In this document: positions 1 through 64,000 of the stretch, in pieces
Layout: each line of letters begins with the position of its first letter
Numbering within the stretch: the stretch's first letter is position 1
Assembly (NCBI GenBank): GCA_951804945.1
Contig: OX638162.1
Location: 35,340,001-35,404,000, forward strand
Length of the DNA stretch: 64,000 nt
Direction: 5' to 3'
From: Podarcis cretensis
Taxonomy: Eukaryota
The notes under the pieces: generated by a model
Databases searched by the model: none
The model's input: the letters and a program-made list of their open reading frames with translations, nothing else
Told to the model about the DNA's origin: nothing
Program-made: the position numbers and the translations under genes

Positions 1-749
1 CTGTGACTATAGTCTCCCAAAACCTAATAGAAAGTTCATCCAATAACTTCCAAGTTTTAAATTGCATCTTTCTGCCATGAACCACTAGATTTAAAAATAC
101 ACCCATTACTAGATTACTATGAAGTCTAATCTGCACAAACTAAAAAAAGAAGGATTTTTAAAACTTGGATGTATTGCTTCCGCATCATGTTCAGTTAAAA
201 GCATCAGTAGAATATGCAGAACACCAGTTCATTTGACTTGCCTATTTAATGTGTGCATGATGTCAGTTGTACCACTGTGTGCACAGTTATTACTTTCTGT
301 ATTTTTAAAGAGTAATGTTTAAAAAACAGCCTTGCAAAAGGTAACTACAGTCACACTAATCTACAGAAATAAAGTTCAATTAACCACACTGCTGCACTGA
401 CTGCCTAACTTACTAGTGAAATAAGCAAGCAGCTGCAGTTTTGTGTCAAGGGCAATTTGGTATAAGATATTATTGTCTTCTGTGTGTCAGCTACAGCCAA
501 GCTAAAACTACTTGCATTTGGGAGTTTTTTATGAACACTTTCAGCAGTGCTGAAATGCATCTCCACTTGGAAGCCATTCCATGAGAAAATGTTTGCCTAT
601 TCGTTTGCTTTGTCTTCACTCTCAATTACTCTTATGTGCCCTCAGCCACATCATCATTGTCTGCTGTACAACACTGAAAATTAATTCTAAGTGATCTAAT
701 TTGCAAACAGGTTAAGTAGAAAATGTGGTATGTGCTACCTGAACACCAG

Positions 750-1184
750 TGTAATGGTTCTAGGGGTTGCTCGTGAGTAAAATCGGCGCCACACCTGGCT
801 GGGTTGCCTGAGTGAACCCTTTCTGTCCGGACAGCCACTCACCCGCGGCTGTCTCAATCTCTGGCAGAATCCGTCAGTGGGCGTTTCTTGAACTTCTTCC
901 AGCAAAGAAGCTCTTTGACGCCTAGTCTCCGCCTACTCTCCCTGCGCGGAAGCCTTCTGCGCAGGGAGGGTGTGGGCAGCGGAGGACCCGTGCTCTCCCC
1001 ACTGGTCTCCGGTGAGGAGTCATGGAGCCACCTCGCCGATTCCCCCATCTGCCCCCCTTCTCCACTGGTGCTATGCTGATTTCCTTCCCCAGAAGATGGG
1101 CTGCTTCTCTCCCTCCCGGGACGCTCTCCGGAATCCCTCTGGAGCCCTCCCTCTCCCTCTGGCTCTGATGGCAGTTCCCTGACA
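750..1184 (-). mobile_element. Solo LTR (Gypsy/ERV-like)
   Basis: TG...CA termini (tgtaatgg...ccctgaca) with a perfect 5-bp TSD ACCAG at 745-749 and 1185-1189. 435 bp, GC/CpG-rich. Orientation is inferred. Confidence 0.85.
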
Positions 1185-1980
1185 ACCAGTTTTCAAATAA
1201 TAATAATAAAAGGTAGCTTTTGACAGTATTAAGACAGAACAAATCAATGGTGTGCCCCCCCCCCACCACAAAAAAGCAAAAAACCCAAAAAAACAGGAAA
1301 GAAATCCCAGTGCTTGATGTGTTTCCATGGAAATTTTTCCATTTCCTAAATTCATTAGTAGCAATTAATCAGTGCCTACTGCAAATACAATCTTAGATAA
1401 GCTTGGTAGTTTCAATATTTCTAGCTTTGTTTACTACATACAAGTAAAAGGAAGGTGCTAAATTAGATCATTCTCTAGGGCATCAAATTTCCCAGTGCAA
1501 ACTTAAAAAAAAACAAATATTTAAATTTTTGCACAGGGAAATTTTCCCAATTTTTGTATGGGAAACTTGCACCACTAGAACCAGTGTGTATTTTGACACA
1601 CATAATACAAAGAGCTGTGGCAAGCATACTGCCCATTTTTAAGCATCCCAATTCATAATCAGGGGCCAGGAATCTGTGTCTCATGGGGCTAAACTCTTTT
1701 TTTCTTTGATTTCCTTTTTTAAAAAATAGCCCCAAGGTTATGAAGACAAAAAGCAAGGAAACAAAAAGGGCAACTTTTGCAATGCCAAAATTAGTTTGAC
1801 AAAGGCCTAACAGGTAAGCAAGAGGGAGCATTCAAGCAGTAGCCTAAAACCAGCACCTATGCCTGCTTTGTAACTTCAGCAAACATTTAGTGTGGTGGCT
1901 CCTACCTTTTGGAACTCCTATTACACACCAAACTTGTACCATTTCTATAGCTTTTGGGGGGTCTATGGAAGACAACCCTT

Positions 1981-2801
1981 TTGCGTGGACAGGCAGAGTC
2001 CCCCCAACCCCAGGCAACCCCCGGGTGGAATAATGACTTAAGACACTATGTTATTGGATAAAAACTGGCCACAACTTTATTAAAACTTCAGATGTAGGCA
2101 TTGGGTGTTTATCCCTCCCAGTCCCCAGCCGGGGAGCTGGAGAACCTCAGGGTTATCCAGAATGAGTGGGGATTGGGCTGGCTCTGGAGAACATCTGTTC
2201 AAGCAGAGAGCCCGTCCCCCATTTCGCAGCTGTCGCAGGGGAGAGCAATGACAACAACCCCTTTAACGGGGAACCCTGGGATCGCCACCGCGGGGAAAGG
2301 GGGTGGGAGTCACCGCTTCAGCCCCCCCCCCATTTAGGGAAGATAGACCAAAGGATTCTTCCCAAGGCCTGAAACCACCAAAGTTGTGACGTTTTGCTAC
2401 AGGGAAGGCAAAACCTGCCAATGCAGGAAAATTACTTTCCGGACCTTCAGCAGTGACCGTGATGTAGCAGTATCCGTGTACCTGTGAAGAAGAGGTTAAC
2501 CTGCAAAAGAAAGCTGAACCAAGGGACGGCAGGGTGGGAGAAGCTCTGGAGCCGACTGAGGATTCCCAGGTAAGTTCCACCCTCTACTGTATGGGCAGGA
2601 CAGTCCCTCCCCTTACCTGGCCAAATCTCCTGGCAACCCCTCCCCAGCCAGGATAGGCTGGCAGAGGTAGGAGGCAACCTCCAGGTATCCAGCTTGGAGG
2701 GGGGTGAAGCCAGGCTGTACTGCCGGGAGCCGCATAGGTCCAGGGGGGCTGCGCAGGACCATGCAAAAGGCACCCCCCATTTGATGTGGGGAGCGGTCAT
2801 T
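1981..2801 (-). mobile_element. Non-coding element of the 'GTCACAACTT/AATAAAGTTGTGGC' family, copy A (DIRS/Ngaro-like terminal unit or Helitron2-like; class unresolved)
   Basis: Reverse-complement homolog of 55919-56785 over most of its length (ends ttgcgtggac...gagcggtcatt). No TSD; flanked by TT/AA. Confidence 0.8.
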
Positions 2802-2949
2802 ACAATTGTTTTTACACATTAGATTTTTTATTTATTGTTGATGTTTCTACTGTGAAGTCACTTAGGGATACTTTATGAGAAACAATCCGGGAATGGACTC
2901 AAATAAATGTGAGTTTAAAGTGCAATGGCAGTGCTCTTTGGGAGTGTGC

Positions 2950-3530
2950 CAAGAGGGTGCTATTTGGTAACCCCAAGAATGCAGAGTGTGCTGCACTCTG
3001 TATGGGGCTGTGTTTGGCCCTGGTCCAGGAGCTCCAGCTGGTGCAAAATGTAGTGGCTAGACTGCTAATGGGAGCTGTTGGGTGACAGCATGTGACACCT
3101 CTGTTAAAACATCTTCACAGACTGCCCACATGATACCAGGCCAGGTTCAAGGTTTTTTGTTGATATACAAAGCCCTGAACAAACAACTTGGGTCTAGGAT
3201 ACTTTATATTCCAGTCCTATCACTGATATAATCTGGAGGAGCACTGTTCGCTATAGCCCATATTGCAGAGGCCCAACAGGATTCAGCCAGAAGGATCACA
3301 TTTAGTATTACCGGTTCCATTATGTGGAATATTCTTCCTGCACAGTCTTAACAGGCATTATCATGATTGGCTTTCAGGCATCTCTTGTCTGAAATACTCT
3401 GAACCTGTTTAAACTGATTAGTCAGTCACTTTAAGGATTATTTGAATTGTTTTAAATGGTGTTTTATGTTTTACTGTTGTTGATTTTCTATCATATGGTG
3501 GTATAGAAATGCTTTTTATACATAAATAGT
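2950..3530 (+). mobile_element. Degraded L2-clade LINE 3' fragment
   Basis: Decayed ORF2 C-terminal motifs (LQLVQN..ARLL, HVTPLLKHLH.LP) followed by a T-rich 3' UTR. Confidence 0.7.
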
Positions 3531-3633
3531 AAGTAAACTGGTTTTGAAATTATCAAAGTTATTTGCAAGTTGGCATAGCCCAGAGGGGTGAAGGATGTTT
3601 AATAAAAACCCATGCACAGTGAATTTGCTCTTA

Positions 3634-4049
3634 CAGTGGTACCTCGGGTTACAGACACTTCAGGTTACAGACTCTGCTAACCCAGAAATGCCATATTTTT
3701 CGCTCGATGACATGCACCTGACCATAACACGCAGTTTTTAGAGGAGGAAAACAAGGAAAAAAAATCTGAATGTAACAGTGGATGTATCATTTTTGTGCTT
3801 CATGCTGTGGCCACAGACATGTGATTTGATGGTGAGTTTCGGGTAGCCCAATGCAAAGATCCTGAGGATCCATGTGGATCCATGCTTTGTAACCACGTTT
3901 TAAGTGGGGAGGGAAGGAAAAACACAGAAGGGACAAGGAGCACGAGAGGGGTGTGAGGAGAAGCAGCTGGCTAACCATGCAGGAGAGGGGTTTAACGGGA
4001 AGGAGGAAAGGAAGGCAAACGTTTCCCCCCACCCACTCAAGCCAGCCCC

Positions 4050-4080
<31 letters not shown>

Positions 4081-4613
4081 CCACCTGCATTTTCCAGCTG
4101 CCTGCGATGCTGGACGCAGCAGCAGCAGCGGAGCACGGAGAGGAGGAGGTGGTGGCTGTCGGCCGCGCTCCTAGCCGACGGAACCTGAGCCGGGTGGGCT
4201 GGAGTTTGAGCAAACACAGCAACCGAAAACAGTGGGCAGTAAGACCCTGAGGCAGAATGCAGGAAAGCAGCAACCTCCTCTCTTTAGCCTTCCCTCCTCC
4301 GCGATCTGATTTTTGCCTGATTTTTGCCCCTGTACTCTGGCCAGTTGGCTCCAGGGACCACACATTTGCTCAATAACACACACAGACATTTCCCCTTACT
4401 TTTTAGGAGAAAAAATGTGAGTGTTATAGAGAGAAAATATGGTAGTACCTCGGGTTAAGAACTTTGCTTCAGGATGAGAACAGAAATTGCATGGCGGCGG
4501 CATAGCAGCAGCGGGAAGCCCCATTAGCTAAAGTGGTATCTCAGGTTAAGAACAGTTTCAGGTTAAGAACAGACCTCCAGAATGAATTAAGTTCTTAACC
4601 CGAGGTACCACTG
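3634..4613 (+). mobile_element. Tc1/mariner (Tigger-like) MITE, family 1, split by a nested insertion
   Basis: TIR cagtggtacctcgggtta...taacccgaggtaccactg with TA TSD (3632-33, 4614-15). The halves 3634-3690 and 4443-4613 rejoin to match the intact copies at 28852 and 63527. Confidence 0.92.
3691..4442. mobile_element. Tc1/mariner (pogo/Tigger-like) non-autonomous element, family 2, nested in family 1 and carrying internal cargo
   Basis: TIR ccatatttttcgctc...gagagaaaatatgg, duplicated TA site (TG at 3689-90, TA at 4443-44). Termini are shared with 24395-24644. Confidence 0.88.
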
Positions 4614-4733
4614 TATTAGTAGACAGATTACAAATTATTTCTTCCACTGGTCCCACCATCTCCTGTACAAATTACACTCTCCCCAGGGCTGTTATTCAGG
4701 GCTGTTACTCACTGTAAAATTTATAGTATACAT

Positions 4734-5003
4734 CAGGGGTCGGCAACCTAAGGCCCATGGGCCACAAGAGGCCCATGGGGGTCATTTTACCGGCCCCCGA
4801 GCTGCCCCTGAACTGAGCCACCCACTCAGTGAGTCCCCGCCCACTGCGCTAAACTGGCGCAGCGCAGCGACTTGCTTTCGTGGTGCCAGAAATCAATTCT
4901 GCGCAGATCCCGGAAGTCACTCACGTGTGCCCACGATCCAGCCCACAGAGGGGGCTCCACAGCAGTGAACTGGCCCAGGCAAGGTAAGCCTTGCCGACCC
5001 CTG
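4734..5003. mobile_element. hAT-type MITE
   Basis: Perfect 13-bp TIR caggggtcggcaa/ttgccgacccctg; degenerate 8-bp TSD gtatacat/gcataaat. Confidence 0.85.
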
Positions 5004-7188
5004 GCATAAATCAAGAGTAGCCAGTTTGGCCAATTGTCCAGCATGGACAATTGATCCAAGCCAGCATGGCCAATTGTCAGGGATGATGAGAGAATAACAA
5101 CATTGAGAGACCACATAGTCTCACATAGAGACCCTCTTCCTTGGAGAGGGAACATAGCTCAGTGGTAGACCAACTCTCTCCCTCTCTGTTTTTCTTGGTG
5201 TTTATAGGCTTTCTGTTGTTGTTTGGTGGTTGTCATTGAAAAAGAAAAGTGGGCATGGGCTGGGCAATGAATTCCATCCTCTTTTACTCTCACTGACACA
5301 TAAGCCCATTCCATCCCATCCCTCTGCACGCCACTTCAGCCTGTTGTGCACATTGTGAGCATCATTTATAATGCCATACTTTTTAGTACATTCACCAGAA
5401 AAAAAATATGCATGCAGCTCTTGTATATAATGCATATTTTGGTGCACACTTTTTGCACATCAAAAATGCACTGCAAACTCCAAATAAATGCATTGAATCA
5501 ACTGTCAGATGCATTCTGATACACAAGCACATCCAAGAGTGTCCGATAAGGTTGGTTTGTCATGAAAAGTAGACCGAACAAATCCATCCTCCTACCTAAT
5601 TTGAAGGCAGCACTTGGGAGGTTGCAGAATTTAGAAGTCTGAGGGCAAAAGCACACATATTAGACCAGAATTGAATCTATGCATCAGTTCTGCCATGAGA
5701 ATCCACACAATCATATTTCCATATGAATTTCACAGAAGGGATTAATCACAGCTCAATTTATTTTATCATCTAGCTTCGGCTGGAGGGACAAGTTCTCCTT
5801 ATCCTTGCCTTTGAACTTATCAACATTTTAAGCCAACAATTTTGCAGACATATGATCATGTTTTGGAGCAATGTGGGAGATGGAAGGGGGGGGGGAGGAT
5901 TTTCAGAGGTTAGAAAGCATGCAATTTTGACTTCAGATGCATTTCATTTAAATAATTATTTAGAAAAAGGAGGATTTACAGAGTTCCCATCCTACCCTCT
6001 CATACTAATTATATGGAAGCATTTACTGCATCCAGAGGAGCAAAAATGCTACATGGCTCAAGTTTGGGAAATCAACTCCACTTCACACCTCCGTAGACCA
6101 GAAAGGGGCACAATAGAGTTATAATATGGGGAAAAACCATTGTGAGACCGTTTATGATAGAAGCAAGGTCTCATGAAAAATCAGCTCATATCCAGGGCAC
6201 AGACGCTAAAATGAGCACTGAATGGGCCCTGCTGCAATGTGGAGGATGCACTAGAGAAAAAATCAATGTTTCCAATTTGTAAAGAAAGCATGCATCAAGT
6301 ATTATTACCATGATGTATAAGCACTGCATAAACCCATTTATACCACACACATTAAGGATAAATTGCCTGAATAAATTCTATTATTCTGAGGAATGCTGCA
6401 AATTACATGCTGACATGTCAGAAAAGTGGAAATAATAGTGTTGACATTACTAGTATTATATGCTATTCCTGCCTTTCTCCACTGCCATTTATTTGGGCTA
6501 TGATGCAGCCGCTCTCCCATCCCTGTCTGAACGTGTGCAGTTTGCAGTGCAAAATTAGGTCCTGTGAATTGCATCACTTCTATACATTGGGACATATTTC
6601 AACATTACCCCAGACCAGTGGCCACGCTGTCTGAAGATGGTGGGAGCTGGGGTCCATCTCTGGAGGGCTACAAGTTCTCCATCCCTGTCCTTATTACTTA
6701 ACATAAGCCATATCCCATGAAAGGTTTAAAGCCCATAAGTTGTTTTTGGAACCCTGCCATGTACACTCAACTCATACCACTGAGAGGCTTCAAACAATAC
6801 TTTGCTATGTAGAAACAGGATGTAGAAGTCAGCTAAACATTCTGGCCTTCTGCAAAAATACATGCCAACTCAGCCATTGCATTTTTTTCTCTTAAAAAGC
6901 AAAACTCCCATCATTTCCTGCCCAATGTCTCTGCTGATGAGAGTGAGGGTCCAACAACACCTGGAGGGCCACAGATTCTTAATCCCTGCTCTGATTGCAT
7001 TGCGTGTTAATGGCTGGATTACAGTTTTACTCTTTCTCTTTCTCTCTGTAAGATCCTTTAACTTTAACAGTATTAACCCTTAAGGTACACACAGAATGAT
7101 CTCTACTGTTGCACTTCCAGCAGCTTTTACATTAGTCACTTTGTGGGGGGGGGGGACTACAAGTAAAAATAAATGAGAATAAGAATAA

Positions 7189-7708
7189 TGTATCATTGCA
7201 CACCATCCCAATCTTCAAGCAAAGCAAGATTCCAGAGATCCTAGGGTTCGTGTTTCCTTTGGAATGAGGTAAAGCAGAAACTGCATTGTCTTTACGATAT
7301 ACAGCATGTTTTATTTACACACACATACAACCTGAACCTACGATAGAGGGGTTCACAGCATTAGCACCCCAATATGGTCTTGCTTCTTCCATAGCAGCAG
7401 CCTTGGATCCAAACAGAAATCAAATATCGCTCTGACTCTCTCTGGCTTCCCAGTCTGCAGCTCTTCTTCCAGTTTCTAGCTCGTATCACTCAACTTTCTC
7501 TGTTCTCAACTCTGCTTTTGTCCTTCTAACTACCCACAAGTTGAGGGAGGCGGCCTCACCCATTTATGGCTCACACAAGTCCCTTCCTTTGTTCCCCTTA
7601 ATGGCCCATCACCCGGGCTATCACCTCAACAGGAAGCTTATCTTGGCTATTCCAAGTATTAGAAGGGGGTCCAGGCATTCAGCCTAACCTCCCACAAAAC
7701 TCATAACA
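7189..7708 (-). mobile_element. Probable solo LTR
   Basis: TG...CA ends (tgtatcat...cataaca), AATAAA on the minus strand near 7310, imperfect 4-bp TSD ataa/atat. Confidence 0.6.
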
Positions 7709-7850
7709 ATATGTTAATAGAATGGCAGCCGTTTCTAAAAGTTTGGAAATGAAGGCAAGAGCCCATATGATCTCCTGCTGAGTTTTGGATGGATATGAAG
7801 CTTTGCCGGTCCTGTCTACCTTGTGATTCATTCTAAGTATAACATTCCAT

Positions 7851-8213
7851 GGGACGCAGGTGGCGCTGTGGGTTAAAGCCTCAGCGCCTAGGGCTTGCCG
7901 ATCGAAAGGTCGGCGGTTCGAATCCCTGCGGCAGGGTGCGCTCCCGCTGCTCGGTCCCAGCGCCTGCCAACCTAGCAGTTCGAAAGCACCTCCGGGTGCA
8001 AGTAGATAAATAGGGACCGCTTACCAGCGGGAAGGTAAACGGCGTTTCCGTGTGCGGCTCTGGCTCGCCAGAGCAGCGATGTCACGCTGGCCACGTGACC
8101 CGGAAGTGTCTCCGGACAGCGCTGGCCCCTGGCCTCTTAAGTGAGATGGGCGCACAACCCCAGAGTCTGTCAAGATTGGCCCGTATGGGCAGGGGTACCT
8201 TTACCTTTACCTT
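7851..8213 (+). mobile_element. Full-length Sauria SINE (young, CpG-rich)
   Basis: tRNA-like head with A box tggcgctgtgg and B box ggttcgaatcc, (ACCTTT)n tail, perfect 13-bp TSD tataacattccat (7838-7850, 8214-8226). Confidence 0.95.
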
Positions 8214-8589
8214 TATAACATTCCATATTACTGTATATGGGTTGTGTTACTCCAGTTGTATTTTACAATGGTCTATGTGCAAATAAATAATCGTGAACTA
8301 CAATTATAAATAATACTAGCAATGTAGGAAGGGGAAAGAACTCTGAACTAAAATTAAAACAAAGAGTAGAAGTTTTGAGAGTAAAATAGATATACCATCC
8401 CTTTGGGTGGTATAAAACTTCTGGAAAGAAAAGAGGTTTCTAATAATTAATTATGTTCCTGCTGTTACAACCTTGGGCCTCAGTGGAGTTATTAAAAATC
8501 CAGCATTCTGTTTTTAGTCGATGAGTAAGAAGATAAGGAACAAGACAAGATAAAAAGAGAAACAAGAGAATGTAATGGGTTTGGGTAGG

Positions 8590-8790
8590 GTAGTAGATTG
8601 TAGTGTTAGAGGGGACCTAAAAGCTCATAGAATGTAACCCCCTGCTGATATGTGAAATACACTACTGCAGATTCCCTTATAAGTGGTCATCCACCATCTG
8701 CTTAAAAATGGAGGAGTGTCCACCACCTTCTGAGACGGTCTGTTCCACTTCTGAACAATTAATACCTCCAGGGAGCTTTTCCTGATGAGA
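8590..8790 (-). mobile_element. CR1 LINE 3' end remnant
   Basis: Reverse complement resembles the CR1 3' UTR and ORF2 end; compare the plus-strand tail at 59315-59415. Confidence 0.6.
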
Positions 8791-9112
8791 GATACTGGGC
8801 AAGGGTACCAGACCACAGCACTTACCGTCTTACAGCAGTACTCTTGTAATCAAAGCACATCAGATATGCTTTCCATGCTCCATTAATTTCAGCCAAGGTA
8901 CTCATTTCCACATCTATCAACATTCACCATTAAATTATGAGAGGCAATGATTAAATGCTGAATTCTTGAGATGAATAATACCAGCAATGACTTAACCCAT
9001 CATACTCCTTTTGACATTTCTTTCTTGAAACATTTTGGTTAATGATAGCATTCACCAGTTAGGGAAATGTTGGTCATTAGCTGAAAGGCACTCAGTGATA
9101 AATGGATAGATG

Positions 9113-9748
9113 CAGTGGCGTAGCGTGGGAGGTGTAGGGGGGGCCGGCCGCACCGGGTGCAACATCTGGGGGGGGCGTGCTCGCCGCCTCCAGAGTCACC
9201 GAAGAGCCTCGGGGGCAGGCTGTAGCAGAGCCCCATGTCTCGCGGAACCGACGAGCTGTGAGCACATCCGGGCTGAAGGCGTCCGGCAGGCACCGGCTCT
9301 CAGCGCTCGCCGTGGTCCCCGCGCGTCAGGGCCGCGGAGGGCGCGCCAGGCAGCCCCTCCTCACAGCCCCACCACTGCCGCTGCTGCTGCAGCGGCTGGG
9401 CCATATTGCATTTTCCTCGCCTCTCTGCCCTCCTCCTCCTCCGGGCAAGCGGCGTCGTTTGGGTGGCAGCGCCAGCGGCAACTCGCCTCAGATCACCTGA
9501 CACGGACCCGCCGCCGCCGTGGCTACCTTACCGTAAATACCCTAGCCCAGGCAGCAGCAAGAAGAAGCTGGCAGCGGCGGCAGGTTAGGGGTTAGGGGTG
9601 CAAATTACTTGCCTTGCCCCGGGTTAGGGGGCGCAAATTACTTGCCTTGCCCCAGGTTAGGGGGCGCAAATTACTTGCCTTGCCCCAGGTTAGGGGGCGC
9701 AAATTACTTGCCTTGCCCCGGGTGCTGACAACCCACGCTACGCCGCTG
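9113..9748. mobile_element. hAT-type non-autonomous element with CpG-rich cargo and an internal minisatellite
   Basis: 17-bp TIR cagtggcgtagcgtggg/cccacgctacgccgctg (1 mismatch); 8-bp TSD gatagatg/aatagatg; inserted in a (TAGA/TGGA)n microsatellite. Confidence 0.9.
9590..9720 (+). repeat. 33-bp minisatellite, 4 copies, each containing TTAGGG
   Basis: Unit ggttagggggcgcaaattacttgccttgcccc(a/g) starts at 9590, 9622, 9655 and 9688; no spacers. Confidence 0.95.
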
Positions 9749-11774
9749 AATAGATGGATGGATGGATAGATGATAGATAAATAGATCCTGACTTCATTGG
9801 TTCTTACATATTTTCTCAGTAAATAAAATTGGGGGAGGGCACTTAAAAGCTCAGTTCATATGCATTGTGCTCTAAAAATATGTTTTGCCATCAAACAGCA
9901 GCAGGCCTCACAAGAATGCTGCAAGGTACAAACAATATGGATCCTTGTTTGCAAAATTTGGGGGTGGTTGTGCACCTAACAGAGGGTGGTTTGCCTCAAG
10001 TAGTTTCTTTCAGCCTGGTGCCCTTCAGATATTTCGAACTACAACTCTTATCCTGCCCAGCCAGCATAACACATACATGCATCTCCCTCTCTCTTTTGGA
10101 AGTGGAATGAATGTTGCAATTTGTTTATTAGCCACCCAGATTTTACAATCCCTGACCAAACTGCCTGAAATTCAGTTTGGGAGGGAACCATGAAAAAGCT
10201 TAGTCTTGGCAAAGCTTGTTATGTTGGAATGCTGCTGGAGCGATGTTTTGATTGTGTCTCATTCCTCCTCTTCTATCATTTGCAGTCATTATTTGGGGAC
10301 TCTAAATCCTCCGTTTTAGCACCCCATAATGTGTTTGAGCTGTGTATTCTCCCCCCTCATCTCATCACTTGTAGAACCCAGCTATAAAAATTGTGTGCCT
10401 GGTTTATGGCACATCAACCTAATTTAAACCATTCCAGAGAACAGCTGCATAGAAATGCAGGGCTAAACTTTCTCCCTTTCCCCACCCAGCCCCCTCCATC
10501 CCAAATTGATTCTATTATCAGGCGGTTGCCCCTACCTTTAACCATACGGATAAGAGCATGTTTAATGGTCTTGTCTTAATTACTGGGACTGGCTAGGGAC
10601 ACCAAGAGAGGCTGAAGGGCAAAGCAGCCAGAGTGAAGGACATTGCTGATAATCTTATCAAAGGTTTCTCTTGGAGAGAGAGGGGAAAAAAGAGGGAGAA
10701 AGAAAGAAATACAACTATCTCCACCCTAGTCATTAGTCAGATATAAACAGGTATTTGACTTGACATGGTTATAAGCCCTATTATCACAGTCTGAGCTGGC
10801 TTCTTCTTCTTCTTTATGTGCTTTATTGGAAGATAGATGATGGCCCTGCACCAATTCCACTTAATGGGGTTAGACATATTTCCAAACAATATGTGCATGG
10901 TTTAAACAGCTGAACGCACATTTGAGAATGATTCACTGCTCTTGTCTTGCATGTGAGAAATCTAATGTTAAAAAACAACAACACAGACGCTACTTCTAAT
11001 AAGAGGTATAAATCCAACATTTCGTGGGTAACCTTCTGACTACATATCACACATCCAAGGTCCCTCCCTCCCTCCCTCCCCACCCTCTCCTATTTTCTAC
11101 TTTATTTTACTTCAATGATAACTAACAGGCTGTCTTTATCAAGGACAGAACTGGAACATCCTTAACTGATTCAGCATCCCCCCAAATAGTACTCTGTCCC
11201 ATTCTATATCCATCGCAGATGGTATGGTGGGGCAGAGGCACTAACATGACCTCCTGGCAGGTGAGTCGCTGCTGCTCACTAGGAGGTGAGAGGCTGTGAG
11301 GCTGGCATAGTGCAAATGCACCATCAATCTGGCACTCATGTTTTCACACCATACTACCCTCCACACTGTTTTGCCCCTTGCCCTCCCTGTAAGCAGCAGT
11401 GACTCATCTGCCAGGAGGTCATTGAAACACATCTCTCCCACTAAGCCTTCTGCCACTCTCTAAATCTGGGGCATATGTTGGTTAGCAGCAATTCTGATGC
11501 AATGGCACCGCCACCATGGATGAATATTCTAGTTCAGCAAAATAAAAAGAAGAAAATTCTAAACTTCTGGCATGTCAGTGATTTAGCCTCCTTGCCACAG
11601 AGGCTAACGGAGGACTCCAAAACATACATGGAACTCACAAGTCAGTGTTTTCCATACATAGCCATGTTTAGCCCAGTCCTTGGCATCTGAATACTAGACA
11701 CCCAGGGAATGACAGTGGGGGAGGTCTGTTGTGATTGTTTCCTGTTAGTTGATTTACTCCTGAAGCCTTTCTCA

Positions 11775-12140
11775 CAAATGTGTAGGGTTACAAGGCAGTG
11801 GAGGATAAGGATCAGTTTACCTGCTCTGAGATGGGCTACATTCCCAGGTTGACGAGCTCCATGTGCTCCACATTTCCCTCAATACCACATGCAGAAGCCA
11901 CCCTCTTGACCGTTAGACCTGCTATGGATCTCATCCGCTTAATCTGCCCAAGTGTATGCAGGGGATAGACAAGGAACTCATCTGATTCACTGAGGGTTTA
12001 AGACCCATCGGCTACCTTCACCTGGTTTCGCTGGCCAGTGCAGATTGGGGATCAAAGATGGACAAACTACCCCAGAAGGAGCACATCATGTCCCCCACCA
12101 AGATACTACCCCTCACCTAGCACCCCATACACCCCAATCT
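11775..12140. mobile_element. Putative RTE-clade-derived interspersed repeat
   Basis: Contains 'agacccatcggctaccttcacctggttt', which I recall from RTE-related repeats. No TSD found. Confidence 0.3.
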
Positions 12141-12314
12141 GTATGAAGAGATAATCACAGACTGCAGAAAACTGATGAAGTGATGGGCAGAGTACCATCA
12201 AGAACTGTACTCATGGGAAATTATGACCACTGACACAGCAGTTGTCAGCGTCCAGACTCCACCTTTCTTGGAAGAGCTGGATGTCTCTTCCTCACTTGAC
12301 ACATCGTCCAAAAT

Positions 12315-13040
12315 CAGAAGTATAACTGCCGCCAACCACGGATGCAGAGCATGGACATCATGACTAGCAGCCATTGATAGTTTTATCCTCCATGAATTTG
12401 TCCAGTCTTCATCTAAGTTGGTGGCTATCACTTCCTCCTTTGAGGAGAAAGTTCAATAGTTTAACTATGTGCTGCATCCCAGTAGTGATGTAGTACTAGT
12501 GATGTATGGAAGTGAGAGCTGGACCATAAAGAAGGCTGATCACCGAAGAATTGATGCTTTTGAATTATGGTGGTGGAGGAGACTCTTGAGAGTCCCATGG
12601 ACTGCAAGAAGATCAAACCTATCCATTACTTAAGGAAATCAGCCCTGAGTGCTCACTGAAGGGACAGATCCTGAAGCTGAGGCTCCAATACTTTGGCTAC
12701 CTCATGAGAAGAGAAGACTCCCCGGAAAAGACCCGGATGTTGGGTAAGATGGAGGGCACAAGGAGAAGGGGACGACAGAGGACGAGATGGTTGGATAGTG
12801 TTCTCGAAGCTACCAGCATGAGTTTGACCAAACTGCGGGAGGCAGTGGAAGACAGGAGTGCCTGGCGTGCTCTGGTCCATGGGGTCACAAAGAGTCGGAC
12901 ATGACTAAACGACTAAACAACAACATGTGCTGCATGAAGAAGTACTTCCTTTCATATGTCCTGATTCTTCTAACATTCAGCTTCATTTAGTGTTCATGAA
13001 TTCTAGTGTTATGAGAGAGGGAGAACAAATTTTCTCTTCT
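12315..13040 (-). mobile_element. CR1 LINE 3' fragment interrupted by BovB
   Basis: 12315-12477 and 12925-13040 are homologous (reverse complement) to the CR1 copies at 48860-49460 and 62612-63365. Confidence 0.85.
12478..12924 (+). mobile_element. 5'-truncated BovB (RTE) LINE
   Basis: RT C-terminal motifs (MYGSESWTIKKA, RRRGRQRTRWLD), (CAA)n tail, 11-bp TSD atgtgctgcat (12467-12477, 12925-12935). Confidence 0.95.
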
Positions 13041-14317
13041 GTCGTGTCACCTTTTACTCACCTTTTTCTCAAAACTAGAAAGCCTCCAAAGTCTGAATTT
13101 TCATATTGTTTTTTTTCAAAAGTAACAGACTAATGCATGAACAAGAGAGAGCAGGGCTTATGGATGAACTCAATATGGACCAGAAACATACTGATCCTTC
13201 TAGTCCTACTATCCATCACACAGCACTGGGTATATGCTGGATAGCTTCATACTCTGTGCTTACATATGGACACATTATTTTGTCATGCATTTGTCAACTT
13301 CGCGCTGTTTCTTGCTGCTGTTGACAAGTATTTAAACTTATTTTCTGTCTCCAAAACTGAAATCTTTTTTTAGGCTGTGAAATTTGAGAACATTTTGTAC
13401 TGTCAGAGCTTCATAAACTAGTTTTTTATACACACACAAGATACATACACCCTTGAGGGAGGAGGGTATCCACAATAATAATAAAGCCATTTTCTACTGT
13501 GAGAATGGAGTGTCTCTGGTTTCCTACTTGTTATGGTAGGCGTCAAATAGAAATGAGCATCAAATTACTCTTGCAAGGTCTTTTAATCTGTTACTCATGT
13601 CTGGAGTCAAATCATCAAAAAACGGTGCATGGAAGAAAAATACCACCACAGAGAATGTGTGAACTCTCCATTTGGTGGGAGCAATTGACTTTTGTTCCAA
13701 GAGGCATGCAAAAATAAATTCTCCATAACCTTGACTTTATCTGAATACCATGAGCACACTTTAGCTTTGAAAGCTACTGATAGCCAGGCTTAATGAATTA
13801 ATTAATTGTATTTTACAAACACTCTCATCCAACCTTTCAGTTTAATAGCATTCTAAAAGTGGCTTGCAACTAATAACTAAGCATTAAAACAGAGAGAAAA
13901 TTGTTATTTGTTATTGACAATAACAAAACTATAAACCATGGAGGATGGTAGAAACTCACAAAATGAGCTGTAAAAAAACTGAAATCACCCTTCAGTTGGC
14001 AAATTCTGCATGGGCAAAAAATTAAAATATTTTGACCCATTTCCTTAACAGGGTTGGTATGGGGTGAAGATTGTTGAGTCAAAGTGACTGGTGTACTACC
14101 ACCAAAAAGGCCCTATCACTAATAGCCAAAGTCAGAGAACATGGAGAAATGTCCCTACAAATGTCTCAACAATTGCTATCAGGAAAAAACAATAATCAAG
14201 CAAAACACAAAATGTCCGTACCAATTTTTTCAAAAAACAAAAATAGGGGAAACCCACCACAAAAAAAGCAATGGAGCCATCTATATAATGACAGGCCTGA
14301 GACAAGGGTTAATGACT

Positions 14318-14837
14318 AAGAGTGGACAAATTTCACAATTTCAAGTTCTCTCAGTGTTTCATGTTTCAATCTTTAGCTCAGTTCTCCACATTCTACATCA
14401 CTTTGCAGATTTTTAAATAGTTCTCATGAAAATTCATCGTCATTTAGTCCACATTTCTCCTAATATACCTATTTTTGCAAGCAATCTCCCCTAATACAAT
14501 GCATTCTTATGTGTTATTTCCACTAATATATGTATTTTATGCACACTTCCCCAAATGCAGACATTTTAGCAAACATTACTTGCTTGCAGAACTGCTTTGC
14601 AAATTTCAGACAAGTGTGACTTTCAAAGGATAGCTTTATTTTGGTTCATCAGTTGCAGCCTTCGCCAGCCTGGGACCCTCCAGCTGTTCCTGGGCTACAC
14701 CTGCCATCAGCTGATGGGGGTTATAGTTCAACAACATCTGGAAGGTACCAGGTTGGCAAAGGCTAGTCTGTTGTTTCAAAAGTGTGAATTAGCTAATTGT
14801 ACATCAAAATGTGAACCAACTTCTTCCCCACCCCTAG
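14318..14837 (+). mobile_element. Old non-autonomous DNA-transposon-like repeat with a MITE inserted at ~14650-14765
   Basis: Homologous to 24835-25230 (plus) and 50130-50525 (minus), with partial similarity at 5270-5600. Confidence 0.6.
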
Positions 14838-15212
14838 TCACAACTGAACTGGTCCTAACAATTGTAGCTGCCCTTATGGTTAGGAAAACAACACAGAGCT
14901 GAACCTCTGGTAATTATAAATGGATCTATAGGAGAAGTTCTTTTTTTTTTTTACCTTTGTGAAGTCATTATGACTTTTCCTCTGATCATTAGTACTAAAT
15001 CACAGCCAAGAAAAACAAGGGTGTTTGTTTTTATTTTTTTAAAAAAGTCATTTTGACTTTGAAGCGCTGAACACATTTAGCGACCACATTTTGAGATGAC
15101 TTATTTCAGCAGTATATTTTAGGTAGTATTACTAGTAACAGTATTTTCAGACCTTTTCAAGTGGCTGTCTACAGAGCAGCTTACAACAAATTAAAACTGA
15201 AAATGGTTAGAC

Positions 15213-15343
15213 CAGGCATATGCAAACTCGGCCCTCCAGATGTTTTGGGACTACAACTCCCATCATCCCTAGCTAACAGAACCAGTAGTCAGGGATGATG
15301 GGAGCTGTAGTCCCAAAACAGCTGGACAGTTTGCCTATGCCTG
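15213..15343. mobile_element. hAT MITE (palindromic 'ggactacaactccc' family)
   Basis: TIR caggcata.gcaaact/agtttgcctatgcctg; perfect 8-bp TSD ggttagac. Many degraded copies occur elsewhere (e.g. ~6590, 6900, 20450, 44993, 48536, 58843, 60503, 63382). Confidence 0.92.
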
Positions 15344-15429
15344 GGTTAGACTTAACAGTTGCTATGTCTGCAGTTAAAAGGAGGGGTGAAATCCAATTCT
15401 TACAAGGTTGCTAATCTCTCTCCCTCTCT

Positions 15430-15608
15430 GCTTAGGAAGCTGCCATATACTGAGCCACATCACTGGTCCTTCTTAACTCAGTACTGTTCACGCTCTCTGG
15501 CAACAGTTCTCCAGTGTTCCAGATGCAAAGTCTTTCCCAGCCATACCTAAAAATGACGGGATGCTTTCTGCACATAAATCAGATGCTGTACCACTGAGTC
15601 ATGGCCCT
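15430..15608 (-). mobile_element. tRNA-derived SINE (second family)
   Basis: Reverse complement begins gggccatgactcagtggta and matches the body of the copies at 18101 and 51655. Confidence 0.75.
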
Positions 15609-18100
15609 ACATATGTATGCATGCATCCATACATGATTGCAAATGATTTTATCTGATTGTGATGAGGCTGGAGATGCCGTGTGCCTTCCCACCCACACTA
15701 GCAGTTGGTAAGATCTAGTGTACTGCAGGTGGATGGCCTTGGGAAAATAGAAGCAGCAGGGGGGTATAAAAGAGAAAGTTGGGGTGCGGAGAGAGGAAAG
15801 CAGTCATGTCATACTACACAAGATTTGGAGTGTATTTAAAGGTTTGTAACAGGGACTGGGAAGGGAGATGTTCTCTTTCCAACTCTTTATGATGACCAAG
15901 AATGCTTCTAAGGCCTGTCTTCTGCCATAAGAAGGGACAGCAAATTTTCTGAGGTTTGAGGGATTCATGATTGTGATGGTGTGGAAGACCTGTTCCTCTT
16001 TCTGCAACACGGTCCCTGTTTCCAGCGTTCTGGTGCCACCCAATCGACATGAAAGGGGAGCATTTTAACAACTGGGTGCCCCAAAGCTAAGCATTTAGGA
16101 ACACTAAAAACAGCAGGTGCTTCAGTTTAAAGAGAATTGCGTGCAAGTTCTGTCACATACAATGGAACTTGATAGACAACACAACTTAAATTTACTTTGA
16201 AAGAAGATATTGCAGCGATCCAAATCATTTGCCAATGTATGTGCTCAGAAAACAGTAGAACTAGCTGAATGGCAACACATGGGGATGTGTATTAATCATG
16301 GCAATGCCTCTCTAATTATTATTATTGTATAATTAATACAATCTTAGAAGGTTGTATAATCTTAGACGGGGCATGGTTGTGAGAGGACACGGCTGTGATT
16401 ATCATGAAAAGACCGGCACTTCTGAATTTGCGACTATGTTACCAGGCTTGGGGAAAACCTACCATACTGGTTTTAAAAATCTTTAATAAAAAAAGACATT
16501 AAATAAATGCATTTCTGCATTGTTGTAACCTACCCTGAGACCTTATATGAAGGGTGGGTAAGAAATCGAGTAATCTGATAACCACCACCAACAACATATT
16601 TTAGTTAGCTATGTTGGAATGCTATTGAAACGACTCTGCAGCTCTGTCCTTCCTTGGGGAAACAGACTCACTAGAGATGATCTGAGTTCCTTTTTTCTAT
16701 CTTTGGCTTCAGTTTCTTGTGTTCAAGGAAGCAGCGAAAGATTTCTGACAGGTTGGACAACAGTTCCTGCTTAAAGCTCATTCATTTTTGCCTTAGCCCT
16801 CTCCTCTGCTTTGTTCTATATCTGCCCCACTTTCCCCACTGAATCCTAAATCTAGTCCATTTGCTTGTTTGATTATGCTTAGCTTTCAGCAGAGTGAAAT
16901 GTCACCCACCTCCTGGATAGTCCCCTGAATCCAAGGTATAAATGCATCCCTCTCTCTTTCTGCACCTCAGTGATGCTAAAATTAATTGTAGGGTTTGTTG
17001 TCTTTCTCTCTCTCTCTCTCTCTTTGGCTAAGTGGGCCCTGCCTCCTCAACCCACACAAATTCCAATTGTGCTGACAGGTGAGTTTTTCCAGCATCCCTT
17101 CTTATTAAGCAGTGAACAGCCCTCATTTTGCTCTTCTAAAATCAGGGAAATATTGTGTCAGTTACTGTCAAAATCCATGATGCATCCCAAGGTAGAGACA
17201 GGCAGAAGCAATAACCTAATGTAAACAGAGAAAAGTGAGATGTTGACATCTTATTTACCAAAACTGTAATGGTGTATTCTCCTCTTCAGCTGGCAAGTGA
17301 AAAATAAAACCTCTCTTAGCAAAGTAAGTTTTCAAGAAGGACTTTAAGGGGAGAAACTTTGGCCATGGCATTATTTGTGCAAACATTTCTTAAATGACAA
17401 ATTACCACCTCTGTTTTGTTTTTGTTTCAGTATTATTTATAAATGCATTTGCTAATAAACATCTCACATTCTCCTTAGTTAGCACTGGTTTTCACATATT
17501 ATAAAACAGATTGTTTACGAAATAATTTTTACATAGCAATTTATATACATTTCATAAACCCATGCTTTCTAGTCAGCTGCCTGATGCTGTCCTGCAAGAG
17601 TTGGAAATACAATCCAACTTGAAAAAAGAGACATTCCACATACTTTTGTAAACCAAGAAATCTTTAACAAAAATATATTTTAAAAAATACAATCCAAATA
17701 TATATTTCCATAATTATATTACCTAGAATGAATATATTAAAATAAATAACTTTTATCGCAAAGGTGGGGAACCTTTTTTCAGTTGAGTGCCACATACCCT
17801 TGTTGGCAGCCTGTCATCATGTCATATTCCTATCTCAGGTGCCAAGGGTATTAGTAGCTCAGCCTCGATTCCCTCCACAGCTCCTAAGCTAGCTTAGTTC
17901 CCGATATTGTGTTGTTCCATTGAATTAAGGTTCAGTTGCCATTCTGGTCAAATTCTGAACATCAGATCATGGAGAGGCCATTTTGTTCTTTGCCTTAGAC
18001 AGTAAAATGTCTTGAGCTGGAACTGCTGGCCACCTCTTCTCTTAACCACTGCAATCTTCTTGTCTCTGGCTTTCTGTACTTTTTTTTTCTACTGGAGAAA

Positions 18101-18210
18101 AGGCCATAGCTCAGTGGTGGAGCAACTGCTTTGCATGAAGAAGGTCCTTGGTTCAATTCCTGGCATCTTCAGCTAGGACTAGGACAGAACCCAATCTGAA
18201 AACTTGGACC
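18101..18210 (+). mobile_element. tRNA-derived SINE, 5' part
   Basis: ggccatagctcagtggtgg (A box) and ggttcaattcc (B box) run directly into a non-tRNA body. Confidence 0.8.
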
Positions 18211-18339
18211 CCCATGGCATATGCAATCTGAGATAGAAATATGAAAAAGTGATAGGTTTACTGAGAGGAAGCAAGAGAGGAGGGGGGGGGGCTGAATATA
18301 TTGATGGTGATGTCAATGGAGAAGGGCAGTTGTTGTTGA

Positions 18340-18660
18340 TAAAATGTATACACCTTCCTTCCTCCCAAAGCAGCCTGGGTGGCCACCACACACACAGCAC
18401 AACTTCTAAAATCAAAGCAGTGTAATGCAGGCTGAGAAAGTGTTAATTTAAAAGGCTTGGTAGAAGAAGAAGGTCTTAAGTAGGTGCTGATAAGAGAGGG
18501 AGCAATGTCTAATATTTAAGGGGAGAGAATTCCAAAGGGTAGGTGCTACAACAGAAAGGCACAATTCCTATATTGTGCAGAAGAGACTTCCTGATAAAGT
18601 GGTTTCTGCAGGATGTCCTCACTTGCAGAGCACAGTGACTGTGTATATAAGGGGTGAGAA
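18340..18660 (-). mobile_element. L2-clade LINE 3' remnant
   Basis: Homologous to 42170-42515, with an L2-like 3' tail in reverse orientation. Confidence 0.6.
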
Positions 18661-18929
18661 AATCTACATCATGTGGAAAAGAAGCTCATAGGCTTGTATC
18701 TCATGCTACTCAGAGCAGACCCACTGAAAATGATGAACCTAACTTACTCATTTTCAATAACTTCAGTGGGTCTACTCTGAACAGGAAAAACATTGGCTAC
18801 AATCCTTAGTTTCCTTCTGTAATGAATCTTGGGGTTCTGACTTTTTCTTTTTCTTTTTCTTTTACTCTGGCTATATTCAGGTTGGAAAATCAGATTCTGG
18901 GACACAGGTATAAGTACAGTGTTGCACTG

Positions 18930-19097
18930 GAAGAAAATACCCTTATACTAAATAAGACCATTGGTCCATCTTGCTTACCATTGTCTACACTGATTTCATG
19001 CAGGAGTGCTTTTCTCAGCCTTATCTGGAGATGCCTGGTATTGAACCTACGACCTTCTGCATACAAAGCAGATGCTCTCACACTGAGCCATGGCCCA
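18930..19097 (-). mobile_element. tRNA-derived SINE (second family)
   Basis: Ends ...gatgctctcacactgagccatggccc (reverse tRNA head). Similar copies at ~30740-30900 and ~42748-42932. Confidence 0.75.
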
Positions 19098-20592
19098 CTT
19101 GGTAGCCTGCCAAGCAGAAGAGGTATGCTAATGCTGCTGGGGACAAGGAAGTGGTCATGAGAGGGACTTACATTTAAGTCCAAAAGAGACTATTATCTCT
19201 CCTCCCTGAGTGCCTACCCTGTTTTGGTGCCGCTGTTGGAGGCACAACAAGTTGCAAGTTCTCCCCTGGTAACTGAATAATGTTTTAAAGAAATAGGGAT
19301 GACCTTTTCCTTCAGGCTTTACAAGATCATGTCCTTCCTTTCCTACCTCCAACCCCACTCATATAGATGTCACATTCCATTTATATTGGATGGGGTGGAC
19401 ACTTTATGGTTTAATGGTTCTGCACAGTTGTTAAGAACTAAAAGAAAAAGCTGAGGTACACGGTATAATATCCCATTTTTACATCCACAGCCTATCAATT
19501 ATAACCACAGATGGTGCAATATTTCAAAGTTAGGTCAGTCAATTAGTTTGCTCTTGATTAGGTGTTAATGTTCCCCATGGATAGTCTCTTGAATTTAGTT
19601 CTTGTTCTGATATGATCTGCTGTCGCCTTGTTTTATCACTGGTCTTTGACTCACCAATTTCTAAGAACCACCTGTTCTATATTTCTCCCTTGGACCCCAT
19701 TTGGTCATTAGTTAAGTCAATGGTCTTTCCTTCTTTTCTGTCTAAATGTGGAGATGTGCAAGGACATGGGGCATTTTCTGAATATGCTGCACTGTGACTG
19801 AGCAGCATTCCAGGGTGTTCTTGGGGTAGGGAGGTATGGCACTCCTATTTCCCCCCCCCCACAGAATACCCCAGAACAGGCATAGCAATCTGGTGGTGTT
19901 GGACTCCCATCATTCCTGACCAGGAGCAGCACATCCTGTTTGCCATCTCAGACAGAATGAGAACATGTCGCTCTGCTCCCTCCTCCCTTCCTCCTCCCTT
20001 TGTGGCACCTACAAAGCAGCAGAAATGGCAGATTCCAGTGAGATCTCACAAGATTTCAGTGAGATCTCACTGGAAGCCAATGCCCGCACTACTGCCACTT
20101 CTCCACAAGCGGCAGATGTGGTTCAGTGGGCAGGGTGCCTGTGGGGGTGCTGTCTCTTGGGCTTTCACCCCCAGAGGTGGGTTACCTCACATTCCTGACC
20201 TTGGGCAATGTAGGCTTGAGCTGATGGGTGTTCTTGTCCAGCAACAACTGGAGGGCGCCATATTGGCTACTTTGTCCTAGAACAACGTTTCAACCAGTTC
20301 AAACATAATGACAAACCTGTAAACATAAGTGGAAATTCACACACCAAATTCAATTCATGGTTTCAGACACCAGTTTGCTGACAGAAGCAAACTCTAGTCA
20401 TTTGTCTGTGATAGGTTTGGATGTACAAAGAATTCAGAGTTAACCTAAACATAGCTAGCATGGTGACCAACTCTCATCTGCCTTAGCCAGCATGACCAAT
20501 GATCAGGGATTATGGAAGTTGTTGTCCAACATCTGGAGGGCACCACATTGGCTATCCCTGAGCAAAACAAATTACTGTGTCTTAACTCAACC

Positions 20593-21062
20593 TTGCCAAC
20601 AAAGGTCCGTATAGTTAAAGCCATGCTTTTCCCAGTAGTGATGTATGGAAGTGAGAGCTGGACCATAAAGAAGGCTGATCGCCGAAGAATTGATGCTTTT
20701 GAATTATGGTGCTGGAGGAGACTCTTGAGAGTCCCATGGATTGCAAGAAGATCAAACGCATTCATTCTTGAGGAAATCAGCCCCGAGTGGTCACTGGAAG
20801 GGCAGATCCTGAAGCTGAGGCTCCAATACTTTGGCCACCTCATGAGAAGCGAAGACTCCCTGGAAAAGACCCTGATGTTGGGAAAGATTGAGGGCACAAA
20901 GAGAAGGGGACGACAGAGGATGAGATGGTTGGACAGTGTTCTCGAAGCCACAAACATGAGTCTGACCAAACTGCGGGAGGCAGTGGAAGACAGGAGTGCC
21001 TGGCGTGCTCTGGTCCATGGGGTCACGAAGAGTCAGACACAACTAAACGACTAAACAACAAA
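20593..21062 (+). mobile_element. 5'-truncated BovB (RTE) LINE with an open RT C-terminal frame
   Basis: Translation LPTKVRIVKAMLFPVVMYGSESWTIKKADRRRIDAFELWCWRRLLRVPW...; (CAA) tail; 9-bp TSD aactcaacc (20584-92, 21063-71). Confidence 0.95.
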
Positions 21063-21689
21063 AACTCAACCATAGAGTGGTGCCTAAGAATAAAGGCGGG
21101 GGTGGGGGAAGAGAAAGAAAATTCTACTTTGTTTGTACAATATATGCAAGATGTGTGGGAGAACTATTTATAGATTAGGAGAACTGTGGTTTCTTCATTT
21201 AATAATCAGATTAGCGTAGTTCAAAAAGGATTGATTTTTGTACTGCAGATTTTCTCTTGCCCGGTTTCTGCTGTATCTTTGGGTAAATACATCTATACAG
21301 GCCACTATCCCAATCATTATAAAAATCTAATAATAATGGAAATCATTGTGGATGGATATATTCCACTGGGCTATTAAGATATATCTTCTGATTGCAAAAA
21401 ACATTTAAATGGAAATATCTTTTGTTGAGCTCTCTACTGCCTAAGTAATGGCATCATTACTTGCAACGTGCATTTTACCACACTTCCATTTCCATTTTTA
21501 ATCTATTGGTTGTAGAAGAGAATCTTAAATATGATTGTATTAGCTCTGTGTCCATACCAATATAATTTCACACTGCCAGTAACACATTTCACCTGCTTGA
21601 AAGGGCAGAACCTTGATGGAATTATGGGCCACAGACTGGGCTGTTCAAATATACCACTCAGTGTTTTGTGAAATTTTGAAAACCACTTG

Positions 21690-21905
21690 AAGGCCTTCTC
21701 AGTAGTGGAACACCCTCCTATCAAATGTCAAGGAGATGAGTAACTATATAACCTTTAGAAGATACCTGAAGGCAGCCCTGATTAATGAAGCTTTTAATGT
21801 ATAATGTTTTATTATGTTTTTATTTATGTTGGACACTACTCTGAGTAGCTGGGGCAACCCAATCAGATGGGCGGAGTACAATTAATGATGATGATGATGA
21901 TGATG
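21690..21905 (+). mobile_element. L2-clade LINE 3' end with (ATG)n tail
   Basis: Tail ggggcaacccaatcagatgggcgg plus microsatellite; a reverse copy of the same tail lies at ~48455-48530. Confidence 0.65.
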
Positions 21906-23045
21906 GAACATCTTGACTTGTTGTTCTAGTACCCCTTGGAACCTTCTGAGCCTTGCATATGCAAGCTGCTATTTCTGTACTTCTGCTTGCTGCTGAGCTT
22001 TTACCACTATTAATCTCTTTTTTATTTACAAATAAGAGACACTGCCACTGTGTTTTGGGACTGGAGCCTGACAACCACTTTCCTCCTGTTCTCCATAGGA
22101 ATGTAGGGAGGTGCCTTAGTTTAGGTCTGGCTTTTTCCCAGCTAGCCCAGTATTGTCTACTAAGACTGACAGCAGCTCTTTAGCAACTCATGGAGGATTA
22201 TTCCACATGACTTGTTTCCTGATCCTTTTATAGATGGAGAAGTTGGGGATTTAACTTCCACATGCATAATTCCACACTAAATTATGGCCGCTGCCCCAGT
22301 CACACATGCATCAGGTACACATCCCAGGGTATGGTCTGAAGGCACATGAGACGAACACTTTGATGAAGCTAATTTGGTCTTGAAGGTGCCTGGTTGGGTG
22401 ACTGCTTGAAAATGACTTGTATGCTGCCTTGGGTGCAACAGAATGAATAAAGGTAATAAATAAACATTGTGTATTTCTGTAACATAGATAGGAAAATATT
22501 TTAGAACTTCGTGAAGAATATCTCTATGGCCTTTGGCCAACAGAATATACATACAATGATAACCAAACAGTATCCTGTAGCTTCACACTGATATGCAGAC
22601 ACTGTATATAATACCACACCAATGCATTGATGGAAGAAAGGCAAGATATAAAATGAAATGAATAAATAAGTATACAACAATTCATCTGAGTAGTCTCAAA
22701 TGGGCTAACTTTTCAGGACACTGAATCCACTGAGAATAGGTTATTTGCACAACAGAAGGAAAATTGATAGATGTTCATGACACTACTGCCCACTTCCTGG
22801 CAATGGCTAAGGAAGCCAATGCCCACAGTAGTGTGGTTTTATTTTCAATACAATGTGCGAATATCCTGGATTTCTATTCGTAATAGAACAAGTGCTGTAT
22901 TGCAGCAGGCATGAAATGCTAGCAATGTGTGAGATACAATATATTAGGTTGGCTGAGGAACTACAGAGTATCCCTGTTGTGTTAAAAACTGGACCATGAT
23001 TCCACTATAAGGTTCTCATTCATTTTCTTTCAATTGTTTATTGTA

Positions 23046-23433
23046 GGTAGAAGGCAAAGGTAAATGACCCCTGGACAGTTACATCCAGTCAAAGGGGACT
23101 GTGGGGTTGTGGCATTCATTTCGCTTTCAGGCCAAGGGAGCCGGCGTTTGTCCACAGACAGCTTTCCAGGTCATGCGGCCACCATGACTAAACCGCTTCT
23201 GGTGCAACGGAATACGCTGATGGAAGCCAGAGTACACGGAAACACCGTTTACCTTCCCGCTGCAGTGATACCTATTTATCTACTTGCATTGGTGTGCTTT
23301 CGAACTGCTTGGTTGGCAGGAGCTAGAAAAGAGCAACGGGAGCTCACTCTGTCATGGGGATTCGAACTGCTGACCTTCCGATCGGCAAGCCTAAGAGGCC
23401 CAGTGGTTTAGACCACAGCAACACCTGTGTCCT
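23046..23433 (-). mobile_element. Sauria SINE
   Basis: Reverse complement of the SINE head (ggattcgaac B box) and an aaaggt tail; 12-bp flanking repeat ttgtttattgta (23034-45, 23440-51). Confidence 0.9.
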
Positions 23434-24394
23434 TTAGCTTTGTTTATTGTATGCTTATGCAACGCCATTACTTTCCTGAGCATGGCTAATTCCTAAGTGT
23501 AGGATTTTATTTTGAAATAAAAAATACTGTAAAGAAAAAGGAAGACAATGCAATCATTAGGTTCACTAATTACAGGGGAATTAAACTCACTGCTTACAGT
23601 ATTTGAATACACAGAATCAGTGCCAGACTCTGGGCTCTCAAATTTTAGCAGCACCCTGTGCAACACTAAAATCCCCCCCACACACACACACACCTCACAC
23701 AACAGCATTGTTGTGGTGCCCCCTGCAGTGTGGCACCCAGTGCAGTACCCTAAAACTGCTTCTGGTACAATTTACCTAACCTTCAAATAACTTAACATCT
23801 CAGGGTAGTTAAGAGGTAACTTAAATCAACGAAACAGATACAAAGCAAATCTAGGGTTGTTAAAATCTGAACACTCAGCTGCAGGATAAGTTTTAATTAA
23901 CCTTTGTTATTGGTAGTCAAGATTATTTATTCATATTAATTATCAACTAAATACAGTTATGTCATTCAATGAGAAGAAAAAAGCAAAATAAAAAGTTGTC
24001 GAGTTTGTATATTATAGAATGAAAAGTATACTGAACTGCAATCCAGCAGAGGGCAGACTTGTAACTTTTCTGTGCTTTAAGCAAGCAATCTAAATAGAAC
24101 ATTCTTAAATCTTGAAAATCATAAATACTAATAATAATAATAATAATCAGATGAATTTTGGGACTGAATGAGGTAAAACAGGAGACACAAAGCCCAAAGT
24201 TGCTGAAGGGATCAACAATCCTTTTGGGAGGCCTTAAAAATCTAACAATTGTTCTTTGCTTTCATCCACATTAGCTGTTTTTACCAGGAAACTACTAGAG
24301 GCCACAGAGACCCATACCAGAAGATTGGGGGGGGGGATATGGAAGAATTGTTTATTTTTTTCTCATTTTTTATTTATTTTATTTTGACAAAGTA

Positions 24395-24644
24395 CCGTAT
24401 TTTTTGCTCTCACTTTTCCCCTCCTAAAAAGTAAGGGGAAATGTGTGTGCATCTTATGGAGCGAATGCAGGCTGCACAGCTATCACAGAAGCAGAACAAG
24501 CAGAACAGCAAGAGGGTTCACTGCGCAGCGATCCCTCTTGCTGTTCTGGCTTCTGAGATTCAGAATATTTTTTTTCTTATTTTCCTCCTCCAAAAACTAG
24601 GTGCGTCTTGTGGTCTGGTGCGTCTTATAGAGCGAAAAATATGG
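24395..24644. mobile_element. Tc1/mariner MITE, family 2 (short form)
   Basis: TIR ccgtattttttgctct/agagcgaaaaatatgg with TA TSD; internal 16-bp-stem palindrome at 24501-24548. Confidence 0.9.
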
Positions 24645-26787
24645 TAATAATAATAAATAAATAAGAATAAAAAATGTGCACCCCACCACCAAGACCATTC
24701 CATTGTAACTATCCAACCACCCAAAATTTCACCACCTCTTGTGGTGGTTTGACCTCTTTCCATTTTAACAGTACAAATTCTACATGTAGAATTTGTACTG
24801 GAACAATTATTTATTTAAAACACTGGTCTAGAATTTCAGTGTGGCTGGGCAGATCTGACAATTTTCCTTCCTCTAATTTTCTGGATTGTAAATTCAATTT
24901 CCATATTTCCACAGTACTTTGGAATTTTTTTAAAAAAGGTCATCATGAAAATTCATCACATTTTAGTGCAATTTTGCCCAACACTCACATTTTTTCAAAG
25001 CAATTCCCCTCCATATAACACATTTTTTTATGTGTTTCCCCTAATATATACACTTTGCCCTAGTATATGATTTTTTGTACAAATTGCTTGGCTAGAGAAC
25101 TGCATGACAAAATTAAGGGAAGTGTGAATTCTGAAGAATGGCTGTGTTTTGATTCATTTATTGTTTCAGAAAGTGTGGACAGGTTCACCTTTAAATGTGA
25201 ACCAAATCAATTTCTCCTCCATTACGCCCCCAAACTGTGATTTTTCCCATCAAAGACATCAAGGCTTGGAGATGTTGAGCGCAGCCCTGGATGTGATTCA
25301 TTTATGGTTCATTCACAGAAATGTCTCATACTTATCAATGGATTTCAAGAGATGCAGATTACCAACCAGCAATTTGTGCTCTGCTCTCATTTACAGGAAA
25401 ATTGCTGTTGCCGTCTTTGTAATCCCATTACCTGACATAAAAGAATCTGGCTTCTAAACATCCCTCTACTGGACCAGGGATGAGATTAGCCAAGACCCTG
25501 AATGTGTGGAACAATCGAGTTCCCCACCATTCTATGGCGCTCTCACTTCCCACCAGTGCAATCAAGAAAGCATCTTGCCATGTATTAATAGGTGATAGTG
25601 CGTCTTTGTTAGAGCACTATGATCAGCTAATGTAACCTGGTGAGTTTTGCTGCAAGCTGATGATTACTGGTTTGAGATAACAAAGAGGTGGGCTTTTCCA
25701 CTGGTGCCACCATGTTTGTGGAATGCCCTCCCTGCTGAAAAATGGGAGGTCCCATCAGTGTTGTCATTCTGCCAGCTCCTGAATGCACAACTGTTTGGGC
25801 AAGCATTCCCAAAATGTGAACTTGTGATTGTATTGTTTATCTGTTTTAATTGCTGTGTTTTTCATTTTTGTTTTTGTTTTATTATATATTTTAATTAAGA
25901 TTTGTTTTAAAAAACCATGTTCTTCGATTACAGATTGATTTTATAGTTGTAAATCACAGAGAAGCCATTTTAGCATAAGTGGTCTACAGATTAAAAAAAA
26001 TAGTAAGAGCCCCATTTACAGGATCACTCTAAAAGGTAGAAAGAAAGAAAGAATAGGGAACTATCACTTCAATATATGAAAGCTCTGTGATTTTTCTGCA
26101 GCACCATATCTGTATGAATAAACACAAATTAAGATAGGTCTGGATTTTCTTCTATTTCAAATTAATGCTTATTTTCCCTGTTATTGTGGGTGTGCACTGA
26201 CCAATCAGGAGTAAAGTGTTTAATATCTATGTCAACAGCAGAGCTCTATAAAGTGCAAAGACAGGACTTGGGCCCATGGAGAGCTCCCAAGTTCCATTTC
26301 ATTGTGAGAGGCTTCTTAAATAGCTTTATACTTTTTTTACATTACTTTTTTCTTCTCTTAAAGCAGATACAGTTCAAGCCCACTTGGACAGTTGGATTAT
26401 TTAAACAAGAAACATTTATGAAATCGAAACTCAATTGCTTGTAGGGGCATTCTAGCAAATCAACGTTAAGTGGAAACCTCAAAAGATGGCTCCTGATCAG
26501 TGCAATGTATCAGGGTGTCGAGCTGAATTTCTGGAAGGAAATTCCTGAAGCACAATGCAATGTGCTTGCTAAGATGCCTCATGAGACAATGATCCAGAGT
26601 GAAATGAATGTTGCCAGACTAAAAAGCCGAGAGGCATTTCTGCCTGCACAGTGAGGGCCTTTCGGCATTTCAACCCAGAAACACAAGACAACCTGAAGGG
26701 AAGTTCCCAAGTTATTTTAACAAGTGGAGAGTATATGACTGTTGCAGGCAGTTAGGCTCACTTGCCCTGATTAGTTGTCTTGTACAC

Positions 26788-27573
26788 AATGCCACTTCCG
26801 ACATCAGGAGGAGGGGGTTTTGCGGTTCTCACGACCCATTCACACTCTCGCGGGGCTGACTACAGCCCCGCGAGAACAGGGGAATCCCGGGATCATTAGT
26901 ATGCATTATTCATCGCGCCAGCCAATCGGCTGGCGGCGGGGGCGGGGCGAGTAAGGGGCATTTAAGGTCAGGATAGCCCATACTCGCCCCTTTCTTTCCT
27001 TCCAGCAGCTGCGCTTTCCCTCCCTCCCACCCTTTAGGTTCTAAGCTGGACTTTGCTATGGGCCTCGGCTGGTCGCCGCAAGGGGCCTGGTAGGAATTTT
27101 TCCATTTGGCTAATTGGCTATATTTTGGAAGCCACTTGGTTTTTTCGCCTACCTCGTAGCAAACGTCACAACTTCTTGGTTTTGGCGGTTAGGCATTGGC
27201 AGGGGTATTGTTATGCAAATGAGATGGGGGAGGAACGCCATCACCTCCCCCAAAATGCTGAAGGGTAGTTCGTTAAAGGACTCCGGGGGGCGTCGCCTCG
27301 TCCGAAACCTACGGAGGCTAGGGCCTAAAGCGCGCTCCCGAGCGGTAACCCCTCGGGGAGCGCCCAGGGATGTGCATCTCGGGGGCTCCCCCTGTTGGTG
27401 CTTAACCCTTCCCGGTTATACCGGTTAGTCTGATAGGGCCAATGCCTAAAGCCAATACCGCTCTTACCTGTAATCAATAAAGTTGTGGCCATTTTTCGCC
27501 CATTAATCTAAATTCTGTGTCCTGTGTCTTTATTTATTCCATTCAGTGGGAGGGGGCGGGAATAGACACGCAA
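26788..27573 (+). mobile_element. Non-coding element of the 'GTCACAACTT/AATAAAGTTGTGGC' family, copy B (divergent subfamily)
   Basis: Shares the motifs ttcgcct..cgtagcaaacgtcacaact, ccaatgcct, aataaagttgtggcc and terminal cacgcaa with copies A and C. CpG-rich, no TSD. Confidence 0.8.
26921..27002 (+). promoter_or_regulatory. Pol II promoter-like cassette within copy B
   Basis: CCAAT at 26922-26, tandem GC boxes at 26935-49, TATA-like catttaag at ~26959-66, pyrimidine-rich initiator-like tract ~30 bp downstream, AATAAA at 27476-81. Confidence 0.55.
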
Positions 27574-28851
27574 AATCCACTGGACCTCAGTAAACCGTAT
27601 ATGCAGTATGCTTCTGAATGCAAGTAGCTGAGAGTAGCAGGCAGGGAGAGCGCTCTTGTGCTTAGCTCCTGCTTGGGTGCTTCCCACAGGCATCTGATTG
27701 GCCACTGTGGTGACGGGATGCTGGACCAGATAGGCCACTGGGCTGGCTGCTTCAGCATGCTCTTCTTATGTTGGGCATGCTGGCTGGGCCTGATAGGAGT
27801 TGCACTCTAAAACACCTGGGGAGCTCCAGAAAGGGTAGATGATCCACTCAACAAAGATCCAGCAGAAGGGTTCCTCTTACATTCTTAACTGAATTTTCTT
27901 CTTATGAACCTCTGGGTGCTTCCTCACTTATTTTGTTTCTTTGATAAGTGCCTCTGGCCTTGAACAAGTGCCTCTAGTGGAGTCTGTGTGTGAATCTCTG
28001 TGTGTTGGTTCTTCTTGTTATGTTTCCCTGTTCCCCATGTTTATTCATAGCTCCCTACTATTTGTGCTTTTCAGAATGGCAGCTTAGATAAGAGAGAGTA
28101 GTGATTCAGTGTTTCACTCCTTGCTGATGACATTTATTGGAAACAATTTTCTGTTCCATTGCCACATCATGCTGAGACCCTTCTTCATCTTTATGAAGCT
28201 TCTATGTCACCCTTCTCTTCTTGGCACCACCAAGTTAAGGGAAATGCTGTAGACAACTTTTAAAGACTTGCCATGAAAATGAAACAACATAAATAAAGAC
28301 ACAGTGAGCAAGAGAAGCGCCATGGCTCATTGGTAGAGCACCTGATTTGTATGCAGAAGTTCCCAGGTTCAATTCCCAGCCTCTCAAAATAGAGTTTAGA
28401 AAGGTTCCCTGAGGCTGGAATCCTGGGGACTCTGAAAACTGTAACTCTCAACTCCCTTAATTCCCAGAATTCTTTGGCGGGTACCATGGCTGTTTGAAGT
28501 GACTACAGGTTCCAGAAACCCTCTTAACTGTGACTTTTTTTGCAGGGGGATGGGTGATCCATGAGTTTATCTGGGCCCTTTGAGACAGCCATGAGGCTGA
28601 GATGTGTTGAGCATGAAAGTTGTGTCAGAAGGAAAAGGAAATTCTAGCTGCATGTATTTGCTAGTAGTTTTTATTTTATTATGTATTTTTGTAATAGCTA
28701 TTGTTGTTTAGTTTTTAAAGATTGTTTAGAGTTTTAGTTGTTGTTCAGAGATATATTTATATATTTAGTGGTATAGAGGCAGTCAACAATTAACTAATTA
28801 ACTAATTAAAATGAAGCCCTCCAATAAACTCATAAGTAGTTTTGTAACATA

Positions 28852-29074
28852 CAGTGGTACCTTGGGTTAAGAATTTAATTCGTTCTGGAGGTCCGTTCTT
28901 AACCTGAAACTGTTCTTAACCTGAAACACTACTTTAGCTAATGGGGCCTCCCACTGCTGCTGCACCACCGCCCAATTTCTGTTCTCATCCTGACGCAAAG
29001 TTCTTAACCCGAGGTACTACTTCTGGGTTAGCAGAGTCTGTGACCTGAAGTGTCTGTAACCCGAGGTACCACTG
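28852..29074 (-). mobile_element. Tc1/mariner MITE, family 1 (intact)
   Basis: TIR cagtggtacct.gggtta with TA TSD. Confidence 0.92.
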
Positions 29075-29442
29075 TAATGGTTTGATTCAGGTTTGTGTGT
29101 GTTTTTAAACCAGCATTTAGTGTGGGAATGGGATGGACTAGACCACCATATAAACACATGTCAAACTAAATTTAGCCGGCCTGCCGATCTCTGTACATGG
29201 TGGGACACCCCTAATACCTTCACATTTATACAGCATGATTTTCTCTCCTTTTTGAGTAGTGGCTCTGTACATCTGTATTGTATTTCCCCTTTCCCTATCT
29301 CATGCACCCATATGCATTTCTCTTTTAATTCCCCTTCTATGCTTATTATTTCATTTTTCTTGCATCTCACTATCTCTGCCTGTTTGTTCCAGTAGTCTAC
29401 TGCTGCTGCTGCTTGCTAAGGTGTTATTTCCATTGTTTACAT

Positions 29443-29578
29443 CAGGCATAGGCAAACTCTGTCCTCCAGATGTTTTGGAACTACAACTCCCATCATCCCT
29501 GACCACTGGTTCTGTTAGCTAGGGATGATGGAAGTTGTAGTCCCAAAACATCTGGAGGACAGAGTTTGCCTATGCCTG
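29443..29578. mobile_element. hAT MITE
   Basis: Near-perfect palindrome caggcataggcaaactctgtcctccagatg...; perfect 8-bp TSD gtttacat. Confidence 0.93.
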
Positions 29579-29586
29579 GTTTACAT

Positions 29587-29724
29587 CAAATGTGGGGAAT
29601 ATTTGGCCTTCCAAATGATGCTAAACAACAAGTCCTATAGTCCCTGACTATTGGCCACACATAGTGGACCTGATGGGAGCTGTAGTTCAGCAACATTTGG
29701 AGGGCCAAAGGGTCCCCACCCCTG
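29587..29724. mobile_element. Older hAT MITE abutting the previous one
   Basis: Degenerate palindrome ending tccccacccctg; flanks gtttacat/gtttatac. Confidence 0.75.
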
Positions 29725-31126
29725 GTTTATACTGTATGTTAATAAAACCAGCAATTATCTTTTAAAATGTTTCTGCATTAATAATATATGTGGGCAATAA
29801 AAAGTATTGAAGGAATTATTGACTTAATGTTGAGTTGCTTTTCTGGTTTGTTGGGTTTGTTTTGCATTTGAACTGGAGAATATTAAAATAAGGTACGCTC
29901 AAGAGATGCATGTCATGAGTCTATGTCTTTGACTCTTTAGGGTAGGTCATCAATGGCTGAGGCAAGCTTAGTACCACTTCCTGCTGATTCAGATGGATAG
30001 ACGTTTCATTCCATGTTCCCCTAGTGGACCAGTGGTGTATAGACCAGAGGAGTCTATCACTAAGTCTTGTTTTCAGCAAAAATGAAGGACACACGTACAG
30101 AAAGTTCAACAACTCATCTGAGGGAATCAGATAATTGGTGAAGTCTGTTTTAATGTCTGGCCACCCAGCGATAGGCAATGACTTCTCGTCTTAATGGATT
30201 AGTCTAACAAAAATGTATTTTACTCAAGAGGTCTCCACTGCTCCAGAACTAATGAGAACAGGGAAATGCTCGTTTGGAACAATTTCCCTCATCTCCTCAG
30301 TGAGGCAACGGGGGGGGGGGGTGAGAAGAAGGAGGAGACAGCTTCTACCCCCTCCTTTTGCATACTTGATTAGAAAGAAAGTTGCTAATGGTAGCAGGAA
30401 ACCAAAGTATGTAATTCAAACACAAAATTGATTTAAAAAAAATCCAACTAAACCAAGTGGGTTGTTCATTTTGTTGTGCAAGTTTTGGAGAGATCACCCA
30501 CCAACCTTAAAGCATTAGATTATTTCAGGAGTTTAATGTAATATAGAATAGACAGGTTTTTTTCAAGACTCTGTCATTAAATAATATTTTAAGAAGATAT
30601 GGTTAAGTCCAGGAACCACGTGCACTGTAGCCCTATAAAACCTTCCACCTAGGACTTTTTCAACACAGTCACAATCAACACAGAAGAGCAGAAGTGACTC
30701 CTTATAATTTGAAGTGTCAACACACTTCAAATTCAAACCACTGGTCCTTCTAGCATGGTGTTTTCTACATAAACTGGCTGCAATTCTTCCAGATTTCAGA
30801 CAGAGGACATTCCCAGATTTCACTAGATCTGCCAGGGGATTGAACTTGGGATCTTCTGTTTTCAAAGCAGATGCTCTACCACTAAATTGCAGTCCTTCTC
30901 TCTGAATGCTCCATTGTCCCTTCTTGGAATTGCAAAGAGGAGCACATAGAACATATAAACCTGGAAATAGGCCAAGCCAGATACATGAAGGAGAACAGTA
31001 AGGTGTGAAAGCTGCCCATTCATACATACACTAATAATACATGGATGGGGGGGTGTTCATTGGCACACAGACTCATATGTGCTACATGCATAGGTCTGTC
31101 TGCCAACAAACCCCACTCACTATCCA

Positions 31127-31275
31127 TGTATGCCTGGTCTACAGAACTCTGGAACTTTTAGGGTGATTTTTTTAATATACTTTTGTTGTAATATGGACTA
31201 CTATATACTCAGAAATGTAAAAACAAAGAAAGAAAGAACGCTGAAAGTTCCAGAGTTTTATAGACCAGACATACA
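31127..31275. mobile_element. Fold-back MITE (mariner-like)
   Basis: 32-bp inverted arms at 31127-31158 and 31244-31275 with 3 mismatches. Confidence 0.75.
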
Positions 31276-31399
31276 GTGCCCTGCATTAATCTGTGGAAGA
31301 AAAAAGCAAGGACCCCCCCTTTCCCCAATACTCCAATGATTTAAAACCAGACTGACAGTGGGTGTCATTCTCAGATGTCATTCTCTAAAATATCTCTAG

Positions 31400-31435
31400 G
31401 CGATGGCATCACATAAAGCTTCCAACATGTGCGAG
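31400..31435 (+). other. Candidate 36-nt micro-exon of an unidentified gene
   Basis: Acceptor tatctctAG, consensus donor GAG|GTAAGT, length divisible by 3, two stop-free frames (AMASHKASNMCE; RWHHIKLPTCA), located in non-repetitive sequence. Confidence 0.3.
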
Positions 31436-33758
31436 GTAAGTACTGCTTTCCTATTTATAGCCAACCCTATAAGTGTGATGCTTGCCTAAAAACTTACTTT
31501 GACAAATGAAAACTAATACATTGCGTTATTTATTTAGCTTAATTGTAAACTACTTTGAGGACTTTTGATGGGCTAAAATGTGGCTATAATATGTAAACCA
31601 ATGATGATGATGATGATAAAATAAAAAAAATAATAGTAATAATAATAATTCCCTAACACCGAATATTGAGAGGAAATTTGCTGCCTGCTACACATAAAAT
31701 ATCTGCATTCTCATACAAGTCACATAAATAAAGAGTGATGGGGATGGAGAGGAGTTCTTGCTGCTGCTGCCACTACTACTACTAATCTGCCCTTCTCTCT
31801 AGGGTTCCAAGGCATTTTCTGAGAAGTGTATAATGAAGGTGCCAAGTGCACTTCTATGGGAAGGTGTTCTACAAATTAGGGGCTGTCACAGAGAATGCCC
31901 TCTTCTGAGCTGCCACCCCACAATCTCTGAGAGGAGAGGAAGTACCAAGAGGGCCTGATCTTCTGATCTTGGCACCCAATAAGGTTGCCAATTCTTGTGA
32001 ATGACAGTAAAGCAGGCCCACCCCTCCACAGGGGGTACCTGTTCACATGAGATTCACACAGCTCTTACACAGCTGTTAGCCTGATCCAGCAGGCTCTTCA
32101 TATGTTCTTATCTTATTGTGTGGAACTTCTGTTTCCTCCTCATCCCTAATGCAAACCCAAATCTCTTCCAGAGGGTTCCTCAACTCACCCAAACTGATTT
32201 TGAGGGCACACAAGGGGATAGAGGCAACACGGGAGGCAGAAGAAATTACAATGCACCCACATAAGTCTCTTGCATCAGCAGACCTACAGCAATGGAGGCT
32301 GCTTTAGGTTTTAGTTAAAGGGAAGCAGTATATGCATGGCTGCTCCATGGTATCATGATGCAGGCGGCTCCTGGGAAGTCCCGAATCTGAAATTTTATTT
32401 TTCTTATTTTGTTTTCTTATTGAATTTATATGCTGCATAATGTTGAAGTAGACTTCCAAGTATTTCCACAAGGAGTGCATTCCATAACATCAGTGCCACC
32501 GGCGAGAAAGCCCACCTCCACATCACCACAAGCCAATGAGTAGGGCAAGACTACCAGGCAAATCTGATCTTAATGCCCTTACTGGGCAAATTTAATGAGC
32601 TCACACCATTCAAAGTGTGCATTAATGCAAGGGTATTTTTGTTTGCTGTTTGTTTGTTTGTTTTTTAAAAAACACGACACACACAATAACAGAAAGGAAC
32701 TGGGAGGGAGGGAAAGGGTTAAAAACATAACTGAGAAAGGAATCCATTTCACTGTATATGTGTGTTTTCTGGCAATCTTTCATCCCTACATGCATTGGTC
32801 TCAGAATAAAGAGCTCCTGTACACACACAGCCATTGCATTGTCAGGTTCGTTGCTAATCATGAAACATCTTTGAACAAAGCATCTCCCTCAGCTTGATCT
32901 TCTGCAGTGGCTGCTTTCTGGAGCCGATTTCTTCCATTAGAGGAAGAAGAAGGGGAGAGGCTTCAATGAGTAGTTGTAGGGGAGCATTTAGCCCACGTGG
33001 ATTAGCCTGTTCATATATTTCACATTATTTCAGGGGAGGGGGAAGAAAAGCCACGAATGGCATACAGTAATTTTCAATCAAACTCTTGTAGCAATGTTTC
33101 TAGGGTAATTAGATTCATGGCCTGCCACAGGGACCAATTTCTTCCACTAACTTATCTGGACTACAGATACTAGCATAAACATTCCGGAGGGGCCTTTAAA
33201 TTCTGACCTGGAGTTGAGCTGATCCGACTTTCATCTTATGCCAGAAGCTGCCAACTGAATTATAGTAACATTTCTGCCTTCACCTTGAAGCAAACAACCC
33301 TGGGAGAAATTCATTGGCCACTTAAAGGCTTCTTCATGTGTGTATATATTCTGATTTAAAAATAAAACCTATAGCTAAAAACCCCCCACAAAAACATGGA
33401 AAGCAATTTGCCTTCATATCCTTCATTTCTGATTTAATTATCCCAAACCCCTATTAATTATATTGTTATTTTAAGAAGCTATCATATAATTCATGTTTTT
33501 AGCAGAGGACATTTTGGTTATATTCATTATCAGAATTGACGGAAGCTGAATGCTTCAGGGTTGAATCTTTTGCCTCCTGTGTTTAATAAATGAAAACACA
33601 TAAAAATTACTGAGAATTTAAATAGGGCCTTGAAGTTAATTTAGGGAGCAAAATTATATATATTTCAAAATGGTAGTTCATTAGCAATCTCATAAACAGT
33701 AAAGAAGAAAAAGAGGAAGAGCCTTTTATTATTGCTGCTTTCATAAGCCCTGCAGCGC

Positions 33759-34343
33759 TGTTGAGATTGGGATTGGGTTGGCAGGTCCTGAGAGAGGAAG
33801 AGGAACACGGCTGGGAGTGGGGCTGAATTGTGGGATGCTGGGCTGGATCTATGTAGACTTCAGTCACTTTGGAAGTAGAGAGCATGGATGCTGGCTCTCC
33901 TCTCCAACTTTTCTACAGTGTGGAGAACCAAAGAAAGTCTTTGATCAGCTGAGGAGTGTGGCTAGACAACAGTTGAACAGGAGCCTGAACAGGAAGGGGC
34001 AGTCTTGTCACCTGGAACCAGGTTCTGCCTTCACAAATGAGAGCAGAGCCAACTGCCCTGAAGGAACACACACTTGCAATCCTGACCACATCATAAGGCA
34101 ATCTCTTGCAAGTGAGTGTGAGATGCTTACTTGGCAAGAGGGGCACATGGAAACTTCTCAAGATTATTATTATTATTTTGCTTCCATCCAGTTCTGAATT
34201 TCTTGCCCTGCTCCTGAGATCCTGACTAACAACGCCTGAGCACTATGTCTGCTGCTGAGCCTGTATTGTTACTTGCCTGAATAAAGGTCTCTTTCTTACA
34301 AGTAAGAGCTTCTGTCTCTGTGTGTTGGGTGGGAGCCGGGACA
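33759..34343 (+). mobile_element. Probable solo LTR
   Basis: TG...CA ends (tgttgag...gggaca), AATAAA at ~34280 followed by a GT-rich tract. The TSD is not clean. Confidence 0.5.
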
Positions 34344-34834
34344 GCTGCTTTATATCTTTCATCTACCTGCAAAGCCTTGTGGAGAAAAGAACCTTACTGG
34401 AAAGCCTCACTATCCTTCTAGGAAACCATGTAAACAGGGGAGGAAAAACATATTTGCTCTGATGAAGCTAACAAACAGAGAAAGAAACCCAAGATGAACA
34501 GGTGAAGCGGTGAATTTATTGCTGTTGGTTTATAATTTTATCTATCTTATTCTGTACATAAAAATGCTCAGGCATGCCAATAGGATCAAAACAAAAAAAC
34601 TCAGCATTAGGAACAACCCTGCAACTAAGTCAAACAGCAGGTGATACCAAAACAGTCCAGTGCCTCTCCATTGAAACAGTACAGTCAATAAATGAAGGAA
34701 ACAAACAGGACAAGAGAAAGCTGACATCAAATACTAAATGATATATCAAATATTTCAATGTGGTTTGTTCCCAACTGAGGCAATGTTGCATTACAGGGAT
34801 GATTGTGAAGAACAAAAAAATAAAAATAGGAAGA

Positions 34835-34989
34835 ACAGTTCTGGGTCAGATCAAAATCTCAGCTAGTCCAGCTTTTGACATTCAGCTTCATTGGATGGCC
34901 CTGAATTGTACTCTTAATTGAGACAGAAAAAGTATCTATTTACTTCCTTTATATATTGCATAATCTTATACACCTCTATCAGCACGGGT

Positions 34990-35025
<36 letters not shown>

Positions 35026-35230
35026 TTATTAGGCTTTTTTTTCTAAACAACAAAGCCCCGAAAGCTATAGCCATGATGCCATTCCATTTGGGAGATAATT
35101 ATTCCATCTGGAATGGCTAACACTATTCAATTGGGTTGCCATTTTCTCAGTTTTTCCTGCTCTACAATATCCTTTTGGAGGTGATGAAACCTTAGCTGTA
35201 TGCAGTATTCCAAAGTATGCTTGCAATGTG
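34835..35230 (-). mobile_element. Degraded CR1 fragment containing an (AC)n microsatellite
   Basis: Reverse-complement similarity to the CR1 at 62612-63365; (AC)n at ~34990-35022. Confidence 0.65.
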
Positions 35231-38200
35231 CTGACCTGCCTGAGTATTTGCTGAAGCAGCTGAAAATCACCAACACACCCCTCTGTTCAAAAGGCTTGGT
35301 TGCTTTCTATAATTGAGACGGGATTATTTCAATCTCTCTTCATCATGTTTCCATTCCCACTTCTCACAAATAGCTGGGAAATTATGAAACCAGGAACTCC
35401 AGTTATCATTGCCCTAATGAATTATGTCTCCATATTTCAACTGAATATTTGCTTATGTTTCACTGATTTCCTAACACAATGCATGATTTAAAATTCTAGC
35501 AGTCCATTTAAATGATCTACATGTTTTGCGGGGTTGGGGGTAGAGGGAGCCAGCAGCTATTATGAAGTAAATAGATTGTTCTGGAGAGGTATCTTGGGTG
35601 TCTTATCTTATCTATTTTATTAGCTTTGGTTTGCTTTATTGTGGAGACGGCAATACTAAAAGCAAACTGATTATATCATCACATTTTAAACAATTGCAAC
35701 AGCCGCTCAGAAAAAGGGGAAAGGTTGGAGGCAGGAAGGTTGCTAAGTGGAGGAACATATATATTGGTAGAACAATGGAGAATAAGAAAGATAGAGGAGA
35801 TAATGAAAAGCTGCTCCCTAGAAAATTCAGAAATTAAATAATTAGCTACAAACTACCCTGAAACTAAACGAAAACAAAAAGCCCCAGCCATGCAGTTTTG
35901 CAACTGCTGGATTTTATCCACGCTCGACAGGTGAACCTAAAAGCCAAACAGGGGGCAGGATCAAGCTGCATCTATCAATTAAGTTTGGCTTATGCGGAAT
36001 GAGAAAACATCTCAACTTGACAAGATCCTCACATGAAGCTAAAAGAAGAGGAGGAAAAATCAAGTAAGAAAGAAATGTCATTGCTTGATTTCTCAAGTGT
36101 ATTAAACTCCATTTTCACTAGGATATGGCTGAAGGGCGAGAGAGCTATTGCAGTTTTATAACATGTGGCCACAAAGGTCAATTTTACAGGTTGTTTGTGG
36201 TATAGCTTGCAGAGTGATTCATGCTTTTGATCTCCTATTTGTGGCCTGCCCTCATCAGAAAGAGGACTGTATAAGATCTCATTAGCCACAGGAGCTGGAT
36301 GCTGAAAACCGTCTTCCACATGAGCAACTGGAAAGTTAGTTTCTACACATACCTATATGGTCATCCAAGCATCATTATTAGAATTCAAGGACAACGTTCT
36401 AGCTTGGCAAAAGCACCCAGGGTATGAAGCAGAGTCAGTGAGGGGTATGGGCAGGCTAGCATTCCGAGGGCCAGGTAGAGTGGCCTGAAGGACCAAATTT
36501 GGCTACTGTGCCTGAGGTTCCCTACCCTTGTTTCAACATCTGCACAGCATGTGGGACAGGCCAAGCACTTCTAGTAGTGTATAGGTGGTCAGAAACAGGT
36601 TCCCTAATTGTTTGGCTTGCTTTGCCACTTTGCTGGCCAATCGAATAGACCCAGTTGTCTTTTATCCAGAAATGCATTCCACGTAGTTCCTCCTCGCTCT
36701 CTGCTTCACTCCTGCCTGCGGTCACAAGTTAGAAGCTACTTTCAAAATAGATTCTCTTCAGAAACCCTGGCAGAAATAAATGAACCCGAGGCACCCTTTT
36801 AATTATTTATGATATAGTAAAGAGAGTAAAAGGAACAACAGATGAATAATAGCTATTTGGAAAATACTTTGCATAATACTCTGAATTTGCATAATGCACA
36901 TATTAATGGCGAACCAAGAGTGTTTAATATATTTTAAATTATTTTGCCATTAGTTTAGATAAAGGTTTCCTATTAACATGAAATTATAGGTGACCTTTGC
37001 AGGGAGAGAGAGCATTAACAAATTCAGGAATAAAGCTTAGAAGTATTCCTCTCTAAAAAGCCTGCTCTTGGGAAAACAAAAGCTAAAAGAAAATTATCCT
37101 GATTAATAAGCGATGCTATCTGTGTACTTTGGAAAACACTATCAGGGCCGAATACAAGGGTAAGTTGTCAGGATAAACATGTTACTCCACAAAAATCAGA
37201 AGTCCCCAAAGCCCACTTGACTATTACTACTTTTTTTAAAAAAAGTAATGCATAAATGCAAAGCTTTTTGTTTTCTTTTTAATAGAAGAAAAATCTATAT
37301 TTCATTTATTTATAGCATTTATACCCCCAGCTTTTAGCCAAAAGGGCTATAATAGCAGCTTACTAAAATCAGTGCTAAGACTGTTTCCTGCCCTGAAAGG
37401 GCTCACAATCTAGAAAAGACATAGCACACAAGGAAAAAGAAACTGGAGGGAGGAGGGGAAAACAAGCTCAAGCACAAATCACAGCTAACTATCTCATCCT
37501 AGAGAAAAGCAGTCCCTTCTGGGACGTACTCCTGTCTCTCCCAATCAAGTCCAGGAGCAAAGCTGGTAACAACATCCAGGCCATCTCCTACCAAACAGTT
37601 CTTCTTTTAGGCAGCTGACTTGATGGGAGGTAAAATCCTACTGTAATAGGAGGGCACCTGAGGAATAACCCTCCTCCCTCACCAATGTTAGTGACAAGTG
37701 TGTGCACTGTGTATAAAAGGACTAGCTGGCCAGTACCGGCGAAAAGCGAAGTTAGCTGTGTTAGGTGAAGACAAAGCCTTCCAGATGTATGGAGGTGTAT
37801 AAAATACTGAGCCTGTTGCAAAAGCCACACTGTGCCCAGTCTAAGGTTTCAGGAAGAGTTGGCATTCTCTGGAAGAGTTTCCAGAGTCTGGAATACCCCT
37901 TTTTAGATGGCATCCCTCCAACCCTTCCACTACAGCTTCTCAGTCTAGGAACTTTGCAAACCCAGTTAGTTGGATGAGGAGCTTTACAAGATACTGTCTA
38001 TATTCCAGTTGATGAGAAAAAGCAGGAGTGGAAGAGAGAAGCTGTTGGAACTGGATTGTTCTGTCTGTGCCCCACTGTGTTTCCCAGCCTCACTATTACC
38101 GATCAGAAAGACAACCACAGTCCCATTTATGTGACTTACTGGTACATTCTGGTGCACCAGGCACACATGGACACACTAGATTATGCTAGATCTTGTTCCT

Positions 38201-39049
38201 CATAGAGACGGCAGTATTAAAATGAGACATGGCATATGTCATTGCACTTCAGCACAACTGCATTATAATGCATTACAAGGGATGCTATCAAAAAATTGAA
38301 AATCCAACGAGTGTTTCGCTTAGTTACAGTAATTTTTCAATGCTATTCCAATCTTGTGCAAATTAGAAACCACTTACGGCTCTGACGACTGACAGGAAAC
38401 TGAATGAGGTTCTCATTATGCTTTTAATAGGCTTACTGGTTTTTTCCTATTAAAGGGTTCTTCATGGGGTGGGGTGGGTGAATTATATGGCATACCTCTA
38501 TATTCAGACCAGGTACAGGCTGCTCCATCAAATTCAGCATAAAATTTTGCATTCTTTCATATGATGATTTACACTGCATAATTTTCCTTTGGGAGAAAAG
38601 GGTTCCATTACCTTACACTTCAAATAGTTTCAAAAACTATTCCCCAGGAGTAAACCCATGCTAGGGCTGCACTTCTTACAAGTTCACCAGGTGGAAGGGG
38701 GGGGGTACACTCAAATGATTTATTTATTCAATGTTTGTATATTCCATTATAAGGAGCTGTTGAAAGGTGACTCCAAGTCACCTCTCTGGCCTCATCGTGG
38801 CCAAGTATAAACACAGCTGTGCCAGGAATTGGCTGGTATGGAGTTTGGCTGGTATGTGATGGGAATGAGGCCCCACCCTTATCAGCTGATAAAGACTCAA
38901 ACAAACAGCAAGAGCAGGAACAGCAGGCATATATCTATGAAGCTCCACAGTGTACAAGACTAACAGATAGAAGCCTTTACCACTTTGGTTGAGGAAAGTT
39001 AAACAAAACAAAAAAAAAATATTCCAGACTCTGGCAGAGTGGCAGAGCA

Positions 39050-39460
39050 TAAGACATGTCCTTTGGATCAGGACAATGGCCCATCTAGTCCAGGATGCTG
39101 TTCTCATGGTGGCCACCCAAATGCCTGTGAGAAGCCTGGAAACTGAGAATGTGCACAACAGGACTCTGTCCATTTGGATTCTCAGCAATGGATAGTCAGA
39201 GGCATACTGCCTCTGACAGTGAAGGTAGAACTTAGTCTAGTCATCCACCTTTTCCATAAGTTTATCCAATCCTTTTTTAAAGTCATCCAAGTGGGTGGCC
39301 GTCACTGCCTCTTGTGGAAGTGAGTTCCACAGATTAACTATGCACTGGGTTAAAAAGGACTTCATTTGGTCTGCCCTGAATCTTCCAACATGCAGCTTCA
39401 CTGGATGTCCATGTGTTCTAGTATTATGTGAGAGGGAGAAAAACTGTTCTCTACCCATAG
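39050..39460 (-). mobile_element. CR1 LINE 3' end
   Basis: ORF 39237-39458 translates to the CR1 ORF2 C-terminus (FFSLSHNTRTHGHPVKL..GRFR...NLWNSLP), followed by the 3' UTR. Confidence 0.9.
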
Positions 39461-41188
39461 CTCAGTAGGACAGGACAAGCAGGGGGAAGAATAAGAGACA
39501 AAGTAAACTTTGGGACTGTTTAAGGATTAAACAATGTGGCCAAACAATATTGTTTGAACTTTGTAGCCAATGGAACAAGTTGTGGCATGTGCTTGGTTGT
39601 GAGGTGTATGTGGTGCCCACAACAGTTTCAACAGTTTTCAAGTGTGCCTGCAGGCACAAAAAGTTGGCAAGCCCTGATGTAGGCAGCATGCCTCCTGCTT
39701 GCCCCCACTGGACACACCAAAACGGCGCTGGAGAGAAGACTGGGGCGATTTTAACAGGAATTCCTATCAATGAGTAAAAAGAGACATATTGCCATCAACA
39801 GTGGAAACAGAACACAGCCATCCTAAATCCACATTATTTTATTTCCACATTATATGTACAAATTGCATTTAAATGTACATTTTTTTTAAAAAAAGATATC
39901 AACACATTTTCTGAGCTCAAAACTGTGTTGGAACATTCAAGGAGCCACAGGCTGTCTTGGTAGCTATTCATACATTAGTCTGGAATATGTAGTCAATTCA
40001 TACTCTCAAGAATATCTAGCTGAAATGAGATCTAAACAAGGATGCCCAAGCTCACAGGTCTATGCCCTGGAGAGGCATACTGGAGAGACACAGCTGTGCA
40101 TATAAACACAGAAGTTGTTTTACTTCAATATGCAGAATATTCCAAATATTATTTCTGTCTTTTGTGTTAAATCACCCTTGCTAGCACTCTCATACTTCTT
40201 GTCTGATCATTAACCACTGACGTAATTAATATGCACTCACTGAAGACCCAGCACAGTAAGAACATAATCACCTATTGATTTGATTCATGGAGGTGCCTGT
40301 GCAAGGAAGCCAAGATAGATTGGATTCCTTAAAGTGTCTCAGATACAGAAGCAGAAACCTGGAGCAAGGAGGGAGTTACCAACTGTGGTGGGGTGCTAAT
40401 TAACAACTCAATTAAAAAAGGCAAATTAAACTTTATGGTTCGCTATCCTTCACTGCTTAATAAACTGTTGTGCTAAGCAAATGATTAAAAATGATTGTCC
40501 TAGGGAAAAAAGGTAAGATACCTTTTTTCTTCCGTTTCTTCTTTTTGAGAAAAAATAAATTGCAGAAAAGCTGCTAGTGTACTCTGTAACCTGGATGTGA
40601 CTGCTTATTTTTGTAAGCTAGCAGGAATTTTGCTCAGTTCAGTAGAAAAGAGAGCATGAAAAAACATGAAATCATTTTGCAACTACATAGAATTTCATAT
40701 TCTTTTTCTGCTGTGTTTTCTTTTTTTCAACAGGCCTTATATGTTTGCATTCTTCACTTCCATTCTTTCAGTGAAAGGTCCTTAGGGTTTCTGAGTTTCA
40801 GCCTCAGATTCCCCCCCCCTTTCTTTGTGCAAATTCATGCACACAGACACACAGGGGGTTATGGTAACTTGGTAAGATAAAAGCCTGGTTAATTCTCATA
40901 CACATAACTCAAGGGGGGGGGCGGTGAGTAAAGCACATCCCTTCCCTACCCCTAAATACTTGCCCCTTGTTACCACTGTTAGTAAAGACTGAAATATGCT
41001 CACAAAAGCAGGAACAGCAACGAAGTGGAAACACATTTACAGTACTGTGGAATGGGAAGTAAAACAAAGTTGTTGGCTAACATATACTGATCTCCTTTCA
41101 ATTTTACCAACAGAGGTTTGGGGAAAGTTAGCCACTGCAGAGAAATATATGTACCGGGATCATCTCATCATTCTAGAGCCTTCCAACT

Positions 41189-41225
<37 letters not shown>

Positions 41226-42169
41226 GGTGCATCTACTTTAAATCAGTCCTAACATGAAATACCATTTTTATGATGGAGCCATTCTATAACCTTGTAAAAA
41301 GCTGGCAAAGTAGGCAATTGTGTTGTTTCATTTAAAAAAAAAAATGGCAAGGAAGACCTGGCTTACCAGCCCCTTCTTCTCCGCTCACAATGCCAGGTGC
41401 ATCAGGTAGCCCCACTGACATGCTGAATTAGCAGAACCTGAAGGAGCCCTGTCAGTCAATCACTAAGAGGAATACGATAATCCTTGCAAGTCAGCAGAAT
41501 AAAACACATAGAGGGCTGGTGGAAAGGCATTGCAAGTTGCAAACGCTCTGCGATAGGTTTTCAAATCATTCTATACACCTTTTAAAGATAAGAGGCAGAT
41601 GGAGAGCGGAGATGGGATGTGAAGAAAAGTGTACAGGAAAGGAGATGGGAAGGTGAATGCTTTCAAAAAAAAAGAGGGGGGGGAGAGAGGAGAGAAATAA
41701 TGGGAACAATAGTTAAGTAAAAAACATGAAAAGAAAAGGGGAGAAAGACATCAAGGAGGAGAAAGCCTGATGGATTCAGACCTTCATTCTCATAAGATTC
41801 ACTTGGCAATTAAAGCACACACACTTGATGTTTGACCTTCAGTTCAAACTGCAGAAAACTATCAGTAACAAACACTGTCCTGGTTATTGCTGAGGTTATT
41901 GAGTAACTTTCCAAATTCCCTCTTAAGATGCAAGAGGGTTTCCCCCCCTGCTTTAACTTCTGAAGTGTTAAATTAACAAAGAGGGGGGAAACAGCCCTTT
42001 GCATATTCAGTGCTCTGGATCCAATCTATAGAGAGTTAGTTTCAAAGAACCAGAAGCAGAAGGAACATAGTCGCCAGTGCTTTTACGCAAATGCTGAAGA
42101 AGTGTTGTAGCAGGCAGGTTCTGCAGCAGTACACAATCTGGGAGTAAGAAACAGGCACTAGTTTTGGTT

Positions 42170-42515
42170 ACAACTTTATTCTAACTACCTATCTATTTAG
42201 TAAATGTTTTTCCTGCCCTTCCCCCCCAAAAAAGTCCAAATGCGCAAAGAATAATTCAGTTAAAACATATTTTTAAAAAACTTCAAAACAGATGCATTGT
42301 GAAAAAGTTCTCAACCTAAAAGGCTTGTTAGAAAAGGAAGGTCTTCATTAGGAGTTAAAAAGGCAAAAGAAAAGGTCCCTGACTAATATTTAATGGCTGG
42401 GAATTCTTACATTGTGTAGAATGAACCTCTTGAGAAAATGGTATCTGCAGAAAGCCATCACCTGCAGAGTACAGTGATCAGCTGGGTATATAAGGGGCGA
42501 GATAATCTTTCAGGT
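42170..42515 (-). mobile_element. L2-clade LINE 3' remnant
   Basis: Homologous to 18340-18660. Confidence 0.6.
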
Positions 42516-45500
42516 ACATTATTAATTGTACAGGCAATCAACATGGCATGTGGGGATAGTAGAGGCCTTCATTACTAACACCCTTGTTTACCCAAGGAGC
42601 TGGACTGGCTCTTCATGTAGTATTTGACTGAGCTCTCCAACCATGGTGAATCCCTACTTATTATCTGACAACAGGGCTATTCAAGTTCCCATTTCTCAAT
42701 AATTGCCCCAAATCTTTGGGGTAGTATCACAGGGTAGCAGCCTCTAGGAACATAGGAACCTGCCTTATACCTAGCCAACTCATTGGTCAGTAACGTCTAC
42801 AATGACTGGCAGCAGATCTCCAAGATTTCAGACTGCAGTCTTTCCTAGCTGTACTCAGAGATATCAGGCTTTAAACCAGGGACCTTCTGCAAACAAAGCA
42901 GTTGCTTTGCCTCTGCACCGTGCACTTTCCCCATGATAAGTCATCCTGACTTCACCTTTCAAGTGCCTCCATTTCCCCCTTTTCTTTTTCTGAACAATAT
43001 AAATTTAAGTGATGACCAAGGAAAGATAAAAACCCTTGGCCAATCTGGATGGCAAGTGAAAAATTTCTTCCTAATCTCCAGTCAGAGGACAAGAAAACTC
43101 CTGGGGTAACCCTGAACCCTTGGAGTTGGTGGGACCTGTTTCCTGCCTGACCCCAATTGAGGTCAAGCCACGTGTAAAATGAGGCCAATAATCCTCACCA
43201 GGATATTGTTTCCTGAATTTCACAATAATGAAATCTCATTTACCATAAGATTTTGATTTTGTAAGTTCTTGTGAGCTCCGGTCAGATGATTGATCCTATA
43301 GAGGAGGAGGCAAGGCACAAGGCAGGTCAGCAGTTTCAGGACCATAGACAGCTCTGATCAAGCCAGATGCCCTGAAAAGGGTTGGGAATTGACAGAGGTA
43401 TTTTATGCCTCTGTGCCCTCTAGGCACCTCCTCTTTATGGGTAACTTTAGAGCATTTAAGAACCAACCCCTGGCCTGAAGATGTACACTCCTTTTCCATT
43501 CTACAACCTCCCTCCTGTTGTATTCCTTCAGACACTGAACCAGTGACATGCATCTGGTTCCTCAGGCTCAGGGGAAGACACCCAACAGGCTCTGGTGGTT
43601 CAGGACGTTCTTCTGGGGACTCCTGTCTGACAGCCTCATGCACAGTGGTCCCCTATCTCCAGGAGTTGACTTAATCCTCCTGTACTTGATCCAGTGCCTT
43701 GGCTGGTGTTTCTGTACCCTCCCATCTCCATCTCTAGACTGCTGCTGGATTCAGGGCTTGTGCCAGGTGGTGGAGAGCTCCCGGAAGCCACCAGACAAAA
43801 TAAGAGTTTCTCCTGGGAACAAATGAAAGAATCTCTTGGTTGTTCTAGGCTAGGAAAAAACACAGCTATGAGCTTCAGAAGTCAGCAAACAGTGATCAAA
43901 GGACTCTGTTTCCTGCAGGTGACTCTGTGCAAGTCTCTTCTCATCAGGCAAACCACCTCTTGCTCGTGAGTCCATGCTTTGGCTTGAGGATAAGATTGCA
44001 CAAGCAGGAAAAAAACTGGGTTTAATTTCTTTTTTCTCATATAATGTGATACTGTGAGATGTAACACTTTCCTTCTGTTAACAGAAGGCTCCTTCCATGA
44101 GTGGAAGGAAAGCTTCTCATTCCAACCCAGTATCTTCAACATATTAAATCAATCAATGCACAATGTGGGATTTTTAAAAAAATTATTTGCATTTATTTTG
44201 TGTGTGTGTGCGCATGTGCGTGCATGCATGCATGTGTGTGTAGTTGCATTGTTTGCTGTCTTGTCTTTGACCGCAATAAAGATTGATTGGTTGGTTGGTT
44301 GCATGGTTTTACTAATGTTTTAACTCTACCCTTCCACAGACAGTACTCAAGGAAGCTCACAAAATACTATTTAAATATTTGTTACTAAAATACTAAAGAC
44401 ATGTTAATAAGATTACTGGTCTAAGAGCAATTAATAATCTACAATACCGATAATGACTGCAGTAAAATGACTAAGAAACCATAAAAATCATCAAATTAAT
44501 TGTTTGTAAGGGTTACTGACATACCGTGAATTTTAGAAAATGAGGGGGCTTTTTTACTCTGGACAGGATTTAAAAAATTGACTCCTGTGCACCTACAATC
44601 TAAAGTGGCACAACTCAGTCTGCATAAAGAATGTCTCTAAGTCCCACTGATTCAATCTATTTCTTGCCTATGTTTTTATAGTGCAGTGCTGTAGCTTTGC
44701 CCACAACACTGAGCTGTGCTATATGGCCAGAGCATTATTCCCAGACACTCTGGAGGGTCATGCAAAATCAAATAAAGCTGCTGCTTTATTGTCAATTGTA
44801 GATATAACACTCTGCTTGCTACTGGCAAATTTTCACATGCAAAAAGTTCCAGTCCCTACACAAACAAATAGGATTGAATGCTTGTGATGTTAGATTGATT
44901 TATTTTCAAAGTACATATATTTATGAATATCTCTGTCAATATTTGCATGCACCCAGAGAAAATGAAGTTTATTTTCCAATTTAATTCCTGGATCAGGAAT
45001 AGCCAACATGGCACACGCAACATGTTGTTGAACAATCCCCATCATTCTTGGCCTAGCTGGAGTTGATGAGAGCTGAAGTCCAACAACATCTGGAGGGCAT
45101 TGCATTAGCTGCTCCTGTCCTAGAAGCACGAGACATGTCCTATGGTTACCTGAACCACCTTTCCTCCACTTTAGTAAGGGTTAACAATGCATTTCAAACA
45201 TCTAGTCGCCTTTCTCAGGACTGAGTAGAATTTTGGGGGGGAGGGGAGACCCACACTGGCCCTTCTGGCTCCTCTTTTCGGCCTGTTCCACATTTTAGGG
45301 TGCTTTCATTCGCTTTTGCTGTATGTACTTTTTGGTGTGTTTGGCATTCAGTACAGGCAAGGGAATTTAAGAACTTAATTGTCAGGCATTGTAGGGTTTA
45401 GGGACACTCTTGAATCATGGCTTTTGGCTTCAAGAATCCTTAAAACTGCCTTTTAGGCCTGATGGGTGCACCTTGGTGAATGCTGGACAGTCAGAAAGCA

Positions 45501-46564
45501 TGGTAGGTTCACATGCTGGACAGCATGTTGGGTTCGCATACTCAAGACTTACTCAGCAAGGAGGGATAACTTTTCCCCATTGTCTTATCCTTTCTTTGGA
45601 ACTAAATTACTAAGATTTCACTCTCTTGGTCCATGATAAATTGCATTAAACCAGCATCCCCCAAAGTGATGAGCTCCAGCTGCTCTGAACTACAGCTCCC
45701 ATCAGCCTCAGGTAGTGCCAGGCGGAGGAAGGTTGTGCTTAAGCATGCAAACAGACCTTTTAGGGAAACAGCTTTTCCAAACTTAAGTGGAAAAAAAGAA
45801 AGGATTTATCACTCCATGAATTGAATGTGAAACTTTCTAATCATGTAAGGAAACCAGGACACCCTTCAAGGTGCTTCACAGACCATTCCATTTATTTCAA
45901 CTGGTAGAAGGCAAGAAACATCAGGCCCATCACAATTAGCTCTTGTAATGAGGTGCCCTCAGGAGATAAATGCTGGTTATGTTTTATATCATCCATCCAT
46001 GGCCATTGATAACAAAGAAACGATGCTTGGCAATTTCTTCTTGCTCAAGAATAAAAAGTGTCAACAATTAATCATACCCTAGTAAATTGCACTTGGGTTC
46101 ATTTTCAGCAATTAGTTGAAATGTATTGTAATTTTCTTTCCACAGCTGTTGACAACGAATCTGACAGGCTCTGAAACATGTTACCAGTGAGAAATCTAAC
46201 TTCAAAAAAAGAGTAACTTTTAACTTACAGTAACACGTGGCCTGCCTATTCCTGTCCAAATTTTTATCTCTGCATATCCCTGAGTATGTAAATTAAATGT
46301 TTAGAGCTCCATCTACAGTTGTATGCAATCACACACCATTGGCACACCATTATAATACACCAGTTTAATTTCACAGCAACCTATCAAGATGGTAGAGATT
46401 TTGTATAAAGTTCATCTGATCTTACCGCAAATGGATTGAGCTTTGGAAGTTCCTGATTCCCAACTCACATATGAGCACTCTTGAGTGAACACAAGCTTGT
46501 GAAGAATTAAACTTAAAAAAAAAACCCACACACACAAACACACATAACATAAACATATAGTTTA

Positions 46565-46925
46565 AAAAAGGTAAAGGACCCCTGACAGTTAAGTCCAGTA
46601 GTGAATGACTCTGGGGTTGCGGCGCTCATCTCGCTTTACTGGCCGAGGAAGCCGACGTTTGTCGGCAAACAGTTTTTCTGGGTCATGTGGCCAGCATGAC
46701 TAAGCTGCTTCTGGTGAAACCAGAACAGTGCATGGAAACGCCGTTTACCTTCCTGCCAGAGCAGTACCTATTTATCTACTTGCACTTTGATGTGCTTTCA
46801 AACTGCTAGGCTGGCAGGAGCTGGGCAACGGGAGCTCACCCCGTTGTGGGGATTCGAACCGCCAACCTTCCAATCAGCAAGCCCAAGAGGCTCAGTGGTT
46901 TAGACCACAACGCCACCTACGTCCC
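46565..46925 (-). mobile_element. Full-length Sauria SINE (different subfamily from the 7851 copy)
   Basis: Reverse A/B boxes, aaaggtaaagg tail, perfect 15-bp TSD taaacatatagttta (46550-64, 46926-40). Confidence 0.95.
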
Positions 46926-48859
46926 TAAACATATAGTTTACAGACCAGGAAAAAATGATCTATAAGGGAATTAGGTTGCTGCTTCCTCGCATTGTCTTCT
47001 GGTCATCTTTATCCCCGTTGCCTCTTAATTAAAGCTCCAGACTCTGGAATATGCTCCAGCTACAATGTTTCCCATTTGCTGCAGTTGTGTGTCTACCCAA
47101 CTTCCTCACTCAACCTAGCATCCTGGTGCAGCCATTATTTGGGGTCTTCCACCAGTGTGGGGTTTGGGTGCAGCACCAACAAAGTGACTTCAAGTGTGGT
47201 GGAACTTGGGAGGCTCTTCACAGACAGGTGTTAAATATTCAGACATCTGGGAAGGGGTAGGGGAGGACCTGGAGACCTGGAGCATATCTGACACCAGTTT
47301 TTCCAAAGGACAATTTTTGTTGGCAAGTTTAGCTTTTGCCCTGTGTATGGTGAAAGAAAAATTGAATGTGATACAGGGCAAATGTAGAACATGCTGCACA
47401 GCCAAATGAAATGACAATGCAGCTTTTAGGCTATTGGTAGCTGCCTTTTGGCTTACTTGGCAGGGACAATTCTTTCACAGTTTTCAGCATCCACTGATTG
47501 CCAAAAGGTAGTAAATATGCACTTTTCAGCCACACACAATTTGTTAAAGGAAGACAAGAAATCACAAAGACAGTTTATTTTTCTCTCTTGTTATATAAAA
47601 CACACACACACACACACAAACAGCAAAGGTAAAGTTATCTGCAAGTAGAAATATCTGCCTAGAAAAACGTTTGAATCCAAGTTAACAGTATTTAAATGCA
47701 AGTGAAATCTCTATCCATCTTCAGTGGATATAAACTATGAGGGGCACATTTCCTCTTATGGAAATAATTTGTTTTCAAATAGTTACACAAATGTAGCTGT
47801 GACTGTCTTCTTTTCTTTTTTAAAAAAGACAGGCTGTTCTATCTTTTAAAAATATGTTATTTCACATAAAACTGCAAAATGTCAGCAGTTACAAACATAA
47901 TTATTTCAATTAGGAGCAACAGAGATCTTTAAAATAGTATTTCCAGACCTTGAGTGGCAAAAGGTGATGGGTGTCAGGTAAGAAAGAGACTTCCCCTACC
48001 CCAACTCACCCACTTTGAGGAATAAAGGCATTGACATTATGAGACATGCTTTTGTCACCACTTCAGTTTTAGACAAGAATGTCATGAAGTCTTTATATGT
48101 ACTTGAATGTTCAAACCCCATCAAAATAATTAAATGTGTCAACATTTCTAGTCACAACTAAAACTGTTATAATCTTATTCAACTTAAGCTGAAATAACTA
48201 CTGCCTCCTGAAGTAAAATGCTGTAGAACATATTACTGCAGTGGTAGCAGTAACATCAGTCAGTGCTGTGCTGAAACCTGTCCTCTGATATATTGAAAAA
48301 GAGTGTTCAGTTTTTCCCCTGCCTTATTTGCAGGGCACTTTAGAATTCAGCTTTCCATATTGTTGTGAAGTAACCATTTCATCCTTTCTTTATTTGTTGG
48401 AATTGTACCTTGCTTTGGTCTGGAGCCCCCAAAGCAAATAAGGTAAAAGAAACAGTAATAATAATAATTATTTATATGCCGCCCATCTGATTGGGTTACC
48501 CCAGCCCCTCTGGGTAGCTTCCAACAAATTAAAACAAGGGATGGAGAACCTGAGGCCCTTCAGATTTTTTTTGTAATACAACTCCCATCATGCCTGACCA
48601 ATGTCCATGTTGGCTGATGCTGATGGCAATTGGGGTCCAACAGTATATGGAGGGTCACCAGTGCACCAAACCAAATAGACAAAATATTCCAGTGAATGTG
48701 CAGATGAGTAGAAATTATGGGATTTTGCCTCCTTCCCTTTCTCCCCACTTCTCTCTCACAGGGCAGTTGATCTTATATGTGATGTCCCAGAATATGGTTG
48801 AGCAAAAGTGGAAGTGGGGGAGAAAGGGAGATTCAGAAAGCATAGGAAAAATACCTTCA

Positions 48860-49460
48860 AAAAAGATATTGCAGAGTTGGAAAAGGTTCATGAAAGGGCA
48901 ACCAAAATGATCAAAGGGGATGGAATCATTCCCCTATGAAGAAAGTTTGCAGCATCTTTTACTTTTTAGTTCAGAGGAAAAGCAAGCAAGAAGGTGAGAT
49001 GATAGCAGGTTATGAAGTTATGCATGGCATGGAGAAAGTGGATAAATAAAAAAGTTTTTCTCCCTCTCTCATAACACCAGAACTCATGGAAATCCAGTGA
49101 AGCTGAATGTGGAAAGATTCAGAACAGATTGTTTTTAAAAGCACCTCTCAGTCGGCACATTATGGAACTTGCTCATGGAGGAGGCAGGATAGCTACCAGC
49201 TTGGATGACTTTAAAAGAGGGCTGGACAAATTAATGGAGGATAAGGCTATCAATGGATGCTAGTAGCTATGTTGCCTATGCTCTGTCTCCATGGTTGGAG
49301 GCATAATGCTTCTGAATAACAGTTGCTGGAAACCATGGGGAGATAGGAAGTGATTTTGTATTCAGATCCTGTTTGTGGGTTTCCCACAAGCACCTGGTTG
49401 GGAAAGAATGCTGGACCAGATGGACCTTTGGCTTGATCCAGCAGGTTCTTATCTTCTTAA
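48860..49460 (+). mobile_element. CR1 LINE 3' end
   Basis: Frameshifted ORF2 C-terminus plus 3' UTR, homologous to 62612-63365. Confidence 0.88.
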
Positions 49461-51654
49461 CTGAAGATCTCACAACCCTTCAAAATTGCAGGAACATCAG
49501 TTTTTCAAACTGGAATAGCCCCAAGCTCAGCAGCATATGACATATATTGGGCTCAGATTCTGTAGTGAGCTGGGAGTTGTGTGCAAGTCCTTGGACAGCC
49601 ACTGGCATCAGAGTATACAGGACCACTGGTATGACTCAATGACAGCTGTTATGCAGTCCGCCAAAGTGTGTGTTCATGGTATCAACCAACATATCTAGAA
49701 TTTATCTCACTACTCTGAGAAGGAAGCAACATGCATTCTGAGTAGTGTAAAACAAAATAAATACACCAGACGAACTGATAGTTGATGCAGAGCTTTTTAC
49801 AACTGCAAAACAGAAAGATCTTCAAAAACGTACTAGAGGCCTCTATCAATTAACCAGAGTGTGCTTCAGCAGTGCAGAAACATCCTTCCAGCAAAGCCTA
49901 AGGCTACAAGAAAGTTTCTTTTTCTGGGAATGGGAGGGGAAAAGATGGCTCTGATAGGCAGGCCATATATAGCATGGAATGGCACACTAATGCAAAATTT
50001 ATATTGAACAGCAAGTATTTAAAAGTTTATCAGCAGAAACCAAATATTAGTAAATGTCTCATTTAAGAACACATTCCATAAATCATTACTGTATTACTTT
50101 TCACTGGTGGAGTATCTCACCGTGATAAGTAGACATAAATGGCAATATGGGAACTGAAACACAGCCATCCTTTGAAATGTTAACTTCTCCAAATTTTGCA
50201 ATAGTGTATTCCAGCCAAGTAAGGTATACAAAAATGCATATAATGGAGCATAAATGCATATAACGGTGTATAAAATGCATATGTTAGTGAAAATGACACA
50301 TACAGAATGCATTCTTTTTGTGAAAATTGCAGAAATGGGCATATTAGCAAAATTGCATATAGAATGTGTGTCTCAGGAGAAATTCGCAGTAAAAAGCTGA
50401 TGATTTTTTAAAATGAGGACTTCTTTTAAAAAATGCAAACATATGTGGAAATGTGGAGAACTGAAGATTGAAAATAGTGAGAAACTGAGGGAAACTGAAA
50501 TTGGTTTATTCATCCTTCCCTTGTCATTCACACAATTAGAAATTTCAAGAATCACTTTTTAAAAGTAAATTTCAAGTGTGGGGCCTGATCCGGATCAGGA
50601 CCATAGCATCTGGGAACAGTTGGCTTTAACCCTTTGCCCTCTCCTGTGGTCTCATTAAAGATCAGGAAGGACTGTGCCTTCTATCTGCATTGAGGAGGGG
50701 GAGAAGCTCCTACACTAAAATATTGATTTCTTACAAATGCAGAATGGGTATTATGTGGCGCCTGTAACAGTGCCAGTTCCACAGATTGAAATGTTCAAGT
50801 GGGCATATATGGGATAATGTGAGCTTGCAAGTAAACTGGTCCCGAATTGTTTGTATATTAACATAACAAGTTGCAAATCAGCAACCACTGGAGATTAGCA
50901 GAGCTGTTATATGCTGACATGATCAATTGTGCTGCAACGTTCCTCACTAACTGCAACTTCTAGATCAAGTGCAAGGCAAGCCCCATATTTAGATTTCTGT
51001 TGAAAGCTTGTTGAGGATATATAGTGGAATGGGAAGCATTTTAAATAAATATAGGTGTGCTTAACTCTGCAGGTAATATCCATTCATGTGCAGTGTTCTG
51101 CCATAAACTTTCCAAAGCTGTTGATGAATATATTAAAAGAAAAACATTTTGGTTTTGTTTTTTAAAAATCCATAGCCTCAAAACAACATCAACCCATCAT
51201 TGTGTAGAAATCACCAACAGTGTGGAACTGCAGTGTCATCCAGTGGTCTAACAGATTAACACACATTATTTCTTCAGATGCCTCTTGAGGCAGATAATAT
51301 CGAAAGTTTGGAGTGTACATTTTGAAACAATACATTTGGAATGAATTAACAGAGAAACCCAACCCCAGGTCTGCAAATGAGAAAGAGAGAAATATCCACA
51401 TTTCATAAAAGACTGTTAAGTTAAAAACACAAAAAGAATGTGCAATTGTAGGCAGCAGGAAGGCGAAACAGCTAAACAAGAGCCAGGATTTCTTTTTAAA
51501 AATTACTTAAACACATCCAGCTTCCTTGTAGTGCAGCAGGCAGCAGAATTTCCCACCTTTACAGCTGACCTCCACGGCGCAACACAAACTTCTTCCAGCC
51601 ACTAGCCTGTTGAAGCATTCCAGTGAACTGGAAATCTGAGTCATGTCTTTGTAA

Positions 51655-51835
51655 GGATCATAGCTCAATAGCAGAACATCAACTTTACATGCAGAAGGTC
51701 TCAGGTTCAATCCCCAGCATCTCTACATTGAGCTAAGAATGTATCCTGTCTGAAACCCTGGGGAACTACTGCCAGTCAATGTGTAGACAATACTGTACTA
51801 AATGGAGAATTGGTTTGACATGGTGTAAGGGAGGT
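51655..51835 (+). mobile_element. tRNA-derived SINE (second family)
   Basis: catagctcaatagcaga...ggttcaatccc head plus the shared body. Confidence 0.8.
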
Positions 51836-54800
51836 CCCTCAGTAATTTTTTAGTTGGCCCTAATATAGGTCTTACTTTTGGAATTTTTCCCCAATGGACC
51901 ATCAAAGCTACCTGGAATTTTAGTTCAAAGGATGTTTACTTGGAGGCAACTCCCATTCCTTTTTTATTTTTTTTAAGGAGACTATATATGCCTTGGGCTC
52001 TAGCCTTCTGATAGGTTTTCCCTCTGTCTTAAAACATGCAAGATAGAATGGTAAGGTCTGTCTTCCTTATGGGTTTTTAACATTTTACTCTACAGGAAAA
52101 AATAAGCAGATCACAAAACCCAGCAGACTTCAAATACTCTCAGTCACCTCTCTAATTCTATAAATAACCTCTGCACAGTAATGTGTGGCAAGGTCATTTT
52201 CTTTGAGCAATTTGTGATCAGTTACCATAGCAATAGGAATATACAGCAATGACGTTGGGGAGGGACATAGTGAAAATAAAGGATGCCTCTTTTCACCAGT
52301 ATTTGCCTCAGTTCCTCAGAGTATTTTCACCAAAAAGTTTAGTTACAGGGATCTATGCTAGGTCTTCCACAGTGAAGGCAGATGTAAATAATTCATTCAG
52401 GCTCTCTGTACTCTCACTTTCTTCCAGTGGCACACTTTTGACTCCCTTGTTGTCCAAAGGTCCCACCATCTCACTAGCCAGTCTCCTGTTCCTAATGTAT
52501 TTATTCTTGGTCTTAATGTTTTTAGTGATGTGCTCCTTGATTTTTCACCCTTTGTGCAGCCATTATTCTGTGCTTGCAGAATGGGGTTATGGAGAAAATA
52601 TTGTACACAGTTAGATTTTCAACAGCAGTTAAGCACTGAAAATCCTATTAGATTCAAATAAACTGATACCATGCTTTCTTTGGAACTTCTAAAACCCCAG
52701 CTAACATAGCATGGTCCCATTTCTTCCTTTCTTTTTTACACTGCTTGGCTGCTTGTGTGAAAGTATATTAAATTCAGAAAATTGTTCATAACATCTACCA
52801 CAGCTGTGATATTAGATTTCCACATTTTTCACATCCAAGCACATTATAACATCAGCTACTACGCTTGACCTAATATCTATGGATTTAATCATGTAAAGCG
52901 TTTCCACTGATGACAACTTTCGTCCCTCTGACCAAACAGGGAGCAAATTATTCAGCAGAAAAAGGTCATTCATCCAGCAAATAAAAAACTCCTTCCACAA
53001 ACTGAATAAGAGCAAAGATAGCCATATATAAGTTAGGTATATACAGTATGCACAAACCCTAACTAGCAAAAGGAAAAGTTTGAAATCAGAATTATCAGTC
53101 CAGACATCTGGGAGTATCAAACAGCCTATGACTTTTTTGGAGGCAAATACAATGAATTAGAACAGAAATGATTGGCTGAACACTGAGACTTATTTCTGTG
53201 CTAATAAAGTTTAATGTGATTGAGGAGAATATCCTCCACAATATAAAATCCTGTATGAGAATTACATTAATAACAGCAAGAATTATATGAGGTCATAGGT
53301 GTCAAAATCCACAGGCCCCATCTACATGAGAAGTGGCTATTGAAATGTCTAGAGACAGTAGAAATAGATGAGTTGGCTTTGTTCACAGGAGGAATAACAA
53401 CTTTCACACTGCTAAATTTGTAGCGAGGTGGAGTTGTTTCCTCGATCACTGGAATGTGAATTGTAAAAATGTAAGGATTTTTGAAAAACTTTGGTAAACA
53501 ATGGATTATTTTGTTTGATTTTCTGAATAATAATGAAATAAACTAGAACCTCTGAGCTAGATTTAGTTTACAGAGCTACATATCATAAGTTGATATACAC
53601 TTTTATTAATTTAGTCAATGTTAAGCTGATGACTGCACCTTTGTTTGATATTATGACGCACAGTGACATCAGCTGCAATATCAGTACCTGGCATGACTGG
53701 AAATCTTCCAGGGGCCCAGTACCAGGGCAGAGCCCACCACTGAAACTGCCGCCCCGCCCCCCATCCCCTGCACACACAGTCCTTCACTCACTGCTGCACT
53801 GGGTATCCAGGTCTATCTGCCATTTAAATTCCTCACTATGTCCTTGACAAATGCTATGCTGGGTTGTAGGGAATTTAAAATCAGACCTGGAAGAAGCAGC
53901 CCAGCCACCAAAAGATAAAGTCCTCTTGAACCCATTGATGGATGGAAGTGTTGCTAGAGCACACTTTGTCCACAGTTCCCTAAAACCTGGAGCTGGCCTT
54001 TAATGGCATAAGGGGTGAAATGATGGCTCTGTGGCAACTTTTTAAAAGATGAGTTGGACCTTCAATAAAGTGTTGTATATAAAATTGTCCCTTTTCAAGT
54101 ATCTGGATGTCATGCCCTTTCTCTGGATATTATATTGCATTCCCTAACCTCATTTGTCGATTTCCATCCCTCAGGTCAGACAGCATTTCAAGACCACTAA
54201 GCATGCTAAGTCTTCAGGCAACTTTGATTTTGGTCCCTCCCCTGTTTAGAGTTTCTTCCCCTGTAACACACACACACATACATACATACATACATGCATG
54301 CATACATAAATACATACATATACACCTTAATCTACAATTCTCTCAAGCCTGCTTACGGTTTCCTTCTGTACAATAATGGGGAACCTTTAGCTCTCCAGAG
54401 GTTGCTGAACTGCAACTCGCATCAGCAGTCAGGGCTGATGGGAGTTGTAGTAATTTGTTTTAATTGTTTTTAATTCTGAATTTTAAATTGTTGTAACTTG
54501 CCCTGGGACCCGCTTGTGAGAAGCAGGTAATTAATTTGATGATTACATACCCTCCAACATGCCACAGTCCAAAACTGGGATGAATGTCTTCCAGGCCATG
54601 CTCCTGGTTGAGTCATATTACCTATGCAAGAGTATGGAGCCCCAAAATGTGTGGTTTTGGTGCTGCAAAAACATGCATTTTGGGGCTCTGTGATGTTGTG
54701 CAAGAGCATGGAGGCCAAAAATGGGATGTTCTAATTTAATCGGGACAGTTGAGGGGTATGTGATGATAATGATGATGATACACAAAATGTACCAATGCCT

Positions 54801-54964
54801 AAGTGCAGCTTCCGTATCTTAAGATAGTATACTTGGTGACAGTCTGGTGGACTCAATGATTCTAATCCATAACAGGCAGATCTGGGATTCTCTGTGTGCC
54901 TAACAGGTCTCACACATACCAGCATTTATAAAATAGTCATATCTTGCTTCTTGGCTTCCCATAA

Positions 54965-55260
54965 GCCACTGTGAGACCAGGATGCTGGACTAGATGGGCC
55001 ATTGGCCTGATCCAGGAGGCTCTTATGTTCTTATCCTTATCCTGCAGAATAATGGTCATTATGGTTATGTTCTACCTCTACTACTGGAGGCCGTATGCCT
55101 CTGAATGCTACTTGCTGGGAATCACAAATGTGGAGAGTGCTTTTGCACTCAGGTCCTGCTTGTGGGCTTCCCATAAGAACCTGGTTGGCCACTGTGAGAA
55201 CAGGCTGCTGAACTAGACATGCCTTTGGCCTGATCCAGCAGGACTTTTCTTATGTTCATA
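54965..55260 (+). mobile_element. Two tandem CR1 3'-UTR remnants
   Basis: The tail gccactgtgag...ggcctgatccag...cttatgttc occurs twice and matches the CR1 tails at ~49400 and ~63300. Confidence 0.7.
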
Positions 55261-55918
55261 ACACAAAACAAGAATGTATATTGAGGCTACCTAATAACAT
55301 ACTAAGGACCTTTCCAAGCAATCTGCATAGTTCAAGAACATTTCCACCGCATGCCATAGTATACCCATTTCCCACCTTGAACGTTGCCCAGCTTAATCTA
55401 AGTAGCAAAAAGAGGGTTTGCATTTATCCTTATGTTTGGGGAAAATCTTCCTAAAAGCCAAAGGGAAGCTGGAAGCATTTGCCAGCAGACAAGGACCCAG
55501 AATAAAAGTACATTGTGTTTTGGTTTCTTTCCCACACCATGAGCATTGATGCTGCTGGACTAGTGACTCGGCAAATGAAATAAATGGGAAAGGTACTTGA
55601 GGCACTCAGATGAAGAGCAAATTTCAATTGAGTTCTTGAAATTGCATCAAAATCATTACAAGGGTGGCTTAACACCCACTGTAACACAGTTGGGCTTTTG
55701 AAAGCTTTAATTGCATTAGGCTGAAAAGGGGACAGTTTGGGATGTTAAACAGAAGAGAGAGAGAGAGAGAAACCTGAGATTTACATATGAGTGTCAACCA
55801 TGAGCAAGGAAGGGCACACAATTTTCTATTAGTGACAAGTGCAAGTCAGAAAGATGCACTGTGGAAGTGTCTGTGAATTTTAGAGTTAAGTGAGCACAAC
55901 TTATTTAAAAAATATCAA

Positions 55919-56785
55919 AATGACCGCTCCCCGCATAAAACGGGGGGGGGGGACCTTTGCGTGGACGCGCGCAGCCCCTGGATCCGGAGCGGCTCCATTC
56001 AGCATAGGCTTGGCTTTGCCTTCCCTCAGGTGGGATACCTGGAGGTCTCCGCCTACCCCAGTCAGTTGTCCAATCCCACCTGGGGGAAGTGTTGCCAAGG
56101 AGATCAGGCCAGGTGGGGGAGGGATTACCTGCCCACACAATAGAGGGAGGATCTTACCTGGGAATCCTCACTTGGCTCCAGAGCTTCTCCCACCCTACCC
56201 ACCCACAGTTAATGCCTTGTTTTGCAGGTTAACTTTTCTTCACAGGTTTTGCAGGTTAACTTTTCTTACAGGTATGCAGGCGCTGCTACGTTAAGGTCGC
56301 TGTCAAAAGGCCGGAAAGGAATTTCCCTGCATTAGCAGGTTTCGCCTTTCCCGTAGCAAAACGTCACAACTTTGGCGGTATCAGGCCTTGGGCGGAATCC
56401 TTTAGTCCATCTTCCTCTTTGCAGCGGCGATACCAGGGTTCCCCATTAAAGGGGTTTCTGAAGGGAGGCTTTGACCGTACGCCGAAAGGTCGTCATTGCT
56501 CTCCCCTGCGGCAGCGGCGTAACAGGGGTGGCTATCTCTGCTTGAACATATGTTCTCCAGAGCCAGCCCATCCCACACACAAACATTGGATAACCCTGAT
56601 GCTCCCTAGGTCCCCGGCTGGGGACTGGGGAGGGAGAACGCCCAATGCCTGAGCCAAGGTCTACCCACATTTGAAATTTAATGAAGTTGTGGCCAATTTA
56701 ATCCCATAGCACGTTGTCTTGAGTCGTTATTCCACATGACGGGGGGGGGGCGCTCGGGACCTGGGGACTCTGCCTGTCCACGCAA
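55919..56785 (+). mobile_element. Non-coding element of the 'GTCACAACTT/AATAAAGTTGTGGC' family, copy C
   Basis: Subterminal ttgcgtggac (55957-66) is the perfect complement of terminal gtccacgcaa (56776-85). Homologous to copy A. Confidence 0.82.
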
Positions 56786-56886
56786 TGAAATCTCTCGCAT
56801 GATTATAGATGAACATCAACACAAGTTTAAGGAAATAAAAAAATTCCTTCCAGTAGCACCTTAAAGACCAACTAAGTTAGTTCTTG

Positions 56887-56924
56887 GTATGAGCTTTCGT
56901 GTGCATGCACACTTCTTCAGATAC
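56887..56924 (-). ncRNA. Mirror hammerhead ribozyme motif
   Basis: Exact reverse complement of 57015-57052. Confidence 0.8.
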
Positions 56925-57014
56925 ACTGAAACAGAAGTCACCAGACCCTTCTATATAGTGAGAAGGTCCCCACCTTCTCACTATATAGAAGGGTCTGGTG
57001 ACTTCTGTTTCAGT

Positions 57015-57052
57015 GTATCTGAAGAAGTGTGCATGCACACGAAAGCTCATAC
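57015..57052 (+). ncRNA. Minimal type I hammerhead ribozyme motif
   Basis: Stem I gtat/atac, core CTGAAGA (57019-25), palindromic stem II gtgtgcatgcacac, GAAA (57041-44), minimal palindromic stem III (AGCT), predicted cleavage after C57048. Confidence 0.8.
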
Positions 57053-58079
57053 CAAGAACTAACTTAGTTGGTCTTTAAGGTGCTACTGGAAGGAATTTTT
57101 TTATTTTGTTTTGACTATGGCAGACCAGCACGGCTACCTATCTGTAACAAGTTTAAGGGTTTAGTATTATATTATCCAGTCTTGATGGTTGTGGATGAAT
57201 ACACAAATGAAACTCAGTTGTAGGTCCCATGTTTGAACACTGGCATATCCAAGTTGGGCTGGAGAAACCTCCCCTACCTGAAACCATGAAGAGCGTTGTT
57301 CTTAGGAGGCTATTTGTGAGATCACAAAGAAGGCATGGTTGCTAGATAATATGACCCACCTCCTATTGGAGTGCTTGCCAGTGCCATGATAGATGGAATA
57401 ATGCAAATAGTTGTGAGAAGAAAGATGGGGATTGTGTGATGCCACAAGTGCACCAAAATAAATAAATAATTCTGCTCCCCCCCCCCCTTTCAGTTGCTCT
57501 TTGGAAGGTTCCCCCAAATGAATGGGCTATATCTGAGTTGATGTTCTAGTGAGATGTAGAGCAGATTAAGACAACACCTGTCTTAAGACATAGGCTAGAG
57601 TTGGGAACATTACTTTAAAAGTTGAGATAATTTCAATCTGTTTTAGTGTTTTAACCTTTGTATGGTTGTGATCTTTTTCTTGATTTTCCTGTTTTGAGGG
57701 GAACTGCTTTACAAAAAAAAAAACAAAAAAAACCCTGCTTTGCAAAACTGCTTACATACACATGAACAAAACTTTCAGAACACTCAGAAAGCTAAAACCA
57801 TTTACCAAGGCTGAACACTACAGGAAGTGCTCCAGGCAGGCAAACTATATCTGCCCAAATGGAACATGGCCAAGAGAGAAGCACTAATTATTTCTGTAAA
57901 ACTCGTACTCACACTGAAAAGAGAGAGAGAAACCTGTACCAGGTTGACAGCATCCATTTATCCATTTATGGAATCCATTTATTCTTTGCAAAGTCTGGTA
58001 TCACCAGTGGTATTTGCCAATATACCTATTTTCAGAAATATATGCTCTAAGTGGAAATGTGCAGCTTGATGCAGACACC

Positions 58080-58737
58080 TGTGCTGACCCTGACTGCCAG
58101 GTGAAGGACTTGAACTCCCAGCTTGGTTTCTACCAAAAACTTCAATGCTTAAACCAAAGTAGTACAAGCAAGGCACAATTACAAGGTACAGCAGGTGTGC
58201 AAGAGGAACAGATAAATGGCCAGGTGCAAACTAAGCAATATGCCCCCTTGGACCTTCCTTTTCAGGGGCAGAATAGGCAAAGCACCAACATGGCAAATGG
58301 CTGGAGTCTTCAGATTTGACAAGCAGACAGGAGCCACTGCTGGTTGGTTCAGCTTGCAAGGTCTGTTTATGCCAGCCCAGTGCTGGCATCTCTGTGTCCT
58401 AGGAGATGGAGACAGAATTGGCACTAGTTCAACATCCAATTTACTCTCAACAGAGGGAGGAGCTGGGGCTGACTCCATGGCAGGAGGAATCTGATCAGGG
58501 ATGCCATTAGAAGAGAACACTCCTCTGCTAACCCACTTGGTCCATCCCTGGATCTAACTCTCCATCCTCCAAGCTGCTAGCTCCTCCTCTGGACTCTGGC
58601 ACTTCTTGGGGTCTCCAGCAACACTTTCCCCATCCTGCTAGGGCCCTCCCCATGGTCATCCAGCTCCAACTTCCAGAGCGCCTCCCATTCTCAGATCAGA
58701 CCACTTCCTCCATGACACCTCCATGGGAATCATGACA
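58080..58737 (-). mobile_element. Solo LTR (Gypsy-like, old)
   Basis: TG...CA ends (tgtgctg...catgaca); 5-bp TSD acacc/tcacc (4/5 match). Confidence 0.65.
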
Positions 58738-59314
58738 TCACCCAACTTCACTGAACCATCAACCTTTTGGTTTGTGGCTCCACACAATGCAACTGTGGTA
58801 TGCCCAAGGGAACCTCAAGATGGCAACCACCCTGTAAATGAGGGCTAGGCAATATTGTGACCTCCAGGTATCACAGAACTACAACTCCCATCAGTCCCAG
58901 CCAGCATAGCCAATGACCAGGGATGATGGGAACTGTAGCCCAATAGCATCTGGAAGACATCCTGGTTACCCCTGCTTTAAATGCATACAACTATGTGCAA
59001 AGATGGCGAAAGAACAAGCATCTTTATAAATTAGATATAGATTTTATATAGGTTATACCAGTATGGGTGCTGAAGAGGACAAAGAAATCAGATGTGGAGT
59101 GCCCTAATAAGGTCTGCCCCTCACTGCTCCATTCCAACTGCATTGGAGTTAATTCTTAGAAAGGTGCAGTGGAATGTAGGAGGCACTCTAAGGACTTAAC
59201 CAGGTAAAAGCTGCAGAAGAGGGGCTTGACAGATAGAATGAGAGACCTCCAGTTTCCCTTTACCTTTAACCTATTGAGCTGACCTCTCTGTCTCTTTTCT
59301 GTTTAAACTGATAC

Positions 59315-59415
59315 ATCTTAGGTTGCATCCTGTTTTAGTTGAGATTCCTGCATTGCAGGGGGTTGGACTAGATGATCCTTGGTGTCCCTTCCAACTCTAC
59401 AATTCTATGATTCTA
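59315..59415 (+). mobile_element. CR1 3' terminus
   Basis: ggttggactagatgatc...cccttccaact followed by the diagnostic (ATTCTATG)n tail. Confidence 0.9.
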
Positions 59416-60367
59416 TCTACTACTCAGGTTTATTATGAGACATTAGGATAAATATTGTGGATGAGAATATGGTGCTACTTGAAGTAGTTAGGTATTTCAA
59501 TCAAACAATTGTTCCACCCACCTTGTAGGTTGCAAATAAATAAAATTAATACAAGATTCTATTTTAGTGCTCACTGGAAACATTTCTGAACACTAAGTTA
59601 CTGATATACTGTATACCTCATTTAAATCCTCAGCCTGATATGAAAATTACCTCTATTTGTTCCATTTTTATATGTAATAGCCCATTCACTTAGGTAACAA
59701 TTAAAGTAGGTTTCGGATTGATTACAAGATTCCAAGTGTAGGCAAATAACCCCTTGCTTTCATTACTTCTTGATTGTTCAGCAGAATTCAACTCAATAAT
59801 ATGTGTAGAGGGCAAAAACTTTGTTCTCCATTTCCACAATGTAGCAGCTGCAGTTTCTGGCTCAGAATCATTGACATAGCAGCTTATTTCATCTATATAT
59901 ACTTTTTTTTTCAAAGTAAAGTTTTTATTCTCTAAAACCCAACCTTTCAAGAAACCAAACGGTAACGTATTTCCACTTTTATACTGCAAACTATCAATAT
60001 ATTTATCCATAAAAGTTTTTTTCTCCCTCAGTCTTGATTTCCCCCTAGTATTTCAAGCCAAATGCAGGATGTTGAAACAAAAAACTCAACGTTTCTATTT
60101 TAAGTGAGAAAAAGTGTTTTTCAAGATGCTTTTTCAAGCATTATCAAAGCACCACTGTACGGGGTGGGGGGACTTCTTTCTCAGAAAATCAAGGGAGATG
60201 AACAATGTAATGCTCAGAGAGGCTTTAGAAAAACCATTCAAAATTAAATAGAAAACAAACATTCCACGCTCAAAAGACGAAATTATCAATACATGGAGTT
60301 CCCCCAATACACTGTTCCTTTGTATATCCAGTTATACAGGAAATAGTACGAGGTCACTTCCTGCAGA

Positions 60368-60675
60368 AAGACCATAGCTCAGTTGTTAAGAGCATCTACT
60401 CGGCATGCAGAAGACCTCGTTTTTAACCCCCTGCATCTCCAAGTAGAGCTGGGAAAGCCCCCTGCCTGAAACCCTGTACAGACACTGCCAGTTAGTCTAT
60501 ACCAGATAGAGGAAACCTTTGGCCCTCCTGATGTTGATGAACCTCAAGTCCCATCAGCCCTAGTAAGCATAACCAATGGCCAGGAATGAAGAGAGCTGTA
60601 GTTCATCAAAATTAGGAGGATCAAAGGTGTTGATAACATTGAGACAGATGGACAAAGGGTCTGACTCAATGCAAT
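60368..60675 (+). mobile_element. tRNA-derived SINE split by a hAT MITE (~60503-60630)
   Basis: SINE head and body run to ~60502 and resume at ~60631 (..agatggacaaagggtctgactca). Confidence 0.75.
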
Positions 60676-60825
60676 AAAATGAGGCGTGCAGGGAAAAGGC
60701 ACTGATAAACCATTTTTTACTTCTTGAAAACAATTATGCAGTGCCCTTCAATTAAAAGTTCCCATGGTGGTCTTACAATACCTAATAAAAACAAAATAAA
60801 GAGGTCCTCCATTATATTCTTGTGG

Positions 60826-61488
60826 AGAAGTGGTAAAATGTGGGCTAAACAATATTACTGTGGGGTGGATGAGTGCAGACCAATGATTCCTTGTCATCCT
60901 GGGGAAAAAGTGGCAAGTTAGTGCCACAGGATTCTGTCCTGGGCCCCACTGTTGTTCAACAATGCACAAATACAAGATGGGAAGCAACTGGCTTGACGGA
61001 AGTACATGTGAAAAGGATCTGGGGGTCTTAGTAGACCATAAGGATAACACGGCAAGAGTATGATGCAGCAGGGGGCAGGAAGCCAATGCAATTCTAGGCT
61101 GCATCAACAGAAGTCAAGTGTCAAGGTGAAGAGAAGTAATAGTACCACTCTATTCTGCCTTAGTCAAACCTCCCTGGAGTAACTGTGTCCAGTTTTGGGC
61201 ACCAAGAAGGATATTGATAAGCTGAAATGTGTAAGACAGTAGGGCGACCGAAATGATCAAGGGTCTGGAAACCAGGCCATATGAGGAACGGTTGAAGGAG
61301 TTGGGTATGTTAAGCCTGGAAAAGAGAAGACTGAGAGGGGATATGATAACCATCTTCAAATATCTGAAGGGCTGTCACATGGAAGATTGAAAAAGCTTGT
61401 TTTCTGCTGCTCCAGAGGATAGGACCCTAACCAATGCCTTCAAGTTACAAGGAAGGAAATTTCAACAAAATGTTAGGAATAACTTTCT
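60826..61488 (+). mobile_element. CR1 LINE ORF2 fragments (internally deleted)
   Basis: Motifs [43 protein letters not shown]. Confidence 0.9.
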
Positions 61489-62611
61489 GTTCCCATCTCC
61501 CCTGATTTGTCCACAGATGAGGAATCAGAGTTGGAGAATTTCTCTCATTGAATCCTGCAGTGTTGGACAAAGTATGCATTTAAAACATACAACTAATATT
61601 AACATCATAAAATGACTCACAAAACATCTGTTGCTGTGAAATCTTGTTCTCCTTTATAATACATCATAAAATAGATTCTATCACAACTGGCAACCAAATC
61701 AAGAAAAACCCTAAGTCCCCCCCCCCCCATTTTCTGGGGGAAATTCAATCACATTCTGGTGTGTTTCCTTTAAAGGAAGTGAATAATTCTCACTAGAAAT
61801 AAGTCTTACTACTGGTCCCCTCAAGCCACATCAGAAACATGCTTTTTTAATCAATTGTCACCCTTCCACTTCTTACCCTGTATTGAATTTTACTTTAATA
61901 AATTTTGTATTCAGCTCACAGCTTAGACTAAAACAACATTGCAAAGTAGCATCCACCCCCCCCATGCCACCCGCTATTCCGAGAGCTTCACAGACAGTGA
62001 GAATTATGAATTTATCATTGAAAGCCTGTCTAGCTTCTCATAACCACCAACAGGATAACAGAAAGATTTGATTTAATATTGTATTTCTCTGAGAATTTTA
62101 TTTAGATTTTTTTATATACTGCATAGTACTAGCAAGACTTGTAAATAGGGACTCTGAAGTAGCCCATTTATAATAGCAATCACAATCTAATATCATTTAC
62201 GCCTCCAGCGCTTGGAATGATATTGCCCACATATTGCACTCTCCACGGTTACTTACAATTCACCAAGAGGAACAAACTCCTCCTCACAACGAAAGCCATC
62301 TTATTTCCTTTGACTTCTCATTTCATTGTACAGAGGAGTCTTGTAGGATTTTTTCTAGGGATTAAAACAGTGCTTCCCCCTGTGTGCCACTACATCACAG
62401 TTGTTTAAATTGCACAGCCATTCCAAAAAGGGGCTTCTGTGAATGAATGCTCTTTGCAGGAAACAAGTTTAGACAACAATCCAGAGGTCATCTCTCAATT
62501 TGGTTTCTTGCAAGGGATAATCAACAAATCTGGTGTTCCAAAAAGCCTTCAAACCTACAATTTGTTGGCCATTGAACAGAGGGCCAACAAAGCATGTGGT
62601 GACTATGAAAA

Positions 62612-62911
62612 GGGCAGGCTCCATACTAGGGATCGTTAGGAAAGGAACTGAAAATAAAACTGCCAATAACATAATGCCTTTATACAAATCTGTGCTGCAA
62701 CTGCATTTGAAATACTGTGTGTGGTTCTGGTTGCCTCACCTCAGAAAGGGTATTGTAGAGCTGGGAAAGGTTCAGAAAGGGGCAACCAAAATGATCAAGC
62801 GACTCTTCTATGAGGAAAGCTTGTGACACTTGGGACTTTTTAGTCTAGAGGAAAGGAGTGTAAGAGGTGACATGATAGATCTTTATATAAATATGCATGG
62901 CATGAGGAAAG

Positions 62912-62957
<46 letters not shown>

Positions 62958-63365
62958 TTTCTCTGCTTCTCATAACACTAGAACTTGGGTGGATTTGGTG
63001 AAGCTGAATGTTGGAAGATTCAGGACAGACATAAAAAAGTATTTCTTCACACAGTGCATAGTTTATGAAATTCACTTCCGACAGGAGGCACTGATGGCCA
63101 CCAACCTGGATGGCTTTAAAAGAGGAATGGGCAGATTCATGAAGGATAAGGCTATCAGTGGCTACTAGCTATCAAGGGCTATGCCCTACATCCATAGTAA
63201 TGCTTCTGGGTATCAGTTGCTGGAAGCCACAGGAGGGAGGATGCTCTTGTGCTCAGCTCCTGGTTGGCGGTTTCCCATAGGTACCTGATTGGCCACTGTG
63301 ACAACCAGATACTGGAGTAGATGGTTCACTGGCCTGACGTAGCAGGCTCTCCTTTAGTTCTTATG
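62612..63365 (+). mobile_element. CR1 LINE 3' end with an internal (AG)n expansion
   Basis: Motifs LYKS..HLKYCVWFWLPHL, GLFSLEER..RGDMI, FFSASHNTRT, followed by the 3' UTR. Confidence 0.92.
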
Positions 63366-63526
63366 AACAATTCAGTTATATAGCAGCCTTCTCTACTTTG
63401 CAGTGTTTCGGATTGCATCTCACATATTATCCCTGACCATTGGCCATGATGGCTAGGGCTGATGGAAGCTGAACTCCAGGACAGCTGCAGGGTACCAGGC
63501 TGAAGAAGGCTGATCTAATCCATATA

Positions 63527-63765
63527 CAGTGGAACCTTGGGTTACAGACGCTTCAGGTTACAGACGCTTCAGGTTACAGACTCCACTAACCGAGTAATTG
63601 TGCTTCGGGTTAAGAACTTTGCTTCAGAATGAGAACAGAAATCGCGCAGCAGCACAGCGGCAGTGGGAGGCCCCATTAGCTAAAGTGGTACCTCAGGTTA
63701 AGAACAGTTTCAGGTTAAGAACAGACCTCCGGAATGAATTAAGTTCTTAACCCGAGGTACCACTG
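63527..63765 (+). mobile_element. Tc1/mariner MITE, family 1
   Basis: TIRs with TA TSD; carries an extra internal 16-bp unit (ggttacagacgcttca). Confidence 0.92.
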
Positions 63766-64000
63766 TATTGGCTTGACTCACATGTCATGCTAAGGCAAAC
63801 TATTGCTTACGATAAACAAGCAAGCATGACGGTGCGGAATTAGAATATCATCGCTTTGCTCCCCCTCCGCTCGTCCTGTTGCCACACTACAGGGAGCTAA
63901 GCCAAGATTTGTGCTTAGCGTTACGTGCAAACCCAGGCACACGGTTTGTCTCTCTCCAAACAAACCATGAGCTGCAGTCAAAGTTTGTTCTTGACTTATT

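What the first reader, a model, noticed from the sequence alone, without database searches (positions are those of the whole stretch)
56363..56693. Conserved ~330-nt nested multi-stem fold shared by three divergent non-coding mobile elements (best candidate for an undescribed structured RNA/ssDNA module)
Seen: copies A (1981-2801, minus), B (26788-27573) and C (55919-56785) keep the same nested pairings although B differs strongly in primary sequence. P1 is GTCACAACTT/AAGTTGTGGC (C 56363-72/56684-93; B 27165-74/27480-89) and overlaps the end of the poly(A) signal. P2 is TCAGGCCTTGGGCG/CGCCCAATGCCTGA (C 56381-94/56639-52) versus TAGGCATTGGC/GCCAATGCCTA (B 27190-200/27438-48), with an outer TTGGC/GCCAA. 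P3 is CAGGGTT/AACCCTG (C 56434-40/56592-98) versus AAGGGT/ACCCTT (B 27261-66/27405-10). A hairpin with an RTTAAA loop has a co-varying stem (CCCC/GGGG in A and C; GTTC/GGAC in B, 27268-81). Whole arms are modular: A lacks the CCGAAAGG arm of C, and C lacks the G-rich/C-rich hairpin present in A and B. Inference: structure rather than sequence is under selection, suggesting a cis-acting element for priming, packaging, poly(A) control or self-processing. I cannot match it to a ribozyme class I know.
Basis: partly seen in the sequence, partly recalled or inferred. Interest (0 to 1): 0.8.

Follow-up and report, generated by a model that had tools for sequence, protein, structure and literature searches.

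The report
Folded domain beside retroelement poly(A) signal
Three non-coding repeat units of a very abundant tyrosine-recombinase-type retroelement share a ~330-nt stretch whose best-conserved blocks pair with each other and enclose the region just upstream of the poly(A) signal; it is probably a cis-acting RNA (or cDNA) structure, but with three copies the covariation evidence is thin.

Summary
All the arms are at the stated coordinates. P1 (10 bp, invariant, overlapping the last two A's of AAUAAA), P1b (5 bp, absent in copy A), P2 (10-14 bp) and a small hairpin with an RTTAAA loop are shared by two families that otherwise align only in short blocks.

Support:
- The consensus fold beats column-shuffled alignments (z -6.9; C versus B alone, -6.8).
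- The region is not a decayed palindrome.
- In the A/C family the equal-length upstream control is unstructured.

Limits:
- "Structure rather than sequence is selected" is overstated. Of 25 core pairs, 19 never vary and only 3 show compensatory changes, two of them in the small hairpin.
- P3 is weak (pair probability at most 0.31).
- Copy A has a weaker P2.
- Both strands fold about equally well.
- No Rfam family or ribozyme matches.

The units look like solo A-B terminal-repeat units of a DIRS-order, Ngaro-like retroelement. They have no target duplication, a GCAATGA junction, and a head-to-tail joint in public contigs. About 8,500 contig pieces of one run match copy C.

Best reading: a cis-acting domain at the 3' end of the element's transcript, serving 3'-end formation and/or reverse-transcriptase recognition.

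The scan's first readers flagged similar long-range stems in Ngaro repeats elsewhere in this genome (s1-838211, s1-835588). These notes are unchecked.

The parts
55919..56785 (+). Copy C: whole repeat unit (putative solo A-B unit of a DIRS-order/Ngaro-like retroelement)
   Evidence: Alignment with copy A (blastn 72% over the full length). No target-site duplication. The right junction reads GCAATGA. Head-to-tail joint 56788->55954 in run X1 contigs.
56363..56693 (+). Copy C: the ~330-nt closed multi-branch domain (the finding)
   Evidence: MFE -137.1 kcal/mol, z -4.3. P1, P1b, P2 and the hairpin are in the MFE and the centroid.
56340..56372 (+). 33-nt block conserved between families, ending in the P1 5' arm (GTCACAACTT, 56363-56372)
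   Evidence: One of two blastn hits between B and the A/C copies. The 19-20-mer is exact in all three copies.
56684..56693 (+). P1 3' arm AAGTTGTGGC; overlaps the last two A's of the poly(A) hexamer (56680-56685, AATGAA in this copy)
   Evidence: 10 pairs identical in all three copies; the family majority has A at 56683 (AATAAA).
56372..56376 (+). P1b 5' arm TTGGC (pairs with GCCAA at 56653-56657)
   Evidence: Pair probability 0.98 in the whole-unit fold. Also present in B, absent in A.
56381..56394 (+). P2 5' arm TCAGGCCTTGGGCG
   Evidence: (I3). Pair probability 0.92 in the whole-unit fold.
56639..56652 (+). P2 3' arm CGCCCAATGCCTGA (contains a CCAAT motif)
   Evidence: The core CCAATGCCT is identical in all three copies.
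56441..56454 (+). Hairpin CCCC-ATTAAA-GGGG: conserved RTTAAA loop, covarying stem
   Evidence: two compensatory pairs and one one-sided change against copy B. Pair probability 0.95.
56434..56440 (+). P3 5' arm CAGGGTT (partner AACCCTG at 56592-56598); weak
   Evidence: 7 bp with one compensatory pair against B. Probability is only 0.15. It forms in the minus-strand MFE folds of copies C and B.
56714..56735 (+). GU/U-rich block (GTTGTCTTGAGTCGTTATTCC) conserved in all copies; a likely downstream element of the poly(A) site
   Evidence: Conserved columns. The function is inferred from general knowledge of poly(A) sites.
27165..27489 (+). Copy B (divergent family): homologous domain. P1 27165-74/27480-89; P1b 27182-86/27451-55; P2 27189-27200/27438-49; hairpin 27268-81; AATAAA 27476-81
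   Evidence: MFE -145.6 kcal/mol, z -4.5. In the whole-unit fold, P1 is 0.79, P2 0.98 and the hairpin 0.99.
26788..27573 (+). Copy B: whole unit
   Evidence: It shares only short blocks with A and C.
2068..2390 (-). Copy A: homologous domain. P1 2390-2381/2077-2068; P2 core 2370-2361/2105-2096; hairpin 2271-2258; P1b 3' arm deleted
   Evidence: MFE -134.4 kcal/mol, z -2.5. P1 is 0.76-1.0 and the P2 core 0.53-0.69 when the RNA is cut at the putative poly(A) site.
1981..2801 (-). Copy A: whole unit

Best explanation
The three copies are solo terminal-repeat units (repeat A plus repeat B) of two families of a DIRS-order, Ngaro-like tyrosine-recombinase retroelement that is very abundant in this genome.

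In each unit the ~325-331 nt ending at the poly(A) signal can close into a multi-branch domain of the sense transcript. Its parts are:
- an invariant 10-bp helix P1, whose 3' arm begins inside AAUAAA;
- a 5-bp P1b;
- a 10-14-bp P2;
- a small hairpin with a conserved RUUAAA loop (central UUAA is self-complementary) and a covarying stem;
- family-specific GC-rich hairpins inside.

I think this is a cis-acting 3'-terminal domain of the element's RNA. It holds the poly(A) signal at its base, so it can tune cleavage or read-through. The B repeat occurs twice in a full element, and the upstream copy has to be read through. The domain also offers a compact platform for the element's reverse transcriptase or Gag, for template recognition, dimerisation or packaging.

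Shown here: the complementarity, its conservation across families, excess folding energy, and limited covariation. Inferred: that the folding molecule is the sense RNA, that the AATAAA is used as a poly(A) signal, and every functional step.
For: - Arms are exact at the stated coordinates, and P1 and the P2 core are identical in all three copies.
- B shares only two blastn-detectable blocks with A and C, and each contains one arm of P1.
- The consensus fold beats column shuffles: z -6.9, and -6.8 for C versus B alone.
- MFE z is -4.3, -4.5 and -2.5, against -0.5 and +0.6 for upstream controls in the A/C family.
- The region is not a decayed palindrome: half against the reverse complement of the other half gives z 0.4-1.4.
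- The hairpin stem has two compensatory pairs around an invariant loop.
- Cutting the RNA at the putative poly(A) site raises P1 and P2 probabilities in A and C, and in B when the RNA starts at unit position 201 or later.
- Sense RNA is 9-14 kcal/mol more stable than antisense in C and B, and P1 carries an invariant U.G that becomes A.C on the other strand.
- None of the 17 listed variable positions inside the domain falls in the ~80 stem nucleotides (only the 40 best-supported of 81 are listed).
- AATAAA is followed by conserved GGCCA and a GU-rich block.
- Element identity: no target duplication, a GCAATGA junction, a head-to-tail joint, and 8,558 contig pieces laid in one DNA run.
- Principle: a hairpin over AAUAAA regulates HIV-1 polyadenylation (PMC2645353). 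RT recognition of 3' stem-loops is known for stringent LINEs (PMC5135761).
Against: - There are only three copies, in effect two lineages. Nineteen of 25 core pairs never vary, and 22 of 500 shuffles match the covariation score.
- The RNAalifold covariation term is only -0.98 kcal/mol.
- P3 is weak.
- In whole-unit folds P1 is 0.02 in C and 0.11 in A, and P2 is 0.08 in A.
- Copy A lacks P1b.
- The antisense strand, as RNA or DNA, folds with similar z.
- RNA reads from one species are few, come from both orientations, show no sharp starts or ends, and mostly run on into unlike sequence. No dedicated transcript or poly(A) site was seen.
- No full-length element could be fetched, so the position of the module within repeats A and B is not established.
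- The P2 3' arm is a CCAAT motif and the P1 5' block holds an ACGTCA motif. These could be conserved as DNA sites.
Confidence: 0.45

Rival explanations
1. The fold acts in single-stranded minus-strand cDNA, not in RNA. It would compact the B-repeat end of the linear ss cDNA. It would also hold the cDNA 5' end (the complement of the P1 3' arm) against the complement of the P1 5' arm, helping end restoration, circle formation or second-strand synthesis before the tyrosine recombinase acts.
For: - The minus strand folded with DNA parameters keeps P1, P1b and P2, and forms P3, which the sense MFE of copy C does not (z -4.7 for B, -3.8 for C).
- DIRS-1 replicates through mostly linear single-stranded cDNA and needs internal complementary sequences after first-strand synthesis (PMC7192593).
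- The units also carry 40-nt imperfect inverted termini (I1).
Against: - The invariant U.G in P1 and the U.G in B's hairpin become A.C mismatches on the minus strand.
- The sense strand is more stable in C and B (versus 42-43).
- There is no direct evidence for any cDNA intermediate here.
Confidence: 0.2
2. There is no selected fold. The conserved blocks are double-stranded DNA signals: CCAAT boxes in both orientations, an ACGTCA (CRE-like) site, and a TATA-like or poly(A) AATAAA with its downstream element. Their complementarity would be a by-product of inverted binding sites or chance.
For: - The P2 3' arm is CCAATGCC in all copies, and in B the 5' arm is its inverse, ATTGG.
- B has a second GCCAAT 12 nt downstream.
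- P1 and the P2 core are invariant rather than covarying.
- Both strands fold equally well.
Against: - In A and C the P2 5' arm is CCTTGG, not a CCAAT box, yet it still pairs.
- The helix ends and the hairpin show compensatory changes.
- Consensus folding energy is far beyond column shuffles.
- I know of no factor that would need GTCACAACTT and its near-complement 310 nt apart.
Confidence: 0.2
3. Fold-back or cyclisation priming. The 10 nt after AAUAAA, near the RNA 3' end, anneal to the last 10 nt of repeat A (the P1 5' arm). That site sits where a primer-binding site lies in LTR elements. This would start or guide minus-strand synthesis, as a Tf1-like self-primer or a Ty1-like 5'-3' cyclisation.
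For: - P1 is the one helix that is invariant across families.
- Polarity is right: extension from the 3' arm would copy repeat A towards the RNA 5' end (sequence).
- Conserved block (i) ends exactly at CACAACTT, B has an 8-nt insert there, and 7 RNA reads begin matching at 56373 after unlike sequence. This hints at an A|B boundary at 56372/56373.
- The primer of DIRS-order elements is unknown, and a 3' hairpin has been proposed (PMC7192593).
Against: - A poly(A) tail, or the GGCCA tail, would leave an unpaired 3' flap. The bases upstream of the 5' arm are A-rich, so they cannot pair with the tail.
- The A|B boundary rests on 7 reads with 73% agreement.
- No full-length element was examined.
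Confidence: 0.08
4. A self-cleaving ribozyme or other self-processing RNA.
For: The only support is the multi-stem architecture and the fact that a neighbouring palindrome was flagged by another reader as hammerhead-bearing.
Against: - No ribozyme or any other Rfam family matches in any copy at E<=10.
- The conserved positions are the helices, not an unpaired catalytic core.
- Interior arms are freely gained and lost.
Confidence: 0.02

Closest known systems
Terminal repeats of DIRS-order retrotransposons (Ngaro split direct repeats A1...B1-A2-B2; DIRS-1 inverted repeats plus internal complementary region)
   Same: No target-site duplication, a shared junction core, head-to-tail B|A junctions, imperfect inverted termini and a poly(A) signal near the 3' end. 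In these elements, internal complementarity is essential for replication (PMC9210276, PMC7192593).
   Different: The papers I could search describe no ~330-nt closed domain next to the poly(A) signal for Ngaro or DIRS elements. Here the complementary blocks lie inside one unit and not at the element ends.
HIV-1 poly(A) hairpin and HTLV-1 Rex-responsive element (structures in the retroviral R region that govern poly(A) site use)
   Same: A helix in a terminal repeat overlaps or presents the AAUAAA, and the repeat occurs twice in the RNA, so use of the signal must depend on context (PMC2645353).
   Different: Here only the last two nucleotides of the hexamer and the next eight are paired, by a long-range helix that closes a 310-nt domain upstream of the signal. 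No regulatory protein is known. There is no sequence or Rfam similarity.
3'-UTR folds recognised by reverse transcriptase in non-LTR elements (R2, stringent LINE/SINE pairs)
   Same: A structured domain at the 3' end of the template RNA, conserved more in shape than in the sequence of its interior.
   Different: Those elements use target-primed reverse transcription. DIRS-order reverse transcriptases are related to those of LTR elements (my own knowledge), and their primer is unknown (PMC7192593). Recognition was not tested here.
Tf1 self-priming and Ty1 CYC5/CYC3 cyclisation (from my own knowledge, not checked in a paper here)
   Same: Short (about 7-14 nt) intramolecular RNA duplexes between the region after the 5' repeat and another part of the same RNA. 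They are required for initiation or strand transfer.
   Different: The location of the P1 5' arm at the end of repeat A is only a hypothesis, and the 3' arm is not at a free 3'-OH.

Membership tests
DIRS-order / Ngaro-like tyrosine-recombinase retroelement (terminal-repeat unit) | Insertion without target-site duplication | tested here: met
   The flanks of A, B and C share no 4-6-bp duplication, only A/AA next to the ends.
DIRS-order / Ngaro-like tyrosine-recombinase retroelement (terminal-repeat unit) | End-to-start (B|A) junction with a short shared core, as in B1-A2 | tested here: met
   A run X1 contig joins 56788 to 55954 through the unit start (tables 5 and 5c). The right junction of copy C reads GCAATGA. 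The scan note s1-835096 reports the same core in a full element (unchecked).
DIRS-order / Ngaro-like tyrosine-recombinase retroelement (terminal-repeat unit) | Split direct repeats around ORFs for RT/RNase H and a tyrosine recombinase | not testable with these tools
   No such ORF lies in the window. No collection holding this genome could be searched by DNA. This rests only on the scan notes s1-839427 and s1-835096.
Solo LTR of an integrase-type LTR retrotransposon or endogenous retrovirus | TG...CA termini | tested here: met
   All three units can be read as TG...CA.
Solo LTR of an integrase-type LTR retrotransposon or endogenous retrovirus | 4-6-bp target-site duplication | tested here: not met
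   None is present in any of the three copies.
Any described structured RNA or ribozyme (Rfam 15) | Covariance-model match at the gathering score, or at least E<=10 | tested here: not met
   At the gathering threshold there are only two tRNA-like hits elsewhere in the window. The E<=10 scans of all three units show one chance-level lncRNA-fragment hit inside the C domain (12 bits, E=8) and nothing else relevant.
Decayed DNA palindrome / foldback repeat | Residual similarity between one half and the reverse complement of the other, outside the helices | tested here: not met
   Global alignment score z is 0.4, 1.4 and 1.2 against dinucleotide shuffles.
Conserved RNA structure in the strict sense (covariation-supported) | Statistically significant compensatory changes across independent lineages | tested here: inconclusive
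   Three of 25 core pairs are compensatory and 19 never vary, with 22 of 500 shuffles as high. Three sequences are too few.
Poly(A)-signal-occluding helix (HIV-1 type) | Base pairing that includes the hexamer or its immediate 3' flank | tested here: met
   The P1 3' arm covers the last two A's of AATAAA plus 8 nt. No effect on polyadenylation was tested.

The most novel reading that the evidence does not exclude
P1 is the missing primer or cyclisation signal of DIRS-order retroelements. The 10 nt after AAUAAA in repeat B would anneal to the last 10 nt of repeat A, at the position of a primer-binding site. The P1b-P2 domain would act as the clamp that brings them together. The extra A2-B2 of the split direct repeats would then exist to start, or guide, minus-strand synthesis without a tRNA.
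Probability: 0.08. Interest if true: 0.8.

Novelty: new variant of a known kind. Interest (0 to 1): 0.45.

Why it matters
Tyrosine-recombinase retroelements are the least understood retrotransposon order. How reverse transcription is primed is unknown, as stated in PMC7192593. How the upstream copy of a repeated poly(A) signal is bypassed has also not been explained, to my knowledge.

A conserved, closed domain whose base helix touches the poly(A) signal gives a concrete, mutable cis element for testing both questions. It is shared by families that otherwise no longer align.

The family is also very abundant here, with thousands of contig pieces in a single run. A genome-wide covariation test is therefore feasible and would settle whether the fold is real.

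Tried and rejected
- **More copies through spurious ORFs.** I searched an alignment of the antisense 74- and 78-aa ORFs of C and A against the protein collection, hoping to fetch their contigs. Nothing scored.
- **More copies by DNA pattern.** The conserved 19-20-mer gave 0 matches in viral contigs, 0 in prokaryotic genomes and one chance hit in a metagenome (a coding-looking contig with no partner arm).
- **Other copies or fragments in the window.** There are none beyond A, B and C.
- **Autonomous partner in the window.** No ORF of 120 aa or more has a transposon domain.
- **Decayed-palindrome origin.** Rejected.
- **Ribozyme or any other Rfam family.** Rejected.
- **Solo LTR of an integrase-type element.** Rejected for lack of target duplications.
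- **A tRNA primer-binding site at TGGCGGT after P1, or a tRNA-Gly-like A box in copy A.** I only recalled resemblances of 6-12 nt, no tRNA model hits the units, and I dropped the idea.
- **Expression.** RNA reads are sparse, come from both orientations, and show no defined ends, so they decide nothing.
- **Covariance model of the whole domain.** Not built. It would have about 330 positions, above the practical calibration limit, and there was no further sequence to search.

The alignment tool prints an automatic majority line.

Full report
**What is there**

The window holds three units of a non-coding repeat: C at 55919-56785 (+), A at 1981-2801 (-) and B at 26788-27573 (+).

- A and C align over their whole length at 72% identity with indels.
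- B is another family. blastn links it to A and C only through a 33-nt block ending in GTCACAACTT and a 21-nt block, AATAAAGTTGTGGCCA plus a few T's.
- MAFFT adds three short shared blocks: TTTGGCGGT, AGGCMTTGG and CCAATGCCT.
- There are no further copies or fragments in the 64 kb.

**Check of the observation**

- **P1** is ten pairs (G-C, U.G, C-G, A-U, C-G, A-U, A-U, C-G, U-A, U-A), identical in all three copies. Its 3' arm begins with the last two A's of the AATAAA hexamer. Copy C reads AATGAA, but relatives in public runs carry A at 56683.
- **P1b** (TTGGC/GCCAA) exists in C and B. A has lost the 3' arm in a 15-nt deletion.
- **P2** has a 9-bp core, AGGCnTTGG/CCAATGCCT. It is perfect in B and has one C.U mismatch in A and C. 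It extends to 14 bp in C and 12 bp in B but only 10 bp in A. One outer pair is C-G in C, U-A in B and broken in A. One inner pair is G-C in A and C and C-G in B.
- **P3** is 7 bp in each copy, with one C-G to A-U exchange.
- **The hairpin** has CCCC/GGGG in A and C and GUUC/GGAC in B, around an invariant RUUAAA loop. That is two compensatory pairs and one wobble change.
- **Arms are modular.** C has a 32-nt arm that A lacks. A and B have a G-run/C-run hairpin that C lacks. Reads and contigs that diverge from copy C at 56415 carry that arm, so C is the deleted form (tables 5c and 7).

**Is it more than chance?**

- *Single-sequence folding.* The ~330-nt stretches give z -4.3 (C), -4.5 (B) and -2.5 (A) against dinucleotide shuffles. 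Equal-length stretches just upstream in the same units give -0.5 (C), +0.6 (A) and -3.6 (B). In the A/C family the excess structure is therefore specific to this part.
- *Consensus folding.* The RNAalifold energy of the three-way alignment is -66.6 kcal/mol, against -35.3 +/- 4.5 for column-shuffled alignments (z -6.9, 0 of 200). For C versus B alone, at 37% identity, z is -6.8.
- *Not a decayed palindrome.* One half against the reverse complement of the other half is no more similar than shuffles (z 0.4-1.4). The complementarity is confined to discrete helices.
- *Core pairs.* On 25 core pairs (P1, P2, hairpin), 97% of cells pair, against 29-53% when partners are slid by 1-3 columns.

The limits are as follows.

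- Nineteen of those 25 pairs never vary and only three are compensatory. Twenty-two of 500 shuffles reach the same covariation score.
- The covariation term of RNAalifold is only -0.98 kcal/mol.
- In whole-unit folds, P2 and P1b are near-certain in C and B (0.92-0.98) but 0.08 in A. P1 is 0.79 in B, 0.02 in C and 0.11 in A. P3 is 0.31 or less everywhere.
- When the RNA is cut where a poly(A) site would lie, after GGCCA or the next CCA, P1 rises to 0.76-1.0 in A. It reaches 0.97-0.98 in B when the RNA starts at unit position 201, the point I take for its start site, but stays at 0.06-0.13 when it starts at the unit's first base. The P2 core is 0.53-1.0 in all three copies.

So P1, P1b, P2 and the small hairpin are real, shared and beyond chance. 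P3 is doubtful. The claim that structure rather than sequence is selected holds only for the small hairpin and a few helix-end pairs.

**Which strand, and which molecule?**

- The antisense strand folds with similar z: -2.7, -4.4 and -3.3 as RNA, and -3.8 and -4.7 as DNA. It also forms P3.
- The sense RNA is 9-14 kcal/mol more stable in C and B.
- The invariant U.G in P1 and a U.G in B's hairpin would be A.C mismatches on the other strand.
- I lean to the sense strand, but this is not decided.

**What the units are**

- They begin (A)ATGMC and end CACGCAA, and have no target-site duplication. That excludes an integrase-type solo LTR, although the ends can be read as TG...CA.
- The right junction of C reads GCAATGA. 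One contig of run X1 joins the unit end directly to the unit start.
- The ends are imperfect 40-nt inverted repeats (I1), with a short hairpin in the extra 5' segment.
- One DNA run laid 8,558 contig pieces on copy C, so the family is very abundant. Runs from ten coded organisms hold half or more of its 31-mers.
- First-reader notes of this scan, which I could not check, report full Ngaro-like elements (gag, RT/RNase H, tyrosine recombinase, SGNH hydrolase) in the same genome with the same GCAATGA core at all junctions. They also report a "covarying long-range stem in the Ngaro B repeat" elsewhere.
- Ngaro elements carry split direct repeats, A1-internal-B1-A2-B2 (PMC9210276). A unit that starts like A and ends like B is what recombination between A1 and A2 would leave.
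- I therefore read the three copies as solo A-B units. No full-length element could be examined here.

**Anatomy around the domain**

- AATAAA is followed by conserved GGCCA, a T-run, a CCA and a GU-rich block, TGTCYT..GTC.TTATT. This is what a working poly(A) site looks like (general knowledge).
- B has CCAAT, a GC box and a TATA-like CATTTAAGG at 26918-26968, about 500 nt upstream. A transcript from there to the poly(A) site would contain the whole domain.
- Conserved block (i) ends exactly at CACAACTT, and B has an 8-nt insert there. Seven RNA reads of one run start matching copy C at 56373 after unlike sequence (table 7). This hints that 56372|56373 is the A|B boundary.
- If so, P1 pairs the last 10 nt of A with the 10 nt after AAUAAA in B, while P1b, P2 and the hairpin lie in B. 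This is a hypothesis with weak support.

**How it most likely works**

A full element has B twice. The RNA must read through the first poly(A) signal to carry the B1|A2 junction. This is an inference from the repeat architecture, by analogy with the DIRS-1 internal complementary region, which is essential after first-strand synthesis (PMC7192593).

A helix that sequesters the 3' flank of the hexamer is the kind of device HIV-1 uses to tune its repeated poly(A) signal (PMC2645353). A compact 3'-terminal domain is also what reverse transcriptases of other retroelements recognise (PMC5135761).

I therefore commit to a cis-acting 3'-terminal RNA domain that serves 3'-end formation and/or recognition by the element's proteins (confidence 0.45). 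The conserved RUUAAA loop on a covarying stem is the best candidate for a protein contact or a loop-loop contact.

The rivals are:
- the same fold in minus-strand cDNA (0.2);
- conserved DNA motifs with no fold (0.2);
- fold-back or cyclisation priming through P1 (0.08);
- a ribozyme (0.02).

**Expression**

Two bulk RNA runs and one single-cell run of one species gave 93, 60 and 13 reads at 90-99% likeness. They came from both orientations with no sharp starts or ends, and more than half ran on into unlike sequence. This shows low, probably passive, transcription of relatives. It shows nothing about a dedicated transcript.

**Known families**

No Rfam family matches at the gathering score or at E<=10 in any copy. 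Full-text searches found no description of a structured domain in Ngaro or DIRS repeats.

**Limits**

- There are three copies, and no access to the rest of the genome or to a full-length element.
- The read tables are truncated to the best-supported rows.

Noticed in passing
window 56833-57106: A perfect 135-bp-arm palindrome lies 48 nt downstream of copy C (I2). An Rfam scan at E<=10 gives only generic long-hairpin hits (miRNA precursors below their gathering scores) and no hammerhead family.
   Followed up: partly
window 55957-55996 and 56746-56785; 26812-26829 and 27564-27581: The unit ends are imperfect inverted repeats (40 nt at 73% in C, about 18 nt in B). The left one is offset inward by a ~38-nt extra segment.
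   Followed up: partly
window 55924-55950; 2795-2770 (-); 26792-26817: The extra 5' segment folds into a short hairpin in all three copies. The loop-closing pair is G-C in C and A-T in A. Energies are not beyond shuffles (z -1.5, -1.8, 0.0).
   Followed up: partly
window 56373 (reads of run X24): Seven RNA reads start matching copy C exactly after the P1 5' arm and carry unlike sequence before it (73% agreement). This may be a junction of internal sequence with repeat B in full-length relatives (table 7). That sequence is not in the window.
   Followed up: partly
window 56415: Many reads and contigs of relatives carry a ~38-40-nt G-run/C-run hairpin arm here that copy C lacks (tables 5c and 7). 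Copies A and B have it.
   Followed up: partly
window 56219-56270: Copy C has a ~25-nt tandem duplication (TTTTGCAGGTTAACTTTTCTT.ACAGG) that copy A lacks.
   Followed up: no
window 26846-26875 and 26918-26968: Copy B has a perfect 13-bp-arm hairpin. Downstream it has CCAAT, GGGGCGGGGC and CATTTAAGG in promoter-like spacing.
   Followed up: no
window 55929-56294 (+) and 2447-2800 (-): The ATG of the conserved ATGACC start opens an ORF of 117 aa or more in both A and C. The frames diverge after an indel, and the 134-aa ORF of copy C has no Pfam match. It is probably not coding.
   Followed up: partly
window 19026-19095 (-) and 30824-30896 (-): Two tRNA-model hits just above the gathering score. 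They look like tRNA-derived SINE heads (D8, I7, I12, I13).
   Followed up: no
window 15233-15328, 29463-29583, 48568-48653, 58861-58956, 60524-60619: A family of ~90-120-nt palindromic MITE-like repeats with the motif ACTACAACTCCCATCATCCC (D1, D2, I5, I14).
   Followed up: no
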